Positions 1 through 56,954 of a stretch of 56,954 nucleotides of DNA are shown in pieces. The notes below the pieces were generated by a model. That model did not search any database. It was not told the origin of the DNA and saw only the letters and a program-made list of their open reading frames with translations. A program made the position numbers and the translations under genes. This DNA is from Octopus bimaculoides (taxonomy: Eukaryota): the NCBI RefSeq assembly GCF_001194135.2, contig NC_068984.1:49353946-49410899 (forward strand), written 5' to 3'. Position 1 is the first letter of the stretch; each line of letters opens with the position of its first letter.

Positions 1-1203
1 TATATATATATATATATGTGTGTGTGTGTATATATTACACATACACACATACATATGTTTATCTATGTGTGTGCGTGTGCTTGCAAGTATGAATAAATTT
101 ACATACTCCCAACTTTTTTTACGTACGTATTCATATATACACAAAGAAAAGTATGTTTTTGTTAAAGAATTCCTCTAAAATTAGATGTAACATAGTTACT
201 TTATACAATCATACACACACAAACAGACACACAGACACACAAATAAAGGAACATATGCACATACACATTCACATAGACAATCACACATACACACCCAGAC
301 AAGTGCATGATATTCCTCTATGCACATATTGACAAGTTAGAAACACACACAGACAGACAGACACACACACACACACACACACACACACTATCATTCACTC
401 ACGCAATTGTGCAAACATACACGCTTACTTTCATAAGAATTTACCAACCTACATAGCTCAACTCCTACTTACTTATTACACTAATGCACAGTGCTGTATG
501 TGTAAAAATATACATTGCTGGGTGCACACTGCTTGCATCTCACTACCATACTTAGCAAGTATTTGTGCACCACAGCACATACACACCCTTACATTTGACT
601 ATGCAGCACAGTGTCTAGTAGCATAGCAATAAATATTTGCATGAGCCAACTATTTATATTCACAAACAGATATATACGCATTTGTATATGCAGAAAAATC
701 AGACATTCACACACTAGTATATACTCACGCATATAATCCAAAACAGTCACTGACCTATTTATATATATACATGTATTTATTTGAATGTATATTTGTCTTT
801 ATGTACTTGTTTGTATTTTTGTGCATCTGTGTGGGAGAGGGTTTGTCTAACTGCAAATGTCTGCATACAAATGCACACATACACTCATAACATACAGCAG
901 AATAGACACATGGCAAAGTGCTAGGATTTCTGTCTGTGCAATGCAATCTAAGTTGTGGAAAGTAAATTCGGTAGTTTGAGTACATATAAAATGCAGCTAG
1001 GTAGTGTTGTATGCACATTGTATGAAAGTGAGCAGCCAAAAACATAAATAACTAAATAAATCAGAAAGAAGATAGGTTAGTGAATGATAAAAGTTAGAAT
1101 CTAGGGTGGGGTATGTTAAAGTAACAGGAGTTATTTTGAGGAAAGATGGAAAGAAAGTGAAAATGAGAGACAGAGAGAAAATTAAATAATGAGAGATATT
1201 TGA

Positions 1204-1261
<58 letters not shown>

Positions 1262-2530
1262 AGGGAGAGAGAGACAAACAGACAAAGACAGGGAGCAAAA
1301 GAGAATTATACTTATGTTTGTGTCTATGTATATATGTGTATATATGTGTGTGAGTGTGTGTGGGTGTGTGTATATATATGTGTGTGTATATATGTGTGTG
1401 TGTGTGCCTGTTTACACACACAGACATGCATTCTTGTGTGTGTATGTGAGTACCAGAGAAAGTGTGTAAATATGCATTCATGAGAGACAGACAGAGAGAA
1501 AGAAGGGAGACATGAGGAATAAAAGAGTTATAGGAGAATTAAATAAGAAATAGGAAGAAGAAATGAACAGATGTAAGTTAATGTAATGGAGAGAAAGTTT
1601 GAAAGTATAAAGGGCATAAATATAAAGGAAAAATATCAATGCATACACACACATATTAAGAAAGAGACAGAGTGAGAGGGCCAGAGAGAGAGAGGAAGAG
1701 AGGAAGTGAGAGAGAGAGAAAGGAAGAGATGAAAGGAGAGAGAGAAAGGAAGAGAGGAAGGGGGAGAGAGAGAAGGAGCATGGAAAATTGTAAAGTTAAA
1801 TGCAAAATAGATAGATAGATAGATAGACAAACAGACAGATAGTCAGACGGACAGACAAACAGACAGACAGAGAGATAGATAGATAGAGAGAGAGACAGAC
1901 AGACATACAGACGGACAGACAGACAGACAGACAAAAAGTTAGTGATAAGAGACAGTTAAAAACTGAGTCAAAAGAAAGTGTGAGAAAGAGAAAGCAAAAT
2001 ACGAAATGAATTTAAGTGGGAGAAAGAGGAAAAAGAAAGAAATTAAGAGGGAGTGATGCAGAGTAGTGAAATGACAGCAAATGTGTGAGAGAGAGAAAGA
2101 GTGAGAGAGAGAAAGAGAGGGAAAGAAAGAGTGAGAGAGAAAGAGAGGGAAAGAAATAGATAGGAAGGAATCACCCGATAAAAGAGGCATCCAAATACAT
2201 ATATGCATATGTGAATAAATGTACAGTGACAAATGTGCATATTAACGCAACCAGTGCAGACTTATAGACAACAGCGGGTGAGTTGAAACTCCATACATAT
2301 GTGCGTATCTATATATACACGTATGTATATCTACACAAATAATACATGAGTATATGTAGGCATATATGTGTAGATAGATAGAGATAGATAGATAGATAGA
2401 GAGAGAGAGAAAGAGAGATGCATTAATGGCTGTGTAAGTCTCTCTTTCTCTCTCTTTCTGTGTATATGTGAGTGTATATATGTGTGTGTGTGTATCTATA
2501 CATATATATATACACACACACATACATATA
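1..2530. repeat. Compound microsatellite / low-complexity block ((TA)n,(CA)n,(GA)n,(GATA)n,(GACA)n)
   Basis: Direct reading, e.g. (CA)n ~345-388, (GA)n ~1207-1257, (GATA/GACA)n ~1808-1933. ORFs here are repeat translations. Confidence 0.95.
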
Positions 2531-2789
2531 TAGGGAAAGAGTGAGATTCATAAAGATTGAACACTGTTCCCACTACGTGCTAACTTAAACACACATACGC
2601 ATATATGCAGTGGGTGATATACATGTATACTTATGATTCCAAGCAAGTGATGCTACTAACTAATTCAACTCACTTTAGCTTACTAATCAGAATGTACAGG
2701 AAAGTGTGTTACCAGAAAGACATAGCTTAACACCACTACCCTTGTCAATGGCCACAAAAGGTTAAAGGAAATTCGTGAGCAAGTGGAAA

Positions 2790-3035
2790 TTAGTGGGGTC
2801 TCAGTCTAATGGAGCAAGTTATGATTATGAATGTGGTAGATCAAGTCGTAACAAAACCTGCCCAGCATGAAGTAATATGCAGTATTAGATGACATGCAGT
2901 TTTGGTAGTGTGCCAGGTCACAGAATCATAAATGCTAGATTTGTTGTTGAAGTAACAGCATGAAAAGTTCTTGATAAAGAACAAACAAGTTTATCTTGGA
3001 GTTCTTGACCTAAAGGAAACCTTCGACTGTGTTGG
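2790..3035 (+). mobile_element. Degenerate RTE-clade LINE reverse-transcriptase fragment
   Basis: Frameshifted translation GLSLMEQVM...LDDMQF(G)...QHEKFLIKNKQVYLGVLDLKETFDCV resembles RTE RT (..LDEMQFGF..QEKYLAKNKPLY.AFVDLEKAFDRV). Confidence 0.7.
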
Positions 3036-3538
3036 GTGTCCGGTGTCTAGTGACTTGCTTCTGCAAAGAACAATAGAAATATATGTTGAATAACATGGTT
3101 CATCAGAATTCATTTCTAATAGCTAGAGTAGCAGATTTAGTTATATTTTAAACTATTATTACTTTTAAGTGGTGGCAAGATTGAATTTATTTCTTTGTTG
3201 CATTTTTTGTTCTGTCTGGGATCATTTTTGTTTTTGTTTCTTATTGTTCTTGTTTATATTACTATTTGTAATGTAGTGGTGTGATTTTGATGATGGTGAT
3301 TTGGGAGTGTTTTTATAGTTAATGATGCTGTTGTTGCCTGTGCTAATTAATGTTTTATATTTTTTGTTTTATTTTGTTTGTTTGTTTTTTGTAATTTGTT
3401 AGCTTTCTTATTCTTCTGCATGCACACATATATGCACACACATAAATATGGAGAGATATATCTATACATATTTAAGGACATATATATCGTGGTCATATAT
3501 AGACACGTATAAGATTATAAATATGTGTTACTGTGTGA

Positions 3539-3624
<86 letters not shown>

Positions 3625-3865
3625 AAATGTAACATCCAGGGATTGAGGTGTAGGAAGAAAGTAGCTCCCAACAATCCATAGTAAATATAAAAAACAACTT
3701 TCAGGGAGAATAGTGATTTATTGAGCCAGAAGGTTGTGGATATTTTTCGTATTGAAGTATGATAAACTGAAAAAAGGTTTTTTTGATATTTCACGGTAGC
3801 CAACCAGCGTTGCTGTGTGTGCGAATAAGAATGCAAGAGTTACGGAATAGAGTGGATTAGATCCG

Positions 3866-3949
3866 GGCTACATATGTTTCATTGTGAACAGAACCTCAGA
3901 AGTAATAAATATTCAAGCAAGGCGGAAACCACAGGCTACTCATCAGGCC
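3866..3949 (-). ncRNA. Candidate type-I hammerhead ribozyme with long stem II (tentative)
   Basis: Minus strand: GGC-CUGAUGA-(59 nt)-GAA-ACAUAUGU-A-GCC. Intact core, palindromic stem III, GUA triplet and 3-bp stem I, but stem II is only weakly paired at its base. Confidence 0.4.
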
Positions 3950-3987
3950 AAATATATATATATATATATACCAGAGTTTCTAACAAA

Positions 3988-4027
3988 ACTGTCCGATGAA
4001 CGGGAATGTGAAACTCAGAGTAACAGT
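3988..4027 (+). ncRNA. Minimal type-I hammerhead ribozyme (CCGAUGA core variant)
   Basis: ACUGU-CCGAUGA-ACG[GGAA]UGU-GAA-ACUC A GAGU-A-ACAGU: 5-bp stem I, 3-bp stem II with GNRA loop, quasi-palindromic stem III, GUA site after 4022. Confidence 0.7.
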
Positions 4028-4059
4028 CTTTTGTTATATTTCTGCTGCTTTTAAATAAA

Positions 4060-4115
<56 letters not shown>

Positions 4116-4566
4116 GTATATATTGACAATTTTGTTAATTTGAAACACTTGGGGTGGAAGATGTTTCAGATATTTTTAAATGATTTTATATTTGTTCTGT
4201 TAAAAGGAGACAGATTGGTGATGAAACTTCATAAATTATTTCTGAAAGTTTCCATTTGTGATACCTCTCCCACTTGGATTTGGGATTTCAGAATTTCAGT
4301 TAAGCACACATATGTACACGTGTGCACACACATGCACACATGCTCACACATATATTTATGCATATTTGCATGAATACATAAATAAATATAAATGTATTTC
4401 ATACATATGTTGCTGTTCCAAATAATTCATAATTTATATAGACTGAGAACTTTTGAATAACACCTTCCTAAGCCTAATTATGAATAAACTTGTGAATTAT
4501 GTGTCTTACTATCAAGCTTGAATACATGCACGCATGTGTTTGTGTGTAGACATTCACGCACTCACA

Positions 4567-4610
<44 letters not shown>

Positions 4611-4689
4611 NNNNNNNNNNNNNNNNNNNNNNNNNNNNNNNNNNNNNNAGAGAGAAGACGTGAATTTTTTTGTCTCTCATTCACATCTA

Positions 4690-4990
4690 ACTTCGCGTTC
4701 AAAATAATAATTTTTCTATCGTCTTGGCCTAACAGCCCTTACCGTTTGTTTTCACTGCTCTGTCTTGTTCTCACTGTCCTGTTCTTGTTTACACTTTCAC
4801 CCTCTACAAAAAATTCCAAATTTAATTAATTTGTTTTTGCGGGAAGGACTGTCCCAACGAAGTCGCATATTGTCCTTGCCTTCAAAATGCGGAGTAGATG
4901 GAACAGGGACAACTGAAGAAGGGAAATATTCTTTATGTTGCATGTCTCATTTCTCTGTTTGTTTTTTTCATTGTTCGAAAAAATGTTTGT
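4690..4990 (+). repeat. Dispersed ~300-bp repeat, inverted copy at 33975-34310; possibly Penelope-like terminal sequence
   Basis: Reverse complement aligns by eye with 33975-34310 (catctactcc.catt..gacaatatg.gacttcg...aggacagtg...gttaggcc). Family assignment is a guess. Confidence 0.6.
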
Positions 4991-5138
4991 CTTCTGTCTT
5001 TGCCTTTATGTTTTCATTTCTCAATGTGTTTAACATTTTTTGTGTTGTCCTGTACCGATATATGCATGTATGTATACATATAGATGTAGGTTTGTACGTA
5101 TATGTATGGATATATGCATATATTTATATATTATTTGT

Positions 5139-5186
<48 letters not shown>

Positions 5187-5519
5187 TTAGGTATAGATAT
5201 AGATATATGCATATGAATGAATAACAGATATGTATTTGCAAGGATATTTAACATACTTATATGTGCTCAAATGTGGGAAGACTTTTTGCCACAGAAATTG
5301 TTTTGGGAGTAATTACTCCTCTTAGACAATGTGTGGAAACATAACAAGCTATAACTTCTGCCTGTCAGTGTTGCTACACATCCTCAGTGATGAATACTGG
5401 ATCCATCTTTCATTACCGAATCAGAACAATAGTTTTGGTATATAAGAATAGCAAACAATAAATTTGCTGGCATGAGTAAAGTTTAACGATGCACAAAGCA
5501 ACATTGAGTAAAATATATG

Positions 5520-6495
5520 CATGTACAATGACCGAGACCTTTGGAAATATGCTGTGGGTGAGAAGACTCAGCAAGCCAAGTGAGACCAAAATCCAAGGCC
5601 TCTTCCAGGGATGTACCCAGTCCACTTGCGCATAACATTCCTTCATTGGACACTAAACTCCGCTTGCAAAGACCTGTTGGGGCAAGCGAAAGTGAAATCA
5701 TGATGGCACCTGTACCAGTGGAACACTAAGAGCACCGTCCGAGCGTGATCTTTGCCAGAGCAGCTGTCTGGCTTTGCGAAGACCTGTTGGGGCAAGTGAA
5801 AGCGAAATCGTGATGGCACCTGTACCAGTGGAGCACTAAGAGCACCGTCCGAGCGTGATCGTTGCCAGAGCAGCTGTCTGGCTTTGTGAAGACCTGTTGA
5901 GGCAAGTGAAATCGAAATCGAACTAAATTTGTAGAACACTAAACTTCGCTTGCGAAGACCTGTTGGGGTAAGCGAAAGCGAAATCGTGATGGCACCTGTA
6001 CCAGTGGAGCACTAAGAGCACCATCCGAGCATGATCGTTNNNNNNNNNNTGTACCAGTGGAGCACTAAGAGCACCATCCGAGCATGATCGTTGCCAGAGC
6101 AGCTGTCTGACTTCCATGCCAGTGGCACGTAAATAGCACCAGCGTGATTGTTACCAACGTCGCCTTCCTGGCACTTGTGCCTGTGGCACGTGAAAAGACA
6201 TTCAAGCGAGATCGTTGCCAGTGCTGATGAACTGGCTCCTGTGCAGGTGGCACGTAAAATACACCATTTTGAGCGTGGCCATTGCCAGTACCGCCTGACT
6301 GGCCTTCGTGCCGGTGGCACATAAAAGCACCCACTACACTGTCGGAGTGGTTGGCATTAGGAAGGGCATCCAGCTGTAGAAACTCTGCCTAATCAGATTG
6401 GAGCCTGATGTAGCCACCTGGTCCACCAGTTCTCAGTCAAATCGTCCAACCCATGCTAGCATGGAAAGCGGACGTTAAACGACGATGATGATGAA
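5520..6495 (+). mobile_element. 5'-truncated RTE-type LINE: last ORF codons plus tandemly repetitive 3' UTR and (GAT)n tail
   Basis: Terminal codons NDRDLWKYAVGEKTQQAK* (~5527-5583). 110-bp units start at 5671/5781/5891. 3' end ggaagggcatccagctgtagaaac...catgctagcatggaaagcggacgttaaacgacgatgatgatg is shared with 11149-11532. Confidence 0.75.
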
Positions 6496-6879
6496 TGCTA
6501 TTTGTCACATTCATGTATACTTGATAATGGGAGGACCTTTCATTGTGGAAATAGTATCAGAAAACATTTTTCCTCATGGGCAACATTTTTGAAAACACAT
6601 AGGACATTATTGGATCATGGACATAAATACAGAAAATTATATTATACATATCTAGTCTAGTTTGGTAGTGGTTTACACTTGGACAGGCCCTGTGCATGTT
6701 AATCTTCTCCAGCAAGGTCTGTGAGGACCCATACCTTCTCCTGCTGCTGTTAAGTAGATTACTGGAACTACAGCCATCCATGACTAGTCTTGGGATGAAT
6801 ACTGGAATGATTTTCTATTGCCTTCTCCATGTAGGTGGAATTTGAACTCAGAATGTAGAGAGTCAAAAGATACACAATG

Positions 6880-7050
6880 AAGCATCTGCAATAATGTGCC
6901 AATGGTTCTGGCATTCTTCCACCCACTAGAAGAATATGAAATAAAATGTTTTGCTCGAGAACACAACACGTCAGCCAATCCAGGAATCAAACACATGATC
7001 TAGCAATTGTGAGGGTAGTACCCCAACCACTAGGCCACATACCTTCACAT
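6880..7050 (-). mobile_element. Degenerate tRNA-derived SINE 5' part (CORE-like family)
   Basis: Minus strand: A-box tggcctagtggtt, B-box gtttgattcc, then gtgttgtgttctcgagcaaaacattttatttca as in 42444-42780. Confidence 0.6.
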
Positions 7051-7198
7051 TATATATACCCATATATATATATATATATGTGAGTGTGTGTGTATATATA
7101 TATATACACACATGCACACACACACATATGTATACATATATATATATATACGCATACATATTTGTATACATACATATACGTACAATCATAAATATGTA

Positions 7199-7229
<31 letters not shown>

Positions 7230-7465
7230 GCTTGTAGTGTATGCCAGAAGCCTTGCAAATCCAATGGGGGTCTTAAAAGACATGTTAAGATCCACAATGA
7301 GCAGAACTTACCTGCAGGTATTGGTAGTTCAAATCAGAGGTGCAATCTGTGTGGGTGTTTTTTCAGAACATTGTCTGTTTTAAGAAGCCACATCAGACGC
7401 AATGAAGGGGCTAAGGTGTAGGTACAGGAGGTGGTCAAACTCTGTGTAAAGAGTAGACAACCACC
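7230..7465 (+). mobile_element. Probable RTE/BovB-like LINE 3' end encoding two C2H2 zinc fingers
   Basis: [21 protein letters not shown]...CNLCGCFFRTLSVLRSHIRRNE, stop at 7421, ~45-nt 3' segment, TA-rich repeats on both sides, no upstream splice acceptor. Confidence 0.6.
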
Positions 7466-7495
7466 ATATATGCACGTATATATGTATATATATAT

Positions 7496-7681
7496 CAGGG
7501 ATGTGCTGCCTAGGTAGGCAAGGTAGGCAGTGCCTACCTTGAATAAAATATTTCAATAGAAACATTTTCCTCTCATGGCAAAATATGCACCTAATTCAAT
7601 AAATTTATGAAGGTTAGTCTCATTACTATGCATAAAATGCAAAATGTTTTTTTTTTTGTAAGTAGGCATAATTCGTCCCTG
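7496..7681. mobile_element. Putative hAT-like MITE (~185 bp)
   Basis: Imperfect TIRs CAGGGATG..TGCCTA / TAGGCA..CGTCCCTG; no matching 8-bp TSD seen. Confidence 0.4.
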
Positions 7682-8024
7682 CTTTTCAATCTCAGTATTT
7701 AAGCCATGCATAGTACTACTGTAGTACACGTGCTGAGTACATTTCTACAACACCGTTTTCTTTACATGCTATAAAGGCAAAACTAGATCTGCCTTCCATT
7801 CATTCGTGCAACCTATGTTTCGCTTATTTTTTGTTTTACAACATAAAGGTTGCCAGCTGCCTACCCTGAGTAATTACTGATGGTACATGCCTGGTACGTA
7901 TACCCACGCATATAATTTTACCTTGCAATATCCTTTTCACATTATAACCCTGAGGCATTTTCTTTCTTGTTTCTGTAATATCCCCTTATTCATCATCTTT
8001 ATCACAATAATAATGAAATCATAA

Positions 8025-8240
8025 TTAAGCAGTAGATTTGCAGTATTGTCAGAGCATCAAAGAAAATGCTTTGCACATTTGTTTCACTTCACTACTCTGA
8101 GTTCAAACCCTGTTACAGTCAATTTTGCCTCTCATCCTTCTAGGATCAATAAGATAATGTAGGAATCAAGTACAGGGAACAATTTAACCAATTCACTTCT
8201 CCCCTAAATTTCAGATATTGTGCCTGTTTTAGAAACAATT
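8025..8240 (+). mobile_element. Old copy of tRNA-derived SINE family A
   Basis: ctgagttcaaa (B-box), ttttgcctctcatcctt, cccctaaatttcag..ttgtgcct tail. Confidence 0.65.
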
Positions 8241-8384
8241 AATATTCCACTACTTTTTTCTGTGTTACTAAGTTCTGCAAATATGTATTTACACTGACAA
8301 TATTGCTATTTTCTATATATTATATATCTGTACAATTCCTCCCATATATTTTTATGTAATCCCTTTTTTTATCATTCCCAAAGC

Positions 8385-8800
8385 AACTATTATTATGGGG
8401 ACTGTTTCTGTTTTCAACGCCTACATTCTCTATTTCTGGGGTTTATATTTGGATTATTTTTCTATTTCTTCCAACTTATATGCCGATTTCTATAGAAATT
8501 GATACATCATTTCCTTTTCCTTGATGGCCTTTGACAATACTGTTGAGGTGATTTACCTTTGACTTACCTTAATCTCCTTGTCTCAGTGAATTGGCATATT
8601 CCACAGTAAGGTCACTTTGCCATTTTCTGAGGTCTTTTGTAGTATGTTTCTGTCACTTCTCTTCTGCAGATATTACATAATTCTGACATAGTTTGCTGTG
8701 TAGGAAACTGCCAACCCTGTTGCTCCTGTTTATATATTCCGTTTTGGTTAGGACTGGACAGCTGGAAATTATGTGATTGATTATTTCTTTACAGTCTCTA
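8385..8800 (-). mobile_element. R4/Dong-clade LINE C-terminal fragment (zinc knuckle to RLE)
   Basis: Minus translation EIINHIISSCPVLTKTEYINRSNRVGSFLHSKLCQNY...ENGKVTLLWNMPIH*DKEIK. Confidence 0.8.
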
Positions 8801-9472
8801 CATATATTCTCCAGTTAGTTTATGTACATTACTTCATTAAGTTTTTGGAGATTGCTGGTGAAAAGGCTGTGGTCTTGAATTACAATCAAAACTCTGAGTC
8901 CTGAGTTTTTTTTTAGTTTTTTGTTTGTTTGTTTGTTTTTTTATCAAATGTTGTAATCTTTCTTTAGCCTGTTCTGCTTTGCCTAAACAGATTCAGTAAT
9001 GGCCATGTAGGAGCTTTTCTTACATTAATTTCACATGACATTTTATAGTTTTGTTTTTATCAATTTATTTTTTCTTAATTTTTGTAATTGTTTCTCCCTC
9101 TTTCTCTTAGATTTCTTATACTTCAATTTCATTTTATATTTGTTAGATTCCCTTAAGACAGAAAATGACTTTTTCTCTTTTGTTCATATTTTGTAACTAT
9201 TTCTAATAGTTTCTTTCCATTATTTTTTACAAAATAATTTTGTAGTTCTACAGAAGATATTTTACAATAGATTTCTAATTGCAGAGGTTGCTCTAGTTAT
9301 TGTTTCTGTTAGTAGCTTTTTATTATGTTATCACAACCATATTGCTGCTTTTATTGTTGATTAGCCAGAGGTTTAATAAACATATGAAGAAAGGTATTCT
9401 AACCATGACCATATTTAGTTATTTTCCGAAGTCTATGACCTTACAACTTTGGTTTATTGTATCCTCTATATA

Positions 9473-9643
9473 GGCGTAGGAGTGGCTGTGTGGTAAGTAG
9501 CTTGCTTACTAACCACACGGTTCCGGGTTCAGTCCTACTGCATGGCACCTTGGGCAAGTGCCTTCTATTATAGCCTTGGGCCAACCAAAGCCTTGTGAGT
9601 GGATTTAGTAGACGGAAACTGAAAGAAGCCCGTCGTATATATG

Positions 9644-9682
<39 letters not shown>

Positions 9683-9896
9683 CTGTGTGTCTGTGTTTGT
9701 CCCCCCCCCCAACATCGCTTGACAACCGATGCTGGTGTGTTTACGTCCCTGTAACTTAGCGGTTCGGCAAAAGTGACCGATGGAATAAGTACTAGGCTTA
9801 CAAAGAATAAGTCCTGGAGTCGATTTGCTTGACTAAAGGCGGTGCTCCAGCATGGCCACAGTCAAATGACTGAAACAAGTAAAAGAGTAAAAGAGT
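9473..9896 (+). mobile_element. Full-length tRNA-derived SINE family B with internal (TA)/(TG) microsatellite
   Basis: A-box tggctgtgtggtaag, B-box gggttcagtcc, gcaccttgggcaagtg, internal (TG)n, tail gactgaaacaagtaaaagagtaaaagagt; splits the Dong element. Confidence 0.9.
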
Positions 9897-10560
9897 ATAA
9901 TTATACCTGATCTGGCTTCAAAAGTATGGTCAGTCTTTAAGGAAAAGTCCCATAAGATTCTGTAATCCTCATTCTCGGTCACTGTCTATGGTTTGTGTTC
10001 ATGCTACTTTTTTTGTTATTTCAAAGCCACACACTCAGCTAATATCCCAATGCACTCATTTACCTACACAGCCATTACCTCTGCACTTATTCTTCTTTTG
10101 TGCTAGCTTAATGCACTCACTCAAGAGATGATTGATACTTTTGTCTCTTTTCTGGCAGATTCTACATTTGCAGTCTGACTGATTTTTTTGATCTTTGCCT
10201 TTCATTCATCCTAATGGCGTGTTCCTGAGTGACTATAATTAGAACTTCAGTCTCTTGTTTCAAGTTCCCTCCATCAGCCATAGCCTTACTTCCAGCAACC
10301 TTGGTTTGGTTATATTAATTAGCCATGTAATTCCATTTCTGTCCATCTGCTTACTCTGTTATTCTTCCTTCACTTTTTTTAATTCTTCCACTCAGTAACT
10401 TTTTAGGCATTTCTTGCTGCCAATAGTACTCTTTCTTCACTCTACACAATATTTCAACCCCAATAGCACAGTACTAATGGTGTCTTATCTTCTGCCACCA
10501 TCTTTTCTTGGTAGGTAGAATCTGTCACTATTACTTTTATGGTGATGTGTATTGTGCATT

Positions 10561-10937
10561 AGGAGGTGCAATGACCCAGTAGTTAGGGCAGTGGACTCGC
10601 GGTCATAGGATCGCGGTTTTGATTCCCAGACCGGGCATTGTGAATGTTTATTGAGCGAAAACACCTAAAGCTCCATGAGGCACCAGCAGTGGATGGTGGT
10701 GAACCCTGCTGTACTCTTTCACCACAACTTTCTCTCACTCTTACTTCCTGTTTCTGTTGTGCCTGTAATTCAAAGGGTCACACGATGTCATGCTGAATAT
10801 CCCCGAGAACTACGTTACGGGTACACATGTCTGTGGAGTGCTCAGCCACTTGCACGTTAATTTCACGGGCAGGCTGTTCCGTTAATCGGATCAACTGGAA
10901 CCCTCATCATCGTAAGCGATGGAGTGCCAACAACAAC
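10561..10937 (+). mobile_element. tRNA-derived SINE family C with (CAA)n tail and 10-bp TSD
   Basis: Head ggaggtgcaatgacccagtagttagggcagtggactc..ggttttgattccc; TSD ATTGTGCATT at 10551-10560 and 10938-10947. Confidence 0.9.
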
Positions 10938-11148
10938 ATTGTGCATTATGAGCAGCTCTCTAGTTTTATCTTAGTCCTTTAACTTGACCTTCATCTATTT
11001 CAGAAAGAGAGCAGTATACCTTAATACTGGCATGGCCCATATATCTATTGTTTTAATGATAATTTCACCATTTAATTTGTTTCAAGCACCTTCCTAATTC
11101 TCCTCTTGTGCTCTTGCATTCTTTAGAGATATTCTCTCTCATATCTCC

Positions 11149-11532
11149 TCCAGTGGAACGTAAAAAGCACCATCTGAACATGGCTGATACCAGTGCCCCT
11201 GACTGGCTCCTGTGCTGGTGGCACATAAAAAGCATTATCCAAACATGACCGATGCCAGAGCTGCTTGACTGGCTCCCGTGCCAGTGGAACATAAAACGTG
11301 CCATATGAACATGGCCAATACCAGTGTCTCCTGACTGGCTCCTGTGCTGGTGGCACATAAAAAGCACCCACTACACTCTCAGAGTGGTTGGCATCAGGAA
11401 GGGCATCCAGCTGTAGAAACATTGCCAGATCAGATTGGAGCCTGGTGCAGCTGCTGGCTTTCCAGTCCTCAATCAAGCTATTCAACCCATGCCAGCATGG
11501 AAAACAGACGTTAAATGATGATGATGATGATG
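11149..11532 (+). mobile_element. 5'-truncated RTE 3'-UTR insertion with ~55-60-bp tandem units, (GAT)n tail and 8-bp TSD
   Basis: Repeated ggcacataaaaagca motif; same 3' end as ~6330-6495; TSD ATATCTCC at 11141-11148 and 11533-11540. Confidence 0.9.
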
Positions 11533-12169
11533 ATATCTCCATCTATTACCCTATCTTACAGCACTCCTAGGTATTTGTATTCCACATTAATCCACGTTGA
11601 CCTAAATAAGTTGACTTGTAATTTTATGTCATCTGAGTTTTTCTTCCAGCCACCTCATAATTAATACTGTACTCCAAACTGCATCCCAGTAGCCTTGCAG
11701 AACACACTATTTGGATCAGAGAATCCAAGTCTTTCTTACTTTTTGTATATAGTTTGAGGTCATCCATAAAAAGCATGTGATTTATTTTCACCTTGATTTT
11801 GATAAAATTATAGGCAGGCCAGGATTTCTCAGTATACTTGTCAGAGCAAGGCTCCCTAGAAAATGCCCCTGTATATTTTTACATTTCCTAGTGATTCATT
11901 TATATATGACAATTCTACTTCCCACACTCTCTCTGCTTCTTTGAAAAGCTATTTGTCTTATTAACTCCAAGTGTTTTCAGGCACTCGAAGAGCTAGCAGT
12001 GTGGAATGTTGTTGTAAGCCTTCCTGTAATTTATCTAGCCAACAGCTAAACTCTTCTTTTTTACTTGTATTTCATCCAGTATCCTACTATCTATATACAG
12101 CAGATCAGCAGTTATTATCATTATCATCCCATGATGTCCAGATGGAGGTAAAACAAGAATAAATCCTTG

Positions 12170-12590
12170 CCCCCTTTACTGTTTAACATTTACCTGGTGG
12201 CTGTAACCCTTCTTTCCAGTTCACTGAAGAAGACAGAATTCATATAATGGCAGCATCTTTAACACTCACTGCCTGAAAACCAAATCAAAAATCACTCTCA
12301 AATGTACAGGATCAGTTTGCTGATGATTCAACTGTACCAGCTCATATCTTCACTTCTTTTCAGCATATGCTGATTTCAATGAAGACTTCTGATTCTCAGC
12401 TCAGTCTGCGAGTAAATCATAAAAAAACTGATGTACTCCAATTATCTACCCCCTGTTCTCCCCCCCCCTCACTTCAGCCTGTCCTTATTGATGATGATCC
12501 TCTACTGCAGGCAGAATCAAACTGCTACCTTGGAAGCACAATCTCTAACACTGGACTCCTTGATGAGGAGATACTCTGTCAGATCAACTT
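12170..12590 (+). mobile_element. RTE-BovB-like LINE RT fragment
   Basis: PLLFNIYL..QFADDS..LRVNHKKTDVL..CYLGSTISNTGLLDEEI. Confidence 0.75.
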
Positions 12591-12735
12591 GACCACTAGA
12601 AAAATTTCGATTTATTGAGCTATTTGTGTACCCACCCTCTTTTATGAGTCAGAGGATCAATGTCTTGGATCAACATTGTCATTACCTTTGATGGGCTGTC
12701 ATGAGTAAGTAAGCAAGCAAGCATCATTATCATCC

Positions 12736-12772
<37 letters not shown>

Positions 12773-12774
12773 CA

Positions 12775-12881
12775 TTGAAGCCAGCAAGCTGGCAGAAACG
12801 TTAGCATGCTGGGAAAAATACTTTGCGGCAATTAATACATCTTTACATTCTAAGTTCAAATTCCTCTGAGGTCAACTTTGC
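12775..12881 (+). mobile_element. SINE family A head (3'-truncated)
   Basis: gcaagctggcagaaacgttagcatgc..taagttcaaattcctctgaggtcaactttgcc, preceded by (ATT)n. Confidence 0.8.
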
Positions 12882-13085
12882 CGATGCTGTCAGTAAGGTG
12901 AGGGTTGGCAATGAGAACAGTGAAGAATTCCGGGTAGAGGTAGGGGTCCACCAAGGTTCAGTCCTCATCCCCCTCCTATTTATCATAGTCCTCCAGGCAA
13001 TAACAAAGGAATTCAAGACAGGCTGCCCCTGGGAGCTCCTATATGCTGATGACCTTGCTCTAATTGCTGAATCACTATCAGAACT
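12882..13085 (+). mobile_element. RTE LINE RT core fragment (YADD)
   Basis: DAVSKVRVGNENSEEFRVEVGVHQGSVLIPLLFIIVLQAITKEFKTGCPWELLYADDLALIAES, uninterrupted. Confidence 0.9.
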
Positions 13086-13089
13086 TGTC

Positions 13090-13480
13090 TTCGATATTAT
13101 TCAGGCAAGCCTTCTTTGCCTTTTATTTGAGGTTTTTTGCATCAGTGATAGGTTTGTCACTATCTGGATCTCTTTGGTCTTTCTAATTGTTACTTTCTAA
13201 ATCAGGAAAAGCAATGGTAGGTCTGTCAGTATTTAGGTGTCTGTGGTCATCATTGTTAACTTGTAGGCCATGAGACTTTTTAAATTTCTGACTAAGCTTC
13301 ATGAACGGAGCTTGCTTTGAATCTTCATACTTCAGTGCAATTCATAAGAGCACATCACTTGTTGTATTAAGGTACATTTTCAGGCCTATTATTGCTGATT
13401 TGAAGGTTTGTTTGAGCTGTATCAGGCCTCTTCCACCTATTTTTCTTGGGAGATAAAACATGTCTACATCTGATTTTATT
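13090..13480 (-). mobile_element. R4/Dong LINE fragment (post-RT)
   Basis: Minus translation DVDMFYLPRKIGGRGLIQLKQTFKSAIIGLKMYL. Confidence 0.8.
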
Positions 13481-13507
13481 ATTATTATTATTATTATTAT
13501 TAAAGTG

Positions 13508-14155
13508 AAGGTAGCGAGCTGGTAGAATTGTTAGCATGCTGAGTAAAATACTTAGTAGCATTTCATCCATCTTTACAATCGAAGTTCAAATTCCTCTAAG
13601 GTCAACTTTGCCTTTTATGCTTTCAGGGTTTATGAAATATGTACCAGTAGAGCACTGGGGTTAATGTAATCAACTTACCCCTCCCCTAAAATTTCTGGCC
13701 TTGTGCCAAAACTTGAAACCATTCTTACATTCTTAGCATTATTAAAGGCAGTGAACAGGCAGAATAGTTACCATATAAGACAAAATGTTTAGTGGCTTCT
13801 GGGGTCGACTGAATTCATGTGCTTCTGGTGTCAACTTTGTCTTCTGTCCCTTTTGGGTTGTCGATAAAACAGGTACTAGATGAGCACTGTTGTCAACGTA
13901 ATCGATTTATTGACCACCCTGAAATGGCTGGTCTTGTGCCAAAATTTGAAATTATTATTATTAAGGAGGTGAGCTGGCAGAAACATTAGCTCAACAAACA
14001 AAATGCAGTCTGAACTCAGATTTTGCTGAGATCAACTTTGCCATTCATCCTTCATAGTCAATGAAATAAGTACCTGTCAAGGACTGGGGTCAATGAAATC
14101 AACTAACCCTCCTCCCTCAAATTTCAGGCTTTGTGTCTATAACAGAAAATATTAT
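13508..14155 (+). mobile_element. Three head-to-tail diverged SINE family A copies (~13508-13722, 13743-13955, 13962-14155)
   Basis: Each has gagctggcagaa-like head, caactttg(c/t)c core and ttgtg(c/t)c tail; separated by short ATT-rich spacers. Confidence 0.85.
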
Positions 14156-14189
14156 TTAGGGCCAAACCACCACCATAAATATTAACAAC

Positions 14190-14415
14190 AACAATAATAA
14201 TAATACTCCGCATGGAATTACATGGTCAGTTCTACCATGAAACTAACAACTTAAAAGACTAGAAAGCATCATGAAGGTGGCTCAGCAAGGGTGACCTAAA
14301 AAAGAAGACTGAAAGCCTTATTATCTCTACCCAGGATCAGACACCGAATACCAACTCAGTGAACAGGGATATGTACCACATAAGTACAATGAGCCTCTGC
14401 AGAATGTGTTGTTGA
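14190..14415 (+). mobile_element. R4/Dong LINE fragment (pre-zinc-knuckle)
   Basis: MELHGQFYHE..WLSKGDLKKKTESLIISTQDQ..LCRMC; begins right after (AAC)(AAT)n. Confidence 0.75.
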
Positions 14416-14509
14416 TGTATGGCTGTGTAGTCAATGGCACTAGAGAGCATAAAGATTTAAAAAATCATGGCCTCTGTCTTTCTTCCTCTCCATTACCTTG
14501 AAATATAGT

Positions 14510-15895
14510 GTTAATCTCTGACATATATTCTGAAAAAATCTAGGCCAGCTTATCAACTTACTTATACCAGGATGAAAATATGTCACCTGCTGTATATGAA
14601 TAACTTCAACCTATACATATCAAATGCAAAAAACCTGGATTCTCTAATCCAAACAGTAAGAAAATTTAGCAAAGATATTGGTATGCAGTTTAGGGCAGAT
14701 AAGTGTGCAGGTTTAATTACTATCAAGGTCAATAAATTAAACTGAAAGTATAAAGATCCCCCAAGATGACATCATTAGATTGCTGGAAGATAATGAATGA
14801 TACAAGTATCTAAGGGTGCTACAGGACGATGAGGTACTAGAAAGAGAAATGAGAGAGGAAGTCTCTAAAGAGTACAAAAGAAAGATTAAGAAGTTGCATG
14901 AAACAAAAGTAAATGGAGTGAATGTTATCCAAGCAATCACTACATGGGTTATGCTAGTACTGAAACACTCTGCTCCTTTTATAAAGTGGACACACACAGA
15001 GTTACAGAAATTAAACAAAACTATGAAGCTGCTCTCAATGCACAACATGCACTGCCCTAAAAGTAATAACAAACGACTCTAGTTACCAAGAAATGAAGAA
15101 AGTAGTTTATTAAATGCAGACGATACCATCAGTACTGCAATGTTAGGTTTGTGAGTAGTGATGAAAGAATACTGTCAGCAGTAGGAAATTTACAGAACAA
15201 ACGTCAGTGAAACAGTAAGACATTTCATGAACAGAAGGAAGAACAACTTTTGATGTGGGAAGTAAAGAATGCTGGCTGTGGTTGACAAGAGGAAACCTGA
15301 AATAAGAAATCGAATCACTAATTATAGCCACCCAGGAATATGCCATTACAATGAACTTGATAAAGACTAAAATGAATAAAACTATGTCAGAGATCAAGTG
15401 CAGAATATATAGGAAAGGAGATGAAAGTATCAACCATCTAGCAGTAAGATAAAATATAAAGTGTGTAAGTGCAGGCGTAACTATGCTGGTAAAAGAGTGC
15501 ATTGGAATGTTAGCATGATAGTTAATGATTGTTACAAGATTTTATGCAATTTCTCTATAGGCACTATTGAAGCAACAAGGTCAGATATGATAGTTGAGGA
15601 CAAAGAGATAAATGGTGTAAGATCGTAGATTTTAGAATATCATGGAAATTGAGTTGATATCAACGAATATAAGAGAATTGAGGAATATCAGGGCCCAAAT
15701 ATTGTGCTTCCTGTGGTAATTGGTGCACTTGACGCAACACCCAAATTGCTCCCTACAAGGCTGAAGAATAATGAGATTGGGTACCGCATTGTTGACCTAA
15801 AGGGAAGCACCATCCTGTATTCTGCAAGAGCCCTCAGAAAGATTCTTGAAATTTGAGATTTGTTACCACCAAATCTCACAGTGTAATATTTTTGA
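14510..15895 (+). mobile_element. 5'-truncated R4/Dong LINE (RT to RLE C-terminus), decayed
   Basis: HLLYMNNFNLY..DSLIQTVRKFSKDIGMQF; SKEYKRKIKKLHETKVNGVNVIQAITTW..; WLWLTRGNLK; PVVIGAL..TILYSARALRKILEI* (stop 15854-15856), then (AAC)n. Confidence 0.9.
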
Positions 15896-15989
15896 ACAAC
15901 AACAGCAACAACAATTAATTCTTTTATTAGCCACAAGGGCTCACATAAAACAAAAGAGCAAGAGCCCTTCTCCTTAAATTCCCTCTTTA

Positions 15990-18778
15990 CAGGTACACGC
16001 TCAGAATTGGTCCTTTCACACTGGTCATTTTCCAACACTCACCCACCTTTCAACAAACTTGCTAGAAAGCAACACTTCCCTCTCCACCCTCAACTTCCTT
16101 TTCAAGTGAAACTTGAAAAACTTGATGAGGGCTTGCCAAAAGAGGAAAGCATCTGCTTTTGTCCCTTTCAAATGGGTCCCCCATACTACTACCTCTTTCA
16201 GTACAACCACTAGACAAATAAAACTGCCTGCCCCTCTCGGGCCAAAACAAGGGGGCGGGGCAATCTTCATAATGGATTCAGCTGGTAGCCGGATCCATTC
16301 TAATGCGACAGCAGGTGTTCGGCATAAACCCATAGGTCAGCAATACTTGGGCCCTGAACTAGGGCATGCAGAAAAGTTTCATCCTTCTGGGCATATCTAG
16401 AGCAGGTCCAGCTGACGGCACTTCCGTGTCTGTAAAGTTTATCTCGAATAGGCGGCACTTCGTGACAGCACTGCCAGGCAAGGAAGGGATTTCTGGAAGT
16501 TATCCATAGGCCCAGTCCCAAAAGTTATCCGAAACAGACCGGTTAGTTGATCTTCATTGACACCTAGAGTTTCTCCGAGAACGTTGTCACACTTTCCCTG
16601 CACTAGCCCTCTATAGAACGCTAGAGTGGAACTACTACTGACCACATTTCCCACCTGGCAGAGGGCTGTGAGTGCTTGACAGCACTTGAGGTGCCAAGAG
16701 CTCCTCCTCGGTCTATACCTAATCCAGGTTTGAAGCTCAGTCAAAGAAACAATATTTGGAAAAGTGTACCTGACAAATGGTGACCACACCTGCTCACTGT
16801 CAAGGAAACGCTGGAGATGCTGCAACCTCAGCACATGTCTGTGCATCAGTAACCATGGCATGCCCAAGTCTCCATTCAGCGGCTATTGACAGCAGATGGA
16901 GCGCGTGACCAGTGGAAAGCGCCTCTTCCACAGAAAGCGGAAGAGTAAGCACACCAGTTTGGCCAACCAGCAAACGGTAAAGCAGTAATAGATGATGGAT
17001 GCAATGTACGCATTTGTCACCTCCGCTCGACCTTTCAGAGACAGCTTCCTCTCGACCCACTTCTGAGTGACATTGGCTACCCTGCTCGTCACCTCGTTCC
17101 AGTTTTTCTGCACCTGGAGGTCTGGACCAAACCAGACTCTAAGCAATTTAACCTGACCGTCTGTCTAGCGCCCCACGACGTTGATGAATGACGTGGACTT
17201 TCCTCTCCAAGTACCGAGTTGCAAACTCACTAACATTTTCGCGTTAATTTTTTCTCCTGTCACCGGTTCATATTTTTTTAGTGTGTTGCCAATTAGATCT
17301 ACATGCCTGTGGCTTGACACTATGACGGTGACATCGCCAGCGTAGGCAGACACACTTCTCCCACATCCTAGATCCCGCAGAACACCCCTCAAAGTCTTCC
17401 AACTCCCGCAGTAATGGAACAGTACATACAGAAGGGAGGAGAAAGGGAACTCTTGATGGACCGAACGCAAGATGCTGAAAGGCTCCGACAGGTGACCATT
17501 CACCCGGACAACCGAGCAGATGCCGCTGTACAAAGCAGCGATCCAATCGCGGAAAACTGGACCAAAACCGGCTGCCTTGAGGATAGCTGCCAAGTATTGA
17601 TGGTCGACCCTATCCGTCTTACTATTCGTTCCGAACAGTCGAGCAAAGTGCTGCTGAAAAGCCGCACACATCTGTTTCGGTTCGAACACCTTGCATCCGT
17701 TTTGATCCACCAAATACCGAATGGTGGCTTTATTTCCACTTTCCGCCTCCGCTACGCGGGAGCATCGTAACGTTTCGTTCTCTCCCCGCTTAGTGAACGT
17801 ACCTTAGCTTTGACAACGCAACCTTCGTGTTTGCGTTGAAAAATTGGTCGAGGGCCAACTTCGCTGCCAACACGCCGGTTACGATGTCTGTTCTAAGCGG
17901 CTCTTCTGACTTTCTAACTAAATCTCCCTCTATTCTATTTCGTTCTATCCCTAATACCTTGCTAAACCTAAGTGATTCTACTCTTATTGCTCTTTTAAGA
18001 GCAAACCACCAGCTGTTGTTGACGATTGCCCCCACTCAACGTCCGCTTAACTAATTCGCTAATTCGGTCTCTGTAAGCTTGACACGCCGGTAACGATGTG
18101 TTCAGCCCACGTGTGTAACCGACCATGTAAAACTGTGAACACCTTATGCTAGCCTTGTTCGCTGGCCTACAAAATGTCCTACCTAAATACGATCTAGATA
18201 GTCCGATGCAGTTTGTCCAAGTCCATACTGGCACATTCGAGTAATCTAGTAGTTACCTGTCGGGCAATTGAAAACGTCTGAGCAGGTTTTTGAGGCTTTT
18301 CACACCACTATCAGATATTCCCACGCAATCGCAATCAAAACGTCCATCTAAGACAGCGTTCCAATCTCCTACTAACACTAAAGTCCGAGGCGTTTCCAGG
18401 AAAACCTCCAGACGCTTGAAGTAATCAGACCACCCTGACCCTGTTGGAGCATAGGCAGCCACCATTCTGAAAGCACCGCTGTCACTGCTGTTCAAATCTA
18501 GGACCCCAACTTACCTTCTGGATCCAGGAAGACTGCCTTTATTTTTCTATTCCAGACCCTTCCGGAAAAGCACTGAAGTACCACCACTGCTCCTTCCCGG
18601 CCGACACAGAAATAGAAAAATCTCGTATCCACCGAAAAAGGTGATGAGGTCTCGTGAGTCGGATAATGGCTGAAACATCTACACTAAGGCACCTCAAGTC
18701 ATTTAAATAGTGACCTTGTTTCCAAGGCGACTCGAGGCCCCTCTCATTTATACAACCTATTTTGAGCATCAGCATGTT
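15990..18778 (-). pseudogene. Tx1-type ORF2 (APE endonuclease-RT-C-terminal Cys motif), frameshifted
   Basis: LKIGCINERGL; AAYAPT..LVLVGDWNAVLD; DRVDHQYL..WIAALY..RSVHQEFPFSSLLY..SAYAGDVTVIV; RKLSLKGRAEV; CSRYAQKDETFLHAL. Confidence 0.9.
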
Positions 18779-18789
18779 AAAATGAATTT

Positions 18790-20509
18790 AGGATGGAAAA
18801 GATCTCTACTTACCACTGTTGTCTAGCAGGGCTGTTCTCCTGGTCTTTGGTGTGGGCGTTTCTACGAGGCTTTTTTTCTGTTGGAAAGACTCAGTAGCAT
18901 TTGGGAAGTTGCTTTTCAATGTGGTCTATTTGTTTTTAGTGAGTTTTGCACTTTGTATGTGTGATGGTGGTGCATTGTGAGTAGAGAAGACAAAGTCTGT
19001 TAATGTTGTGTTTGTATTGTCACGTAGATACGTTATTAGGTCTATGTCATTTGTGTTGATGGCAGTGAGGTTGATTGTGTTTGTGGTGTCTGTTTGTATT
19101 GTACACTGTGTTGGTGTTTGATGTGGTAGTGCTGGTGGAGGTGGTGTTGCTGTTATTGGTTGCTGCGTGTGGTTGTTGCTGCTCATGGGAAGTTCCTCCT
19201 GTTTGCGCATACCCCTTTTTTCTTCTATTGTCTTTTTCTTTATTTATTATTTGGGGGAGGAAGGGAGGACAGTCTACCACTCCCCTTCTCGACCTCAGAA
19301 CTCGAACAGTCTGAGTTGTTTGAGTCGAGAAGGGGGATTTTTTCTCTGGGACTAGGTTTTGTTCTGGTTCATCTGTTGCTGCTGCTACTGCTGTAGTAGC
19401 TGTTGATGGTGGTGTTACTGCTACTGGTACTCTGGCTGGTGGTGGTATTCCGGCTGGTGTTTTTGTTGTTGGTGATTCCTTAGCGACGGCTGGAGGCGGC
19501 GTCGCTGTTGCTGCTGGTGATGGTGTTTGGGATGGTTTCTACTGCTATTGTACTGGAGGTGCCCCCATTTCCGGTGTCGGTTGTAGGGTCTGACGCATCT
19601 TCTTATACTTGAGACACTCGACCTTGAGGTGCTAATCGTTTCCACAAAAGTAGCACCTCGGCCTCCTGCTCTCCACAGTCACGTGTAGTCTCGTGCCGTT
19701 CGGTAAGTTTATAGAGCCAGGGATAGAATTTAGGGCCTCTTGTTCAATTTGAACAAGAAGCTCCAACCCCTGACCCTTTCAATTTTGTTGGTGCAATTTA
19801 TGTATCTCCAGTATTGTGATGGTATCCTCTATACCAGAGAGGATAGCCGCCACCAGCCAACATATTTATTTCATGGGGCACCTCCTCAATTTTAATTTTG
19901 GTAACGCGCCGACCAACATATATCGGCACGAGTATAAGATCTTCCGAAAATTGTGGCATTGTGGAATGCTTTCGTGCTTCTTCTTTTGTTGCAAAGCGCA
20001 CTTCTACAGTGCTGAACCGTTTTCCACGTGTCACATATGTTTTATTCTTACAAATTGCTTTCAGAATTAGTTCCAGTTGTTGTTCTGCTGCTCGTTCCAG
20101 TGTTTTTTTATATATATATATACATTTGTACGTTATTGTTTTTCTGTTTGTATCCATAATAATTTCTTGTAGGGTATTTAGTAGACATTATTGCCTTGCC
20201 TCACTAATAGCCTCTTTGAATTTTTAAAAATTCTCTAATGTAACGTTTATCGTTTCTCTTGTTTGTTTCGGGGCGGAAGCGAAACCGTGTGTGTTGGATT
20301 TGTCATTTGCGTTTGTGCATGCATTTTCTTCGTTGTTTTTCTGGTTCATAGCAGTGGTGGTGTTGGAAGTGTTTTCTTTCTTCTTTTTTTTTTTTACCCT
20401 TTTCCATGTTAATGATGGTAGTGGTGTTCATGTTGTGAAGAGGGAGAAAATCAACAGCGTATTGGCTGCTACAACAGCCACTGCCACCTCCCTCGACACA
20501 GGAAGCCAT
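18790..20509 (-). pseudogene. Tx1-type ORF1 (gag-like, CX2CX4HX4C knuckle), disrupted; 3' end approximate
   Basis: ATG at 20509 (MASCVEGG..); STVEVRFATKEEARKH..YVGRRVTKIKIEEVP; knuckle CYFCGND*HLKVEC at 19614-19655; Thr/Pro/Gln-rich tail. Confidence 0.75.
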
Positions 20510-20964
20510 CTTGTTTTTCGTTCGACGAAAAACAAAAATATATTTTTTTAACGGACAAAATGTCCAAAATTCGACTCTAAAAGGAGGGGGCCTTTTAACA
20601 AAAGAACCCCTTAACAATTAACAAAAGAAGCAAACGAGCATCAATCTTCAAAAATTTCAACACAAACAACAACACAGAAGCTCAGAACAACACAGAGCTC
20701 AGAAAAAAGGCATCTTACCTCGCCGACAACAATAATAATAGCAACAAAAATAATAATCATCTCTCCATTGTTCTCAAGGGCTCAAAGAGATACAAGAATA
20801 TGAAACTGTTTCTAGGGGTACAAAGGAAAGTAGAGCGTAAAAACAAGCTTACAAATATGAAAGGGGGTGACTAATAGTGGCCATGCAATATATGAATGGA
20901 CATAATAAAATTTATAGTACATACCTTTCACGAAAAGGTTTTTAAAATACGATAAAAAACAAAA

Positions 20965-21160
20965 TATAATTTTTTTCTACTCTAGGCACAAGGCCCGAAA
21001 TTTTGGGGAGAGGGCTAGTCGATTAGATCGACCCTAATACGCAACTAGTACTTAATTTATCGACCCCGAAAGGACGAAAGGCAAAGTTGACCTCGGTGGA
21101 ATTTGAATTCAGAACGTAAAGACATGCGAAATACCGCCAAGCACTTCGCCCGGCGTGCTA
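20965..21160 (-). mobile_element. SINE family A
   Basis: ggcacaaggcccgaaatt..tttatcgaccccgaaaggacgaaaggcaaagttgacctcggtggaatttgaa. Confidence 0.9.
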
Positions 21161-21789
21161 AGAAACAAGATATAATTAAAAGAATAAAACATGACAAGTT
21201 ACTAGCTAGATTGGATATCAGCACACCACTCCCTACTCATTAACCATTTCTCGAATTGTGTACAAATGCAACCCAATGTACTTGTAACCGACACATTTGA
21301 TGTTGTAAAACTACATCTTCAGAGTATACTCTTTTGTTGTTAGGTTTTATTTTTATTTTTATGAATAATCTGTCATTTGCATGTTCATTATATTCTTGAC
21401 CTAACTGTTTTTTCTGTCATTTTAATTTCTTTGAAAGTTGAAATGGCATCACAGACGCATAATTTTGTCAATTAATTGTTTGATTTTGAATAATGGTAAA
21501 TCTAAGCTTTTCATTTTTTTATTTCTTATTTTCCTAAGAAAGCGTTTCATTGTTGTTTTAAAGAAACTGCTCCACCTCACCTGTTTTCATTATTTTATAT
21601 TGTTCTCTTTTTTGAGAAATTTTCCTTATCTTTTGTGTTTCTCCAACCATCTATAGGTTTTTTGCTGCAACTATTTTGATCTATCGAAATTGAACGGGGC
21701 CCCACTTATGTCCGGTTACTTACACACACACACACTCTCTCTCACTCACTATGATATATCATATGGGATGGAGGTTATTATATATATAT

Positions 21790-22140
21790 AGGTCTGTTCA
21801 GGATGGCACATGTTTGCCCATTACCAATTAGATAATCGATGTGGGACAACGTACGATGGTCTGGCAGTGAAATATAGCAAAAAGTGATGTGGGCGTTTGC
21901 CACTTCTGTTCGACCGTTTAGGGATAGCTTTCTGTTGGCCCATTCCTTGGTGAAACTGGTCACTCTCATCCCCTCATTCTAGTTCTTCTTCACCTGGAGA
22001 TTCGGACCAAACCAAATCAAGAGTAATTTAACTGATCTTTCCAGCTCTTGACAACGCTGATGGACAACATAAACCAGCTTCTCTAGGCACCGAGCTGCAG
22101 GTCCACTGACTTTCCTTGGTTGATATTTTGCTCTTGTAAC
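21790..22140 (-). mobile_element. Second, diverged Tx1-type ORF2 fragment
   Basis: VTSFTKEWANRKLSLNGRTEVANAHI parallels 16883-17146 (VANVTQKWVERKLSLKGRAEVTNAYI). Confidence 0.8.
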
Positions 22141-22194
22141 CACCTTTTAGTCTTTTAGAAGAGTGCCGATCACCTTGATGTACTTGCTAATAAT

Positions 22195-22670
22195 TGTTTC
22201 TGATTCGGCACGAGGCCAATAATTTTGAGAGGAGGAGTTAGTCAATACCACTGTCCCCAGAGCTTGACTGTTCTTTATGTTATCAACCTTGAAAGGATGA
22301 AAGGCAAAGTCGACCTCGGTAGGAATCGAACTCAGAACGTTGTAAGTCATAAGAAATAGTGCAAGGCATTTCGTCTAATACTCTAACCATCCTGCCAATC
22401 CACTAATGGTTCCTAATTCATGCATAAGGCTAACAATTTTGACCCCAGTACTTGACTAGTGCTTTATTTTATCTACCCTGGAACAATAAAAGGCAAACTT
22501 TCCTCTTTAAAATCAACGTCAAAAGAGGAGTTAGTCAATTACGCCGACTTCAGTTTTTAACTTGTACTTTATTTTATTGACTCTGAAAAGATCAAAGGCA
22601 AAGTTGATCGGTGGGTTTTGAACTCAGAATATAAAAGCTGTAACTAAATGCTGCAAGTATTTTGACCGAT
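22195..22670 (-). mobile_element. Cluster of 2-3 partial SINE family A copies
   Basis: Repeated aaaggcaaa(g/c)t cores near 22300, 22490 and 22595. Confidence 0.75.
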
Positions 22671-23619
22671 GTATCTTGTGCATTCTAGATTAAAATTTTC
22701 ACTGAGGCAGTTTTGTTTCCATTTTTTTCTGAGTCTACAAAATAAGTACCAGTATTATCCTTGAAAGATATTACACTTTTCCTCTACTGATTTAAAAGCT
22801 AAAGTGAATGTTCGAGTCCACAAACGAATAGGGGAGTGCTGTAATCAACTAAATATAATCAATAACAGTAATTAGATGACAGGATCTTATCTTACTCTTC
22901 TAATGTCACTTGAAGAATGAGAGAAAAAAGTCAATGCTGATAAGATTTGTACCTGAAGCATACCAGGACAAAGGTGCTTCATTCAACACTCGACTACAGT
23001 TGCATTTCATTTAGCACGATCATTTGTATGTTCATACAAGAATAATTATGACCATCACTATATCATGTCATACTCAGCAGCCAAATCCCCCTTAAGTAAC
23101 ATCCTACCAGTTTAGAAAAGATCACATTTGCTAACGTGGCTCTGACTGGTTTTAACTCATAAAAATAAAGATAGAATGGTCACAGAGTTCCTTTCACCAC
23201 AAATATGTCCCACTGGGACTAACCTAGAACAAAAAAAAAGAAAAACACAACTACAGCTGAAAAAGTAGATATGTGGACAGTGCTAGTCATTCGGCTGTCA
23301 ACCTATGTGTAATAACATTTTTTCAATGAGAGCTAACCTGGGGCTACTCAACAAGAACCACTATTTCACAAAATTATCATAGTCAATTATAATTTGCAAC
23401 TCTATATTATATTCACCATCTCCATCTCTATTACAATTTTGTAACACCTTTACCACTACTAACATTTACATATCATCGCTACTATTTTTGATACACTCTA
23501 CTCTGGAGACATCCAAGTACCGATTCCAATAGAATTCCGATATCACAACCATCATTATATTGCTACCGAGTTTTATAAACTTTGAGCATTGTCAATTATC
23601 ACCAACAAACATCCCAGTA

Positions 23620-23850
23620 TCCAGATGCACAAGGAGTTTCCTCAACCAACTAGAAATTGTAGCCGTTTCCCCCTCAAATCACATCTTACTGTCTGGGAAA
23701 ATGTAAAGGATACATTGGATGACGTGACCTGAAAAATACTACGCCAAAAAAAAAATTGAAAGAAGTGGGATAGTCATGGTGGCAATGCCATTTATTAAAG
23801 TCTGTTTGATCAAAGCTGACCATGAGTTAAATAATAACAGCAACAAATAC
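23620..23850 (+). repeat. Dispersed repeat family G (probable SINE 3' part ending (AAC)n); related copies ~23060-23360, 25620-25830, 42790-43010(-), 43130-43340(-), 46270-46375, 48760-48920, 55920-56110
   Basis: Shared ctagaaat..ccctcaaatcaca..gat(g)gtca.gg..gatcaaagctgacc motifs. Confidence 0.6.
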
Positions 23851-24129
23851 CACGATCGTCATACATATATTCCAATTATACCAATCACCACTCCTATGAC
23901 AATTATATCACCACTAGCTTCACCTAGAACTACCATTCTTTTATTATCACGTCATATTGCCTTTGAAACCATACTTGTTCGCACCCACAATTATGTATCT
24001 ACTAGACATCTGTTGATACATACAGCATTATACAACATACATTTGCATATAAACAGACACACAGTGCTTGTATATATACACATCGACAGTGAGAGTCATG
24101 CACAGATGCACATTTACACAAACACATGC

Positions 24130-24288
24130 GCAAGCATTGAAGAGAAAGAGATTGAAAGAGAAAGAGATAAAATGACAGAGAAAGGAGAGGAGAGAAGAAT
24201 TGATGAAAAGTGAAGTGGGAAAGTGTGAGAGAGAGAAGGGGGATTGAATCATAGAGTGAAAGTTCATGAAAAATAGAAAAAGTGACAG

Positions 24289-24329
<41 letters not shown>

Positions 24330-24653
24330 GTAAAATAAGAAGAGAATGAAAATATAAGATAGCATGAGAAAGTTAAGAAATATGAGACACACACACACAC
24401 AAATTAATGAGAGAAGAAGGGATAATTAGAAAGAAAGAAAGAAACGGAGAAAAGACAGAAAAAATGGTAATAAGGAGAGAATGAGGGGGAGGGAGAGAGA
24501 GAGACAGACAGACAGACAAAAACAGAGAAGGGAGAACAATAAGAAGAGACAGATAAAGTTTGGAAGAAAAAGGATAAAAAATATAAAGCAACAGAAAGTG
24601 AGAGACTGACAGGTTAACTCAGAGAGTAAAAGAGAGAGAGAGAGAGAGAGGGA

Positions 24654-24685
<32 letters not shown>

Positions 24686-25140
24686 CAAAGAAACAAAGAG
24701 AGCAATAGAGAGAGAAAGGAAATCAGAAAAAGATAAATGAATAGCGATAGAAAAAAGAGTGGTAAAGTTAGAAAGAGAATTAAGGAGAGATATGGAAAAA
24801 TGAGAGCGACAAAGAGGAGAACGACAGAGAAAGATAGACAAAAACATCAAGTGCGTGATAGGAGAGAGAGAGAAGATATAGTAGTAGTTGAGAAATAGAA
24901 TGAAATAGTGGTAAATAGTGATAGAAAGAGAAAAGTGAAGAAGCAAATTCTGAATAAATGAAGGTTGAAAGAAGATAGAAAAATTAAGAGAGAGAATGAG
25001 GTGAGAAAGAGTTGAGAAGGAGAGAGGGGAGGCAGAGAAGTGGAAAGGGAGAGAGGGGGAAGAAAAAGGAGGAGGAAGAGAAAAGGAGAGTGAGAGAAGG
25101 CAGAGAAAGGGAGGGAGTGAGAGAGGAGGAGATAGATGGT
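24130..25140. repeat. Purine-rich (GA/GAAA) low-complexity tract
   Basis: Direct reading; the Leu/Ser/Phe-rich minus-strand ORFs are artefacts. Confidence 0.9.
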
Positions 25141-25974
25141 CAACTGAGATGCGCAGTGGATTTGAACTGACCAACCATGTACTTGCAATAATTTAAATTT
25201 TCTGGACTATTAATCTCATTTTCATAACTTTGTCTTTAATGTTACTTGTTTCAATTTGTCCAATCTTCATTGCTTCAAAAATTCGGTATTAATCACAAAA
25301 AAAAATTACATGAGAGATGAGTTTAATAGTACAGAAAATGTAAATTATTGACACAATCACTAATTTCAGGAATATTGACACATTAGTTCCAAGTTCAATA
25401 TTGAATCCATTTTGGATCATTTTGCCACAGTTTTTACTATACTGGAGAATTTATTAATCAGAGACGAAGATTCAGAATTATGGGAAATTGTAGAAGTAAA
25501 CTGTGACACTGATAACTTTCTATTGCCCATTAATGTAGTGACTAATTCCAATTAGAATCTCAATGTCAATAGCTTCAGGGGAGAAAATAAACTGTAATCA
25601 AGTCAAAATAGAAGCCTCTATATAGTAGATTTACATGCTAGAAATAACAACGAAATCTCCCACAAATCACACCCTACTGATTTACTAAGAAAAGGAAATA
25701 TTTTGAATAATGTAGTCCTGGATACATTATACTGGAAACAAAGTAAAAATTGTGACAATTTCAAAGGAGTTTGGTTACACGCTCACTCTATCAGAGCAGA
25801 TCTAAGACTAGGAACAATAACAACTTTACTTGAGATATTGGTAATGAGGTTGTTAGGACGCTAGTTGGCATGAATAGAGTGCATTTCCTAAGAATGGGAC
25901 TTACTGTAGCTTCACTATAAAGATTGAAATATATCTCTGGAAAGAGAGACGGGAGGGAATGATGGAGAGAGAGA

Positions 25975-26010
<36 letters not shown>

Positions 26011-27357
26011 GAAGAGTTTTATGAAGACAGAGATTAGTTCTGGGGGAACATTGTTAATGCTGGCACATTGTTAGGACTGGTGGACATTTTTGTTTGAAGC
26101 GACTAGGACTTTAGTGCATAACGTAAACGTATGCAATGCAGTAAGCCTTGAGGAGATTTTTCTTGTATGGTGTGAGGAGTTAAATGCAAAGAAGTAAGTG
26201 GGTGTTTGAGAAAAGATTTATGGGAGTACTTAGATCAATCTTTGGATGAATAATCATTTTGAACACCTGGGTATGGGGACTCCTGTATGCCTTCCCGGTT
26301 CAATAATTTAGAGCTAACAGTTCTAAATTTTTTTAATTTTCAGACAATCAATCAATCGATTGATTAAATTTAACAATGGACACACCCAAACGCATATCTG
26401 AAACACTTATAAGCCTCTAATAAAAAATGTATATAACCCATTATTCCTATCTATTATGTGTGTGTGTCATAAACCAGTGTTTTACTGATGCAGTTTGACA
26501 TGGCGTTAGTGCCACACACTCTGTTTTGTTCCCGTTCAATAATGATAATTCTCGAAAAGCGAATCAACTTCGTTTGTTTCTGGATGCAATCACCAAGTAA
26601 ATCTGAAAAACGGCAAGTCGGATAGGACATGATTCGATTATCAACTACATTCCACAAAGCCACATAAGCTTTAAGAGAGTGTGTAATATTCTTTTACGTG
26701 TATAAAACCTAAGGATAGTAGGTTGAATCTGGCTCGTGGCAAGTTTATTCAGGCCTCTAGTTCAATTATATGTATAAGAAATTATCATAATTCTTTTAGA
26801 TTGCAAAATCCTTTGAGCAATTTTAGTAAGAAATTAAGCAGGATATGAAAAGTGCTGTTAATGAATGAGAATAAAGACGAAAGATACTGTATTTCATACA
26901 CAGGCTGATCCTGTAATATTTCAGGAAAAATTCTCCTTTTCAAATAGAAGAAAGAAAATAATGACTTTGGAGAAATGCATTTTTATTGGTAGATTATTCT
27001 AGCAGTGTTATAACGGAAGGCTGCCTTTTGTTACTCCACATTAGAAAGGCCAGTCGATAACACTTTTCTCCAATAGCTTTCTTTATTTTCTTTTTTCTAT
27101 TTAAAACGGATATTTTTTAACCGAACTATAATTGGATCATTAAATAAACTTTGTAAAGTAAAGTAATGCAATACTTTCCCCCCTTTGTTTTCATTTATTG
27201 ATGTCACCTTGCATATTTTGTTTGAATCCTCTCCTGCATTGATCAATGATCTTTTCAAGCATTTGTCTCATTTATACATACTGCAGTGCTTCAAGCAAGT
27301 TGCAATGCTGCAATACTAGTTTATTATATTTTATAATTTATATATATATATATATAT

Positions 27358-27810
27358 NNNNNNNNNNNNNNNNNNNNNNNNNNNNNNNNNNNNNNNNNNN
27401 NNNNNNNNNNNNNNNNNNNNNNNNNNNNNNNNNNNNNNNNNNNNNNNNNNNNNNNNNNNNNNNNNNNNNNNNNNNNNNNNNNNNNNNNNNNNNNNNNNNN
27501 NNNNNNNNNNNNNNNNNNNNNNNNNNNNNNNNNNNNNNNNNNNNNNNNNNNNNNNNNNNNNNNNNNNNNNNNNNNNNNNNNNNNNNNNNNNNNNNNNNNN
27601 NNNNNNNNNNNNNNNNNNNNNNNNNNNNNNNNNNNNNNNNNNNNNNNNNNNNNNNNNNNNNNNNNNNNNNNNNNNNNNNNNNNNNNNNNNNNNNNNNNNN
27701 NNNNNNNNNNNNNNNNNNNNNNNNNNNNNNNNNNNNNNNNNNNNNNNNNNNNNNNNNNNNNNNNNNNNNNNNNNNNNNNNNNNNNNNNNNNNNNNNNNNN
27801 NNNNNNNNNN
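27358..27810. other. Assembly gap; others at 4611-4648, 6040-6049, 34563-34769, 35323-35332, 48154-48462, 50724-50814, 51745-52327
   Basis: N runs, nearly all bordered by (TA)n, (GA)n or (TG)n. Confidence 1.
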
Positions 27811-30471
27811 NTATATATATATATATATATATATCATTAGCAACTATTCAGAACTGAAGGTCGAGTAGAATCGTGATTAACACCGGTTCAGATTAGACAA
27901 ATCAGTCCACTTTTGGGATTTCAATCAATGAAAGAGAAGCTTTTGAAGCTATATACTAAAACTGTGATCCATTTGCCCTTCACTTTAGTCTATATACACT
28001 AAAGAAGAGATGTTGTCTTTCAAATTTAAACACATATTCCACATAATCTACACAAATGGATTCTAGCGATATGAACGATATTAAAAGGGTTTTTCTTTTT
28101 CAGCTGAAACAGTGCAAGCTTTCCAACAATCATTGGTCTTCTCAAGAACTGCATGCATTCATTTGGAGAATTTTTGTCTCTAGTCACTTTCTTAGTACAT
28201 TTAATAGAACTGTGTATATACCCTATGGATGTGCTTTTCCCCAATACTTCTGCAAACGAAATTTGATAACAAATTATATTCTCTTCTTTATTGTGAATAA
28301 GTTGTTACAATGTATATTGACCCCTTTAACTGTTTACTTTGGCCTACATCAGGAATAGAGTTTTACGAATAATTGTTCCCATCCGGCCCATGATATATCT
28401 AGTTTGTGCTTCAATCTAGACCACAAGCGAAAACTGAAGCATTCGACCGGTTCACGCTGCAGGTTATTCGAGCAGAAATGCATGCTTGTGGTTTCTCAAC
28501 AATGATGAGTATAACAAATATAACTACAGTAACAATGAAAATAATAGAAATCTTATAAAAAGTTATCTATTTACTCATATGAAAACTCAAATGCAGCCTG
28601 AAGAGTAAGGATTTGCCGTTGATTATAAATATCTACAATGGGCTTGAATGAAAATGTTTCAGATGAGGTTCTGCTTACTACATATGTATAAGCAATGTAG
28701 TGAATTTAAATCTTTCGATAAACTGGGATTATCTTTGTAATTAAAAGACAAAATACTCGTTCGCCAGTTTTTTAAACTCTAAAAACAATTAAAGTAAATA
28801 ACTCCAATAATATCAGGAAATTTTTTTTTTAATTACACCGCACCTTCTCAGAAAAGAAACTACATATAGTTTCTAATAACTAAACTGAAAACAAATATTA
28901 ATTATTATACTAGACTACAAAATGACACAATAAATGAGAAACGAATGTATTTCATGGGAAACATTAAGCTGCTATATATCGTGCAAAAGAGAATATATTC
29001 CTGTTTTTTTAGGATGGGGTCATAACTTTAATTGAACAGACTTGTTATCAAAGGCGTTCAACTTATGACGCTTAGATCTTTTTTTGTTTTTCTTAAATCG
29101 CACAAACCTGTTACCAAAAACCTGTAACAATCGCACCGTTTTTTTCTCTTTAATATAAAATTTCTAAGACTACACTATCTAAAACAGTAAGGTTTAGAAA
29201 GGGCAGGATCTTTCCTCAGCAGTTTATGGCAATGTGATTCTCTAACGACTTTAAAGGCACTAGGATTAAAGCAAACATGATCTTTTACTTCGACAAAAGT
29301 CCGCGTATTTATAAGAAATGGGAAACGTTGTGTGGTTGACGCCTCTAGTAACATAAAGGAAAAGAATTCCCAACCACGAACTGATATCACTTTGCTATGT
29401 CGATTTATCGAGAAGCTCCTACTTTATAGTACTGAACTTGAAATTCACAAGGTCTGGGCTTTTTTGAAGGGAGTAAGAACGAGATGCTGAGACGTTTCTG
29501 TGTCAGTAAGTGTATACTAAAACAGAAGGTGGTCTCGAATTGTCAAGATTTAATTTCAAACTTCAAGAAAAAGTATTCAGTTTTTGTTTTCACGTTCAAA
29601 ACCATATGCTTTAAAGCATGGATACTAATGAGAAAAATGTAGACAGAACAAGAATTGCAGAGAGATGCACTTCTTAGGAGGAAACAGTGAACAAAGTTTC
29701 GGGTTTTTAAAGCTTCAAATCGTTAATAAGTAGGAAAAATATGCTATACTTTATGCGTTGAATGACTTTTTGCTCAGAAGAGCAAAAAATGTCGTTATAG
29801 AAGTAAAAGAGAAAGAAAGGAAACGCTAGGCATCCATGAGCCACCTACTCCATAATGGAGCAAAGTGCAAGATATCCATAGTAAAAATATAGTAAGTACA
29901 TAAAAATAATTATACATGAGTTTTCGACATACATTTTTACATATTGTATAAGATGTATAAGAACAATATTAATTTAACATGTGTTTAGATTTATTAGATT
30001 AAAAGTATTATTTTTACACGTGTGTCATTTCGATTAAAAGATTTTATACAGCGTTTTATTTGAGATGAATTTTGAGTGAAAGCTATTTATGCTATTGATT
30101 CATTTGCAATTAGTACATAATTCATTAAATGCATTTGACTGCATGTCTCAGCAAAGAAATACCGAAATTCAATGACATTTGTTTACATAGGTGAGGAATT
30201 CCTACCAAGCTTTGTCTAAGAATTAAGAGTAGACAAGTAATTGCCACGTCCATCGTCTCGTTCTGAGTAAGAAATATTATCTCTATTCAAAGAATAGAAA
30301 ACGTAAATAAAGCTCTGCATTTGAACTCGTTATGTGTAACCCTAAGCCACTGCTAATCTTGCAGACTCATTCGAACTTATTTAACTATTTTTTGTAAAAT
30401 TACAGGTAGGAAATTTTATATTTGTTGGTCGTTATTTTGAAAGAGGTCTGGTATTTATCAAAAATAAAGAT

Positions 30472-30686
30472 CATATTGGTTTCAAATTTTAGCATAAGGA
30501 CAGCAATTTCGAGGAGGGACAAGTCGCTTGCATCGACGCTGGTACTCAAGTGGCACTTATTTTGTAGACTCCTAGAGGCTGAAAGGCAACATCAACTTCG
30601 GCGGAATTTGAAATCCGAATATAGAGACAGACGAAATGCTACTAAGCATTTTGCCCAGCATGCCAACGATTCTACCGGCTCGCTGT
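30472..30686 (-). mobile_element. SINE family A (left arm of inverted pair)
   Basis: Family A tail, core and head on the minus strand. Confidence 0.85.
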
Positions 30687-30714
30687 CTAAGAAATAAAGA
30701 TAATATTTCATAAC

Positions 30715-30870
30715 ACAGCGAGCTGGCAAAATCGTTAGCACGCTGAGCAGAATACTGAGCGGCATTTCGTCCGTTCTGAGTTCAAATTCCACCAAAATCA
30801 ACTTTGCCTTTCATCTTTTCTGGGCCTATAAAATAAGTACCAGTTGAGTACTGGAGTTGAAACCAATATT
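30715..30870 (+). mobile_element. SINE family A (right arm of inverted pair)
   Basis: acagcgagctggcaaaatcgttagcacgc..gagttcaaattcc..tttgcctttcatc..ataagtaccagttgagtactgg. Confidence 0.85.
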
Positions 30871-31436
30871 AATATTTCATAAATTAGAAAAGTGAAGTGA
30901 GAAACTGGTTGACAGAACATCGGTGCACTATTTAGTTCGTCCTTCTTTATTCTGAATAAAAAGATAAGTACCAGTTACGTAGTATTGGCTCGATTCAATT
31001 GACTTTTACTGCTTTTCTGAAAATTGTGACTTTATACTAACGTTAAAAATCAATATTTTCATAAAGAAACTGTAGCAAAAAATGTTGTTTTTTTTTAAAT
31101 ATCGATGCACACAGCAACATCTGGATATACGTATATCACGAGGATATATATTTACATGTCTTCAAGTAATTGTATAGGAACGGATGAACGTCCCTTCAAT
31201 TCAAGCATACAGCCAGACCAGGCTTGTTATTAGATTAGAAAGCATATTTGTCATATGCGTACTTGCAGAAGAATATGTTTATATACATATATCACTGAAT
31301 TAATGTGTTTAAATATGTGCGAGAAATCTCTATAAATATATACATTTGTCGATGTGTGTGTGTGTGTGCACGTGCGTGTAAATGAGAATGGGAATTCGTT
31401 TAATTATGTTGATGCATATATCAATCTAATATTTAC

Positions 31437-31467
<31 letters not shown>

Positions 31468-31825
31468 CAGACAAACACAGGCACACACACACACACACAC
31501 ATAGATTATGTATAAAATTAAAGTTTAGATAGGAGACTTTAAAATGTATGTAAACCTTGTTTTGGGCATGTCCCTAGTAGTGTGCCTTGAGACCACGTTC
31601 ACTACTTACGGCTACCAGGCGTCACCCCCAGTACCGTACTTTAGTCGCAGCTTATAGTACATTCTATCTTCCCTTTCAATTCTTTAAAATATATATATAT
31701 ATACACAAGGACATCAACACATATTTATATCTCACTATTGTATGTATGTATGTATGTGTGTATGTATGTATGTATGTATGTATGTATGTATGTCATTATT
31801 CATTTTATGCCAGACAGACAAACAA

Positions 31826-31896
<71 letters not shown>

Positions 31897-33277
31897 TTAT
31901 AAGATAAATCGATTGAACAGAAAAGAGTGCAGGAATTTGCTCGATATCGATTCCTTGACCAACTGAATTCAAATTTAAGCAACGAGTCAATAAGCTACTA
32001 GACCATACGACCAGGTGTCGACAATTTGTATCTTATTACTACCTATGTAATTTGTTTATTTTGCTCAATGGTCTAGCCATCGATTATAAATATGTTTTAC
32101 GTAGTGGAATTTAATCAGAAATATCATTATAACATTAGCAGTTGCTCTGTCTGCTCATTTCACTAAGTTGGTGTTTTCATATGATCATGGGCCATGATAG
32201 AAGTGTTAAAAGCATGCACATTATTTCTTAATCTATCAGCTCCGTTCTAGAGTAGGCTCCAAAATGTTTAAATTGGCCAGTACTCAATTGGTAAAATGGC
32301 TTGGATACTATGTTAAGGCATCTACTTTGCTTTCAAGTGACATCCCTGTCAGAAATAGGCAGTTGGAGACCTCTCTGTAATGAAATTGCAATAACAGCTA
32401 AGTTAAGTGACAGTATATTTTAAATATGGAATATTTGATTACGACTAAATTCGACCACCAATACTTTTTATAAGTCAGAAATTACTCAGGTTGAAATAAA
32501 TATACTATACCCCATTGTTCGGGAAATAATTTAAAGACATATTACAGTGGTTTTCAATTTCGAGTTGCGAAAAGAAACTTTGAAATTAGCACTGCAATCG
32601 AACAAAACATATTTATACACAGCAATGAAGTTTAATTTGTGATGGAGCCTGCCTACCTAACTTTATTATAAGCTAGGTGGACTCAGCCAAAATGTTTTAA
32701 GTGTTACTACCAGCAATTTAACCATGATTAATTTAACACAGGCATTTCAATCAGCTGCTGTTTGTTCATACAAAAACGCTTTTAATATTTTCAAAAAACG
32801 TTACCTTACAAACCCAACTCTGAATATTTCACCCAGTCCTATCTACTCGAAACTGCAGGCCTCTGAATTTCAATTCCCTATGGACCCACTTTTTTATGTG
32901 TCTATTGAGGAGACATCCTTGCTGTAGACGCCGACATAACAAATATTCAAACTGAACCTCAACTCTTATCAGTCTGAGGGGAGACTGCAAATGTTAAGCT
33001 TACTGCCGCTCTTCCTTTGACTTATCTTTGAAAATGCAAGAGTGAAAAAGAAAAAAAAAAGAAAACTGTAACATATAACCTCTCTTGATATATATATTGA
33101 CATATTTCAATCTTGTTTCCATTTTAGTTCTGCCCAGATCAGACTTCAAAATCCTTGGCAGCTTTATGATCAGAATAAATGAACACTTTATCCACAGGAA
33201 TTCCTCGAAGTTAATAAGTAAGTTCTTGTTTTTTTTTCATGCATTTGTAAATATGTCTCTCCTTCACAGACACCCTC

Positions 33278-33370
<93 letters not shown>

Positions 33371-33974
33371 TTCTCTCAAACACACGCATGCACACATTCT
33401 GTATTTTTGTGTGTGTATTTGTATGTATATATATGTGTATGTACGTGTGTGTATGTGCGCATACTTTTTTTCTCTCTCCGTTTTTTTTCTTTCTCTCTTT
33501 CCATTTATTTGCTCTCCTCATTCAAGTGTAGGCTCGAAACGTCAAAGACTCTTTCATTTTTCCTGAGCATCAAACTAATACACTCTGTTGTTCCCTTATC
33601 TGTCTTTGTTTTGTTTTTTGTACAATTTTGAGAGACACACACACACATATATAAATTTGGTGTGTGTTACGTTCCATTACTTAATAAATAATAAAAATGT
33701 ATGGTAAATAAACAAACGACATAACAATACTGAGTGAACAACTGGACGGAAGACAAACACAGAAAGTCCTCAACTCTTCATCAGTTATCAACCAATTGGT
33801 AATACTCAGTTTCGCACCATTAATGATAAGCTTCTCGTATATTATATATATATATATAAGATAAGCTTACTTGGAAATGGATGTGTGGCATTCAATCATA
33901 TAATAATATAAATAATATATATATATATATGAATTACGAAATACGAAAACAGCTTGAAATACGAAGGCAAACTT

Positions 33975-34310
33975 GGGTATGCGAACAACGAGAGAAGCAA
34001 ATGGAAAACAAGACAAGTAACATGAAGAACGACCCTTCATCAGTTGTCGTCTGTTCATCTACTCCACATTTCGAGCAATTAACGACAATATGAGACTTCG
34101 AAAAACAGTTGCTTCCGCGAACCAAAATAAAATTTGGGATTTGCGGAGGGTCAAAGTTGGTAAGTAAAACAAGACAGTGGAGATATACAACAAACCAAGC
34201 GAAAACAAACATGGAGAGCCGTTAGGCCAGACGAGGTAACGTAGCGAACGCTGGAGGGATATTCTTTGACAAGAGAAAAGATAAGGGAGGAGATAGATAA
34301 GAATGCTGAA
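33975..34310 (-). repeat. Second copy of the 4690-4990 dispersed repeat
   Basis: By-eye alignment to the reverse complement of 4690-4990. Confidence 0.6.
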
Positions 34311-35116
34311 GGAAAAGAAAGATGGACGATAGTGATGTGTGAGCAACAAGAGAGAGTAAAGGAGGAGGAGGGTGAGAGAGAGAGAGAGAGAGGGACAGAC
34401 AGACAGACAGACAGATAGAAAACGGTGAAGGGGAGAAAAAAGAATTAGAGAAAGGATGAGAGAGAAAAACGAAAGGGGAAGAAGGGGAAAAAATTAGAGA
34501 AAGTAAGAGAGGGAAAACGGAAAGGGGGAGAGAGAGAACAGAACAGGGTAGAGTCATATATANNNNNNNNNNNNNNNNNNNNNNNNNNNNNNNNNNNNNN
34601 NNNNNNNNNNNNNNNNNNNNNNNNNNNNNNNNNNNNNNNNNNNNNNNNNNNNNNNNNNNNNNNNNNNNNNNNNNNNNNNNNNNNNNNNNNNNNNNNNNNN
34701 NNNNNNNNNNNNNNNNNNNNNNNNNNNNNNNNNNNNNNNNNNNNNNNNNNNNNNNNNNNNNNNNNNNNNATACAAAATGGGACAAGAATGCAAAACATCC
34801 AGACAGTTAGGTGATACAAGAAAGGGACAACAAAACATCCAGAGAGACGATACAAAGAAAACAAGGACAGGTCATTCGGAGTTTTCTTTCCTCAGTCGAG
34901 ATCCATATTATCTTTGCAATTTTGGCTGGTTATTCTCGATATTGCTCCAATCTGGCCAGCCCCAAGGAAAAACTAAGCTAAAAGCATTAGATTCCTTGGA
35001 AGAAAACAGCAAACGTATACAAAACAAGGACGGAAAAAAAACGAATAATGTTACACAAATACAATAAAAATAATAACAGGACATAACAAACAGATGTCTT
35101 TCGACTAAGGACGATT

Positions 35117-35281
35117 GTGCAGGAGTGGCTGTGTGGTATGAATCTTGCTTCCCAACCATTTGGTTCTGGGTTCAGTCCCTCTGTGCGGCGGCACATTGGG
35201 CAAGTGTTTTTCGCTATAGCCCCTAGCCGACCAAAGCTTTGTGAGTGGATATGGTAGACGGAATCTGAAAGAAGCCCGTTG

Positions 35282-35312
<31 letters not shown>

Positions 35313-35332
35313 ATTTGGGTGTNNNNNNNNNN

Positions 35333-35363
<31 letters not shown>

Positions 35364-35550
35364 ATTTGGGTGTCTGTGTGTCCCCCACCATCGTCGGTGT
35401 GTTTACGTCTCCGTAATTTTGCGGATTTGCATAAGAGACCGATAGAATAAGTACTAGGCTTACAAAGAATAAGTCCTGGAGTGGATTTACTCGACTAAAA
35501 GTGGTGCTCCAGCATTGCCGCTGTCAAATTACTGAAACAAGTGAAAGGAT
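35117..35550 (+). mobile_element. SINE family B, full length, gap in internal microsatellite
   Basis: Collinear with 9473-9896. Confidence 0.9.
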
Positions 35551-36399
35551 AATACACATTATTTCATTTTTGCTGAAAGCTGTGTATATCCGATTAAAGG
35601 AGTGTAATTGCATTGACTCTAGTGTGACTATCATAAATATTTTTTCAAGACCAGACGGTATAAAAGGTAAAATTGAATCCGGTAAAACATGACCTGGCAG
35701 TAAAGAAACTGATACTGGTTATTTTGGAACTAGGCTGTATGGTCTTATATTTTCAGGAAGAAGAAATCAAAACTTTGTGATATCCATACACTCCCCATGA
35801 AGGCTATAGCAATGTAACACGAATAAATTGTTTTTTGATATGCACTTGGTCAAAACTTATCTCTTTATCCGCATGCAAAACATCTTTTTTTTTTTTTTTC
35901 TGTGACCCCCAGCTTTTTACTTTACACCTAAGGTATGGACAGCCTTTTTTAAGAAGCGAGCTCATCATCAGACAGGCTGCACGTTTTTTTTTTTCTTCGT
36001 GAAATTAGGCGTGGCATACAGAAACTTCCGCAGGTGACACGTTGCCTATGACTGCTTTACACTGAAACAAATATGAATTTTTTTTTAGTGGATCCAAAAT
36101 CAATTTCTAGCAGACGACTTAAATATCATGTCGTTTATTCTAGTAACTTCAGCAGAAAGTAAAATGAAGTCGATTTCGGTATGACTTAAATTTAGAATGT
36201 AGCAGCACAAATTGATATTATAATACCTATAGCTGATTTATTTTTCAACTCATGTCATCCTAACCGAGCATACTTATGATCAAAAATATTCTAGCCTTGA
36301 ATATCCGGTCTTCTTTTCAAATAGGACCAAACTATCCAATATAAACTATCAAATAGGACTAAACTATATTTAGGACTAAACTATCCAATGAGTTTGTTT

Positions 36400-36643
36400 T
36401 TATTTACATTATTTACATTTGACGGATAATTGTCCTCATCTTGTTTGTTGTTGATACAATGTTCTGGCTGATATACCCTCCAGCATTCATCAGGTGTCTT
36501 GGGGAACTTTCGAATCTGGATTCTCATTCGTAAGGTATCTTTCGATGTTGTTGTTGTTATTATTATTCAGGTCACTGCCTGGAATCGAACTCGGAATCTT
36601 GGGGTTGGTAGCCCGCGCTCTTAACCACTACGCCATATGCCCG
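36400..36643 (-). mobile_element. tRNA-headed SINE family E with mutated hammerhead (36453-36498)
   Basis: Minus: gggcatatggcgtagtggttaagagcgcgggctaccaaccccaagattccgagttcgattcc..(AAT/AAC)n..gacacCTGATGAatgctggagggtatatcagccagaacattgtatc..tgtaaataatgtaaataa. Confidence 0.85.
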
Positions 36644-37049
36644 TTTGTGTTGTATCTTTAAAGACAATGGTGCATGATATGTAGAGTAAGTGGTTATTTC
36701 ATGTAGATTAAGTGATCAAATAGATATCCCCTCACATTTTTTTAAAGGACTTCAGTTTCAATCAATTTGCCACCCTTAGCGGGAACGAAAGCGACTTCTT
36801 ATATCAACGGTTATAAAGGAGTGAAGTCGATTGAATCGATCCTAGTACTTCGCTTTTGTTTGTGTTATCTATCCAGAAGCAAATCCATCTCGGTATGATT
36901 TGAACTGTTTCTGTCAAACTGCCACACTTCACGTTAGCTGTCAATGGGGTCTTCGACTACATGTCCACTTACTACCACTCCCTTTAAATGACCAGTCACT
37001 GAACAATAATCCACTTTATATTTTAAGAGTACGTTAAAGTATGGTACTG

Positions 37050-37144
37050 AACTACTACTACTACTACTATTACTACTACTATTACTACTACTACTGCTAC
37101 TGTTGCTGCTGCTTCTGCTGCTGTTGCTGCTGTAACAGTAGTCT

Positions 37145-37204
<60 letters not shown>

Positions 37205-37215
37205 ACTCACTCTTT
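37050..37215. repeat. Compound (TAC)n-(TGC)n-(CT)n microsatellite; other (AGT/TAC)n tracts at ~37360-37397, 39655-39710, 44122-44195
   Basis: Direct reading. Confidence 0.95.
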
Positions 37216-37358
37216 CTCTCGAATCCTCTCTTCATCTCCCTTTCCCTCTCCCTATCTATCTATTTATCTTATATTTCAATGATTTTCATCAGTAAACTTT
37301 GATATATAAACTTATATGTTGATCAAGGCTATTCAACATTATCATCGACAACAACTGT

Positions 37359-37396
<38 letters not shown>

Positions 37397-37685
37397 TAAC
37401 AACAGCATTGGGCTCAAGTTAAATTCACGAATCTTTAAAGCATTTCAGTAATAATATTATCAGAGTGGACAAGTGTGGCGTATGCTATACGAGAGCAGAA
37501 GGTGATAAATTATTCAATGTTTCTGATGTAGTAAACCATGATCGTGACCATTATTAACGCTAAGATATTGAATATATTTACTTTTCTTCTTTTCATTACG
37601 AACTTTGGTGGTTGTTGTTGCTACTGCTGCGTCTGCTGTTTAGACTCAGGTCATCTTTGATTTAGCATACCTTTGATCAAATGGG

Positions 37686-38010
37686 TGGAGGCGCAATGGC
37701 CTAGTCGTTAGGGCAGCGGACTCGCGGTAGGAGGATCGCGGTTTCGATCGATTCCCAGACCGGGTGTTGTGAGTGTTTATTGAGCGAAAACACCTAGAGC
37801 TCCACAAGGCTCCGGCAGGAGGTGGTGGCGACCCTTGTTGTACTCTTTCACCTCGACTTTCTCGCACACGTTCTTCCTGTTTCTTGAGTAACGCTGCGAT
37901 GGACTGGCGTCTCGTCTAGTTGGGGTGAACACATACGCCATAGAAACCGGGAAACCGGTCCCATGAGCCTTGCTAGGCTTTGAAAGGATATAAATAAAAA
38001 TAATAATGAT
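37686..38010 (+). mobile_element. SINE with family C head/body but a different 3' module
   Basis: Matches 10561-10755, then gtaacgctgcgatggactggcgtctcgtc..catagaaaccgggaaaccggtcccatgagcc and an A-rich end. Confidence 0.85.
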
Positions 38011-38074
38011 CAAAGGGATTTTAGTGGTGACTCTTCAGTCTTTTAGGCCTATATAGGGCATTATCATCCTTTCC

Positions 38075-38295
38075 TAAGGCGGCGAGCCGCCAGAATCGTT
38101 ATCGTGTCGTGTAAAATGCTTAGCGGCATTTCATCCGTCATTGCGTTCCCAGTTCAAATGCCGCCGAGGTCGACATTGCCTTTCATCCTCTCGGGGTTGA
38201 TAAAATGAACACCAGTTGCGTACTGGGGTTGATGTAATCGACTTACCCCTACCCCAGACTTGCTTGCCTTGTGTCAAAATTTGAAACAAATATCT
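38075..38295 (+). mobile_element. SINE family A, full length
   Basis: aaggcggcgagc..cagttcaaatgccgccgaggtcgacattgcctttcatcc..gccttgtgtcaaaatttgaaac. Confidence 0.9.
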
Positions 38296-38378
38296 TTTCC
38301 TTATGTAAAAGTGTATGGGGTCATTTGAGGGAAATTTGGCACTAGATCTAACAGACTACGTAGAAGCTCCACTATTGA

Positions 38379-38619
38379 CGAGCATATGGTGTAGTGGTTA
38401 AGAGCTCGGGCTACTAACCCCAAGATTCCGAGTTCGAATAATAATAACAATAATATTAATAATAATAACATCATCGAAAAATACCTTAGGAATGAGGACC
38501 CAGGTTCGAAATTTCCCCAAAACACCTGATGAAGGCTGGAGGGTATATCAGCCGAAACGTTGTGTTAACAACAAACAAGATGAGGACAAATATCCGTCAA
38601 TTGTAAATAATGTAAATAA
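38379..38619 (+). mobile_element. tRNA-headed SINE family E with intact hammerhead
   Basis: A-box tggtgtagtggtt, GGG-ctactaa-CCC arm, B-box gagttcga, (AAT)n, body, hammerhead 38521-38566, tail (TGTAAATAA)2. Confidence 0.85.
38521..38566 (+). ncRNA. Minimal type-I hammerhead ribozyme
   Basis: AACAC-CUGAUGA-A-GGCUG[GAGGGUAUAU]CAGCC-GAA-ACGU-U-GUGUU: 5-bp stems I and II, extra A after A9, palindromic ACGU stem III, GUU site after 38561. Confidence 0.8.
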
Positions 38620-38629
38620 TGACTTATTT

Positions 38630-38760
38630 TTATCTTTTACTTCCTTCAGTCATTAGACTGAGGCCATACTGGAATTTTTAGTCGAATAAATCGACCCGGT
38701 AGTTTTTTTTTTAAAAAGCCTGGTACTTATTCTATGGGACTTTTTGCCGAACTGCTAAAT
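38630..38760 (-). mobile_element. SINE family B 3' part
   Basis: cagtcattagactgaggccatactgg..agcctggtacttattctat..gccgaactgctaa. Confidence 0.75.
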
Positions 38761-39326
38761 GAACCATTGTTCAGTGCTCTTGTAGACCCTTCGATATGGA
38801 GAATATGACGGAAATAAAGTAGATGGGAAAATAAAGAAAGAAAACATATATGAATTAATGAATGAATGTGGATGGGAGAACGAGATAATGCAAAGAAAAC
38901 AATAAAAGAAAGAATGAGGAAATAAATAAAAAGAAACGAAATAATCGCAAGACAATCAAAGAATGATGAATGAAAGAACGAATTTTTTAAATGTTTTGTT
39001 AGTTTCGCTCATTGGACTGCATCCATGCTGGGAGTACTGCAATCGAGGATTCTTAGCTCCATGATTGACCAAGAGATCGGGAGTAAAAAGTCAAGCAAAT
39101 ATGGATATTCAAGGAATTACAGACCTGGAATCAGAAATAGGACTCGTACAAAGAAATACCGAAGAGACTAGAGGCGAGTGCAGCCAATGCTGTAAAACAG
39201 TTCGTACCTAAGTGAGATTGAAGATACATCAAGGCAAGGAGTGTCTGAAGAAATCAAAGTAGTAAAGGTCATTAGACAGTGAAACACGAAAGCGCATGCT
39301 AAAACACATATCCAAATTAAATAGGC

Positions 39327-39376
<50 letters not shown>

Positions 39377-39653
39377 CTGAAGGTCTATATTGGCGTATGT
39401 TAAAGGAGATGACTTGACTAAATGGTGTTTTGTAGAAGTGTTGTGCATTGTTGTACATACAGTGGTTCGAATAATCTTAGTTTCTGATATAAAATATATT
39501 AAATTAAGAATCAATGATCTCAATAATTCCCTATTAAATATGATAGTTTCCCTTTCATGATAGTTTAGTATTTAATCTGGAGGTAGGTTGTTTACCAGCT
39601 TTATATCGATGATTAGATTAATGAAGGTAGCGAATGGCTGATTTAATCTAAAA

Positions 39654-39710
<57 letters not shown>

Positions 39711-41628
39711 ATGATGATGATGACGTTGTTAAATGCCAGCTCAGTCCTAAGTGAGCAGGCTTACCATTGGTGTCCGATTTGTTACCACTCCATATATTGC
39801 TGAGGAAATTTCGCTACTATTTCTAGCAGTTAGTTGAGTTGCAGTAATGGTATTAGTTGTAGCAGTAGTCAAAGTTACAATAATAGTAACAACAAAAGAA
39901 CATTGATTCACGTACACTGTAGTTATAATAATGTTTGACAAAGTTTTTGAAGTCATACGTTCAAGACAGACCTTTCGACTATTTAGATTTTCTCGTTTTG
40001 CTTTTTTCTCCTAAAGATTGAAGGGACAGTTCGCTCAAACTATCCGACACGTAAATATTTTAATGTGGATTGCACAATACTTTACGATAATTATGATCCG
40101 TAACGTTCTGAGTTTAAATCCGGAATCGATAGAATTAAATATCAGTCAAGTATTGATATCGCTTTAAGTGGATACACTCTCCCCCAAAATATTTAACCTT
40201 GTGTCAAAATGGAAAGTTAATATTTTACAGGCAAGGTACTGGGCATTTAATGATTCAGGATCCGAAAAAATTGATGTTCTGCATCGACGAAAATCAATCC
40301 ATAAAAGTTCGTAGGAAAAAAAAATTACTGTGATTTATTTTTCATCCACAAACTTTTACGGATTCATCAGATTAGTTATAATGACACTCAGAATAGTATT
40401 CAGATTAGCTTTCGGAAGAATTTTATAATAGTATTATTCAGAATAGTGTTCAGAAAGATGTCGAGCCAAAAGAAACCAGAACTATCAGTAATGATTAATA
40501 CAGAAATTTTTTAGTAAAGACACGTTAAATAACAAAAAAAAAAAATTTTAATAATCCTGTCAGTAAAAATAAAAACAAAAACACACTGTCAGAATACAAG
40601 AATTAGAAAACTAGAAAATCTGAAATAACATTCAAGACGTCATTTTATATAATTTAAAGAGATTCGTAGAATAGTTGTTTCGTTCTGCGTTTTTTTTTTT
40701 CTTTTTGTAATTTTCAGTTTCAGATTAGACCTCAGCGTTCAGACATGTGATCAAAGACGCTTCAGTTGTTACTATCATTAATTCTGTATGTAAAGAACTA
40801 CATTGTTTTATGTGCTCTTTCCTTTTCAAAGTGTAAATTGGGAGAGATTTTACTGATATTTCTAGCAGGTCAAGCATTTTCAAATAGGTTCTTTCATTGG
40901 CACATAGTTCTATTTTTAGCTGATTGAGAAACACAGCACTCTTCATTTACAGAGCAGTGATCTGTCATAGACAGGAAACTCTGCACGATTGAGGGTCTCA
41001 GTGTCTGGGACTTTGCCTGTCAATGAATATAAAACATTTTATGCAGGCAGCTCTAAACAGTTCATGTTTCACTGGCTTAAGGCAAAATTGGCAAAACAGT
41101 AGTTCTGAAGGTTGAGATCCTTCTTCATTCAAACTTTCTTGTGAGATGTTTTTCTCTGGTCTTATTTTTGATGATATGCATCCTAGCGAAACGTTTGGAG
41201 CTAAGGGAAATTATATACGCACGTTGCTTTCCCGCTTATCTTTTTTACATAGTGTCCAAGGTGCCGGGGTATTATATTTGTATCAAAAAGATTTATCATG
41301 TTGTGACACGGTCTATGAAGTTTGCTGCGGCATAAATTGTTCTTCACATTTCAAAGTGGTCATTTTGTGACATTGAGTACAACCTGTACAAGTACGCTGT
41401 TACGTATATTTTGTACTTTATAACGTATCACTGTAAGGAGGTTCGGTGCGAAGGCAGAGTTGGTACAATTCTTGATGTATCTGTATTGTTTTACATGATT
41501 ACAGTTGGTTCTTCGGCTAAACGCAGTAAGTGGGTGTTCTGGATATGATCTGTTTTGTCTGCTGTGTCGTCTACGCATTCGGAGAGTTTTCGCATTTTGT
41601 TTTTGGTGTTTTCTTCTCTCTCTCTCTT

Positions 41629-41736
<108 letters not shown>

Positions 41737-41829
41737 TGCATGTGAGCTTGTGTGAAGTATGTTTATATTTTTAAGTGTGGTGCTTGGTTTCATCTTATGT
41801 TCTGTGCTGTTGCTAGGAAAAAAGAGACA

Positions 41830-44120
41830 ATGGATTTGGTAGATGCTACCGTAAGCCAATCCTTTCAGAGCCAGTTTCTTAGTCAGTTAGAGTAGTTGTG
41901 CAGCAGTCTGGAGAATAATAGAATGATGTGAGTGTGTTGTCATTGACGTATGAGGTTATGAATGCATTTTAAGGATCTGTAGGAAGGTCATGTGTAAATA
42001 TATATATTGAAAGGATTGTGATATAGCCTTCGGAAAATTAGAAATTTTTACGTGACGCTACAAGGGCTTGACGACTTGGCAAAGAGCTTTCTAACCACCA
42101 TTTAGTGTTGTTTGTAGGGAAGGCGCTGTGTATATAAGTTAACTGTGGAGTATGGAATCAAAATCATTATTGATATCAATGCTAGACAGTTTGGTGTGTG
42201 TAGGAGTTTTATAATTTATGTACTTTATGTTTGTTAGATCGGTGCATTAGTTTATTGTAATTGTCTGAATCGGTGTTGTGAGTTGGAAATAGTACGGACT
42301 TGTGATAAATGGATTGGGTTTTCTAAAATTATTGAGGGCAAACATAAATGGATGATACTAATTCACTTTAGTTGTGTTGGACTAGAGAATTACGATTTTT
42401 CAAAGCTTCCAGGTTGTATTTAAGAACTTTTGTATAAGTAATTGTGAAGGCGCATGGCTCCGTAGTGAGAGCGTCGAGCTCACAATCAGATAATAAGTTC
42501 GATTCCCGGACTAGGCTGTGTGTTGCATTCTTTAGCAAGGCTCTTTATTTCAAGTCGCTCCAGTTCACTGAGGTGTAGAAATGAGTGGCGATGTCACTGA
42601 TGCCAAGGCGTATCAGCTTTTGCCTTTCCCTTGGATAACATCGGTGGCATGAAGAGGATAGGCTGGTATGCATGAGCGACTGCTGGTCTTCCATAAACAA
42701 CTTTGCCCGGACTTGTGCCTCGGAGGATTCCTTTCTAGGCGCAATCCCATGGTCATTCATGACAGAAGGGGGTCTTTTTATAAGACATTGTTATTGTTAT
42801 TTTCTTTATTCGTCCAAGGTCATCCCTAATAAAAAACGACCTTTGATCAAAGGCATTCCAACTGTGACCATCTTGTCTTGTTTTTCTATGTGAAGGAAGA
42901 GTATTTAATTTGACCTTTTCTAAAACAATAAGGTATGATTTGAGGCATTTTTGGCTATCATTTGTATCAAGTCATGTAACTGTGGCAGAGGCTCTTTTGA
43001 TGTATCATTAGCACAGGTGGTTATAAATGGTGAATGTAATGATTCTTTCAGGCCCTAAAAGATTTACGTATATGCTTGTAATTTTCTCGTGGCTTGACTT
43101 TTCAGAAATTTCAGATTTCACTATTGTTGTGTCTGAGCAAGAAAGGGCCCAATATCACGGTTGTTTAACTCCAGGCAAGCCTGATTGAACTGGACCTAGA
43201 ATGAAAAACATTCTAGCTAAGACATCGTATATTTTATACTACTTTAACTAATGTAGTCTAATGTGTCAGCTTGTTTAAGATGGTAGGTTGAATCGAAGGG
43301 GAATTTATCTGCTAATTCTAGTTGATCGAGTAACCACTTAGACATTGTTGGCTTGTCAATATCATTGTATATGTGGGAGGTGCGTGTTTTTCGTTTTGTG
43401 TTCTTGCTTTCATTGTATGATTTTTAGGAGTTGATTTTCGAAAAATGTCTGATAAGGACTTGCTTGGTGTTGGAGTATGTTATTTTGACATAGGGTGTGG
43501 TGGAAGTTACTGATAACGCTAATTACTTTATATAGTGTTTTACTGTAAGTTTTGTGGTTTGTGTTGGATACACTGCTTGCAAGTTTCCTGTTTTTCTATG
43601 GATTGAATTCCTTGTTATTTCCTTGTTAAGTTGTTTGATGCTGAGTGTTATTTTTATTGTGCGGCGTTGTATTGCCTTTGGTGATGTCCTTCGTTTTTAT
43701 GAGATTGGTTATTTTTGCTATAAAAATCGGGATTATAATTTTTACGTTGTTTTATGGAGCTGTTCTTTGGATGTGACTATAATTATTTTGTTGCATGTAT
43801 GTATTGTAATATCTATGCTGGTGATTGTAATGTTGTTGAATTATGCAAAACTGATTCTATTTCCTGGTGAAACTGGTTTCACTAGGATTTTTCAAAGTTT
43901 GTAAAACTGCTTTCACTTTGTTCATTGATGTGTAAGTTTGTTGTTATGATAATGGTCAGGTGGTCAGAGGAGACAAGGGGGATTATTTGCCAGTGGTTAT
44001 GGTGACTAGGTGAATAGAACAAAAGATAATATCTGCAGAGGAATTGCACTAAACTTGGTGGGGTGCTTGTGTGCTGATTGTTTCGGATGTAAAGAGTTTA
44101 TTTGTGATCTTATTGCATCA

Positions 44121-44184
<64 letters not shown>

Positions 44185-44450
44185 TGTAGTAGTAGTTCAT
44201 TGAAGTGTTCCCTTATTGTGGCATTTGGTAGAGTATAAAATTGTTATATTTGAAGTGTTATAGTTGGTTAGGTTGCTAGTGGTATATAAAGACAATGTTA
44301 TAGCAATCGGTTTCATGTTACTGGCGTTTATTTTGCATGTCTGCATATCTAGTTTGTTATCGTGCACCATTAGAGTTTTAGTCTCGTTTGTGGTACTGGA
44401 TACATGATTTTAAATATGCTATGAGGTCTTTTCTTTAGTGATACAATCTA
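41830..44450 (-). mobile_element. Highly decayed I/Jockey-like LINE (APE + RT), interrupted by SINEs and (AGT)n
   Basis: Minus: SSDHLTI..SFTNFEKS (~43900-43960); ISNSQHRFR..SIDINNDFDSILHS (~42150-42290); YTHDLPT..TSYVNDNTL (~41930-42000). Confidence 0.6.
42444..42780 (+). mobile_element. tRNA-derived SINE family D (CORE-like central segment)
   Basis: gaaggcgcatggctccgtagtgagagc..aagttcgattccc..ctttagcaaggctctttatttcaagtcgctccagttcactgaggtgtagaaatgagt. Confidence 0.8.
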
Positions 44451-44663
44451 TCCCACTTTATCAAACTGTACGTTGAAATTCGAGGTGCTCAGTTTTGCGG
44501 GTATAATCAGTTTCTGAACTATCACAATGTAAATATCGTGTATGATGATAAAAATGATTACACTTCTAATGACGTTTCTTTGTCTTTCTTTGATTACTGT
44601 TGTAGTGTCGTGCTTTATTTGTTGTTTGTTTTTAATATTTTGTCTTATGCGAGCAAATGAAAC

Positions 44664-44935
44664 AGTGCGGCCTAGTGGTTAGGTTTTCGGACTCAGGAAC
44701 ATTAATTCGTGGGTTCGATCATCGAACTGGGCAATGCATTATGCCTTTGAGCAAGGTACATCATTTCAAATTGTTCCAGTCATCTCAGCTGCAAATTAAC
44801 AGTAGAAGCAGCGGGGGCGGGGTTTAATCCAGCAACTAATGGTGTTCTGTTTAGGGAGAATTTTGAACTCTCGGTCACTCAAACACCTCAGAAACTTGGG
44901 TATGGTCCCATGTGCCTGCAGACTCAAAACAAAAT
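44664..44935 (+). mobile_element. Old mosaic SINE: tRNA head + CORE-like segment + 3' module like 37890-38010
   Basis: gcggcctagtggttagg..gggttcgatc..ctttgagcaaggtacatcatttcaaattgttccagtc..agaaacttgggtatggtcccatgtgcc. Confidence 0.6.
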
Positions 44936-46050
44936 TTGCGATTACAAGTTATATTTTTTCTGTGTGAGTTATTGGGAATTTTAAAGTAATTATTAGATGT
45001 GCACACATTATTAAAAACGAAAAAAAACTTGATTTACACAATAAAGTTTATTTTCGCTTAACTATTATAGATCAAGAGACAATTGAGTAAAAACTGTAGC
45101 TGTTATTAGTATAAACCAAAAGAATGAAATAAAAAGTAAAGGAAGACTAGCTGTAGCCGATTTGAACTCCAAGTTGTGAAACAATGTACAAAACACTATA
45201 GTTTATCTCATCTTCGTCAGTTACACTACAATACTACCTAGTATACTGGTCTTATCTATTTATTTTCCTTTTAATAACAAGTGAGACTAATTACTATAAT
45301 CAAACCAGTACACAAGTATTACTGGTAATTATTTCGTCCACCTAGTAAGAATGAAGCTTAAATCTTTTACTGTGAAAAATAAATCCGCAACAGACGGTTA
45401 CGGAATAGTATATTACCGTAAGTCTAGCATAGGTAACCTTTTTCTAGGAGCGAGCCCTAGTGGATACTGTGCCACTCCAATTACAAAATCAATTAGCAAA
45501 ACCCATATGTCATACGTATTTATTAGATGATAATTTGGGATCACCGAAGTCAAATAAACATCGATCGAGAGAAAGCCTGAATAAATGAGAGGGACAATGA
45601 AATAAGATTGTTCAAATTAAATTAGTCACACCTGAAGATACTATTACAAAATTTTAGTAAAGCTCTATTTTTCTTTATTCATGACATTAAGTGTGCCATA
45701 CCAAAAGCTCATAAAGGGAGAGCGCATGCAACCAGAGAGTTGTTGCATATTACCCATACTCGCTGTAAGGTAACAAAAATTACCAACTACTTCCTTGCAG
45801 TATTTTCATGACATGCATAACGTATATCGACATACGCATATGATATGAATTAATATTATATTATATGATACGTGGGTTTGTGTGCAAATGAACATCCTAC
45901 ATCTGTCTAATTAAACACTGCTGCAAATTCCTACGTGTCAAACATGGGCAGGATGTTGAATTCGAAGTATCACTCTTAATACGCTGTACAGTCTGATGAA
46001 AAAGCAAGTTACTATATACTTCTCTCTCTTTTTCTTTCTCCTTCATTCTC

Positions 46051-46138
<88 letters not shown>

Positions 46139-46457
46139 GATACAAACATATTCGTGCATACGCATTGACTTATACTTGCACGAGCCAAAGAGGAAGCATC
46201 TGAGCAGTCGTTTGTCTTATTAGAAAGAGATGCAATCTCTTAATGAGGGACGCAGTCAACATTATAGTCACTGCTTGACAAGAAGGTAGAATGACCACAG
46301 CTGGAACAACTTTCAGTATAGGTCGTCTCGGTCAAAATTGACCAAGGGGGAAATAACAACTTACAGCTTCTGCCAGGGTATATACTTATAAGCATGCATG
46401 TATACTTATATATAGATATAGATATAGCTAGCTAGATAGATAGATAGATAGATACAT

Positions 46458-46514
<57 letters not shown>

Positions 46515-46607
46515 TACATACGGACAGACAGACAGATAGACAGACATAATGTAGACTGTCGGAAGTAAGAGAACTGAATATCATAACAGATTGATATTTT
46601 ATATTTT

Positions 46608-46830
46608 AGTTGAGGTGGCGAGATGGCAGAATTGTTAGCACGCCGGATAATATGCATAGATGCATTTTGTCCGTCTTTATGTTCTGAGTTCAAATCTGCC
46701 GAAGTAGACTTTGCCTTTCATCCTTTCGAGTCTATAAAATAAGTACCAGTTGAGCGCTGAGGTCCATGCAATCGACTTCCCTACTACTCCGAAGTTGCTG
46801 GCCTTGTGCGAAAATTTGAAATCAATATCT
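46608..46830 (+). mobile_element. SINE family A, full length
   Basis: gaggtggcgagatggcagaattgttagcacgcc..gagttcaaatc..gccttgtgcgaaaatttgaaatc. Confidence 0.9.
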
Positions 46831-47312
46831 TTATTTTGGTGGGGGGGTCTGGAATTTTACCTGTATAATCATGGGCTCATCAGGCAAGTAGTAACGTGCC
46901 TGATAACCCAGTGAGCACAGACGAAACACCAAAGCAGCGAGTGATAGACTCGTCTAAAACAGAATATACATGCATGCATATATACATATGCAAATGCATG
47001 TTTGGCTTCTGTTGTTTTGTTTGTTTTTGCTTAGTTGAATATGTGTGTGATCTACATATTTCTTGGCCTACTATGAAAGAAATTTCGGTTTATAACCCAG
47101 CGGGAGCCTAGGTTAGCTATAAGCCGAAGCATTGTTTTAATTCTTCAATGTCCAGAAATTATTCAGCTCTTAGTTTTCAAAAAGATTACATAACACGATA
47201 TAATTCGCTATCCTCTCCGCGATAAATAATCTACACAACATCATTTTTAGTTTACTTCAATCTAATTGGTACTATGTACCTGATTAGTTTCCTACATATA
47301 TATATATATATA

Positions 47313-47990
47313 CAGGGTGTTCCATAAAGGGCGCCGAATTTAAAAGGTGAATAATTAAAACGAATTCTTATAAACATGGTTATATTTTGCATATTTCTAA
47401 TGATTTATGTATCCCGTTTAGGTATGGAACGCAATGTCGGTGATATGTCCACCTGTACTGAGTCTGCATACATTTATGCGCTCCTCGATATCTCCGATAA
47501 CTCTCTCACAGATGTGTGGCCCAATGCCTCCAATCACAAGCCTGATTTCAGCCTTAAGTTCAGGAATTGTACGAGATTTCTTGATGTATACCTGTGATTT
47601 CGCATACCCCATAAGAAGAAATCACAAGAGTTAAGATCGCAGGACCTTGGTGGACATTGCTGGTCATCATGCATGGATATCACTCGTTGCGGAAATTTTT
47701 CGTAAGTAATGCAAGTGTTTGGCGCGAAGTGTGGCAGATCGCTCCATCCTGGAGTTGACAACCAGTGGTTGTCAATCTCCGCATCTTCTAAGTTCGGACA
47801 TAATTGAGTGGATAGCATGTTTCGGTAGCATTCTCCATTTATGGTAACTGCATTCCCCTTCATCATTTTCAAAAAAGTACGGTCCAAGCACTCCACCTGC
47901 TCCAAAATCACACCACACAGTCACTTTCAGTGGATGTATTTCATGCACTTGCATTATTTGAGGACTTTCACTTCTTCAAATGCGGCAGTT
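47313..47990 (-). mobile_element. Tc1/mariner-superfamily remnant (DD41D type): 3' half of transposase and one TIR
   Basis: HPLKVTVWC..GVLGPYFFEN..QDGAICHT..PPRSCDLNSCDFFLWG; TIR starts CAGGGTG at 47313 directly after TA. Confidence 0.9.
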
Positions 47991-47994
47991 CTGT

Positions 47995-48073
47995 TTATTG
48001 ACAAACACACCAACATCGGTTGTCAAGCGATGGGAGGGACACACACACGAACACACACACATACATACATAAT

Positions 48074-48108
<35 letters not shown>

Positions 48109-48121
48109 AACACGCACACAT

Positions 48122-48153
<32 letters not shown>

Positions 48154-48695
48154 NNNNNNNNNNNNNNNNNNNNNNNNNNNNNNNNNNNNNNNNNNNNNNN
48201 NNNNNNNNNNNNNNNNNNNNNNNNNNNNNNNNNNNNNNNNNNNNNNNNNNNNNNNNNNNNNNNNNNNNNNNNNNNNNNNNNNNNNNNNNNNNNNNNNNNN
48301 NNNNNNNNNNNNNNNNNNNNNNNNNNNNNNNNNNNNNNNNNNNNNNNNNNNNNNNNNNNNNNNNNNNNNNNNNNNNNNNNNNNNNNNNNNNNNNNNNNNN
48401 NNNNNNNNNNNNNNNNNNNNNNNNNNNNNNNNNNNNNNNNNNNNNNNNNNNNNNNNNNNNNNATATATATATATATATAGATATAGATATATAGATATAT
48501 AGATATATATATATGTGTGTGTGTGTGTATGTGTGTGTGTGTGTATACGACGGGCTTCTTTCGGTTTCCGTCTACCAAATCCACTCACAAGGCTTTAGTC
48601 GGCTCGAGGCTATAGTAGGAGACACTTGCCCGAGGTACCAATCAGTGGGTTGAACCAGGAACGATGTGGATAGGAAGCAAGCATATACCAAACAG
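47995..48695 (-). mobile_element. SINE family B with gap in expanded internal microsatellite
   Basis: cgacgggcttctttcggtttccgtctaccaaatccactcacaaggct (48547-48595) and aaacacaccaacatcggttgtcaagcgatgg (~48003-48033). Confidence 0.85.
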
Positions 48696-50814
48696 TTTGC
48701 AATACACATACCTTTTAAATATTATGAAAAGAAACAGGAGAGGGAGAGAGAGAAACTCTACCTTGTTAGAAGCCCTGCTCGAAATTGTAACTAAACTGTC
48801 TTATCCTACTTCAGTCTTATCTTACTGTGTTTAAAGAAGGAAAAGCTCAATGTGATAACATGGTCTTAGATATGCATCGCTTTAAAAAATACATGACAGT
48901 CACGGCTTGAATGCGTTGGGTATTATATCCTGCAGATTATGGCTGAAGTGGGACTATAACATTATGGAATAATAACACAATGGAAAGAATTTGGGGGAAT
49001 AATTAGAAAATGACACAATAATCACCCATAATTGGCAGTCATTAGCTGTAAAAAAAAAAAGAATAGGCGATGATCGTTTTCAACAGAGTCCATTGCTTAA
49101 CGAACAAACAAAACATAAAATGCCTATGCTTAATCTCAACAACCCTACCCTTTCCGTAATGTAAGATCGTGACATCAATGGTGAAAAGTGATATACTGTA
49201 ACATCGCAACACATTTGAAACCAGAAACACAATAAGGAGAAGTAATATAGGTCGCAACCGAGATGTGTTTCAACCCGCCGCGTTAGGAATCACTGAGCTC
49301 CCTTGGCTTTAGTAGGTCCACAATTTCATGTTGAGTGTCTCTTTTGTTAGCATCAAAGTAGTTGAGTGATTACTGATCTGTTTTAGTAAGTAGGAGTCTC
49401 CAAAATATAACAACAGACATGATTTGTTGTTCAGTACGATAACAGTGGCTAAAGAAACCTACCCAGTGTTGAAGAATAACACTAATTATGGATGAAATAT
49501 GTCCATAGATTTGTGCGTGCGAATATAAAACAAAAGTAAGCTCGGAGAAATAACTCAGAATAGTCATTTTGAATGAATTTGACCAAAAAAAAACGATGAA
49601 AAGTATACCAAATGCCAATAGGATAAATTCTTGATTTAGTTGAAATTATCATCACTTCGAAAGGAGGCAAACAGACTAGTTGCGATTACAATCGACTCCG
49701 AGTGAAAACGGGGGTTAATCTCCTAGTTTTTGCAATCATTCTTCTAGATTAAGATGCCATTAAGGAAGAGTCAATCTGGAGAAAAGCAGAAAGCTGTGAA
49801 AACATGAAGTTACCTCAATGACCATCATCAGCACATAATTTCCAAATTTCACTGAAACCAGAGATAGACGTATGCAAAAAGAGTAGCGAGCTGTTTTGGC
49901 CAAGGATAGGCAATAGTAATATTCGTTATTCATCTGACTTCCGTTATTATGGATGTGTAGTTGCGTTTATATGTGTATGCTTATTTATATCATTAAGAAC
50001 AATACGTTCAACCGCGAATATTCCTATTCATGGTTGAAAGTACTGAATACTCTTATTCCTCTCAAGAAAATATACCTCGAATGTCTAATGGAGAAAATGG
50101 TTGATTTTATCAGAAAGTTCAGGTGATATTAGGCAACATGGATATACCCGTGGAGAAACCTATGCTGTAAAAACGCTTGCGATTCAAGATATAGAAAAGC
50201 CCACTTTTCAACAAAAAGCCAATCGCGTTTTAGAAAGACCTCCTTCAACTAATCAAAATGATTGTTTAGAAACTCTAATCTTTCTATCCAGGAATTTCAG
50301 CTAAAAAAGTAAAACCTTCAAATACGGATTCATTGTTCTTAATGAAACATATTGTCACCCAGATTTAGCGCTTAGTTGTTTATTCTAAGTGGCTTAGCCT
50401 GTTCCTAGCAGGATATTCGCATATATGTGTATGTGTGTGTGTGCGAGTGCGCGTATTTATGTATGTATGCATGCATGTTTGTATTAACATACAAGTAAAC
50501 ACACATAAACACATATCTACAGATACACATATACATATTTGTATATGCTCATACGCACACCTACACACACACACATATATACACACACAGAGATTGATTG
50601 ATTGATTGATTGACTGATTAGGTGATTGATATGCATACGTATCGATATATATATACCTATATATACATGTTTAAATATACATACATATATATGTATGTAT
50701 ACATATATATATATATATATATANNNNNNNNNNNNNNNNNNNNNNNNNNNNNNNNNNNNNNNNNNNNNNNNNNNNNNNNNNNNNNNNNNNNNNNNNNNNN
50801 NNNNNNNNNNNNNN

Positions 50815-50848
<34 letters not shown>

Positions 50849-51496
50849 CAGGGGAGAAAAAAATTTGTATATACATATATGGATAGAAGAATAGGGATAG
50901 CAGAGAGGAGCAAAAAATATTTCTTCGTGGATATCGCAGGTGCTTGTAAAAGAAAGACTAACGCTGGGAGCAAAGAACAAGTGCTCACTGAATAGTGAGA
51001 TGAAACAGTTGCTGCCTAGTTGGAGTGGTTACAGCTGCATCCTGTTTACTGAGGGGTAAAAGTGAGCTACATTGTGGACCAAAAGAGCCTGCACATTCCC
51101 TGTTGGCATCTACCAATGCTACTTGGTACCACTGTAAGAAGGAGTAGTGCCGTTAAGTGCCGAAAACCTTGAGATTTCCCCTAACAGCTGATGAACTGAA
51201 TGTTCCGCAATGCAGTCATATATGATGATTTTTTTTTCTTCTTTTACTTTTGAAAAAGCCGTGAGACATAACAATGACTACAAGTTTCACCTGTCTTGAA
51301 ATTTGTTCAGACAGAGAACAGGTCTGGACACTGGAAATTTGAAGCTATACTCAATCTCTTTTCAATAATAAATTTGACTCTACATCCAATATGAATATTC
51401 TCATCAGTAATTGTATGCAATTAGCCATCATTTGCTCCTAATGTTAATGTGTGTGTGTAAGTGTGTGTGTGTGCACAAATATATAAAATACATATG

Positions 51497-51650
51497 TACT
51501 GGTGTGGTTGCGTAGTAAGAAGTTAGCTTCCTAAACTACATGATTCTGGGTTCAGTCTCACTGCGTGACATCTTAAGCAAGTGTCTTTTACGAGTCGACC
51601 AAATCTTTGTGAGTGAATTCCATAGGCGAAAACTGAAAGAAGCCTATCGT
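51497..51650 (+). mobile_element. SINE family B 5' half running into microsatellite and gap
   Basis: ggttgcgtagtaagaagttagcttcc..gggttcagtctcactgcgtgacatcttaagcaagtgtc..aaactgaaagaagcc. Confidence 0.8.
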
Positions 51651-51702
51651 ATCTCTCTCTTTCTTTCTCTCTCTATATATATAGATATATATATATGTAT
51701 AT

Positions 51703-51743
<41 letters not shown>

Positions 51744-53302
51744 CNNNNNNNNNNNNNNNNNNNNNNNNNNNNNNNNNNNNNNNNNNNNNNNNNNNNNNNN
51801 NNNNNNNNNNNNNNNNNNNNNNNNNNNNNNNNNNNNNNNNNNNNNNNNNNNNNNNNNNNNNNNNNNNNNNNNNNNNNNNNNNNNNNNNNNNNNNNNNNNN
51901 NNNNNNNNNNNNNNNNNNNNNNNNNNNNNNNNNNNNNNNNNNNNNNNNNNNNNNNNNNNNNNNNNNNNNNNNNNNNNNNNNNNNNNNNNNNNNNNNNNNN
52001 NNNNNNNNNNNNNNNNNNNNNNNNNNNNNNNNNNNNNNNNNNNNNNNNNNNNNNNNNNNNNNNNNNNNNNNNNNNNNNNNNNNNNNNNNNNNNNNNNNNN
52101 NNNNNNNNNNNNNNNNNNNNNNNNNNNNNNNNNNNNNNNNNNNNNNNNNNNNNNNNNNNNNNNNNNNNNNNNNNNNNNNNNNNNNNNNNNNNNNNNNNNN
52201 NNNNNNNNNNNNNNNNNNNNNNNNNNNNNNNNNNNNNNNNNNNNNNNNNNNNNNNNNNNNNNNNNNNNNNNNNNNNNNNNNNNNNNNNNNNNNNNNNNNN
52301 NNNNNNNNNNNNNNNNNNNNNNNNNNNACGACTTACTATCGTATATGTACATGTTACATCAACCTCTGTGAGTGTATATGTGAACCCGTCTCTGCAGTTT
52401 TCTACAGTTATCAAACAAAAGAATTCTTTATCTCACATAATTGTTTTCTTTATTTTTTCTCCCAATATTTAGTTTAACTCACTAAAAATCTTGTTTGTTT
52501 CAACCTGAATTGATCTTCAGTGAAATTTACCTAATTTCCATTTATTGCTTCTCAGAATTGCACGGTTTCAACCATCATTTACTATTATACATTCTGGTAA
52601 GCACAGTCATCGATGTAGTTATACATACATACATACATACATACATACATACATACATACATAACCGCTGAATAAAATAGAGAGTGGAGCCTTTAAACTC
52701 CCAAGATACGCCTGAAAATGTCGACTATGTCATATTTCGGTTGAAGACATTACAAATGTGATTGCAAATTTCTCGAAAATGTCATCAAAATATATTACCT
52801 TCCAATGCGACATCGTGTTGCTGCTAACACATTATAAATGCCATTCATCAGAAAGCCTGTCTTAGGATGAATATAATAAACATTTCTGACGTTGAATTAT
52901 ATTCACACGTTTCGATACATGAAATATTAATAGAAAATTTCCGTCAAAACTTTCGCCAAATGCAAATGCAATAAGCTTGGCACAGTTTCTTAAAAGAGGA
53001 AACAAAAATCGTATATTGGTGTAGAGATCTCCAGATCAGAAGATGTGAATGTTCCATTCAACATCAATGAAAAAAAGTGAACTACAACTTTTCCACCTAG
53101 ACTGCACATGTATGTTTGTATCATTGTGTGGTTGGCTGTGTCACTAAATGTTAAAAAAGTCAGTTTTCATGCAAAGAAAGATAACCTTCCAACACAACAT
53201 TCAACAATTTTAATCTTTAAGTGAAACAGTATCAAAATACTTTAGATTGTGTGTGTGTGCGCGCGCGCGCGTGTGTATGTGTCTCCGTGTTTGAGTGTGT
53301 GC

Positions 53303-53345
<43 letters not shown>

Positions 53346-53473
53346 CATGAGTATATATAAATTATGATTAAATGTCAGCGTAGGTCAGTATAGGAACAGT
53401 GAATGTATTTCACTAGAATTATTATATGTTTACAAGAGCTTGACGGGCATCTTCGACTAGCAAGTCATGCTAC

Positions 53474-53516
53474 TCCAGACTGATGACGAGCAAAGACTCA
53501 GAAACATGTCTCTGGA
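53474..53516 (+). ncRNA. Minimal type-I hammerhead ribozyme
   Basis: UCCAGA-CUGAUGA-C-GAG[CAAAGA]CUC-A-GAA-ACAUGU-C-UCUGGA: 6-bp stem I, palindromic ACAUGU stem III, GUC site after 53510. Confidence 0.8.
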
Positions 53517-55089
53517 TGCAGGCTTAGCTGGGTGGAGGTGCTTGTCTCCCCCTTGTAAACATAAGGACACAGGAAATGTGTCAAGGCCGACAGGAAGCGG
53601 TGAAGCTTCCTAGGTCTAACCAACAGTAGTATTATTCCCTTCAGGGGACTGTCACATTAAGTTGACAGCATACAACTACTTCAGTATAGGAACAGTTTAT
53701 GCAGATTGAAAAAGGGGGGAAACAAATTGCCATGTTTAATAAAGTATAGATGATTTTAAACTTTTTAAACTTGCCCAACAGCATAGCGAAAAAGGGTGAG
53801 TTATATGGGTGCAAACTCTATGCTGTCTCCTCACTAATAATGAGAGTGAGGAGCCAAAAAATTTTCCCTAGTACTTGGGTTGAAACTGGTGTTCGTCAGT
53901 TTGTGGACCACTGGTATATGTTCTGTAACGAAATGCATCTCTGTCTGGTATTATTTTGCTTATTTATTAGTGTTCAACTAAATAATTAGTGATGTGTATT
54001 CTATAAAAAGAAAAGCAGGATATAAGTATTGCTATTTGTTTTATTTTATTTTGTTTCTATTAGATTAATCAACAAAGCTTAGTAAAAGGATTAAATAGGC
54101 ACTGTTGATTGAAAGTAATTTGAGCAAAATCTAATAGCAGAGAATTCTCGTTTATGTCCTACAATATAAATATAGTAGTCGGCAATAAATACAGTGCACA
54201 GTGTATGATAAAGCCTATCCTAGATTTTAAACTGTCGGGTGGTTGATAGACAGCAGCTACTGAATAGGAAATGCAGGACACAGATTTGGTTCATAGTAGT
54301 ATTATCTGAAGTTTAACAGTGTAAGTTAAGAAACAACTAATGACATTTCAAAGTCTGAGGCATACTTTTTTTTAATAGCCATACAATTTTAGTCTTACTG
54401 TGAATTGCAAACAAGGTGGTTACACCTAAGGTTTGATATCACCGTGAGCAGAAAACGTAAGTTTGAACTGACTTGATTCATATTATTTTATGCATTCATG
54501 ACTGAAAGAATACCTATCTTCTGTCTACTAAGAAAGATATTAATAGATTATAACCGTTTATAGCGTATGCAAACTAGAACTCAGCTAAACTAGTCAGTCT
54601 AATTTGCATAAGAGCATGTGCACTGATAACGTAGATTAATTCATTTATTCATGACAGATTATACAACTACTTCGAATGATTTGAAATGTAAAATACAATT
54701 CCCGTTTGTATACAGAATAAATTACTATAAGCAGCTACTTTCTACACAAATAAGGATAGGGATTCTTTTCCTGATAAAAGTCTAAGAATTCTAAAAACTA
54801 GTCAAATCGATCACATTTTCTGCACATGGGAAGATAAAAATCTTTTACTTAATCATTTTGTTTACCTCTCTCAGCGAAGCTAAAACTGTATTTTTTTAAA
54901 GTAGGTTCCACACATTCCAAGCAGTTCAAAAAATCTTGGTAGTGTACAACGAATTAACTGATGACATTAGAAAATGTTTCAAGCGTGTCATAATGCATTG
55001 AGATCATATAGTTAAGTGCAGGCTAACATACTTAATGCATTGAGTCAAAAAGTAATTGTTAATCAGTTGAAATTACATTAAAAAACGTT

Positions 55090-55262
55090 AGTATGTTGGG
55101 AAAAAATACCTTGCGGTGTCTCGAGTTTCTGTCTAAGTTCAAATCCTACTAGGCTGACATTGCTTTTCATCGTTTCGGACCGATGAAATAAAGTACCGAA
55201 GTCAATTTAATCAACGAACAACTACTTTCAAATTTCAGACCTTGTGCTTATATTAGAAATAA
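55090..55262 (+). mobile_element. Old SINE family A
   Basis: taagttcaaatcc..gacattgcttttcatcgtttcgg..aaatttcagaccttgtgctt. Confidence 0.7.
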
Positions 55263-55679
55263 TTATAGAAATAATAATGAAGAGGAGGGAAAACCGTAAG
55301 ATCTAGTAACATTTATCATAAGATACAAGGATGAGAACTCAGAAATGTTATCTGATTAGAAATAAGATGAGCGTGTACAGTAGGTTGCAAGCCAGTTCTT
55401 TTGTGGTTACGGAGTTAACTCCGAACACGGTTCGGACTCAACTACGTTTTAATCCCCAGAAGTCAAAAAGAATTCCCTACGAAGTCACTCGACTTATCAG
55501 AAATAGCAGCTAATATGTTCTCAACTCACACTCGACATTTGATTTAAACAATGGATATATTGGGTGTGTAATTGTAGGCCTAAATATACAATGATTAAGA
55601 AACTAGGAAACAGTCCAGGCTAAACCGTATTTAGTCGGTGTTTATTCGGTTAGAGATGACCTGGGGCTAAGCAACAAAA

Positions 55680-55895
55680 ATACATTCTTTTCTACTCTAG
55701 GCAGCACAAAACCTGAAATTTTTTTTTTGTGGGGGGGGCAGTCGATTAGATCAACCCTAGTACGTAACTGGTACTTAATTTATCAACCACGAAAGGATGA
55801 AAGGCAAAGTCGACCTCGGCGGAATTTGAACCCAGAACGTAAAGATAGACGAAATACGGCGTGCTAACGTCTCTGCCAGCTCTCCGCCTTACAAC
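55680..55895 (-). mobile_element. SINE family A
   Basis: aactggtacttaatttatcaaccacgaaaggatgaaaggcaaagtcgacctcggcggaatttgaac. Confidence 0.9.
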
Positions 55896-56954
55896 AGCAA
55901 TATATTAACACAAAAGCTATAAGGTGAGCTTTTACTTGGTCACCCGACCTGCTAAAAATTACACTTAAATATATCTCCTTTAGATATATCTCCTTTAAAT
56001 CACACACTACTTAGAAGAAAGTGCATACTGAATAATATAATCCCGAATGCGTTGTGCCTGGAAATATGACGGAACACCTTTGAACATAGATCTGATCGAT
56101 CAGAGTCACCGAGAACATATTACACGCTAAGCAGATTCAGCCACCGAAAGCTAAAAATCTTTGCCTGCAATTCAGCACATGACTGGAGGCGGAATATGAA
56201 ATGACGACCTTTCGGTTGTCAAACTAATATACTAACGAATTCACCAAATGCAGTGACCGGGAGCAAATTGGGAGCATACTGGTGTCAGTTAATAATAAAA
56301 GGGGAGAAATAAAGTATTAGTTATCGCCTTCTTAGAGAAACTTATGCAAGTTTCACTTGCATTGAAACTACAATAAACGCTAGTTGATACAATAAATGCC
56401 GATGTTATAATAAAACCTGCAATTAAGAATTGAATGGAGCAACGGAACAATAACTGTCACTAAAGTAAATGAGATCAAATAGGTGTTAGCCTCAAATTAA
56501 GTAATGAGATAAAAAGAGAAGGACGAGCTTCGTTTCACTTAAATTAGAGATGGATACATAGACAGTAAAGTATTTGTTCAGTTACAAGACTAGAAAATGA
56601 TAAATGACTTTAGCAAATTGAGTTAAGAGGACAGAATAATCAAAACTGACCTTATAACATCTGAGTTAAGAAGACTGCGTTATCGATTATTTTTTTAAGC
56701 AAAATATTTTAAATTAACGATTTCTTATTTAGTTGCCAAGGTATTACAAGCGGAGAAAGGGTATAGGCAATTCATTCGACCCTAGTTCTTATTTTTAAGT
56801 CTAGTACCTTATTCCGTCGGTCGCTTTTGCGAAAACGTAAGCAAAACAACACCGGTTGCTAAGCAATAGGAAGGAAACGCAATCACAAAGACATGCACAT
56901 ATGTATGTATATATGTATGTATGTATGTATGCATATATATATATATATATATAT

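What the first reader, a model, noticed from the sequence alone, without database searches (positions are those of the whole stretch)
38379..38619. tRNA-headed SINE carrying an intact hammerhead ribozyme (two copies in window)
Seen: a ~240-bp element with Pol III A/B boxes, an (AAT)n linker, a hammerhead fold (38521-38566) and a (TGTAAATAA)2 tail; a second, inverted copy lies at 36400-36643. Established: minimal type-I hammerheads with palindromic stem III occur in Penelope-like element (PLE) termini, in retrozymes and in the schistosome Sm-alpha repeat, and an extra nucleotide after A9 is tolerated in the CChMVd viroid hammerhead. Inference: a Pol III-transcribed, self-cleaving non-autonomous retroelement with a PLE-derived 3' part, possibly mobilised by Penelope RT/GIY-YIG machinery rather than by a LINE. 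Cleavage after 38561 would remove the ~58-nt tail, so cleavage has to be reconciled with retrotransposition (dimer-only or regulated cleavage, or circles). I do not know of a description in cephalopods but cannot search.
Basis: partly seen in the sequence, partly recalled or inferred. Interest (0 to 1): 0.9.

Follow-up and report, generated by a model that had tools for sequence, protein, structure and literature searches.

The report
Octopus SINE carrying Penelope-type hammerhead motif
A short, tRNA-derived mobile element of octopus genomes carries in its 3' half the minimal self-cleaving "hammerhead" RNA motif otherwise typical of Penelope-like retrotransposons, which hints at, but does not prove, that such short elements can be copied by Penelope machinery.

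Summary
Two head-to-head copies of one ~240-266 bp repeat lie at 38366/38380-38619/38631 (+) and 36400-36644 (-), about 86-89% identical. Each has Pol III A and B boxes at the canonical tRNA positions, an (AAT)n linker and a (TGTAAATAA)2 tail.

Copy A holds the only match in the window to a minimal type-I hammerhead descriptor (38521-38566). Shuffled sequence gives 0.0075 matches per window. The motif also shows the published hallmarks of Penelope-like-element (PLE) minimal hammerheads: an extra nucleotide after A9, a G10.1-C11.1 pair, a palindromic C15.2-G16.2 and no helix III.

Copy B is not intact (G12A, A13G, G10.1U, G16.2A).

Related copies occur in an Octopus bimaculoides UniProt ORF and in two Logan contigs. 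Each carries different private core mutations, and the majority consensus restores the whole core.

Rfam and ARAGORN recognise neither the hammerhead nor a tRNA. Covariation support is weak. The 5' strand of stem I is predicted to pair elsewhere in the full-length RNA. Cleavage is untested and, by published analogy, needs dimers.

A PLE origin for the 3' module is plausible but untested, and a LINE partner remains a serious rival. I rate it a new variant of a known kind, of moderate interest.

The parts
38366..38379 (+). Copy A: 5' leader GCTCCACTATTGAC, probably part of the element
   Evidence: The same GCTCCAYWATTG(0-3 nt)AC precedes the tRNA-like part in L010a and L010b. blastn extends the L010 match to window 38367.
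38380..38441 (+). Copy A: tRNA-like head. A box TGGTGTAGTGG at 38387-38397; B box remnant AGTTCGAATAA at 38431-38441, with the 3' part of the tRNA-like region deleted
   Evidence: Sequence. Alignment to copy B, which keeps GTTCGATTCCAGGCAGTGACC. No cloverleaf by ARAGORN or Rfam.
38437..38475 (+). Copy A: (AAT)n-rich linker of variable length
   Evidence: its length and sequence differ between copies, and L010b has a pure (AAT)n.
38476..38520 (+). Copy A: body segment upstream of the hammerhead, including a second B-box-like GGTTCGAAATTTCCCC (38503-38518)
   Evidence: Conserved in copy B, L010a and partly in L011a.
38521..38566 (+). Copy A: intact minimal type-I hammerhead motif. Stem I 38521-25/38562-66; CUGAUGA 38526-32; extra A 38533; stem II 38534-39/38548-53; GAAA 38554-57; C15.2-G16.2 38558-59; U16.1 38560; U17 38561; predicted cleavage 38561|38562
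   Evidence: Only descriptor hit in the window. Shuffles give 0.0075. The covariance model built from four copies scores 86 bits here. Hallmarks listed in PMC4209133 are met.
38567..38619 (+). Copy A: 3' tail, ending in (TGTAAATAA)2 at 38602-38619
   Evidence: Conserved in copy B, L010a and L011a. No conserved secondary structure was found.
38620..38631 (+). Copy A: TGACTTATTTTT, a likely terminal piece of the element with a Pol III-type T-run terminator
   Evidence: L010a has TTACTTATTTT at the same place, and the flanks diverge immediately after it. It is absent from copy B and L011a.
36400..36644 (-). Copy B: a second, inverted copy with a complete tRNA-like head (A box 36625-36635, B box about 36582-36592), linker, body and tail
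   Evidence: Possible 8-bp target-site duplication ACACAAAC/AAACAAAC, matching at 7 of 8 positions (sequence).
36453..36498 (-). Copy B: decayed hammerhead relic. CUGAUGA and stem II are mostly kept; G12A, A13G, G10.1U and G16.2A are changed, and the third pair of stem I is a C.A mismatch
   Evidence: 81 bits to the family model, with the core mismatches visible in the alignment.

Best explanation
The window holds two old, independently inserted copies of an Octopus tRNA-derived SINE family of about 240-266 bp. A full-length unit consists of:
- a short leader;
- a tRNA-like head with A and B boxes at tRNA positions;
- an (AAT)n linker;
- a body;
- a minimal type-I hammerhead of the Penelope-like-element (PLE) kind;
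- a ~55-nt tail with two TGTAAATAA units;
- in some copies, a terminal T-run.

Shown here: the repeat family, the box positions, the hammerhead motif with its PLE hallmarks in copy A, and its presence in the consensus of the related copies.

Inferred life cycle: RNA polymerase III transcribes the unit from the internal promoter and stops at the T-run. The uncleaved ~260-nt RNA is reverse-transcribed at a nicked target by a borrowed reverse transcriptase that recognises the 3' module.

Because this hammerhead type is otherwise known from PLE pseudo-LTRs, the 3' module most probably derives from a PLE, and the PLE RT/GIY-YIG enzyme is the most likely mobiliser (inferred, not shown).

The motif has no helix III, so it should be essentially inactive in a single SINE RNA. 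It could cleave only when two RNAs pair through the palindrome AACGUU to build a shared helix III. This reconciles a ribozyme upstream of the tail with successful retrotransposition.
For: - Family and linkage. Two copies are 86-89% identical over their full length. Further copies are in Logan contigs L010 (full length plus a second head) and L011 (two 5'-truncated copies). A SINE-derived ORF sits in the Octopus bimaculoides proteome (A0A0L8FV75).
- Pol III signals. The A and B boxes are at tRNA numbering. There is no T4 run inside the unit (read directly from the sequence), and a TTTTT lies at the shared 3' end.
- Hammerhead. It is the only descriptor hit, against 0.0075 expected. The extra nucleotide between 9 and 10.1, the G10.1-C11.1 pair, the palindromic 15.2-16.2, a 5-bp helix I and a 6-bp helix II match the features Cervera and de la Pena list as emerging independently of their descriptor (PMC4209133).
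- Consensus. Core mutations are private to each copy: B has G12A/A13G, L010a has G8A, L011a has U4C/A14U. The majority and covariance-model consensus is GACAC CUGAUGA A GGCUGG AGGGUAUA UCAGCC GAAA C(G/A) UU GUGUC; position 16.2 is split G/A two against two. The UniProt peptide PDDGWRVYQLK implies that CUGAUGA and GAAA are kept in a further copy.
- Pairing. 82% of cells are paired, against 17-50% with slid partners. There are two compensatory changes: stem I G-C to A-U, and stem II C-G to U-A.
- Uncleaved templates. All four copies with a 3' end continue past the cleavage site into the same tail.
- Inactivity as a monomer. Stem I has a predicted pairing probability of 0.001 in the full-length RNA, while stem II has 0.99. 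The AACGUU duplex in trans is worth -5.7 kcal/mol. Published single minimal hammerheads do not cleave, and dimeric or trimeric constructs cleave weakly (PMC4209133).
- Arrangement. Pairs on opposite strands close together occur in all three contigs, and the two copies in L011 abut and are both 5'-truncated. This matches what is described for PLE hammerheads and PLE insertions.
Against: - No Rfam hammerhead or tRNA hit at any threshold tried, and no cloverleaf.
- No PLE sequence or ORF was seen next to any copy, and no octopus PLE could be fetched, so PLE derivation of the 3' module is untested.
- A fixed tail made of short repeated units resembles the tails of LINE-dependent SINEs (for example the (TGTAA)n of eel UnaL2/UnaSINE1, from my own knowledge).
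- Covariation is not significant with 4-5 sequences (50 of 500 shuffles reach the observed value).
- At least one of the six copies (copy B), and probably the UniProt copy as inferred from its peptide, has a C.A mismatch in stem I.
- Target-site duplications are ambiguous.
- The leader places the A box about 22-26 nt from the putative 5' end, at the long end for Pol III type-2 promoters (my knowledge).
- Only about six copies were sampled, from the window and two short contigs of unknown species.
Confidence: 0.5

Rival explanations
1. This is an ordinary LINE-dependent tRNA-SINE. The last ~50-60 nt, with the (TGTAAATAA)2 units, come from the 3' end of an octopus LINE whose reverse transcriptase mobilises the element. 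The hammerhead lies in the 'body' as a passenger, captured once from a PLE or another hammerhead-bearing repeat, with no role in mobilisation.
For: The tail is a fixed sequence of short repeated units, as in stringent LINE/SINE pairs (my knowledge). LINE reverse-transcriptase remnants are abundant in the window. SINE bodies are commonly mosaics (PMC5786205 title and abstract). Copies are dispersed, some 5'-truncated, with a plausible short duplication for copy B. Individual copies show no sign of selection on the hammerhead.
Against: No LINE fragment in the window shares the tail. In the papers read here, no LINE is described with this hammerhead type at its 3' end; the ribozymes described in LINEs are HDV-like or twister-like and sit at the 5' end. 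The number of tail units does not vary between copies, so there is no sign of slippage. The abutting, outward-pointing, 5'-truncated pair in L011 is more PLE-like than LINE-like.
Confidence: 0.3
2. This is not a free-standing Pol III SINE but a piece or non-autonomous derivative of a PLE, such as a solo pseudo-LTR or a short internally deleted PLE. It happens to contain a tRNA-like segment and is transcribed by read-through or by a PLE promoter.
For: Short non-autonomous Penelope elements exist (PMC6685494). Animal retrozymes are proposed to be non-autonomous PLE derivatives (bioRxiv 10.64898/2026.07.22.740005). The conserved leader upstream of the tRNA-like +1 position is unusual for a Pol III unit. 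The inverted pairs fit this reading.
Against: The 5' ends of four copies coincide within a few nucleotides, just upstream of a head whose A and B boxes keep exact tRNA numbering, and the unit ends in a T-run. That is what a Pol III transcription unit looks like. No ORF remnant or longer shared flank exists.
Confidence: 0.1
3. This is a retrozyme-like or Sm-alpha-like element. Multimeric transcripts are cut by the hammerhead into unit-length RNAs that circularise and serve as templates.
For: Hammerhead-bearing SINE-like repeats (Sm-alpha, Sj-alpha) and non-LTR retrozymes are established.
Against: Copies are dispersed and inverted, not tandem. All copies begin at the head or leader and end at the tail rather than at the cleavage site. 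The hammerhead lacks the helix III and the loop-loop design of retrozyme and Sm-alpha ribozymes.
Confidence: 0.06
4. The hammerhead-like string is a chance resemblance in an A-rich SINE body.
For: Rfam does not recognise it. Stem I is weak and is predicted not to form in the full-length RNA. At 0.0075 matches per 57 kb, a genome of a few gigabases would yield hundreds of chance matches to the relaxed descriptor (the genome size is from my own knowledge).
Against: The expectation for one ~250-nt family consensus is about 1e-5 (scaled). The strict version gave 0 of 400 shuffles. Three hallmarks outside the catalytic boxes are met. The consensus of independent decayed copies restores every core position except the split 16.2.
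Confidence: 0.04

Closest known systems
Minimal type-I hammerheads of Penelope-like elements (Cervera and de la Pena 2014, PMC4209133; Lunse et al. 2017, cited there)
   Same: CUGAUGA/GAAA core; an unpaired nucleotide between A9 and 10.1; a G10.1-C11.1 pair; a short helix I (5 bp); a longish helix II (6 bp including G.U); no helix III, with a palindromic 15.2-16.2 that can only pair in a dimer. These motifs often occur as single dispersed motifs or as pairs on opposite strands a few hundred bp apart.
   Different: Here the motif is not in a PLE pseudo-LTR next to an RT/GIY-YIG ORF. It lies inside a ~250-bp unit headed by a tRNA-like Pol III promoter. The published dispersed motifs were assumed to be truncated PLEs.
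Sm-alpha / Sj-alpha SINE-like hammerhead repeats of schistosomes (Ferbeyre et al. 1998; Laha et al. 2000; summarised in PMC6765202)
   Same: A short non-coding retroelement with a Pol III-type promoter and a type-I hammerhead in one unit.
   Different: Sm-alpha has a canonical, catalytically proficient hammerhead with a helix III and loop-loop contacts. It is often tandemly repeated and is thought to be processed from multimers. The octopus element has a helix-III-less PLE-type motif 58-70 nt from its 3' end, and it is dispersed. It is found in a mollusc rather than a flatworm.
tRNA-derived SINEs (SINE2), including the octopus families OK, OR1 and OR2 (Ohshima and Okada 1994; OR2 is a CORE-SINE per PMC4758252)
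   Same: tRNA-like head with A and B boxes, composite head-body-tail build, dispersed copies, some 5' truncation, and the host genus.
   Different: No SINE in the literature I could search is described with a PLE-type hammerhead or a PLE partner. I could not read the 1994 sequences, so identity with OK or OR1 is not excluded.
Non-LTR retrozymes of animals (Cervera and de la Pena 2020, PMC7229834; Li et al. 2026 bioRxiv)
   Same: Non-autonomous, non-coding, hammerhead-bearing elements, for which PLEs are proposed as the mobilising partner.
   Different: Retrozymes are tandem repeats that yield 170-400 nt circular RNAs delimited by the cleavage sites, and they have no tRNA-like promoter. This element is dispersed, linear-ended and delimited by a Pol III-like start and stop.

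Membership tests
tRNA-derived SINE (SINE2) | Internal Pol III A and B boxes at tRNA-like positions and spacing | tested here: met
   Copy B has TGGCGTAGTGG at positions 8-18 and GTTCGATTCC at 53-62. It is the only such site in the window, against 0.195 in shuffles. The B box of copy A is truncated.
tRNA-derived SINE (SINE2) | Recognisable similarity of the head to a tRNA (cloverleaf or sequence) | tested here: inconclusive
   ARAGORN finds 0 tRNAs even at 60% thresholds. There is no Rfam tRNA hit at E<=10.
tRNA-derived SINE (SINE2) | Short, non-coding, multi-copy and dispersed, with shared 5' and 3' ends | tested here: met
   Two copies in the window, four copies or fragments on two Logan contigs, and one UniProt ORF. 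The ends are shared.
tRNA-derived SINE (SINE2) | Target-site duplications | tested here: inconclusive
   Copy B has a 7/8 match (ACACAAAC/AAACAAAC). With the extended boundaries, no clear duplication is found for copy A or L010a.
tRNA-derived SINE (SINE2) | 3' tail shared with an autonomous partner in the same genome | not testable with these tools
   No octopus genome, Repbase or Dfam library is available. Nothing in the window shares the tail.
Hammerhead ribozyme, type I (Rfam RF00163) | Conserved core C3-U4-G5-A6-N7-G8-A9, G12-A13-A14, and U16.1-H17 at the cleavage site | tested here: met
   Met in copy A and in the family consensus. Not met in copy B.
Hammerhead ribozyme, type I (Rfam RF00163) | Helices I and II flanking the core | tested here: met
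   5 bp and 6 bp in copy A. Across copies 82% of cells are paired, against 17-50% for slid controls. Stem I is not predicted to form in the full-length RNA.
Hammerhead ribozyme, type I (Rfam RF00163) | Helix III closed by a loop in the same molecule | tested here: not met
   A15.1-C15.2 is followed directly by G16.2-U16.1 with no loop. Pairing is possible only between two molecules.
Hammerhead ribozyme, type I (Rfam RF00163) | Score against the curated covariance model | tested here: not met
   No hit at the gathering threshold or at E<=10, even in a 256-nt search.
Hammerhead ribozyme, type I (Rfam RF00163) | Site-specific self-cleavage | not testable with these tools
   Needs in vitro transcription of monomer and dimer constructs.
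PLE-type minimal hammerhead (min-HHR) | [quoted passage not shown] | tested here: met
   It is A in all five DNA copies and U or C in the UniProt copy. The feature is defined in PMC4209133.
PLE-type minimal hammerhead (min-HHR) | G10.1-C11.1 pair and palindromic 15.2-16.2 without a loop 3 | tested here: met
   G10.1-C11.1 is present in copy A and L011b, and CG at 15.2-16.2 in copy A and L011a. The other copies differ by single changes, two of them CG-to-CA transitions.
PLE-type minimal hammerhead (min-HHR) | Location in the pseudo-LTR of an element encoding a PLE RT and GIY-YIG endonuclease | not testable with these tools
   No PLE ORF or longer shared flank lies next to any of the copies seen. 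The ORFs in the window were not scanned systematically. No octopus PLE DNA was available.
Sm-alpha-like hammerhead SINE | Canonical hammerhead with helix III, plus tandem arrays processed from multimers | tested here: not met
   There is no helix III. The copies are inverted and dispersed, not tandem.
Non-LTR retrozyme | Head-to-tail tandem repeats delimited by hammerhead cleavage sites | tested here: not met
   There are no tandem copies. The copy ends are at the head or leader and at the tail, not at the cleavage site.

The most novel reading that the evidence does not exclude
This family would be the first documented SINE-PLE partnership: a Pol III-transcribed, tRNA-headed SINE that borrowed the hammerhead-containing 3' end of a Penelope-like element and is mobilised by the PLE RT/GIY-YIG enzyme. 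That would explain at least part of the thousands of 'orphan' dispersed minimal hammerheads in animal genomes. It would also make the hammerhead (or its fold) a candidate recognition element, with concentration-dependent dimer cleavage acting as a brake on SINE RNA.
Probability: 0.35. Interest if true: 0.75.

Novelty: new variant of a known kind. Interest (0 to 1): 0.55.

Why it matters
Minimal hammerheads are extremely numerous in animal genomes, but outside full PLEs their genomic context and role are unexplained. The original description assumed they are truncated PLEs.

A tRNA-headed SINE that carries the motif in its consensus offers a concrete alternative carrier. If its 3' module matches an octopus PLE, it would also be the first case of a SINE dependent on a PLE rather than a LINE. 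That would widen the rules of SINE-partner relationships. It would also give a tractable system, a ~260-nt Pol III RNA, for asking what PLE hammerheads do: template recognition, dimer-dependent cleavage or neither.

If instead the tail matches a LINE, the element is an ordinary SINE with a ribozyme fossil in its body. That would be a useful caution for hammerhead censuses.

Tried and rejected
- Rfam at the gathering threshold and at E<=10 on 2.4 kb and on 256 nt gave only noise.
- ARAGORN with relaxed thresholds found nothing.
- Exact-string scans for the hammerhead or tail in viral and metagenome collections gave 0 hits. The eight hits in prokaryotic genomes are chance 18-mers.
- A protein search with a LINE RT fragment, meant to reach cephalopod contigs, gave only contigs under 1 kb.
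- Searching with the open sense frame of the SINE body gave one hit, the O. bimaculoides UniProt ORF. It has no DNA on record.
- An antisense-frame profile against the representative library gave the two useful Logan contigs. Their 'proteins' do not translate under table 11 and read at least one TGA as W, so they look like gene-calling artefacts.
- The covariance model built from four copies found no further diverged copy in the window.
- RNAalifold found no conserved structure in the tail.
- I first read TATTGAC/TAATGAC as the target-site duplication of copy A. I rejected this when the same sequences turned up at both ends of L010a.
- An 'empty target' GCTCCAYWATTGACTTATTTT is absent from the window.
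- tRNA identity could not be assigned.
- The species of SRR11869390/1 could not be found in the literature.
- I did not run a systematic Pfam scan of all window ORFs for a PLE RT or GIY-YIG domain, because nothing else in the window shares the SINE 3' module.
- Literature searches for a hammerhead-bearing SINE in cephalopods, or for a SINE mobilised by a PLE, found none. The 1994 octopus SINE paper, the octopus genome paper and Lunse et al. 2017 are not held.
Full report
**What is there.** Positions 38380-38619 (+) and 36400-36644 (-) are two copies of one repeat. blastn aligns them at 85.7% over 245 nt, and no other copy exists in the window. The repeat finder reports arms of 168 nt at 89% and 60 nt at 93%. 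The window is a draft eukaryotic scaffold: 37% G+C, eight runs of N, many microsatellites and LINE remnants. A profile of the open sense frame of the repeat body retrieved a single protein from 5.8 billion, UniProt A0A0L8FV75 of Octopus bimaculoides, at 83% identity. The host is therefore an Octopus, and the 'protein' is an annotated SINE copy.

**Head.** In copy B the string TGGCGTAGTGG occupies element positions 8-18 and GTTCGATTCC occupies 53-62. These are the positions of the A and B boxes in a tRNA. A regex for the two boxes at tRNA spacing hits only this site in the window, against 0.195 per shuffle. Copy A has the A box (TGGTGTAGTGG) but has lost the distal part of the tRNA-like region, including the CC of the B box. 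The head is no longer a foldable tRNA. ARAGORN finds nothing even at 60% thresholds, and Rfam gives no tRNA hit at E<=10. This is usual for SINE heads. 'tRNA-derived' here rests on the box positions.

**Hammerhead.** Copy A reads AACAC-CUGAUGA-A-GGCUGG[AGGGUAUA]UCAGCC-GAAA-CG-UU|GUGUU at 38521-38566. I wrote a relaxed minimal-hammerhead descriptor:
- stem I of at least 4 bp;
- CUGANGA;
- 0-1 extra nucleotide;
- stem II of at least 4 bp;
- GAAA;
- 0-8 nt;
- U, then H.

It finds exactly this site and nothing else on either strand. 400 dinucleotide-preserving shuffles give 0.0075 hits per window, and none for a strict version.

Cervera and de la Pena list features that emerged in PLE minimal hammerheads although they were not in their descriptor. 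[quoted passage not shown] A short helix I and a longish helix II go with them (PMC4209133). Copy A shows all of them. The motif is therefore a PLE-type minimal hammerhead and not a canonical one. That explains why Rfam's hammerhead models do not see it.

**Copy B is not intact.** It keeps CUGAUGA, the extra A and most of stem II.

**Related copies and consensus.** No public octopus DNA could be searched directly, and string scans of the viral, metagenome and prokaryote collections were empty or gave chance hits. A profile of the antisense frame found two gene-calling artefacts on Logan contigs. L010 (SRR11869390) carries a full-length copy at 72% identity plus the head of a second copy. L011 (SRR11869391) carries two 5'-truncated copies. 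L011 also carries a fragment of another repeat that is abundant in the window, so it comes from a related octopod.

In the hammerhead region each copy has different private changes: G8A in L010a, U4C and A14U in L011a, and G12A/A13G in copy B. The majority consensus and the consensus of the covariance model built from four copies read GACAC CUGAUGA A GGCUGG AGGGUAUA UCAGCC GAAA C(G/A) UU GUGUC, with position 16.2 split G/A two against two. The UniProt peptide (PDDGWRVYQLK) implies that CUGAUGA and GAAA are kept in yet another copy. This is the pattern expected if the source elements carried an intact motif and dead copies decayed independently.

Pairing holds in 82% of cells, against 17-50% when the partners are slid. 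Two pairs show compensatory double changes. With so few sequences this is not significant (50 of 500 shuffles).

**Boundaries.** Three of four full-length copies share GCTCCAYWATTG(0-3 nt)AC just upstream of the tRNA-like start. Copy A and L010a share T(G/T)ACTTATTTT(T) after the tail, and the flanks diverge immediately outside these pieces. Copy A is therefore more likely 38366-38631. The unit ends in a Pol III-type T-run, and no T4 occurs inside it.

Copy B, L011a and the UniProt copy end about 12 nt earlier. Copy B has a plausible 8-bp target-site duplication. With the extended ends, copy A and L010a have none that I can see. The resemblance between the end of the leader (WATTGAC) and the end of the tail (AATGAC) is unexplained.

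**How it most likely works.** Shown: a composite unit with a tRNA-type internal promoter, a terminal T-run, shared 5' and 3' ends, and a PLE-type hammerhead motif in the family consensus. Also shown: every copy with a 3' end runs through the cleavage site into the tail, so the retrotransposed templates were uncleaved.

Inferred: Pol III makes a ~260-nt RNA, and a borrowed reverse transcriptase copies it at a nicked target. The hammerhead is silent in single molecules for three reasons:
- It has no helix III.
- Its stem I 5' strand is predicted to be sequestered. Its pairing probability is 0.001 in the full-length RNA, against 0.99 for stem II.
- Published single minimal hammerheads did not cleave, while dimers and trimers cleaved weakly.

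Two RNAs could pair through AACGUU (-5.7 kcal/mol) to form the shared helix III.

**Which enzyme.** In the literature read here, the only known genomic home of this hammerhead type is the PLE pseudo-LTR and related Terminons. The simplest origin of the 3' module is therefore a PLE, which makes the PLE RT/GIY-YIG enzyme the leading candidate.

One further observation is suggestive. In all three contigs the two copies lie head to head. They are about 1.7 kb apart in the window, with other SINEs between them, and about 210 bp apart in L010. In L011 they abut and are both 5'-truncated with their 3' ends pointing outwards. Inverted 5'-truncated partners and closely spaced hammerheads on opposite strands are described for PLEs. 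The sample is tiny and the region is SINE-dense, so I give this little weight.

Against the PLE partner: no PLE was seen or could be compared, and a fixed tail of short repeat units is also what LINE-dependent SINEs look like. I put PLE mobilisation at roughly 0.35-0.5 and a LINE partner at about 0.3.

**Comparison with what is known.** Functionally the closest systems are the schistosome Sm-alpha/Sj-alpha SINE-like hammerhead repeats and the PLE minimal hammerheads. The element is a member of the tRNA-SINE class by its box positions and its architecture. By four of the motif's five sequence and structure hallmarks it carries a member of the PLE min-HHR class. It fails the definition of a canonical type-I hammerhead (helix III, Rfam score), of Sm-alpha (canonical ribozyme, tandem arrays) and of retrozymes (tandem units delimited by cleavage sites).

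Six full-text searches found no description of a hammerhead-bearing SINE in cephalopods or of a SINE mobilised by a PLE. The nearest statements are that dispersed minimal hammerheads are 'probably related to truncated PLEs', that short non-autonomous Penelope elements exist in butterflies, and that retrozymes may be PLE-dependent. I could not read the 1994 paper on the octopus OK, OR1 and OR2 SINEs, nor any repeat library. The SINE family itself may already have a name; OR2 is excluded as a CORE-SINE only by description.

**Verdict.** Self-cleavage, Pol III transcription and the PLE partnership remain inferences. I rate it a new variant of a known kind, with interest 0.55.

Noticed in passing
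window 36400-36644(-) and 38366-38631(+); L010 664-926(-) and about 1139-1240(+); L011 745-905(-) and about 910-980(+): In all three contigs the two copies of this SINE lie head to head (<- ->). In L011 they abut and are both 5'-truncated with their 3' ends pointing outwards. This resembles the inverted 5'-truncated partners described for PLE insertions. The sample is three, and the window pair has other repeats in between.
   Followed up: partly
window 38366-38379 and 38620-38631; L010 (rc) equivalents: The end of the 5' leader (CTATTGAC / TAATTGAC) resembles the end of the tail (AATAATGAC / AATAATTAC) in both copy A and L010a. This may be a short terminal direct repeat of the element or a target preference. 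No empty site was found in the window.
   Followed up: partly
window 37676-37990 (+): A different tRNA-like SINE lies between the two copies. It has an A-box-like TGGCCTAGTCG, a B-box-like GGTTTCGATCGATTCC and a GC-rich body, and it ends in an AT-rich ATAAATAAAAATAATAATGA. A similar tail string occurs at 38917-38935.
   Followed up: no
window 38080-38260 (+); also 21049-21082 (-), 55772-55805 (-); L011 2-35: This is another abundant octopus repeat (…GCCTTTCATCCTCTCGGGGTTGATAAAATGAACACCAGTTGCGTACTGGGG…) directly upstream of copy A. It is also present on the Logan contig, which ties that contig to a related octopod.
   Followed up: partly
window 16439-17713 (-) and 12823-13200 (+): These are LINE reverse-transcriptase remnants. 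The 12823-13200 ORF hits RVT_1 (E=7e-7). The 17165-17713 ORF matches RT-bearing ORFs at 61-67% and is 73.5% identical at the DNA level to an ENA contig (L001). Neither shares the SINE tail.
   Followed up: partly
window 47534-47911 (-): By eye this ORF resembles the C-terminal part of a mariner/Tc1-type transposase (…PPRSCDLNSCDFFLWG…). Pfam gave no hit at E<=0.01.
   Followed up: partly
UniProt A0A0L8FV75_OCTBM (P0005); Logan ORFs P0006 and P0007 on L011 and L010: These database 'proteins' are translations of SINE copies. The Logan ORFs do not translate under table 11, and P0007 reads at least one TGA as W. They appear to be gene-calling artefacts on eukaryotic DNA under an alternative code.
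   Followed up: partly
window 38503-38518 (+) and 36506-36521 (-): A second B-box-like string (GGTTCGAAATTTCCCC; GATTCGAAAGTTCCCC in copy B) lies just upstream of the hammerhead. The body may itself contain an old tRNA-like fragment.
   Followed up: no
window 37040-37135, 37140-37205, 37355-37396: There are dense microsatellites between the two copies: (ACT)n/(GCT)n, (CT)n, then (ACT)n again. The window also has eight N gaps (for example 27358-27811 and 51745-52327), which shows it is a draft scaffold.
   Followed up: no
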